DNA of 44,852 bases. It comes from Octopus bimaculoides. Lineage: Eukaryota. Position 1 is the stretch's first letter. Each line of letters starts with the position of its first letter. Position numbers and translations under genes: made by a program. Of this stretch, positions 1 through 44,852 are shown in pieces. The stretch is from contig NC_068999.1 of the NCBI RefSeq assembly GCF_001194135.2, positions 30,607,155-30,652,006 of the forward strand. Reading direction: 5' to 3'. The notes below the pieces were generated by a model, which was given only the letters and a program-made list of their open reading frames with translations, ran no database searches and was not told the origin of the DNA.

Positions 1-10199: not shown

Positions 10200-10516
10200 G
10201 CAACTTTGCTTGTTGCAAGATCTGCAGCTGAATGTTGCTTATTTTTATATCTATATTGCAAACAGAGATAAACGACTGCCATGTCTAGCAGAAAGGTGTC
10301 CAGGACTGAGGAAGGGTAAGACCCTGAAACCAGTTCTGGTCTAATGGTCCTGTCACTGCTGGATGGGAGGGGTTCACTCCCTTGCTTGCAATATATTGGT
10401 CACAGGTTTTGTGTCATTAACCAGCTGGAGGAAATGTCCTCCTGGGGTTAAAAAAGAGTAGTAACATTGTTCTGTATGGAACAGCCATATTGAAATGGCC
10501 ACAAACATTACTTTTA
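10198..10516 (+). mobile_element. Second, circularly permuted copy of the retrozyme-like unit
   Basis: 10198-10337 matches the reverse complement of 9859-9983; 10342-10516 matches the reverse complement of 10025-10199. Confidence 0.8.
10300..10347 (+). ncRNA. Type I hammerhead ribozyme motif with intact catalytic core
   Basis: CCAGGA (stem I) CTGAGGA (core) AGGG-TAAGA-CCCT (stem II) GAAA CCA-GTTC-TGG TC (stem III, GUC triplet, cleavage after 10341) TAATGG (stem I'). Stem I has two central mismatches here, but the sister copy supplies CCAGTA and TACTGG, a perfect 6-bp stem. Confidence 0.8.
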
Positions 10517-12664
10517 TATATAGAAACACAAGAAATGCCTGCAGTTCCTTTGGCAGCTGTGGATGCTTTTCCAAAAGATCTAGACAAAGAGCATCATCCC
10601 ATCATGCTGGAAGAAGGCAGAAGGATGTTTTGTGCCAAAAAAAGAAAACTTCACAGTTGTTAATCAGTTTAGGACCATCTCCCCACTGAGTGTTGAGGGG
10701 AAAATCTTCTTTTCCATACTGGCCAAAAGGATGACCTCTTACATGACTAAGAATGAGTATATAAACACATCTGTTTGGAAAGGTGGGGTCCTGGGTTTCT
10801 CAGAATGTCTGAAACACATTGAAATTCTCAGCCAGTTGATTCAGGAAATCAAGAGAAGAAAAGTGACTTGATAGTGATTTAGCTGGATCTGGAAAATGCA
10901 TACAGATCAATTCCTCATGTCCTCATGTATGTAGCCCTTCACTCCTATCATATTCCCCAGCATATTAAGGGAATAATTAGCAGTTACTTTGGAATCATAA
11001 CTGGTTGCACAATTTCCCCATTCTTTTCGTCAAGGGTAAGAATCTTCTCAACTGCTGATAGAGAAGCCCAAGGACCAACAATGGAATCAGGCAGCTGTCA
11101 GCAATCAATAAAGGGCTTTGTGGATTATATTACAGTAACAACTACAACTCATGTGGATGCAGAAAGGGTGCTGACTTCAATTGAACACATAGCAGCATGG
11201 GTAAGAATGAAGTTTAGCCCCCAAAATCGAGGTGCCTGGTGATTGGGGAGGTGGGTGGATGGGACAAAGTAACCAACAAGATCAGGCAGCAAATGCAAGG
11301 AGAGGCCTTTCCATCAATAGAGGAAAATCCAATTAAATGCCTTGGAAAGATGTTTGACAAGTTGCTCTCAGACAGATGCAATGTTACTAGTATTGTGAAG
11401 CAAGCAGAGGAATGGCTAAGGGGAATAGACAGGGCTTCCAGTAATGTAAAAGGCATGGCTCTATGAACACGGACTGCTTCGAAGACTCATATAGTTATTG
11501 ATACTGTATGATATTCTGATGACGATGGTGGAAAGGGTGGAGAGGAAGGTAAATGAATACCTCCGAAGATGGTTAGATGTTCCCTCAAGCTTCACTTCAA
11601 TAGGTCTGTACATAAAATCAGGACAACTACAATTTCCCTTGTCAGTTGTAGTGAAAGAATTTAAAGTAACAAAATGTAATGCAATGATGTACAGAAATTT
11701 GAAGGACAAACTTGTTGGACATGCAGGTATTACAACAAGGTCTGGGTGAAAGTGAGTTGCTAGCACAGCAGTCGCTCAGGCTGAAGGCATGCTGCAGTTA
11801 CGTGACATTATTGGAGTTACATGCAGGAGTCACCAGGATCTCAGTTCTTCCTATTTCCAACATTGGAAGAAAGCAGACATCGGGAAGAGGAGGGCTATGA
11901 CCCAGGAAGTGGTGCAGTACCAGGAGGAAGAAGAAGAAAATCAAGAGCTGTGGAGCTGGTATCTCAGGATGCATGGACTAAATGGGACCTCCCTAAGAGG
12001 AAGCTCACATGGACTGACCCGAAGAGTCTGGAACCTTTCACGCTTCCTTCCTGCTGTGAGTGGTATATGACACTCCTGACGTGAACAAACCTGTACAGAT
12101 GGGGTTTGAGGGAAGACCAGCTGTATAGACTTTGTGGAGAAAGGGGCACTCTGGCACACATCTTGGCAGGGTGAAGAATAGCACTTTCTCATGGCAGATA
12201 TAAATGGCACCATGATAGGGTGCTTGCAACACTTACACCCTGGAACATGAAAGGTACACGAAACATCATCACCAGGGGAAGGCAACAACAGGAATTAAAA
12301 GTTCGTGAAAGAGGGAGATAGACCAGTAAAGTCGGCAAAAACAATACATAGCTTGCTGCATGGATCTCAACCATAGGATATGAAAGTGGACCTAGTGGAG
12401 AGATTGCCATTTCTCCAGGTCGTCCATACAACCCTGAGGCCAGATGTGGTCTTTTGGTCTAAAAAGGTCAAGAAAATTATCATAATTGAACTCATAGTCC
12501 CGTGGGAAGAGGGGTGTGATGAGGCCCATGAATGGAAACATGCCAGATATGAGAGACTTCTGCAGGATTGCAGGGAGAAGAGAGGGCAGGTATGGCTCTT
12601 CCTGGTTGAAGTTGACTACAAGGGATTCCATGCTCAGTCAGTATTGAGGATGCTTACAGCCATT
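10517..12664 (+). mobile_element. HERO-like RLE-clade non-LTR retrotransposon; 5'- and 3'-truncated, frameshifted RT, CCHC and restriction-like endonuclease
   Basis: KKC..LWQLW..KI*TKSIIPSCWKKAEGCFVPK, QFRTISPLSVEGKIFFSILAKR, LDLENAYRSIPH, GCTISP, KGFVDYIT (FMDD site), LCGERGTLAHILAG..HHDRVL (decayed CCHC), LRPDVVFWSK..IIIIELIVPWEEGCDEAHEWKHARY (PD..E RLE motif typical of HERO). Confidence 0.88.
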
Positions 12665-12721
12665 GACTAAAGGCAGTGCTCCTGCATGGCCGCAGTCAAA
12701 TGACTGAAACAAGTAAAAGAG
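12665..12721 (+). mobile_element. 3' tail of SINE family A
   Basis: GACTAAAGGCAGTGCTCCTGCATGGCCGCAGTCAAATGACTGAAACAAGTAAAAGAG matches the tails of the full copies. Confidence 0.9.
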
Positions 12722-13908
12722 AAAAAGAGGTATTAAATTGTTGGATCAGGTGATGAATGTTATGGAGAGAGTCATAGCCCAACTAATTAGGGAGAGAGTT
12801 AGTCTATATGAGATGCAGTTTGGTTTTGTGCCAGGGAGAAGCACCACTGATGCTATATTTCTGGTAAAGTAGCTGCAGGAGAGATACATAGTCAAGGATA
12901 AACCTCTGTACTTGGCTTTTTTTGACTTGGAGAAAGCCTTTGACAGGGTCCCCCTGATTCCTTACCTAGTGGTCAATGTAGAAAATTGGGATAGATGAGT
13001 GGTTGGTTAGAGCTGTACAGTAATGCTACCAGTAAGTTGAGGGTTGGCAATAAGTACAGCAAAGGATTCAGGGTGCAAGTATGGGTTCAACAAGAATTGG
13101 TCCTCAGCCCCATCTTGTTCATCATAGTCCTCCAGGCAATAACAGAGGAATTTAAGACAGGCTGCTCCTGGGAGCTCGTCTATGCTGATGACCTTACTCT
13201 TATAGCTGAATCACTACCAGAACTAGAGAAGAAGTTCCAGGTATAGAAGCTAAGTCTTGAATCAAAGGGCCTTAGAGTTAACTTAGCAAAAACCAAAGTC
13301 TTAGTAAGTAGGAAGGCAGACAAATCACAAATCTCTTCAGGTAGATGACTCTGCTTGATTTGTAGGAAAGGTGTAGGTAGAAACTCCATAAGATGTACCC
13401 ATTGTAAGCTTTGGACACGTAAAATGAGCAGTAATATCAGAGGAAGGTTAACAAGGAAAATAGCTTTTGTATGTGAAAGATGCACAGGTACAATAACCAC
13501 CAAAAATGTAAAGAAAATAGACTCCATCAACTGCCAGGTAGAGGTAGTTGATAGCTTCCATTGGGTGACCAAGTTAGTAGTGGAGGTGGATGCTCTGAAA
13601 GTATAGCTGTGAGAATAAGAATAGGCTGGGCAAGGTTCAGAGAGTGCCTACCTCTGCTGGCAACAAGGCCTCTCCCTCAGAGTGAAAGGCAGACTGTATG
13701 ATGCCTGTGTGCAAACAGCTATGCTACATGGCAGTGAAACATGGGCTGTAATAGCTGAGGACATGTGTAGGCTTGAAAGAAATGAAGCCAGTATGCTTCA
13801 CTGGATGTGCAATGTCAGTGTGCATGTTTGACAAACAGTAAGCGTCTTCAGAGTAAAGTTAGGTATAAGAGGCATCAAATGTGGTGTGCAAGAGAGACGG
13901 CTGCAATG

Positions 13909-13912
<4 letters not shown>
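12722..13912 (+). mobile_element. RTE-clade LINE, 5'-truncated RT region with stops and frameshifts
   Basis: RGIKLLDQVMNVMERV, QFGFVPGRSTTDAIF, AFFDLEKAFDRVP, GVQQELVLSPILF, WELVYADDL, KTKVL, Cys-rich insert, AMLHGSETW, RWMC..RLQW; interrupted by (AC)n at 13912. Confidence 0.92.
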
Positions 13913-13952
<40 letters not shown>

Positions 13953-14069
13953 TTGTGCACTGGTACACACACACACATACACACATATACATACATATAT
14001 ATGTTTTTGCATGCTCACTTCTTAAAAAGTAGCAATGTTTGAGTAGTGTTGTCAATTTTCCTGTCAGCA

Positions 14070-14122
14070 AATCACCCTACTCATAATGGTTAGCATCAGG
14101 AAGGGCATCTGGTTGTAAAATC
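14070..14122 (+). mobile_element. Short RTE 3'-terminus remnant
   Basis: TGGTTAGCATCAGGAAGGGCATCTGGTTGTAAAA matches the conserved AGGAAGGGCATCCAGC terminal motif. Confidence 0.6.
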
Positions 14123-15189
14123 AAAGCTTTAGCAACATATTTGTCACACTATGTTAGCAAGTGAAAATGGACATAAAATGTCACCTCTACTCTATTTTAA
14201 CCAATAAGCAGCTGTTAGAAATCAATACATTGACTTTATTAATTTTTCTTTTTTTGATATATTGGCATTTCATTGAATTACTTTTGTCAATGTAGATGAA
14301 TAAGTGGTTCCTTAGATTCTGGCTTTCTCATTTTATATAAATGGTTCAGCTTAACATCAGTATATACCACCTTCTATATACACGGCTTTGCACCATACAC
14401 ACTCTTTCTCTCTCAGTATATATATTTATATATTACACACTCTGTATAGATGGTTCCACATTTCACCACTATCCATCACACTCTGTATGCATAGATCTAC
14501 ACACCACCACTATACACCACATTCTATGGTTCCAGATTCTACCACTCTCAATATACATGATTCTATCCATCACCACTATATATCACATTCCCTCTCTTTA
14601 CATACATGGTATAGTTAAGATGTGTTTCACATGGGTGGGCAGCCAGGTAGCCAAGGTAACATGCATACATGCATGCCACCCTGTATGTGTATATACAAAT
14701 ATGCATGCACACACAACATACACACACACACATACAAGCATGCATGCATGCATACATACATACATACACACATACATGCATGCATGCATAAATACATGTT
14801 AGATAGGACTGTTGCACTGTGTCTCTCAATTTGTTGTACCATTTCTCCAGAAATACCTTTCTGCTCTATTAAACACGCATTTAAAAAAAAAATGTATCAA
14901 ACAAATTACTTTTTATCTAATGCAACTGTACTATGGATGGGAGACCAAATGTTATAGGTTAGGGAACTGGATAAGCATAAGTTTGCCAGACAAAATTAAT
15001 TGTTACTAATTATAAAATATTGAAACCAAGCCAAAGTACCAAAGTTTGCCAACATAAACTTATGAAAAGATTGCTTACAGTACTTCAGCAGTAATGTCAG
15101 GAGGTCACATATTCTCATTATACCTCCTTCCCAAGCATAGCTCATGTATTTTACATTATTTATTATGTATTTTATGTTATTTAATGACT

Positions 15190-15405
15190 GTGTCAGAGAC
15201 GTGTAAAAAGCACATGTGCTGGTGACATGTAAAAAGCACCTAGTACACTCTGTAAAGTGGTTGACATTAGGAAAGGCATCCAGCTATAGAAACCAAACCG
15301 AAACAGACAACTGGAGCCTGGCGTAACTCTCTGGTTTACCAGTTCCAGTCAAACCATCTAACCCATACCCACATGGAAAACGGATGCTAAATGATGATGA
15401 TGATG
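15190..15405 (+). mobile_element. RTE LINE 3' end fragment
   Basis: GTAAAAAGCACC..AGGAAAGGCATCCAGCTATAGAAAC..CAGTCAAACCATCTAACCCAT..ATGGAAAACGGATGCTAAATGATGATG. Confidence 0.85.
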
Positions 15406-16061
15406 TGTTAATTTCAAAACACATCTTTTAATTATCTGTGAAAATTCACCTAGAAGGATGAAAAGAATGTTAAACCTTCATACACCTATCAGTTATTTGC
15501 AATGACTTTAGCAATGGTGCACCAGCCTGCTGGTCAATTGCACTATAGTCAGAAATACAAGTTTTGCATCCTGTATGTCATTTCTTTCGACCAAAATATA
15601 GACAAATATAAACACTTAATGGATAAGAAGATAAAATGAAAGACATAACTTATATAACATGGTTTATGTAGGATAAATTGTTTCATTCTTTATTCCACAT
15701 ACTCATGCATTTTCTCCTACAAAACTATTTAAAAATATCTTGTAATAAGGGAAACATACTAAATTTGTTTTGTTCCACAAAATGTACTGGTAAATTAATA
15801 GCAGCATAATGTAAAATAGGAGCATGATACCATATATACATCAGCATATATGGTATCAGATACATACAATAAAACCTCTATCTTGCCTTACTCAAAGTTT
15901 GTTTAAAAAGTCTATGGAAATAAATATAGAGAGCACACAAACAAAACAGTGATGCAACAATGTTTACTAAATTACTTTAGTAGCTCCGAGCCTCTTACTG
16001 AACATTGCACCATGTAAAACTGACCTACATAAACACTTCTATTTAATGTAATAATAGTTTC

Positions 16062-16270
16062 TTATTTAGGCACAAAGACAGAAATTTTGAGGGTGGGGGG
16101 CTTGTTGATTAATCAACCCAAGTATTGTAGTGGTATTTTATTTATCATTCCTGGAGGGGTGAAAAGTAAACTTGACTTTGGTAGGATTTGAACTAAGAGT
16201 ATAAAGAACTAGAAAAATACTGCAAAGCATTTTTTTCTAACACACTAATAATCTGGTCAATCCATCACCC
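16062..16270 (-). mobile_element. Degenerate SINE-like repeat (second family)
   Basis: Minus strand TTAGTTCAAATCCTACCAAAGTCAAGTTTACTTTTCACCCC..GATAAATAAAATACC; a related plus-strand piece lies at 30905-31000. Confidence 0.55.
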
Positions 16271-16846
16271 ACCCTATTTAACAATATTAATGGTAAAGAG
16301 TAAATTAATAATTTTTTGAAGTCTGGTTCAAATTAATCTCCAACTTAACTCCTTGCCAACTATATTATGCTGTTCACAACAATCTCCTATGGTCAAAGAC
16401 CTTGACATAATTTTCTGGCAATCAACTGACAAGCTAATCAACAAATGATTTAAAATACTACTTTTGCTGTAGAAAGAAATCTATAAGACATCTGTGGTTG
16501 AGGTTTTGAAATCAATAAATACTGAAGCATTCATAGAATTATTTTGTAAAAAGATTTATCATTGAAGTGATATGTTCATATGCATCAAGTGGCCCAGGAA
16601 GCAGGTTTATGTAATAGCTGTCTAAATTGATTGTAACTGGTCTGATTTTCAAATGGAGTAAGACAGATGGAATTTTATCAGCATTCATAAAAATATCACA
16701 CCATTTCTGAAAACATTTAATTGCTGTTATCTTTATTTTTAATATATTGTACACTATTATATTATATAGCACCTCACAGTATGTATAAATGCATGTGTAT
16801 TTTTACATACAATATATATGTATGAGAAGACCTCTCATATATATGA

Positions 16847-17418
16847 GAGGCAAGTGAAATCGAAACCGAACTAAATTCGACAACTGGCACCCATGCCAAC
16901 ATCGTCTCCTTCATTGGACATGAAACTCAGCTTGCAAAGACTTATTGGGGCAAGCGAAAGCAAAATCAGGATGGCACCTGTGCCCAGCGTCGCCTTCCTG
17001 GCACTTGTGCCCATGGTATACGTAAGGACTTTCGAGTGAGATCGTTGCCAGTGCCCCTGGACTGGCTCTTGTGTGGGTGGCACATAAAATACACCATTTT
17101 GAGCGTGGCCGTTGCCAGTATCGCCTGACTGACCTTCATGCCAGTGACACGTAAAAGCACCCACTACATTCTCTGAGTGGTTGGCGTTAGGAAGGGCATC
17201 CAGCTGTAGAAACTGTGCCAAATCAGATTGGAGCCTGGTGTAGCCTTCAGGTTCCACCAGTCCTCAGTCAAATCGTCCAANNNNNNNNNNAGAAACTGTG
17301 CCAAATCAGATTGGAGCCTGGTGTAGCCTTCAGGTTCCACCAGTCCTCAGTCAAATCGTCCAACCCATGCTAGCATGGAAAGCGGACGTTAAACGATGAT
17401 GATGATGATGATGATGAT
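16847..17418 (+). mobile_element. RTE LINE 3'UTR copy (young, CpG-rich), spanning an assembly gap
   Basis: Ends TGGCGTTAGGAAGGGCATCCAGCTGTAGAAAC..CCATGCTAGCATGGAAAGCGGACGTTAAACGATGAT(GAT)n; N10 at 17281-17290. Confidence 0.88.
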
Positions 17419-17503
17419 ATATATTGGTCTTATCTGTCAAGATAAGAGCTATAAGACTGTGGTAACTGACACCACCCTATAGAAATACATTTATGCATGT
17501 GTT

Positions 17504-17546
<43 letters not shown>

Positions 17547-17556
17547 NNNNNNNNNN

Positions 17557-17871
17557 TCCATCGGTCTCTTTTGCCAAACCGCTAAGTTACGGGGACATAA
17601 ACACACCAACATCGGTTGTCAAGCGATGTTGGGGGGGACAAACACAGACACACAAACACATACACACAAACACATACACACATACATATATAAATATACA
17701 TATATACGACGGGCTTCTTTCAGTTTCCGTCTACCAAATCCACTCACAAGGCTTTGGTCGGCCCGAGGCTATAGTAGAAGACACTTGCCCAAGGCGCCAC
17801 GCAGTGGGACTGAACCCGGGACCCTGTGGTTGGTAAGCAAGCTACTTACCACACAGCCACTCCTGCGCCTG
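17557..17871 (-). mobile_element. tRNA-derived SINE (family A), least decayed copy; 3' part lost in the N gap
   Basis: A-box at 17848-17859 (TGGCTGTGTGGT) and B-box at 17806-17816 (GGTTCAGTCCC) on the minus strand; retains CpGs. Confidence 0.92.
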
Positions 17872-18032
17872 AAAATGTTTAATAAGACCCCCTGTAATTC
17901 CTGGCAGAGATTAGAAACCTCTGCTTGTGTCTTGTTACTACTTTTAAGCACCCTTACCTACTGGGCCACCAAAGCATATACACACATATATATATTCTCA
18001 TACACACATACATACATATATGCACACAATAT

Positions 18033-18186
18033 GGACTTTTTCAGGTTCTGTCTATAAAATTCATTCACAAGGTTTGGTCAGCTTGAACCTACAGAAGATA
18101 CTTGCCCCAAAAAATACCATGCAGTTTGACTGAACCCAAGACTATATGGTTGGGAAGCAAGCTTCTTATTCACACAGTCATGCCTG
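18033..18186 (-). mobile_element. Old SINE family A 5' fragment
   Basis: Degenerate match to the head and body (AGAAGATACTTGCCC..GACTGAACCC..AAGCAAGCTTCTT..CACACAGTCA). Confidence 0.7.
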
Positions 18187-18199
18187 GCTAAAACATATA

Positions 18200-18850
18200 C
18201 AAGGGGAAGTCAAAAATTATTCGCACTTTTGCCATAACATATCTTTACTATTGTCACACTGCTTTCTGAACATGTGGGCTTATAGTTGGTATCATTGTGG
18301 TCATATGATCGAAGTTTGAGCCTAATCACACCATTTATCTTTCTGGCTTTACAGTGTAAGCATGGCTGCTCCACTAGCAATGAGCACCAAAGAAGAACAA
18401 AGAGTAGTGATCCGATTTCTCTGGTTGGAAGGTGTGTTAGGTGCTGAAGTTTATTGGAGGCTTTTAGCACAGTATGGGCACAGTGCACTACTGTGTTGAA
18501 GTATGTTTGAGTGGATCAAGAAGTTTAAAAGTGGCCAGATAAGCAGAATGCTTGAAGAGGGAGCAGGACACCCATCAACCTCTACTACTGATGAGAAGAT
18601 TAAGCTTGAGAGATGGTAATAATAAACCGGTTCACCATTACCATCTCTTGGATCACCACTCTTTGTTCTTCTTTGATGCACATTGCTAGTGGAGTGGCCA
18701 TGCTTACACTGTAAAGCCAGAAAGAAAAATGATGTGATCAGGCTCAAACTTCGATCACATGACCACAATAGTACCAATTATAAGCATGCAGTGTGACAAT
18801 AATAAAGATATGTTATGGCAAAAATGTGGATAATTTTTGACTTCCCCTCG
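18200..18850. mobile_element. Mariner-derived fold-back non-autonomous element (both ends are the 5' end)
   Basis: TA flanks (18198-99, 18851-52); terminal C(A/G)AGGGGAAGTCAAAAATTAT; ~200-bp inverted arms at 18200-18413 and 18650-18850; the plus strand encodes a mariner N-terminal HTH remnant MAAPLAMSTKEEQRVVIRFLWLEG..FEWIKKFKSG..GAGHPSTSTTDEKI. Confidence 0.9.
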
Positions 18851-20860
18851 TACCTGAGAGCATTGTAAGGTAGTCTATTGTCCCCTTGATACTATGGTGA
18901 ATGGAATCAGCTATGCACCAGAAACTCTCCATGATACTCTTTCCAAGTTCATTGGTCATGCACACATATATGATACTGAGTAATACATGGGAGTATATAA
19001 TGAAAAACTATAGAGAAATTACAAGACCAATAATTAAATATTTGTTATATCAATTCCTCAACCAAATAAGTAGGCCAAATTGTATTATTTTATGTTAACA
19101 GTTACATTTGAACACAAATACATGTTTAAAGTCAAACCTATACATAAACAGCATTCTCAAATATCACCAATATCCAATTGTGCTATTGGTGAGTTGTTCT
19201 AATTTAATTTCTATGTTCCTAGCAATCAATGCTAGTATCAACCACCAGTATATACAAAGGCAAGAATTTTTGATGAAAAGGTTCTGACATTTCTGTTTGC
19301 TATTCCTGCTTCATGTTGGATTCATTAAGAAACAAACAAAATTGGATGAAAATATTTTCTGTTTTTTATGCTCCATGAATGGATAAGGAGAAAATATATA
19401 TGGAAAATAAACCAAAAGTACTTCTTTTTCAAATACTAACAGAACTAATCAAACATTTTATGTAATTAATTAGCTATTGATTTCTAACAATTACTATAAT
19501 GGTTAGCTTTAGTTTTCTCTCTTCAGGGACACTGAACCTGCCATTTAGTTCTTTCTTAACAGACAATAAATCTGTCATCCTGTCATCTTGTAACTTGTTT
19601 TTGTGATATAATGTGGCACTGCATGGTGGAGCAGAGGGAGAGCAGAAGAATGAAATAGTGGTAGAGAGAAAAATAAAAGAAAAGAATGAGAGAAAATTGG
19701 GAAGAGAGAAAAAGAGGTAGAGTAACAAAAAGAGATCGGGGAAGGCAGACAAGCGGTAAAGGGAGACAAAAGTTGGCTGGTTGATTGGAAAAGAAAGAAA
19801 AGGACTTATAGTGAATGTAACAAAGGTAGCAATATACTTTCACTTTACAGGACCATCCATGTATATTAGGTAATCCCTAAAATCAGGAGCTTAAATAAAG
19901 AAGTTTGCTTTAGAAGAATAAAGAACTATGTCTTAACTTATATCAACACGGTGGCTATATGAGCAGAGGTTCCAGGCAAAATAAGAACAAGTTCTATTGT
20001 TGCAGAGGAACTACATTAATCTTATGCATGGCAGTATAATGCAGAAATAAGATGTTTCCAAACCAAGTTACCAATGGAAACTAAACATCTGTATGAGCCT
20101 CTTTTAACCCTCTGAACAAGTGAATTCGATTTAAGAAGGTATTTCTGCCAGTAGATATTACACAGATTCTTAACTTTATAATAACTATAGCAACAGTAGA
20201 TTATACAGATTATTATACAGAATAAAAAACACTGTTCCAACTGACTTCTAGCAAGTCATATAATTTGACAAGTCAAACTGAATATTTAAGAAAATCTACA
20301 GATACTGGATATTCACATGACTAAAAGGAATCTGTCTAATTTGAAAGTCATTATAGAAGTATCCAATAAAATGTCTATAGATATTATATATAACATTATG
20401 ATCTTCGAAGATAACTCCATTGTCTAAGTATTTGAAGAGTCATAGAATCAAAAAAGCTTATCCTCAAAATATAATGCTGAGTTCTTCAAGAATAGCAAAA
20501 TTCAAATTAGTTTTGACTTCTTACACAAGAAAGAATTGTGATGTGTGAAAGATTAAGATCAAAAGAAAATAAACACAGTTGTCAGACAGTTGATGTTATG
20601 TAGAGTGTGAGTGCACAGCAATGCATGTGAATTGTGACTATACTGTGATGTATGCAGTGGGACTGTACAATGCAGCTATCAACATTCCAATGGTAACAAT
20701 CTAAAATAAGCCAGAGCCTGTTATACGACTGATATAACAAATATGTTTTCAAATGAAGAAATATGTACTTAAACCAAACAAATAATTCCAGCATTAGTTA
20801 TCTGTAAGGTTGATTGGTTAAGGTTTATGGCAGTTGAAGTTCTGGTAGTTAACATTCGAT

Positions 20861-21065
20861 CCTTTATTTCCATATTTCTATTGAAATACATTGCCTGTGT
20901 TTTACCTAATTTTGAAAATTATGATGAATTTAGTAGAATAACTTATTATCAAGCTGGTGTTAGGAATATAAACATGAAATTTTGAAGGAAAGATTCATTC
21001 TAGATCACTTTAGACTGGAAGTTTGTTCCATTGAACCCTGGCCAGGCAGGTTGGTATCAAAAGGG
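20861..21065. mobile_element. Possible small MITE with piggyBac-like end
   Basis: Right end GGTATCAAAAGGG|TTAG resembles a CCCTT TIR plus TTAA; left end is degenerate (CCTTTATTTCCATATTTC); single copy, recognised from memory only. Confidence 0.35.
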
Positions 21066-21244
21066 TTAGTCTTGCAAAGCTGAAGGATAATTTACAGTTC
21101 AAATATTTAGCAAATGCCTTATCAATTCTGTATAATTAAAATTTGTGCTGACTCTCTTCATTCAAATTATGCTGTAACATATGTGAAATAGAGCATTTTT
21201 AATTATTCAGCAGTTTGTCTATTTTTCATGTTGTGCTTATATTT

Positions 21245-21937
21245 TGTGGAAACTACATTTTATTTTCCTGGCTGAGATTCGAAACTGAATCTAAGAATTC
21301 TCACTCGCCCGATCCCATCCGCTATTTGCTGACCAAGCAAGGAAAATCTCTTTGTCCTGTCAAAGTGATTGATGAGTTTCCACTCGACTTCTGACCTGGC
21401 TGTGTCATGGAAAGTTCAAATGGACAGCAAGTGACCTTAATGAACATATGCTACTCTTATAATGTTATATCTATCCTTCTAGCTTGAATGGCCCAATATA
21501 AATACCAGTTCTGTAGACAGTCAGCACAGTGAGCTGAGGGAAACCAGAGAAATAGCTTCTGACCTGATAGAGCAATGAGGTAGGGAGACAACACAGCAGA
21601 AGTGATGGGTAAATGCACACACAGGCACAAAGTATGTCTTTGTACTGTCTCATCCCATCAACGTTCTCTTTCCTCCATTTTACTTAGCACATCTGTGTGT
21701 GTACACAACTTTGCCGACTCGAAGTAGTTGGCTGCATTATGTAGCAGCATATTTATTCATATTTCAAATCAAGCTTTCAGTATCCAACAAGTGAATGCAA
21801 CTACGACTAAATAAATAATGTAAGCTACATTCCTATTCTTTCTTCATTGTTTTTCCTCAATACCGGTCCAACATGCCTAACATCATCTCCTACACCTGAC
21901 AACTTATATTGATCCCTCAATATCACATTCCACTACA
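21245..21937 (+). repeat. 5' LTR (693 bp)
   Basis: TGTGGAAACTACATTTT...CACTACA; direct repeat of 26161-26782 with many substitutions and indels. Confidence 0.92.
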
Positions 21938-21939
21938 TT

Positions 21940-21952
21940 TGGTGACTCTGAC
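21940..21952 (+). promoter_or_regulatory. Primer-binding site, tRNA-Trp type
   Basis: TGGTGACTCTGAC, 2 nt after the LTR; two C>T changes from TGGTGACCCCGAC, the complement of the tRNA-Trp 3' end used by the CsRn1 clade. Confidence 0.8.
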
Positions 21953-21989
21953 AAAGAATAACAGTCTTCACTTTAAGCATCATTGCACC

Positions 21990-24900
21990 TGAACTGGAGA
22001 ATTGCTGCAATTAGTCGTCATACTACTTATGTCTCTTCCGGAACACAACACAGTGGTGAACTCATCTCCAGTCAAAATGGCATTCCAGGTAGTGATTACA
22101 TTGAAGATTCCACCATTCTGGATGCATGGTCCAGTATTGTGGTTTTATCATTGAGCTGCAGTTGTCTTCGAACCAGATTGTTAGTGATGTGCTCACCTAA
22201 TGCACATGGTCAGAATTATGAATGTGGTCCAAGATCTCATTTTGGCACCACCTGGTTCTGTGTCATATAACACATTCAAAACTACTCTCATTTTCACCAG
22301 CTCCTTATATTGGAGGAATTAGGAGACAGAAAACCATCCCAGCTTCTATGGAGAATGAAGCAGCTTCTGCGAGAACAGAATTTCCTAGAAGAAATCTTTA
22401 AGCAGCTTTTTTCTCCAGCATCACACTGGTGGTCTGGGCTTCCACCAGAGAATCCATTTCACTTGAGGAACTGGCTGAGCTTGCAGACAAAATCGCAGAG
22501 GTACCACATAAATATTCTTCCTTATCTACTGTGACTCTAGTCATTCCTTCTACCAATCCTTTCCTTTCATCATCCAGTGCTTTGGAAATTTCAGACACAA
22601 CAGGCATCACAAATACAGGCCCTGACAGTGTAAATACAGGCTCAATCATTTGGTATTCCCCATCAAAGTAGCAGCTGACCATGTCAATTTGGTAGACAGT
22701 CATGAAGCCCAAGTGCCTCCTGTTATTCACAAGAAACATATTGGTATCACCATGCATTTGGAACACAGGCACAGAAATGCATACCTCCATGTTCATTCTC
22801 AATTTTCTGTTCAGGAAATGAAACAGCCAGGAATTGAACACGACGGAAGTTCCTGCCTCTCACCCACAAAGTCACTTGTTTTTCATCCATGACCGTGCCA
22901 CAGGCACATGTTTCCTTCTTGATACCAGTGTGGAAGTCAGCATTATCCCTATCTCCAACACTAATTGCAGCAGAAAAGAAACATCGATCTGGCTTCAGGC
23001 AATCAACCAATCACCAATTTCAACTTGCAGTGAACAGCCCCTAACACTGGACTTAGGACTTCATCGAACCTTCCAGTGGGTATTTATTGTAGCTAAGCTG
23101 CTGACCCCTATTTTAGGAGTTGATTTTCTACATCATTTTGGTCTCCTAGTGGGTATCATGCATGGAAGACTTGTTGACAGCACCACTCAGCTCACTGTGC
23201 AGCATAGCTGCTTGGATGGTTGCAGTCAGCCCAATCATTTTACAGTCAACAGCAACCTGTCACAGTGCTATCCTCAAAGAATACCCTGACATCGCTTGAC
23301 CTGTATTCCACAATAAACCCATTAAACACGAAGTCACCCACCATATCAAGACCTGTGGTCCACCTGTTGCTGCACGACCCTGAAGGCTACCACCAGATCG
23401 TCTCAAGGCCATCAAAAGAGAATTCCAACACATGCTCGACATTGTGCGAGCTTATAATCAAATCCCCATAGAACCTGCTGATATTCTGAAGACTGCAGTC
23501 ATGACACCCTTTGAAATGTTCGAATTCCCACGTGTACCTTTTGGTTTATGCAATGCAGCACAGAAATTTCTACATTTTATCAATACGGTTACCAGAGGTT
23601 TGCCTTTCATCTATGTATACATACATGACTTGTGGCCAGTTGCTCAAACGAAGAACATGAACAACACCTGCACCTGCTATTCCAACGCTTGTGGGAATAT
23701 GGTATTGTCATCAACTCCAGCAAGTGCATCCCTTCATTTTCTCAGACACATCATAGATAAGATAAAGATGGCATTCACCCACCTTTGGACAAAGTTTAAG
23801 CCATTGTAAATTTTCCACCACCTACATCTCTTTGTAAACTGCAGGAATTTCTTGGCTTGGTGAACTTCTATTGAAGATTCATACCTTACTGTGCAGAGAC
23901 AGGCCAACCACTCACAGATTTGCTGTGACAGCCAACAATCAAAAATGTAAACATTGCATTGAAAAAAAGAACATGCCTCTTTCGCTGAATTGAAAGAAGT
24001 GTTATCCAAGACTACCATGTTGGTGTATCCCAAACCAGATACCCCACTGAGTGTACTGGTTGGTTGATGCATCTGATTCTGGAGATGGAGGCATGCTTCA
24101 AGAACTCACTGTGTCTTTTTTCTCTAAGAGCTTAAAACCTGCCGAGACTAAGTACAGTACTTTCGGGTGAGAATTATCGGCAGTATGTCTTGCCATCAGG
24201 AATTATCGATACTTGCTGGAAGGTCATGCTTTCTCAATCTATACTGACCAAAAACCATTGGTTTATGTATTCAGCGCCAAGCCCGATCATCATTCACCCA
24301 GGGAAGTCTGACATCTAAACTTTATATTTCAATACACGACTGACATTTACTACATTAAAGGTGCGAACAACTCTTCAGCTGATGCTCTATCATGCATGGA
24401 GCTTAATGCAATCCACACCAATGCTACTATTGGGCTGCAGCAGATTGCAGCTGATCAACAAGATGATGAAGAACTACTAAAGCTCCGGGATTTGTCATCT
24501 CTGAAATTTCAGCAATTCCTGTTACCTTCTGCTACAGGCTATATTTAGTTCGACACCTCCACCGACTATGAACGTCCATACGTGTTGCAGAAACATTGGG
24601 ATGTTTTCTCTGCATTACATTCCCTAGCACATCCTGATGCCCGCACCACACAGAAGCTGATAATGACCCATTATGTGTGAACCAACATAAACAAGGACAC
24701 CTATGAATGGGCTAGAAGCTGTGTCATGTGCCAAAAAGCAAAGATTCACTGACACATTAAATTTCCTATTGGGTCCTTTGCAACTCCTGATGCATGTTTC
24801 CAACATGTGTACATTGATATCTTTGGACCCTTACCTCCTTCTAACAACAACTCATCTGCTCCCCTATGTCGACAGATTTTCTCGCTGGCCAGAGGCTTTT

Positions 24901-25700
24901 CCACTATCAGATACTTCCACAGAAACTGTCACCAAAATGCTAGTGTTTCACTGGGTTTTGCATTTTGGCACAGCCATGATGATCACCACTGACAGAGGAT
25001 GCCAGTTTGATTCCTACCTCTTCACTGAGCTGACTCGTCTCCTCAGATGTAAGCACACCTGCACAATAGCATATCACCCCGCAGCAAATGGCATGGTCAA
25101 ACGCTTTCACCGCCAGCTTAAGGTAGCTATTAAAGCCTATCCAGACTGCTCCAACTGGTTGGAATATCTTCCACTCATCCTCCTTGGTATTCGATCCACT
25201 GTTAAGGAGGGAGTTGGACATACTCTGGCTGAACTTGTTTATGGAATGGTACTGACTTTACCCAGTCAAATGCTCATACCTGTTTCTCTATAGCATCTTC
25301 CTGATCCTTCAAAATACATCAGTCATTTGCGAACATCTATGTCTCATCTTTCACCTACAAGTCTTTGACAGCAGAATGTCGCTACAGGACATCAATAAAT
25401 GGAAATATGTTTTTGTTTGGAATGATGGTATTCCTCAGCAACTTCATCCACCTTATTCTGGACCCTACCAAGTAATTGGCAGGAAACCAAACTATTTCAT
25501 TCTGGATATAAATGGGAAATGAAATACTGTTGGCATCAATCATTTGAAAAAAAGAGATTTGTCGAACCAGATTTACCACCAGTTACCACCATTTCCCAAA
25601 TGGACTCAACAACACCAGCTTCGCCCAGCACAAACAACTTGAATTCTGCACAACCCTGGCACACCAAGTCAGGTAGAATAGTTTGATGGCCTGCAAGATA
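21990..25700 (+). pseudogene. Decayed gag-pol polyprotein of the Gypsy element
   Basis: gag VQDLILAPP..YNTFK and EELGDRKPSQLL; protease FLLDTSVEVSIIP; [25 protein letters not shown]; RNase H DASD; zinc finger HSLAHP..CVMCQ; integrase IDIFGPLP..VDRFSRWPEA..TTDRGCQF..YHPAANGMVKRFHR; GPY module PYSGPYQV; many stops and frameshifts. Confidence 0.92.
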
Positions 25701-26150
25701 TGTTTTAGTCTTTCGGGTAAGAACAAGTTCTCCAACTAGCTGTCATTTCAATTGAAATGTTCAGTTCAACAAATAAAAAAAAATTCTTTTCTTGGTTATG
25801 AACAATTGCCACACACACAACCCAAGTGACTATACATCACCCACATACAAACATAAAAAAAAAATTTATATAAACACAAAACATTTTTTCATATAATCAA
25901 CATCTTAATTGTTCTGCTAATTGAACCGACTGAACATTTAATCAACAAAATTTTTGCATGAATATTTTTATTTCTATGAAATTACATTTTCTTGCATACA
26001 CATATATTTTGCTTTGTTTTCAAAACATTTTCCTCCATATTTTTCCATTTGTTTTTGCTTCACCTGTTTTGACAAATATTCAATTGCTTGTACATACATT
26101 TTTCAACTTCATATGCATCAGCATTCAATCTCTTTGGCTCTCTCACTGGA

Positions 26151-26160
26151 TGTGGGGTAG
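26151..26160 (+). promoter_or_regulatory. Decayed polypurine tract
   Basis: TGTGGGGTAG immediately before the 3' LTR start TGTAG. Confidence 0.6.
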
Positions 26161-26782
26161 TGTAGAAACTACATTTTAATTTACTGGCTGAGATTTAAAA
26201 CTGAGTCTAAGAATTCTCACTTGCCCAATCCACCTGCTACTTGCTGACCAAGCGGGAAAGTCTCTTTATCCTGTCAAAGGGATTGATGAGTTTCCACTTG
26301 ATCTCTGATCTAGCTGTGTTACGAAAAGTTCAAATGAACATATGCTTCTCTTATAATAGTATATCCATCCTTCCAATATAAATAACAGTTCTGTAGATGG
26401 CTAGCACAATGAGACCAGAGAGATAACTACAAACCTGATAAAGCACTGAAGTAGAGAGACAGCACAGCAAAAGTGATGGGTGAATGCACACAGACACAAA
26501 GTATGTCTTTGTACTATTTTGTCCCATCAACATTCTCTTTCGTCCATTTTACCTCGCACATTTGTGTGCGTACTTGAAGTAGTTGGCTTCATTATGTTTG
26601 TTCATATTTCAAATCAAGCTTTCAGTATCCATCAAGTAAATGCAACTATGACCAAATAAATAATGTAAACTACATTCCTATTCTTTCTTCAATGTTTTTC
26701 CTCAATACTGGTCCAAAATGCCTAACATCATCTGCTACACCTGACAATTTATATTGATCCCTCAACATCACACACTGTTACA
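26161..26782 (+). repeat. 3' LTR (622 bp)
   Basis: TGTAGAAACTACATTTT...CTGTTACA followed by the ATTT TSD. Confidence 0.92.
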
Positions 26783-27169
26783 ATTTTATTGCGAATGTTA
26801 TATTTGTTATCGGCATTGCTGCTGCTACTGCTGTTGTTGTTGTTTTTCATGTTTTGGATACTTATCTTTCTTTGGAGAGGAAGATGTATCTCATAGATCC
26901 CACTACCAACATAAAAAAGCAAAACAAAACAAAACAAACAAACATTCAAATATGTATGTTTCAGCTTTAGCAAAACCATAAGTCAAGAGTTCTCTTGGAA
27001 TATTGCAATGGTTAACATTTCTTTGAAACTTCAAACTACAATCACTGCTTTAACTGTTGAAGCCATTCTCAAAAGACTTTTTATTTCAATAGATAACCTT
27101 AAACAGAATCCTTTATATTGAAGAAATTGTTATTCAAGAGGAATGGATGCTTTCTTCCCCCACCCCAAT

Positions 27170-27450
27170 GCCACTACCCACTGACTAGCTCCTGTGCTGA
27201 TGGCACATAAAACGCAATATCCAAACATGATCGATGCCAGGATTGCCTGACTGGCCTCCGTGCTGGTGGCATGTAAAAAGCACCCACTTCACTTTCGGAG
27301 TGGTTGGCATTAGGAAGGGCATCCATCTGTAGAAATAATGCCAGATCAGATAGGAGCCTGGTGCAGCTGCTGGCTGTCTAGACCCCAGTCAAACCATCCA
27401 ACCCATGCCAGCATGGAAAACGGACGTTAAATGATGATGATGATGATGAT
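27170..27450 (+). mobile_element. RTE LINE 3' end fragment
   Basis: GTAAAAAGCACCCAC..TTAGGAAGGGCATCC..CCATGCCAGCATGGAAAACGGACGTTAAAT(GAT)n. Confidence 0.88.
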
Positions 27451-27947
27451 AAGGAGTCAATTTAGATTAATATTAGCAACTAAATGGATAATTTCAATAT
27501 GACTATAGTATTGTAATGAGTAGGAAGGCAAGATATAGGGAACACTATAGGATGTTCAGTTGAAGGATGTTGGTTTAGAAATTAGATATATACATTAATA
27601 GATAAATGTGCAAGGTATAGACAGAAATAATACAGTATTAGTATAAATAGAAATAGTATACAGTTGTATTTGTACAGATAGTACAGAGAGAGATATTAGG
27701 ATAGCCAGAAATAAAACAGATGTATTAGTAGCAAGATATTTATGTATATGAGTTAGTGAAAGAAGAAGAGAAAGAAATGTGAGCCATTTCAGATCCACAA
27801 GATTGATAAAAGTCTTGACCTGAATGCTTGCAAGAGAGGGAATTCTGCTAAAGGTACCCAAAGCTCAAGTGATAGACTTTAAACTGAGGGGGCAACAGAA
27901 TGGATTTTGATAAAGACAACCAAAGCCCAAATGGTGGTGTTAAACCA

Positions 27948-29224
27948 TCAGTTTGAGTAAAAAGTGAACAACGTTTTGAAACATGAAATTCATCACAATA
28001 TATTTCAACAATGTGGAAATTTTATTCATCAAAGTAAGTACCATTACAATCAACACATTTTTGCCAATGAGCTACAAGTTTGTTCATTCCAGTAACATAA
28101 AAGTCTGGAGTTCTGGAGCTGATGAATTCTTTGAATGCACTTTCAGCATCAGTTTGATTTTTGGACTCCTTCTCTCACAGGAAACCATCAAGATCCTCAA
28201 AAAAGTGGTAGTCAGTAGGAGAAAGGTCTGGGGAATAAGCTGGGTAGGGAAGAACTTTATAGCCAAGTTCTCTCAACTTCTGGAGTTCCATTAGTGAAAT
28301 GTGTAGTCATGCATTGTCATGAAGAATGATTAGCTCCCTTCTGTTGTCCAATCTGGGACAGAGGAGTTGCAGCTTTTCATTCATTTTGGAAATTTCATGG
28401 CAATATGTTTCTGCAGTAATGGCTTATCTGGGTTTTAAGAAAGTATAGTGGATGGGTCCAGCAGTACACCACCAAACATAATCTTTTTTTGAAGAGCTTG
28501 GGTTTAGGGAAGGTTTTTGGTGCTTCATTTTGGCCCAATCACTGCAAAGAACGTTTTTTTATTATTGTATAGAATCCACTTTTCATCACTAGTTACAATA
28601 CAGTTGAGAAATGGATTGGTCTGGTTATGGAGAAGAAGTGACAAGCTAATTTCATATCTTCACATTTTCTAATTTTCATTCAAATCGTGTGGTACCTATT
28701 TGTCAAGCTTTATTGATTTTCCAATCACATGCAAAGAGTTGTAGGCAGTTTTCTAGCTAACTTGAAGTTCTTTTGCTAGTTTTCGAGTGGTTTTATGTGG
28801 ATCTTTTCCAATGATGGTCTTTAACTGACCATCATCGATGACAGATGGTCATGCACTATGCTTATAATCTTCAAGGCTCAGGTCTCAGGTCTCCACTGCG
28901 AAATCATTTAAACCATTTTCGAGCTGACCTCTCACTGGTCATTTCTGCACCAAACATTTCATTGATATCACAAGAAGTTTCAGCTGCTTTACATCTTTTT
29001 TGAAGTTGAATAGCAAAATTGCTTGAATATCGCACTTTTACAGTTCCGTTTCAGATGATTGTAACAATGGTGAAAAAAGTATCAATGTTAATTTATTGAT
29101 GCATTTGGATAAGTCTATGTCTGTATTATCAGACAATTTCAAGAAATGTTTAAGAAATATTCAAAACACTGCAAAAGTCCAGTGCAAATTCTTTATAGTT
29201 CAAAACATTGCTTACTCAACCTGC
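27948..29224 (-). mobile_element. Full-length dead mariner (DD34D) transposon, 1277 bp
   Basis: Degenerate TIRs TCAGTTTGAGTAAAAAGTGAACAACGTTTTGAA (27948) and reverse-complement GCAGGTTGAGTAAGCAATGTTTTGAA (29224) with TA at 29225-26; canonical mariner length. Confidence 0.85.
28022..29049 (-). pseudogene. Mariner transposase pseudogene
   Basis: Start mutated (ACG); CKAAETSCDINEMFG..ARKWFK*FRSGD..LED; C-terminus YSPDLSPTDYHFF..FL..RTPDFYVTGMNKLVAHWQKCVDCNGTYFDE*. Confidence 0.88.
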
Positions 29225-30670
29225 TAGATGATGGATTAAGTTTATCTCTCAAAAAAAAAGGAACGGTCCCCTCCGTGAACTTCCATTTCAGGAAATCTGC
29301 CAGTCATCTGAATACCTACCAATCACATGAATGTGCAATTCAGATAGTCTTCATAAAGGATAGGAAGCTGATTATCAATACTAAGTTCTTCCACAGTGAA
29401 GAATGTACCACTTAACATAAACAAATGAAGACTGAGCACAGAGCAAGAGCATTATGGACAGTTGGAGACACAAGACAATCTGGGTTTCTTTGGTGAAATT
29501 TTCCAAGCCAGATATCAGACGATGATGTTGACTATGGTGGTGGTGATAGTTCAACATTTGTTCAGGCCATCTCAGTGAAATGGAAAATATTTTTTTATTT
29601 AGAATAAACTAGAGTAAAGTAGTAACAGTCATTAATAAATGGTGGCACAAAGAGTGGATGTGATTGGCTACTGGGAAAGGAAGTGATGCATGATGATCAG
29701 GGATAACAGATGATGTGGTTATAAGAGACTTAACAGAAATATAATAGTACTCTAGCATTGAAAATTGAAGAGGATATGTAAGAATGCTAATAAAATGCAT
29801 ATTTTATTAGACGAAGTTGGTTTATAAGAGACCACAGAGGAATTGCTAATATTGAGCTTGAAGAAATGTTATCATTTCATAATAAGGAAAATCATATTGA
29901 TTAAGATACCTTACTGAGCAGGCAATGAGAATATGTTTTGACAATGACATGATCAAAATCAATAGTTAGAATCAAATTAATTGTATGAAATCAATACAGG
30001 AGAAAGAAGAACAATAAAAAGAGTGTTAGATATTTAATTCAGTATCATTACCCCAGAAAGCTATTGATCTGTTAGTGAAATATAGAATGTTATTGCAGGA
30101 ATACATTTTGTACAGAAGGCAAGTGTGTGCTTGTCATTGTTATAGCAAATAAATAGAGTAAAAAATAAATTTAGTATTGTAATCATTGATCATATACGTT
30201 CATATATTGACTATATCAAATATAGAGCCATTATATAAAACCTCAATCATGCATGTTAACTGTATTTATCTAATGTGCATATACACATGTGTGTGAGTAT
30301 GTTTGTGTGATCTTGCCTTTTATATAGTTCTTACACTTGGCTGAGAGCAACACACTAAATAAATGCATATATACATGGACATGCGTGTGTGTGTGTGTGT
30401 GTGTGTGTGTGGTGTATGTGTGTGTATGTGTGTGTGTGTGTGTGGTGTATGTGTGTGTGTGGTGTGTTTGTGTGTGTGTGTGTGTGTTAAAAATATGTAT
30501 TGTTTATATATTTACAGAGATGCAGCATGGATATATTCTGATGGGCTCCAGCATGACATTCCTGTAAAAACTGCAATTAATTGTCAACGATAATGTCTTC
30601 ATATATGAACAGATAACACTGAAGTCACTTTTATTGTGTGTGTGTGCGTGTGTGTGCGTGTGCGTGCGTG

Positions 30671-30713
<43 letters not shown>

Positions 30714-30904
30714 GTGAACTGTAAAAGTCAGCCGTAATACATTAACAGAACCATCTATTAATAGATATATCATGGCAGTTTACATGTATTTTACATTTGT
30801 CTAAAATCTTGCCAGCTGCATAGATATGTGTGAAGTCTTAACAATTTCTCAAATCACAAATTGATGAAGTCATTAGAGCTTCATTAGAGCTTTCAGTATA
30901 ATGC

Positions 30905-31000
30905 TTTAGAGAATTTGTTCTAGTTCTCTAAACTTTGAATTCAATTCCTGCCAAGGTTAACTTATTTCCATCTTTTCATGGTTGATTCATGAAGTATTTC
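30905..31000 (+). mobile_element. Fragment of the second SINE-like family
   Basis: TTGAATTCAATTCCTGCCAAGGTTAACTTATTTCCATC..TGGTTGATTCATGAAGTA resembles the reverse complement of 16130-16200. Confidence 0.4.
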
Positions 31001-31277
31001 TTCAGGTTGACAGATTAGTGGAATTGTTAGAGTATTGAATGAGGTATCTTCTGGTTGTGCTCTGATGGCAATACCTGCAATGATATTGGTTCCTTTGCCT
31101 TTCTTTTCAACAATACCAATGGTGCGGAGAGGGGAAGCTTGCATGTATAGGCAAATGTTTGCCTTTGTAAAAACTTCACCTGGCCTGAGTCTTCGAGGCC
31201 AGGATGAAGTTTCTGCATATCTTGTGAGGCTATGGATCAGCACTTCTTAGGTGCAGATGCATAGTCTGATATATATA

Positions 31278-32122
31278 CAGGGTGCGATGAGTAAATTGTT
31301 GCCACTTTATAGTTTTAATTTTGCACATATGCATTGATTTTGTCAACTACACAGTGTAGTAGAGTCAGTTGGGGACCATCTATGAGAAAAACAGCACCAT
31401 GACACAATTCACTCTGTCAGAAATTAAGAAATGATATGCTGTACTGCTTGGCATTCATGCTGAAAGCTCCAGTATGAACATTTCAGAATGTTTGGGTGTC
31501 AATCTGAGGACATTTACCAAAAGTGATAAAAATCAAACATCCAGTCAACATCATGGTGTTTGGAGTGATCACTAGTGATGGCAACATTATATTTCCATTC
31601 TTCTTCCCACACAGCCCCAAACTCAACATGGAGGCCTACATCAAGTGTCTGGAGGAGGTAGTGCTGCCCTGGGTCAAGAGGGTGGCTGCTGGAAAACCCT
31701 ACGTCTGGCAACAGGACTCTGCACCATGCCATGCAAGCAAGAGGACCCAGTCATGGCTGTCAGACAATTTCTGCGACCACACCACCCCTAATATCTGGCC
31801 ACCTAACTCCTCAGATTGCAACTCCTTGATTATTATGTGTGGGGTGCAGTTGAGTGAGAGATCAGCAAAAACTCCTTGTAACACCAAAGATGAAGTGAAG
31901 GCAAGGATTATGGTAGCATTCATCAACTTAAACAAGGAGACTGTCCAGAAGAGTTACAGGAGATTCTGAAGTCATTTGGAGGCCATGGCTGAAGCCAATG
32001 GCAATTTTATTGAATAAATTTCAGGATATTTTTATGTGATTTTGGTAAATACATCTGTTAACATGAGATGTCAGTGTTGTTTTCATTTTTGATTAATTTA
32101 GACGACAGTTTATTCACCTTAT
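31278..32122 (+). mobile_element. Internally deleted DD37D (maT/Bmmar1-like) Tc1/mariner element
   Basis: TA|CAGGGTG left TIR; ORF ..KHPVNIMVFGVITSDG..YVWQQDSAPCH..WPPNSSDCNSL(D)YYVWG with 37 residues between the last two Asp after correcting a 1-bp deletion; N-terminus deleted; right TIR degenerate near 32100-32122. Confidence 0.8.
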
Positions 32123-32258
32123 TAATTACTTTATATTCTGATAATCATCAATTGATAAATTACAACTTTTATATATACTCACTTAAAAATATTTATCATT
32201 ACCTTAACACCTTCAATGTTATGCTCTTTTATTTAAGCTATTTATATATATAGATATA

Positions 32259-32740
32259 CAGTAATCTTTTGACTATTGCAGGTGTTACATTCCAAACCCC
32301 ACCCCAACGATAGGTGAAAATCCACGAAGTAGAAATAGTACTGTACTGTATATATTTTTTTAATTATTTTTATAATTTGTATATATCTATTTTATTATAA
32401 ATGCAAAACAACACCACACACTCGCCTCTCATTTTCTATACAGTGTGTGTGATTCTTTGCTTACTCATCTACGTTACACAACATATTTTCTTTTAATACA
32501 TTTTAATTAATGTGTTATACAGTGCAGTACTGTACTGCATTTGTATTTATTAATTTTTAGGTGTGAAAATGCTTTTACCACAGAAATAATTAAAATCTAA
32601 AAAGATATAAATACCTATTGGCCACAGAGACCCGCGATATACTGAAGAGTTCATGATATAAATTTACAAATATTAGCCAGAAAATTCCGTGATGTACTGA
32701 GGGTACGATAGGCAAATTGCAATATGGTAAGTGATTACTG
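32259..32740. mobile_element. Tigger/pogo-like MITE
   Basis: TA|CAGTAATC left end and GTGATTACTG|TA right end; subterminal CGATAGGTGAAAATCC and CGCGATATACTGA motifs; no ORF. Confidence 0.7.
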
Positions 32741-32789
32741 TACTGAGGTCACGTGATTACTGTATATATATATATATGGCAAGTGATTA

Positions 32790-32846
<57 letters not shown>

Positions 32847-35800
32847 TAACAGTGACAGAAGTAGTATTAATACCAAAGGTAATATTTATCCCTATTCAAA
32901 TTTGGATGTTGTGTTAGAACACAGAATACTGTGTTATTTACTAGGAGAGAACCTCTCATATGGGCTTGTGGTGAATAAAAGCACTCATGCTTATATCATT
33001 GATGGGTGACAGCCATTCACTATAGTGGTGAGAACAGCCAGATCATGTGAGTTTGCCCTTCTTATGTATGTCCTAACTTCCTTATACCAGTCTTCCTTTC
33101 CTTCACACCCACACTCTCTATACTCCTATACCCACTCGCTCCACACTCAACACACCACTTCCACAGCCCACAAATATTCTACTGATTGCCCTTCCATTCT
33201 CCTAAGCACTCCTTCCTCAGTAGGTGTCTCCATCTCAACAGCAAGTAATTACTTTCTTAACACTCTTCCAGGGTGTGGCAGCCCTGCTTCACTATCCTTA
33301 GTTGCTTCTCATCTTACTGGATACTTGACCCAGGTGAGTTTTTGACTGTGGACTTATTCAGAATTATGCCATTGTGAAGTGATCTGCTTTGATTTTTGTG
33401 TGTTAAATACCTCAATGGAGTTCAAGCTGAATTTTTTGCATTCTGAATCCTCTGGTGCCAAGAGATGACATTGCTATTAAACATGCCAGAGTAGCATTTT
33501 ATAAGGCTGAAGTGTTTTAACAACTTCCCAACTTCACTCCCTTTTCTACCATAAATAATCTTAGATTGCTAATTCTTAAGATTGCTAATTCTTGTTATTG
33601 ATGTTAGCTCAATGTATTAGTGACTCATTGTAGTATCTTGCACCCTTATTAAAAATAGTTTTATGAAAGGATAATGAACTTATCAGCTGCAGATATTTAT
33701 GGCAATACATTAGATGATATATGACAGATGGATAACTTTCTGTATAAATACAATGGGATTCAAGCATTATTGTTATGCTGAAATTATTTACTGTTGTTAG
33801 GTTCACTTCAGCTGATACCCCCAGGTTAAATTTGTTAGGTTCATGAAATTAAATGAAAAAGTGAAGAAGTCTGGGTTGAGAGAGAGCGAAAGAGGGTGGG
33901 GAGGGGCTGAAGTTTATGGTGATGGAAAGGGAAAAAAGAAAGGTTAGAATGAAAATAAATGCTTTAAAGTGTGAAAATGTTTGGGTGAGGCAAGAAGTCC
34001 AGTGAAAGCATGACTGCATTGATCAAGTGTTTCCTGATGATAACAGCTGTAGATTGCATGCTTGCAGTCATTGGGGAGAACAGACAGACATTCTCAGACA
34101 GGTTCTCTCAGTCATAATGAAGAACATTTAAAATAGACAACCATAAAGGAAAAAAAAAAAGAGATTATGATTGAATGATGAAAACATAAGGAAATATAGT
34201 GAAAATGTATGCAGTAGGAGGAGGGGAAGAGTGTAATATAAAGGTGTACCAGCCTCTGGTATGTTCAAAATGATCAGAGCAAAGTTAATCATTGACTTTA
34301 TTGATGTTGCTTCCAAGTGAAACGATTTCTTCACTAATGGCTGCAGTTCAGCAATGAGAGAGAGGGAGAGAGGGTGGGGGAGAGTATGTGCATGCATGTC
34401 TTTGTGTGTGTTTTTATGTCACTTCATATAAGCTAACTGAAAAGAAAGCAAAAACAAACAAAAACAAAGGATCAATATTAGTAGTTAATATGGACTTTAA
34501 TCAAGTTGCCAGCATGTGCTGGTAAACCTGAACTGAGTTGGCCAGCTAGATTTACATCTACCTATTTCAGTGCCAATATCACAGTTGTTCTAGAATTATA
34601 ATGAATAAAATAAGGAATTGCTCTAGGATGACATCTCCATGGAGAGCAAATAGTTAAGTCAGTGATAAAAAAATGGACTGTGAAAATATTGAAGGCTTCA
34701 CTTGCAAGGTGTATGAATGTGTAAGTAATGTGAATGGGTATGCAATATCATGTAGGAATCATAAGCATGAACTGTGTTTCTGGTTATATATAGCCTCTAC
34801 TCATACTGGGCTTACATCTCATTATATAGTGCCTACATCTGCTATTATAAAGATATCTATGTTCTTGTGTTGTGTATATATGTGCTAGGATTGTGTATAG
34901 TTATGCTGGTGTTGTGTGTATGTGTATTGAAATCATAATGACTTCCTGTAGAGCAGCTGATGATGAGATGTCTATGTTTATTCACATTAAAATTGTTGTA
35001 ATGATTTCTCCAACAAATTGATTGCATTTCCATTTGTTGTCCCAATGACTTAGGATTCTCTTATTATTTGGTCTGGGATTGGGTCTAGTTTTATCATTCC
35101 TGTTGTTGTTTCATTTTATATTAAAGCTTATTAGGGTACGAGTAAACACACCTGTCCTTTGGATGGTTTAAGTTGCTTTGGTGGTATATTTTTCACCAAA
35201 TAAATGAACTACCTTGAAGGTTTAAGAGTAACGCAGCAATCTATGTTTCCGATTAACCTAGGAATGGAAAATGAAATTGAAGGCTGGTTATTGTGGAGGC
35301 TGTTGCACTTTAATGATCATAGATCATATAAGTTTGCAAGTGATGCAAAGTAGCGCTACTGAAGTGTTTTAGGAGTAAATTACAAATAATGACTACAAAA
35401 CATAGTTGTTTTACATGAGAGTGAAATTTCTTGTCAGAAACAGCCACATAAACGGTGTAAGGAAATTGAAAGAAGATGTTGAAACTTTCCCTCTGCAACT
35501 TTATTTTGTTCAACAGCAAAGGGAGCTATTTTTTCGGAGAGATAAGTTAACAAAAGTGCCTTTATTCTGTCTTTCCAGATAGCCTGTGCATAAACTAACT
35601 GTGAATGCTGCATAAAGTTAAATAGGCATGAAATTTTCTGAAAGATACATATAGCTTTCACTAGTGGAAGCAAAACTCTTATTTAAAGGTTGATTCTTTG
35701 GGACGAATCATATGTAACTGTTTAAAAAGGGCTAGAACAAAAATGCTAAAATGTATTTGAAACATTGGACAACAGTTGAAATATCATAACGAATGGGTAA

Positions 35801-36178
35801 ATAAGCATCCTTAAAGTGAAACAATGGTATCAAAGGTAAACAAATGTATCACTAAATAGAAGAGAGGGAAGGGAACATCAACTTTCAAGTAACTCAGAAT
35901 AGGTAAAGGTAAGCTTACTAAAGTTTAGTGCAGTTTAAATATGTAGATTAAGGGTAATCTTTTAGTATCTGGTGTTTAAAGAAGTACAACGCAGACGTTG
36001 GCTATAGCCATCAAAAAGTGAACAAAAGTCTTTTCTTTGGTACAGAATTCCTCCATATAAATTCATGTAATTATGAAATGAATAAATTGTCTGACGCTCT
36101 AAATTGACAACATAATTTTCTTTTTATACACATCCACATATTCTCCACAGTTTGGAGAATGATTTCAGGGTAAGTAAA

Positions 36179-36235
36179 GAATGAGAACCTATTTTGGAGA
36201 ATGAGAACCTATTTTTGGAAAATGAGAACCTAATT
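36179..36235. repeat. 20/21-bp tandem repeat, about 2.8 units
   Basis: GAATGAGAACCTATTTT(T)GGA repeated. Confidence 0.85.
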
Positions 36236-37170
36236 ATCTCCCCTAGTTGTTACTTCCCCACTTTAATTTTTATTTACTTCTTTAATTACCAGATACTGAA
36301 AGATTACCAGATTAAAATAGTTTGGTATTGGATATTCATCGCGTACAGTGTTCCTAGACAATTGAATCACCATTGTAGGTAAACAGCAGAAATAAATAGA
36401 CAAAATCTTTCCACTTTTATAAAAAGATTAAAAAAGTATGGAAAACCCTACATACAAAAAAACTATGTCCATTTATGTCCATTTACGCAGGAGCTCTGGG
36501 CAAAATGTTATAGTGCATGACAATCCTTGGGACATAAGTAATGTGTGCATAAATTTTGGTGAAAATCTGTTGAGAATTGTGGAAATGCACACATTAGTCA
36601 TTATACACACACATACCACAATTTATATATACTCAGTTACAATTAATGGATCTAGATGGAAGTTTTTAATTGGCTATTTATAGGAAGCTACTGAATGGAA
36701 TTAAGATTATCAGATTAGATCTTATCTAGTCATTACATCATGGTGGTCTAGCACTCCACTCTTTCTCACACGCACACATGCATTGTGTGTGTGTGTGTGT
36801 GTGCACGTGCATGTATGTGTGTGTGCATGCACGCATGTTTATATATCTATTTTATTTTTGCGATTAAAAACTTTCAGCTATTTTAAAGTTTCAACTATGT
36901 AATCTTTATTGAACTGCTTATATCTAAATCCATGTATATTCAAACATGTACAGGCATATCTATCTATATATGTGCGAGATTCACCATCATACAAGTGGTG
37001 TTGTTTCTAATCTTCCTGAAAACATGTCCAGACCAAAAGAAATATTAATCTTTCTTGAAAAGAAGTGAGGGTTGGCATTAAGAAGCAATTCAGTCTGACC
37101 CATACATATACATTAGAGTCAGTATAATAAATTTGGTCTTTTTTACCTTTATGTTCCTGTTAAGTCTGTC

Positions 37171-37584
37171 TTTTACTCTTTTACTTGTTTCAGTCATTTG
37201 ACTGTGGCCATGCTGGAGCACTGCCTTTAGTCAAGCAAATTGACCCCAGGACTTATTCTTTGGAAACCTAGTACTTATTCTATCAGTCTCTTTTGCTGAA
37301 CCGCTAAGTTACAGGGACGTAAACACACCAGCATCGGTTGTCAAGCGATGTTGGGGGGGGGGAACACAGACACACAAACATATACACATACATACATACA
37401 TACACATATATACATATATATGACGGGCTTCTTTCAGTTTCCGTCTACCAAATCCACTCACAATGCTTTGGTCAGCTCAAGGCTATAGTAGAAGACACTT
37501 GCCCAAGGTGCTATGCAGTGGGACTGAACCTGAAAGTATGTGGTTGGTAAGCAAGCTACTTACAACATAGCCACTCTTACTCCT
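37171..37584 (-). mobile_element. tRNA-derived SINE (family A), full length
   Basis: Same head, body, internal (TA/TG) tract and ACTGAAACAAGTAAAAGAGTAAAA tail as the other copies. Confidence 0.92.
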
Positions 37585-40500
37585 ATCTATTTCCTCCATT
37601 CTTCTTCATTACCCTCTTATCTATTACTCTCATTCTCTCTTATATTACCTATTTCATGATGAATGCTCTTGAATTTCTTTTTCCTGCCATCACTCTTCAC
37701 CATTGTATCTCTCTTCCATCATACATCTATGGAACAATAACTCTTCTACCACCACCCTAATTTCTAATGAATTGTCTGTCTTTCTCTCTGTCTGTTTCTC
37801 TCTCTGACCTTTTACTTCCATATCACTAATTACTGACATTTCTCTTCCTCTCACTCTCTCTCTCTCTCACGTATGTGCATGTGCACACACACACAGACAC
37901 ATACACACATTATTCTGACATAAATTTCTCTCATTTTCATTTCCCCCTCTTCCAACACTTTATCTCCTTCCTATCTCTCCCTACTGCACCATTCATTGTT
38001 TTCTATCCAATATCCTTACCAACAATCGTCATGTAGCTGTCTTTCATTGTTTCTTTTCCATTACTCCCTTGTTGATCACCTTGCTTTTGTCATTCTATTT
38101 TCCTCCAACTTAATCTCATTTCTATCATGCTATTCAGCCTGACCCTAGCTCTTTCATCACTCTCCTTTTTATTCATTCACTTAGTCATGTTGACTTGTAG
38201 GAATCTATAAGATGGTAACTTATTAGTAAATAGCTGTTAATTCAAGCTAAATTTTATTTAAAGATATTGGGCTGGAAAAATATCTAGTTGAAAGAAACAC
38301 AAATATTAACAGAAGCCTACATATATGGTAATGATTTGTCTTAATGCTCATTTGTAGTAACCACTTCATAGTGTCATTTTATTCTAATCAATATTTTGCT
38401 CAAGGTTTATTAGTAAGTTAGACATTTCTACTTAACACTTCAATTATCAGTAATATGAGTAGATCAGCTGGATTACATCATGGCAATATTTGAATTTACA
38501 AACACTGACAGAATTTGTTTATTGAGTTGCTATGGCTTTCACTTACATCACCATTCTGTTATTTCTCTAGTTGATGTAATAAACTGGAATGTTCCAAAAT
38601 TAACCCATCTAGTCATAAACCAAAAACAGACATAAACATTATTCAAAGAACAAAGAAGATATTAAAATAACATTCATCATGACTAAAGATTAAGAGTCCA
38701 TAACTTACTTTTATCAGAAAAAAGTTTAAATATATCTTTGCTACAATAGACATTAACATTTAATAAATTGAGGGTGCCATCAGCTTCAGTGAAGATAACT
38801 GTTGCACATGAGTTCTATATCTGAGTCTCCAAGTAGATAACATAATGTAGTTAATGTTCCTTGTCATTTTAGTAGACATATCAATTTTAGTAAGGACCCC
38901 TGTAACGTCTATTATTTCAGGTGGAATGTATCAAATTCATTTCTTTGTTAATGATATCAATGAATCACATGACTTTCTGCTTCCATTGCTATTGCTGATG
39001 GCCTTATATCACAGGGTTCAAATCTAATCTAAAACTATGTTCTTCATTGTGTGCAATCTACAATGTGTCAGGTCCTGGTATTTGTACTTAGCAAATAATG
39101 AGAAAGCTGGATGGTTGTGAACATCAAACCTCTCTCTGATGAGAACTGAACTCATGAATATAGATTCGTGGTTATTGACTTTAAGTTGAAGATGTGACAG
39201 ACATAGAAACATATGACAAGAAGGCAAAGAAAAGTGTGAAGGTTAAAAATTATTAAGTAATGTTTAAGAGGAGGAGATAGATAAATATGACAGAGGACAG
39301 CTGAGTGCTGGTAAAGGATTACTTGTAGCTAGCTAACAGTTCTATAGATGGAGCAGGGCCCCAGTTAAACAATAAACAATATAGTAGTATATAAGTACAA
39401 GCAGGGAAAGCAGTCTAGAAAGTGTGGAGAAAAATGGGGCTGGGAATAATTTATGATAATCAAGAGGCTAGTAGGAGAAACAAGACTTCACTATTTTGTG
39501 CTCTCTTTGCAGTGACAAATGAAGTGGTAATGATTTGAGGGAGATTTGGCAGCTGTTTCTCTGCATCTATTGATCTAGAGAAGATCTCTGATATGGTTAC
39601 ACACATAGTTGATTTTGTAGTCAAGAAGGAAATTTGATGCCCAAAGAGAAAACTGCATAAATGGCTTTTGAAATCTGTATAAACCATATATAAGGGTGTT
39701 CAGTATGGAATTTGGTATATAGAAACAAATTGGTATAAGTATGTGATGAACTTGGACAAAGGATACTGGATGAATGAAAAGTGAGTGTCGTTGGTGGTGA
39801 GTATTTGTGGAAGAGAAAGGTCAAGGAAGATGTGGAAATTTATATTATTGAAATGTGAGAATGTTGAGCCTCACGGAAGGGATCACTACATATTGCATTT
39901 AATTAAAGGTAGACTATGTAGCCGACTCATCTAACAATGCCAGTATGAGCCAACAAGAGAACCACTCTGAGTTTTTCATCTGATAGAAATAACAGACAAA
40001 TCTTCCACAAGTATCACCCTGCCATTTTAAAGAAAGGACACATTTGATACCCTGTTTGAATAAAATAGAGAGATGATCATGGTTGTGTAGCATTTGACTA
40101 TAAGTCTGCTTAATTAATACTTGTCTGAAATTAAAGAATAGCAATAACTATCATGCCTAGCTGGTAGTTATTAAAACACTGATGATGATGGTGAAGATAA
40201 TAATCAAACCAACCCTGAAAATGTTCCCATGTTGATTTGTAAAGCTCTCAATGGTGGCTAAAGTGATGTTAACAGCAATAGTGGTGATAGTGATAGCAAT
40301 GATGGTGGTGGTGATGAGGAGTGTTGATGTGGTGGTAGTGAAGTTATGTCTAAATTCACATGTATGAAGAACTATAAGCTAACCACTGATGAACAGATTT
40401 ATTGCTTCACCTATCACAAAAAATAATGAAAACAAACATTTTCAATGTTATAAAGGTTAAGGCCAACCTTATTGTTTTCGGTGTTTTGAGGTCAGTGTTT

Positions 40501-40868
40501 CAGTTCAACATAGACAACAAGTGTGACTATTTCAATATTCTAGTGAGAGAAGGTATAAATATCTGTTTAAGAAGTTCATTTCACAGCCGTATGGATTCTA
40601 ATTCAATCCTTTTACCTATCAGCTTAAACAAATATCTGCTGTCATAACCTCAGATCAATCAGTGTATTGTTGGTGAAATTTCGTAAACAGAAACTACATG
40701 GAAACCTCACAGAGGAACTATTCCTGTTATTGATTTTAATATGCCATCTAGTTGAACAGTATTTCCTAATTGTTGGGTGTCAAACATACAACAAGGTCTC
40801 CACCTGTTACACAGATGCTGGAGAAGAGTCATGAATCTTCCCTTCCACTTCTGAATAAATCATCTCTT

Positions 40869-40918
<50 letters not shown>

Positions 40919-41741
40919 TCATCATTGAGTCACATAATATTATTACCATCTATATTTCTTTGATATGATAAATATATTTCTAATTTCCTTCATTTGTTCT
41001 ATATTTTAGACCATTAAAACACTTCTCCACTGTTTCCACTTCCTAACATGGACAGAAGAATGAAAGATGTGTTGGAATTGTTGTTGAAGAAAGAACAATA
41101 TTAGTTAGTGGCAACAGTAAACAATGAAAAGAAGAATGAAGAGATGAACTTTTAATAAGTGCGCAGCTTTAGAAACTAATGGCATGAAATTAAATGGCTG
41201 AAATTACAAGGAAAGTGCAGACAGAAAGGAGCCATAAAGTTTCAAGCAAATATGATGATGCTTAAAAGTGTCAATGTCTTCTTGCTTAAGATTGAATATC
41301 TTATAAATTATTCATAACAATAAAATTAAAAATAAAATATTTCCACTGACTTCTCTTTCTCAATATCAAATAAAAAGATACGAAAAGAGAAATATCATTT
41401 TATAATTTTTATCATAATTCATCAAAATTTCCATTTATTTGCAATAATTTCTAAGCAAAACTATACAGTTGTTGCCGTTTCATTTAATATGAACTTTCTA
41501 TAATATATATACCTGCTGGATCACAAAATTATTTTTTCTCTCAATTAGATATACAATTTTAAATCACTATAGTCCATCTCCTTCGCAAAATTAATATTAA
41601 GACATACTGTCCTCTGCAGCAATTATTAATACTTCCTGTCCACAAAAGCCCCTCTTGAGATTTACTGCCCACTTTGCATCAAGAGATACAATCCATTTCA
41701 GCTACTGTGTGTTAAGAAATAATGTCAACTACAGTCACTAC

Positions 41742-41841
41742 TTGGCAAGTATCTTCTACTATAGTGTGGGGCCAACCAAAGCCTTGTGAGTGGATTTGGT
41801 AAATGGAAACTGAAAGAAGCCTGTCATATGTATATGTATAT

Positions 41842-41911
<70 letters not shown>

Positions 41912-42120
41912 TTGTGGCTGTGCTTGTCCCCCACTATTGCTTGACAACTAGCGTTGGTATGTTTATGTTCCTGTAAGTTAGCAGTTTGGCATAAGAGACA
42001 GAGAGAATAAGTACCAGGCTTAACAAAAATAATACTAGGGGTTGATTCACTTGACTAAAAATTCTTCAAGGTAGTGCCCCTGCATGGCTGTAGTCTAATG
42101 ACTGAAACAAGTAAAAGATA
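41742..42120 (+). mobile_element. SINE family A, head missing, with expanded internal (TA)n
   Basis: TTGGCAAGTATCTTCTACTATAG..GAAACTGAAAGAAGCC, (TA)~30, and tail GCATGGCTGTAGTCTAATGACTGAAACAAGTAAAAGA. Confidence 0.88.
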
Positions 42121-42421
42121 ACTAAAACTTGTTATTGCCTATTATAAATGTATAACTGTAATACCATTGATAACAGTAGCAACACCACTAACATCAGATC
42201 TTAAATTTAAAGAAATTGGTTTATTCCTATCCTTTAATTAAAGATTTATATTTAGAACTGGGTTTTCATCATTGTCAATTAATTTAAAGAAGAGGGGCTT
42301 TTCCGGCACTTCTAGACTTGCATGGATACAATATAATTGATTGTTTGTAGGCTCATGGCAAGAGAGAACATGGAGACAAGAATTGAATGTATAAAATTAT
42401 TGACAACACACACGTAAATTT

Positions 42422-42510
42422 ACTTATTTATCTTTATCTTTTATGAAATTATTTATTTATCTTTATCTTTTATAAAATTATTTAATTTCAGTTTATGTTT
42501 TATAAAAATT
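42422..42510. repeat. Degenerate ~30-bp AT-rich tandem repeat, about 3 units
   Basis: TTATTTATCTTTATCTTTT(T)ATRAAATTA repeated. Confidence 0.6.
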
Positions 42511-43867
42511 GCCAAGAATATATTTTGAGATGTTATAGATAAATTTAATTTGAAACCATTATAAAATTCTTCTGGGAATTTCCAATATATAAACTGAAAT
42601 AAACTAAAGAAACAATTCACAATAATCTGGCTGATATCTTTTTAAAATTATAATTGTGAAAATAACAACAACTACAACAAAAATATAATGCCTGACTTAT
42701 TTTTAGATATTTCATATTTTTCATTATTTAATCATTATTGTAATTGTTACTGTTGTTATTATTATTTCATTTAGGTGTAAAATAGAAATAACTTAAATAG
42801 CTCAAACCTCTCATAATCCACTTGACAAACAGTTGTGAAAAGGATAGCAAAGAAAACAAAATACAAAAAAAAATTGTAGTATTAGAATAGAAATCCAAAT
42901 ATCATAATAATCGTACTATCGTTTCTGCTATCAGAGAGGTTATGAATCTACTGGAATAATAAAGTGAATATCCAATTATTTTTTGTAAAATAAAGATTTA
43001 ATTAATTGTTTAGAATAGTGTGAATAATTTTGCATTGTAGCTTTGCTAAAAATATTACAGTTCACTAACTCAGAGCTAATTAACAAAGCCATTTGTTATG
43101 TATCTGTAGATGATAAAAAGTTACACGTATAACTAGAATAGGTCAGCATACAGAACCATATCTTGAACACAAATGTTTTGCAAAACTACAATAATAAAAA
43201 GATTTTCTTGCCCAAAAGCTTGATACAGAAAGGATACCTAACCATGTAAACAGTCAGAGCTTATACTACAAAACACAAAAACAAGTGACACATCAGATTC
43301 TCTGACACTCCCTACATTCTTCCCAGGATGATGTGTATATGTATGTATATGCGGGTATATGGAAATAACTGGGTCCAAGCACATCGTTGGCCCTCTGGGA
43401 GTGAGAGGCTCCTCTGTTATTGTCACATCTCCCTAGGAGAGGGAAACTGAGAGAAAACCTGAGACACTGACAATATTTAATGATGTAGACTAGTTCCTTT
43501 CGAGTTTATGTTGTCCGTGTTCAGAGAGTGGAATTTGATTTGTGCAAATCCTTTCCTCACTATAAGAAAAATCATCATGCACAGGCAATACTTGAAAAAT
43601 TTAAAAGTAAGATCTATCATAAAAATGGCTTGTCGTAGCCTTCACATGTGTGGGACTTCAGTCAGACAATGATGATACTTGAACACAAGTTTGCAGCCAT
43701 CATGTATGGTTTCCTTTGAATTTTATTTAAGTTCTCAAGAGAGTTCAAGCCAGTTACTAGCAAAGTGACAAGACTGTTTGAGCTAAGAGAGTTCCCGGTG
43801 TTTATAAATATGTGGGTGACTTGATCTGTTGCACGGTCGATGCACACATCTATTCACCTAAAGCATC

Positions 43868-44420
43868 TCAGATGGAGAATCTTTGGAATGTCTTACAAAT
43901 CTTCAGTGTGCTACTAATAAACTGAATTTGGAGAAACTGCATTATTTTCTTTTGCTGTTCTTTTGAAAAACTTAGTATTTCTAGGTTTTTGTGTACATTT
44001 GTAGGTACATAACCTAATGCACCTATGAGGATAGCTAAAAATGAGTATTTGTAGTCAGGGTACAAGAGCTGTAAGTTCTGCATTAATTTACTATAAATGT
44101 TCTTTTTTCCTGGACCTTTGATGGTAAATTCATATGGGCAGGGCAGCTAACCTCCACAACAGTGCATGACTTTAATTCCCTGTCCTACCAAACAATAGTT
44201 TTTGCAACTATATCATGCCCCAGGGGCAGTTAGTATCTCATAGACATTTTGGGGCAGCTGCTGATGATGTAGACGATATCTTCTGCTGACATTTTTTATC
44301 ACGTCAAGGTTTGGTGGTATCTTTATCTTTATCCCTCTTGTTAAACAGGTATTTAGCAGCTGTCTCCTATTCCTGGATACAAAGGCATATCCTTCTCGGT
44401 AGTGTGGTATGGAGTGTTAT
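43868..44420 (-). pseudogene. C-terminal fragment of an RLE-clade non-LTR retrotransposon ORF (R4/Dong- or CRE-like)
   Basis: Minus frame AEDIVYIISSCPKMSMRY*LPLGHDIVAKT|IVW*DRELKSCTVVEVSCPAH..KVQEKKNIYSKLMQNLQLLYPDYKY..ILIGALGYVP..KICKTF: CCHC remnant, RH-like motif and RLE half with an in-frame deletion removing the PD. Confidence 0.8.
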
Positions 44421-44428
44421 GCATGTAG

Positions 44429-44677
44429 GTCATTATTCAGTTTATTTCAAGATTTCTTGCCAATAGAGAAAGAGTCAGTTCCTAACCTAGATCCAAGGTT
44501 CCTTCATTGGAATTTCAACATCAACAACAGACTGGGTATGTATGTATGTATGTATGTATGTGTGTGTGTGTCTATGTATGTATGTATGTATGCATGCATG
44601 CATGTATGTCATTATTCAGTTTATTTCACGATTTCTTGCCAATAGAGAAAGAACCAGTTTCTAACCTAGATCCAAGG
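44429..44677 (-). repeat. Two copies of a retroelement-like 3' end separated by (TATG)n
   Basis: GTCATTATTCAGTTTATTTCA.GATTTCTTGCCAATAGAGAAAGA..CAGTT.CTAACCTAGATCCAAGG at 44429-44498 and 44608-44677. Confidence 0.8.
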
Positions 44678-44739
44678 TATTTTTGTTTGTATGTTTTATG
44701 TATGTATTCTCATGCATAGAGTTACATATCTAGACATGC

Positions 44740-44852
44740 TCATCATCATCATCATCATCATCGTTTAACGTCCGCTTTCCATGCTAGCATGGGTTGGACG
44801 ATTTGACTGAGGACTGGTGAAACCGGATGGCAACACCAGGCTCCAGTCTGAT
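44740..44852 (-). mobile_element. RTE LINE 3' end, running off the window edge
   Basis: (CAT)n CGTTTAACGTCCGCTTTCCATGCTAGCATGGGTTGGACGATTTGACTGAGGACTGG, nearly identical to the reverse complement of 17340-17418. Confidence 0.92.

What the first reader, a model, noticed from the sequence alone, without database searches (positions are those of the whole stretch)
10300..10347. Type I hammerhead ribozyme in a non-coding repeat: candidate cephalopod retrozyme
Seen: all core nucleotides are present (CUGAGGA, GAAA, GUC), with a 4-bp stem II and a 3-bp-plus-A-U stem III with a GUUC loop. Combining the two copies reconstructs a perfect CCAGTA/TACTGG stem I. The host unit has no credible ORF. The plus-strand copy reads continuously across the cleavage site (about unit positions 217-344, then 1-175), as expected from a circular or multimeric template. 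Inference: an ancestral self-cleaving, possibly circRNA-producing element. The main alternative is a Penelope pseudo-LTR. I cannot tell whether the family is already described.
Basis: partly seen in the sequence, partly recalled or inferred. Interest (0 to 1): 0.88.

Follow-up and report, generated by a model that had tools for sequence, protein, structure and literature searches.

The report
Decayed hammerhead-ribozyme retroelement in an octopod genome
The motif is a real type I hammerhead ribozyme inside a ~345-nt non-coding repeat of an octopus-like genome, and it looks like a worn-out copy of the already known animal "retrozyme" class rather than a new kind of element.

Summary
Window 10300-10347(+) carries a complete type I hammerhead: CCAGGA/CUGAGGA/AGGGU-AAG-ACCCU/GAAA/CCA-GUUC-UGG/UC|UAAUGG. 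It is the only such motif in the window. A covariance model built only from four published, experimentally cleaving retrozyme hammerheads ranks it first (20.1 bits, E~1e-3). Rfam gives no hit, but that is uninformative: a textbook hammerhead in a control locus also fails the Rfam threshold.

The motif sits in a ~345-nt, 41.5% GC, ORF-less unit that is predicted to be strongly self-paired. Four copies were found, and each either starts at the predicted cleavage site or reads through it.
- The minus copy (10200->9859) begins at the scissile bond and ends 3-4 nt before it.
- The plus copy and a Logan contig (L006) are head-to-tail permuted across the site.

The minus copy's core, UUGAGAA, is not simply broken. 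It is the documented U3-A8 covariant of the C3-G8 pair.

No Penelope ORF is attached. The neighbour is a 5'-truncated R2-like LINE.

Best reading: decayed copies of an octopod non-LTR retrozyme-like element, a new member of a known kind. Cleavage, circRNA formation, tandem arrays and copy number are untested. The present plus copy probably misfolds.

The parts
10300..10347 (+). Type I hammerhead motif of the plus copy. It has the canonical C3-G8 core (CUGAGGA...GAAA...UC), and the predicted cleavage lies between 10341 and 10342. Helix I has two mismatches.
   Evidence: Sequence; only descriptor hit in the window; top hit of model R1, 20.1 bits, E~1e-3.
10198..10515 (+). Plus copy of the repeat unit: unit positions 218-344 followed by 1-175, continuous across the cleavage site. 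It carries a 13-nt insertion at 10280-10292 relative to the minus copy.
   Evidence: BLAST and alignments.
9859..10200 (-). Minus copy, a near-exact monomer (unit 1-342). Its 5' end (10200, C|UACUGG) lies at the predicted scissile bond, and its 3' end stops 3-4 nt short of it.
   Evidence: The junction with the plus copy shares 3 nt (10198-10200, TAG/CTA).
9859..9896 (-). Hammerhead portion of the minus copy: CCAGUA-UUGAGAA-AGGGU-AAG-ACCCU-GAAA-CCAGUUCU, with the U3-A8 core variant.
   Evidence: Sequence. U3-A8 is documented as a natural covariant of C3-G8 (PMC4209133). The descriptor accepts this motif once GGT is restored and the copy is circularised.
10194..10200 (-). C17 plus UACUGG: the helix I 3' strand of the minus copy. 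It pairs perfectly (6/6) with CCAGUA at 9896-9891 if the unit is circular or tandem.
   Evidence: Sequence.
3647..3814 (+). Third, more diverged partial copy (unit ~2-176). It starts within about 10 nt of the cleavage site, ends at the same unit position as the plus copy, and is followed by (AT)n.
   Evidence: BLAST, MAFFT, nhmmer profile positions 2-176, E 1.9e-41.
9797..9858 (.). Left flank: (AC)25 microsatellite (9797-9847) plus a 12-nt non-unit spacer next to the minus copy's 3' end.
   Evidence: TRF; sequence.
10516..10526 (.). AT-rich 11-nt junction (ATATATATAGA) between the end of the plus copy and the 5'-truncated LINE.
   Evidence: Sequence; tblastn start of LINE homology at 10527.
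10527..12724 (+). Context, not part of the unit: a degenerate R2-superfamily-like non-LTR retrotransposon. It is 5'-truncated at about residue 129 of ~900 and lies on the same strand as the plus copy.
   Evidence: RVT_1 hit; homologues up to E 2.9e-162, one of them named R2 by its source; tblastn coordinates.

Best explanation
These are decayed genomic copies of a hammerhead-bearing, non-coding, non-autonomous retroelement of an octopod. It is a non-LTR retrozyme-like element with a unit of about 345 nt.

**Inferred life cycle**
- Head-to-tail copies are transcribed.
- The type I hammerhead cuts after C17 and releases unit-length RNA with a 5'-OH at UACUGG.
- The monomer can be ligated into a highly self-paired circle.
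- Linear monomers, circles or multimers are reverse-transcribed by a reverse transcriptase supplied in trans. A Penelope-like element is most likely by analogy with other animals; a LINE is possible.
- The cDNA is inserted at microsatellites, often as inverted or partially tandem structures.

**Shown here**
- The motif, its statistical support and its homologue in a second locus.
- The permuted copy structure.
- Copy ends at the predicted scissile bond.
- The C3-G8/U3-A8 difference between copies.
- Unit composition and predicted self-pairing.

**Inferred only**
- Catalysis, circularisation, and the identity of the mobilising enzyme.

The two copies at the finding are probably inactive today. 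The plus copy has a broken helix I and a strong competing hairpin. The minus copy is an isolated monomer that lacks GGU of helix III.
For: 1. **Motif.** The core is complete and all three helices are present at 10300-10347. It is the only hit in the window, with 0.017-0.15 expected by chance. Model R1, built only from four validated retrozyme hammerheads of coral, mussel and axolotl, ranks it first at 20.1 bits, E~1e-3.
2. **Homologue elsewhere.** Logan contig L006 carries the same unit at 72-75% identity. Its hammerhead core is intact (CUGAGGA...GAAA...UC|UACUGG at 467-514). The 38-nt hammerhead stretch is 84-92% identical between copies, against 58-70% for the rest of the unit counting gaps.
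3. **Copy ends and junctions.** The minus copy starts at the scissile bond (within 3 nt of junction microhomology) and ends 3-4 nt before it. The third copy starts within about 10 nt of it. The plus copy (218-344 + 1-175) and L006 (167-344 + 1-234) read head-to-tail through it. This requires tandem or circular templates.
4. **Core covariation.** The copies differ at four positions in the 48-nt motif, and two of these convert C3-G8 into U3-A8. That is a natural covariant reported in about 1,300 Schistosoma motifs. The probability under random substitution is 0.0018 for this pair and 0.04 for any compensatory double change among 16 pairs.
5. **Unit properties match published retrozymes.** The unit is 342-346 nt and 41.5% GC. 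Its circular MFE is -108.8 against -84.8 +/- 5.4 for shuffles (z = -4.4), with 65% of bases paired. It has no ORF or Pfam hit. The published description is in PMC7229834.
6. **Insertion architecture.** An inverted copy abuts a partial tandem, next to (AC)n and (TA)n. This matches what is described for Penelope-type integration (PMC8557442).
7. **Tolerated variants.** G7 (CUGAGGA) and a non-G-C 10.1/11.1 pair both occur in axolotl retrozyme hammerheads that cleave in vitro.
Against: - No Rfam hammerhead hit at any threshold. This is weakened by the control, where a canonical hammerhead in L002 scores only 20.4 bits, below the gathering score of 34, and is found only in a 141-nt slice.
- 10.1-11.1 is A-U in all three copies, whereas G-C is described as highly conserved.
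- The hammerhead fold is not the predicted MFE. The cause is that CCAG/CUGG occurs in both helix I and helix III.
- No array of two or more full units was seen. Only three loci were found in about 110 kb of octopod-like DNA, and none in 20 kb of O. bimaculoides.
- All DNA pattern scans of public collections were empty. Those collections are not expected to hold cephalopod DNA.
- The covariation rests on two sequences, and both changes are transitions.
- Cleavage, circRNA formation and expression are untested.
Confidence: 0.7

Rival explanations
1. The unit is the pseudo-LTR, or a solo remnant, of an autonomous Penelope-like element rather than a separate retrozyme family. The hammerhead would be the PLE's own ribozyme, and the inverted and partial-tandem structure would be a truncated PLE insertion.
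For: Inverted 5'-truncated copies, partial tandems and a microsatellite target bias are hallmarks of PLE insertions (PMC8557442). PLE pLTRs carry type I hammerheads. Xenopus retrozymes are sister to PLE pLTRs. Cephalopods do harbour PLEs.
Against: No RT or GIY-YIG frame lies next to the unit. This holds for window 6.6-17.3 kb apart from two LINE RTs and for the L006 flanks. The hammerhead is of the canonical, retrozyme-like kind: helix I 6 bp, helix II 5 bp, and a stable helix III. It is not the minimal PLE kind, which has a 1-bp helix III, a 7-8 bp helix II and an extra nucleotide after A9. Only three loci were examined, so an association elsewhere cannot be excluded.
Confidence: 0.15
2. The composite 9848-12724 is one insertion made by the neighbouring R2-like LINE. 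Its reverse transcriptase left the LINE RNA at codon ~129 and switched template onto a circular or multimeric retrozyme RNA, producing the plus copy. A second cDNA, primed from the other nicked strand on a self-cleaved linear monomer, produced the minus copy. The family would then be LINE-mobilised rather than PLE-mobilised.
For: The plus copy lies on the same strand as the LINE and ends 11 nt upstream of its 5' truncation point. The minus copy is a run-off-length monomer joined head-to-head through 3 nt of microhomology. PMC7229834 leaves LINEs open as possible mobilisers. That R2-type RTs switch templates readily is from my own knowledge, not tested here.
Against: The region is TE-dense and AT-microsatellite-rich, so the adjacency may be coincidence. 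No target-site duplication could be defined. The LINE's 3' side is disrupted by a second LINE at about 12717. The other two loci have no adjacent LINE.
Confidence: 0.1
3. The hammerhead-like motif is a chance resemblance inside an ordinary dispersed repeat, for example a SINE-like element, and the permuted copies come from local rearrangement.
For: There is no Rfam hit. The motif has A10.1-U11.1 and a competing hairpin more stable than the hammerhead fold. A descriptor hit at 0.017 per window would occur by chance many times in a gigabase genome. Two copies end at unit position 175 next to (TA)n, like a conventional 3' end.
Against: The core is conserved in a third, 72-75% diverged copy from another contig. 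Copy boundaries coincide with the predicted scissile bond. The only core differences between copies are the compensatory U3-A8 pair. Model R1 gives E~1e-3. No tRNA-like structure was detected.
Confidence: 0.05

Closest known systems
Metazoan non-LTR retrozymes (Cervera & de la Pena 2020, PMC7229834), e.g. Mytilus galloprovincialis Mg353 and Acropora millepora Amil224
   Same: Both have a type I hammerhead with a 6-bp helix I, a 4-5 bp helix II and a short palindromic helix III. Both have a unit of 170-400 nt (here ~345), GC below 45% (here 41.5%), no ORF, a predicted highly self-paired circle, and head-to-tail junctions through the cleavage site.
   Different: There is no sequence similarity outside the catalytic core. 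10.1-11.1 is A-U instead of G-C. Helix III is more stable (3 bp plus A-U with a tetraloop). No long tandem array was seen, and circRNA and cleavage are untested. Cephalopods do not appear in the papers searched.
Penelope-like element pLTR hammerheads (Cervera & de la Pena 2014, PMC4209133; Craig et al. 2021, PMC8557442)
   Same: Both are type I hammerheads. The U3-A8 core covariant is documented in this class. The insertion architecture also matches: inverted and partial-tandem copies with a microsatellite target bias.
   Different: PLE motifs are minimal: helix III of about 1 bp, helix II of 7-8 bp and an extra nucleotide after A9. They also flank an RT/GIY-YIG ORF. Neither feature is seen here.
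Amphibian satellite 2 / axolotl retrozymes Rtz331 and Rtz353
   Same: The unit is about 330-350 nt. The axolotl Ax330 construct (called Rtz_331/Rtz331 in the paper's text) has the CUGAGGA core with G7. Rtz353 has a non-G-C base of helix II (U.U) yet still cleaves, 22% in 1 h.
   Different: The amphibian helix III is 1-2 bp and these ribozymes work best as dimers. The octopod helix III should support monomeric folding. The host lineage is unrelated.
Schistosoma Sm-alpha SINE-like hammerhead elements (recalled from memory; a lead, not a test)
   Same: A dispersed non-coding element of about 330 nt with a type I hammerhead whose helix I begins CCAG/CUGG.
   Different: Sm-alpha is described as pol III/SINE-like. 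No tRNA-like part was found here. No direct sequence comparison was possible.

Membership tests
Hammerhead ribozyme, type I | Conserved core C3U4G5A6N7G8A9 ... G12A13A14 ... A15.1/U16.1-H17 | tested here: met
   Plus copy: CUGAGGA, GAAA, U-C. L006: the same. Minus copy: UUGAGAA, the documented U3-A8 covariant.
Hammerhead ribozyme, type I | Three helices around the core, with helix I open and helices II and III closed by loops | tested here: met
   Helix II is 5 bp and helix III is 4 bp. Helix I has 4/6 pairs in the plus copy, 6/6 in the circularised minus copy, and 5/6 in L006.
Hammerhead ribozyme, type I | G10.1-C11.1 pair at the base of helix II (typical and highly conserved) | tested here: not met
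   A-U in all three copies. A validated axolotl ribozyme has U.U at this position and still cleaves, so the feature is typical rather than obligatory.
Hammerhead ribozyme, type I | Match to Rfam RF00163 at the gathering score | tested here: inconclusive
   No hit, even at E<=10 in a 101-nt slice. A canonical control hammerhead (L002:13593-13640) also fails, at 20.4 against 34 bits.
Hammerhead ribozyme, type I | Match to a model built from experimentally active metazoan retrozyme hammerheads | tested here: met
   R1 gives 20.1 bits, E~1e-3, the top hit of the window. The same model scores the control at 39.7 bits.
Hammerhead ribozyme, type I | Site-specific self-cleavage; loop 1/loop 2 tertiary contacts | not testable with these tools
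   Indirect evidence only: copy 5' ends lie at the predicted bond. The thermodynamic prediction favours a competing hairpin.
Metazoan non-LTR retrozyme | Unit of ~170-400 nt, GC below 45%, no ORF, no LTR/PBS/PPT | tested here: met
   342-346 nt and 41.5% GC. No ORF or Pfam hit.
Metazoan non-LTR retrozyme | Head-to-tail tandem repeats (dimers to large multimers) | tested here: inconclusive
   Head-to-tail junctions were found in 2 copies: 0.9 unit in the plus copy and 1.15 units in L006. No array with two complete units was seen.
Metazoan non-LTR retrozyme | Highly self-paired circular RNA | tested here: met
   Prediction only: circular MFE z = -4.4, 65% paired. The existence of the circRNA itself was not tested.
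Metazoan non-LTR retrozyme | Expressed as linear and circular RNA; many genomic copies | not testable with these tools
   No cephalopod genome or transcriptome could be searched by DNA. Only L006 was reachable, through a spurious protein call.
Penelope-like element pLTR | Direct repeats flanking an RT + GIY-YIG ORF | tested here: not met
   No such frames in window 6.6-17.3 kb or in L006. The neighbouring RT is R2-like.
Penelope-like element pLTR | Minimal hammerhead: ~1-bp helix III, 7-8 bp helix II, extra nucleotide between A9 and 10.1 | tested here: not met
   Helix III is 4 bp, helix II is 5 bp, and there is no extra nucleotide.
tRNA-derived SINE | tRNA-like 5' module with A and B boxes | tested here: not met
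   ARAGORN finds nothing in the window. By eye there is only a weak B-box-like GGGTTCACTCCC hairpin.

The most novel reading that the evidence does not exclude
An octopod retrozyme family maintains two functional catalytic-core versions side by side, C3-G8 and U3-A8. Its genomic copies preserve the 5' end made by self-cleavage, which would be a fossil record of in vivo ribozyme activity. It is mobilised by template switching of an R2-like LINE reverse transcriptase rather than by a Penelope-like element.
Probability: 0.1. Interest if true: 0.6.

Novelty: new member of a known kind. Interest (0 to 1): 0.4.

Why it matters
Animal retrozymes are a recently defined class of ribozyme-bearing retroelements that make abundant small circular RNAs. 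Who mobilises them is still debated. Cephalopods are absent from the surveys I could read, so an octopod family would extend the class to a lineage known for unusual RNA biology and repeat-rich genomes. This locus also offers two natural experiments: a C3-G8/U3-A8 pair within one family, and a unit-length copy that starts at the scissile bond. Both can be tested cheaply. It does not change the concept, because the element fits the published description almost feature for feature.

Tried and rejected
- **Rfam gathering and E-value scans** gave no hammerhead. I first read this as evidence against the motif. I then found that Rfam also misses a canonical hammerhead, so the result carries little weight.
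- **Exact-pattern scans** of viral, metagenome and prokaryote-genome collections, using the hammerhead and the conserved hairpin, all returned nothing. These collections do not hold cephalopod DNA.
- **Protein-word search** with the antisense open frame of the unit found nothing.
- **Searches with the neighbouring LINE and a mariner ORF** were meant to harvest same-species DNA. Only one O. bimaculoides locus came back (L001, no copy of the unit). The loci from ENA assembly ERZ21867824 (L002, L003) share no SINEs with the window.
- **P0184/P0185** from the representative search looked like a tandem array of the unit. They are an unrelated 101-bp satellite without a hammerhead.
- **ARAGORN search for a tRNA-like SINE head** found none.
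- **Search for Penelope RT/GIY-YIG frames** around the unit found none.
- **Hammerhead remnant upstream of the third copy** (3578-3646): only a doubtful UCCGGAUC resemblance, not pursued.
- **A pol III terminator (TTTT at unit 172-175)** as the explanation for the shared 3' end: rejected as a full explanation, because a T5 run at unit ~262 would stop pol III before the hammerhead.

Full report
**1. What is in the sequence**

Window 10300-10347(+) reads CCAGGA CUGAGGA AGGGU-AAG-ACCCU GAA A-CCA-GUUC-UGG-U C | UAAUGG. This is the full type I hammerhead layout.
- Helix I is open.
- The core runs C3 to A9 (with G7), then G12-A13-A14, the A15.1-U16.1 pair and C17.
- The scissile bond lies between 10341 and 10342.
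- Helix II has 5 bp if the A10.1-U11.1 pair is counted.
- Helix III has 3 bp plus A-U, closed by GUUC.
- Helix I forms only 4 of 6 pairs in this copy.

A descriptor scan of both strands finds this motif and nothing else. First-order Markov shuffles of the window give 0.15 hits per window with a relaxed descriptor, and 0.017 with helices II and III of at least 4 bp.

**2. An independent statistical test**

I took the four retrozyme hammerheads whose self-cleavage was measured by Cervera & de la Pena: coral Amil224, mussel Mg353, and axolotl Ax353 and Ax330. The sequences and marked cleavage sites come from the paper's supplement. I aligned them and built covariance model R1.

Searched with filters off, R1's best hit in the window is exactly 10300-10347(+), at 20.1 bits and E about 1e-3. 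The calibration is rough. The runner-up scores 12.8 bits and is a local-end artefact.

**3. Why Rfam is silent**

Rfam gives no hammerhead hit at the gathering threshold, at E<=10 over 1.7 kb, or at E<=10 over 101 nt. This initially counted against the motif.

By chance, a fetched control locus from ENA assembly ERZ21867824 contains a textbook type I hammerhead at L002:13593-13640 (CUGAUGAGUUC-UGAUA-GAACGAAACAGAUCUGUC). R1 scores it at 39.7 bits, E 1.6e-9. Rfam missed this motif in a 22-kb E-value scan. In a 141-nt slice it scored only 20.4 bits against RF00163's gathering score of 34.

The printed Rfam consensus is close to the Schistosoma sequence. The Rfam negative therefore says little about a diverged metazoan hammerhead.

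**4. The host repeat**

BLAST, repeat finding and alignments define a unit of about 345 nt.
- **Minus copy (10200->9859).** It covers unit positions 1-342. In its own orientation it begins C|UACUGGUCC, which is at the predicted scissile bond. The junction is uncertain by 3 nt, because 10198-10200 (TAG/CTA) are shared with the adjoining plus copy. It ends ...GAAACCAGUUCU, 3-4 nt short of the bond, followed by 12 nt and (GT)25.
- **Plus copy (10198-10515).** It covers unit 218-344 followed without interruption by 1-175, so it reads through the cleavage site.
- **Third copy (3647-3814).** This more diverged copy matches profile positions 2-176. It begins within about 10 nt of the site; the alignment there is weak. 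It ends at the same unit position as the plus copy. Both ends are followed by (TA)n-like sequence.

**5. A further locus from outside the window**

A search of the protein-representative library with an open frame of the unit returned P0183. This is a spurious 190-aa gene call that reads TGA as W. It lies on Logan contig L006 from run SRR11869391.

L006 316-710 corresponds to unit 167-344 followed by 1-234, which is 1.15 units head-to-tail through the cleavage site. It is 72-75% identical to the window copies.

Its hammerhead at 467-514 reads CCAGGA CUGAGGA AGGCU-AAG-ACUCU GAAA CCAGUUCUCA UC|UACUGG. The core is intact, but helices II and III are partly decayed.

L006 1-56 is a short repeat present six times in the window, so the contig comes from the same or a related species.

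Across the three copies, the first 38 nt of the hammerhead are 84-92% identical, against 58-70% for the rest of the unit with gaps counted. A few other segments are similarly conserved.

**6. The core difference between copies**

C3 and G8 pair in the active fold. Cervera & de la Pena 2014 report U3-A8 as a natural covariant, recovering about 1,300 such motifs in Schistosoma.

The circularised minus motif and the plus motif differ at four positions: 2.2, 3, 8 and 1.3. Two of these four are this compensatory pair. With four random substitutions in 48 nt, the chance of exactly this exchange is 0.0018. The chance of any compensatory double change among the 16 pairs is 0.04.

This is suggestive rather than conclusive. 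It rests on two sequences, and both changes are transitions.

The minus copy also has a perfect 6-bp helix I of its own, CCAGUA at 9896-9891 with UACUGG at 10199-10194. The plus copy and L006 share CCAGGA.

**7. Properties of the unit**

- GC content is 41.5%.
- The unmodified minus unit, folded as a circle, gives -108.8 kcal/mol against -84.8 +/- 5.4 for dinucleotide shuffles (z = -4.4), with 65% of bases paired.
- A linear repaired version gives z = -3.6.
- Open frames are short and have no Pfam hit or homologue.

Published metazoan retrozymes have ~170-400 nt units, GC below 45%, type I hammerheads, no coding capacity and highly self-paired circRNAs. This unit matches those features.

**8. 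Caveats on catalysis**

- The 10.1-11.1 pair is A-U in all copies, whereas G-C is called highly conserved. Against that, the axolotl Rtz353 ribozyme has U.U at this position and still cleaves, 22% in 1 h. The same supplement shows CUGAGGA (G7) in Ax330.
- CCAG/CUGG occurs in both helix I and helix III, so a hairpin pairing CCAGNACUG with CCAGUUCUGG competes with the hammerhead fold. The hammerhead fold is -12.9 against an MFE of -15.9 kcal/mol for the repaired chimera. It is -6.7 against -19.9 for the actual plus copy.

I conclude that the plus copy as it stands is probably inactive. The minus copy is an isolated monomer lacking GGU. The inference of activity therefore concerns the family's source copies, not these two.

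**9. Surroundings**

- From 10527 a degenerate non-LTR retrotransposon runs on the + strand to about 12724.
- It has an RVT_1 domain.
- Its homologues are in fish, amphioxus and bivalves, with E down to 2.9e-162. One is named R2 by its source.
- It is 5'-truncated at about residue 129 of ~900.
- From the sequence I read a C-terminal restriction-like endonuclease motif (RPDVV...IIELIVPWE). This is my own reading and was not tested.
- A second LINE RT follows at 12717-13830.
- No Penelope-type RT or GIY-YIG frame was found between 6.6 and 17.3 kb or in L006.

**10. Host organism**

- The window's mariner-like ORF has an O. bimaculoides relative.
- The corresponding DNA is 82% identical.
- Several SINE-like repeats of the window recur in the O. 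bimaculoides locus L001 at 75-89% identity.

The host is therefore an octopod. The species is not identified.

**11. How it most likely works**

The copy structures point to circular or multimeric RNA templates processed by the hammerhead. One copy is bounded by the cleavage site, one starts near it, and two run head-to-tail across it. The published retrozyme cycle fits these structures.

The head-to-head pair next to (AC)n and (TA)n resembles the inverted and partial-tandem insertions and microsatellite bias described for Penelope-type integration. A 2026 preprint argues that animal retrozymes are PLE derivatives. I therefore favour a PLE as the mobiliser, by analogy only.

The alternative is that the abutting R2-like LINE made the whole composite by template switching and twin priming. 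This is compatible with the strand and junction geometry, but it rests on a single locus.

**12. Novelty**

No paper in the searchable library links hammerheads or retrozymes to cephalopods. The latest survey sampled vertebrates, three insects and one coral. The class itself is well described.

This is a new member of a known kind. It is of moderate interest mainly for the within-family C3-G8/U3-A8 pair and for the copy that begins at the scissile bond.

Noticed in passing
L002:13342-13645 (ENA ERZ21867824 contig ctg120461l): A ~300-nt element flanked on both sides by (TA)n carries a near-perfect canonical type I hammerhead at its 3' end (13593-13640). R1 scores it at 39.7 bits and Rfam RF00163 at only 20.4 bits. 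A degenerate second motif lies at L002:132-173(-). The organism is unknown, and the locus shares no SINEs with the window.
   Followed up: partly
window 10515 and 3811-3814: Two independent copies of the unit end at the same unit position (~175, ...CATTACTTTT / ...CTTCACTTT) and are followed by (TA)n. The minus copy and L006 read straight through that position. This suggests a preferred priming or termination point that I could not explain.
   Followed up: partly
window 10300-10340: CCAGGACUG (helix I 5' strand plus C3-G5) can pair with CCAGUUCUGG (helix III) to form a 9-bp hairpin that encloses helix II. This hairpin is 13 kcal/mol more stable than the hammerhead fold in the plus copy. It could be a decay product or a regulatory alternative fold.
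   Followed up: partly
window 10527-12724 (+) and 12717-13830 (+): Two degenerate non-LTR retrotransposons lie in tandem orientation. The first is R2-superfamily-like, with closest relatives in fish, amphioxus and bivalves rather than annotated cephalopod proteins. The second is a different LINE carrying a YADD RT motif.
   Followed up: partly
window 22834-25290 (+); 31523-31966 (+): Fragments of an LTR retroelement are present: weak RVP and RVT_1 hits and an rve integrase at E 7e-10. There is also a mariner/Tc1-like DDE_3 transposase remnant, 82% nt identical to a copy in O. bimaculoides.
   Followed up: partly
window 27391-27445, 7655-7709, 17353-17407, 44750-44804, 15351-15408, 5918-5978; also 212-355, 6282-6426, 37172-37322: Short SINE-like repeats occur many times in the window. 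They are shared with L006 (positions 1-56) and with O. bimaculoides L001 (11250-11400). This is the basis for calling the host an octopod.
   Followed up: no
L006:209-781: The public protein P0183 is a spurious gene call that reads through the non-coding retrozyme copy by translating TGA as W. It was nevertheless the only route to a further copy of the family.
   Followed up: yes
L007:1-14781 (ENA ERZ25878582): A 101-bp satellite with 146 copies is translated into open frames of 580-1052 aa in the public protein collection. It is unrelated to the unit and has no hammerhead.
   Followed up: yes
window 7941-8169; about 17545-17565: A 42-nt tandem repeat (5.5 copies, 93% matches) lies 1.7 kb upstream of the finding. 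The window also contains a run of 20 N, an assembly gap, inside a (TA)n tract.
   Followed up: no
window 10095-10125 (-), 10421-10447 (+), 3709-3735 (+): The hairpin CCAGCUGGAGGA-GAUG-UCCUCCUGGGG is the best-conserved stretch of the unit. It is near-identical in the three window copies, including the diverged third one, and is partly decayed in L006. Its function is unknown.
   Followed up: no
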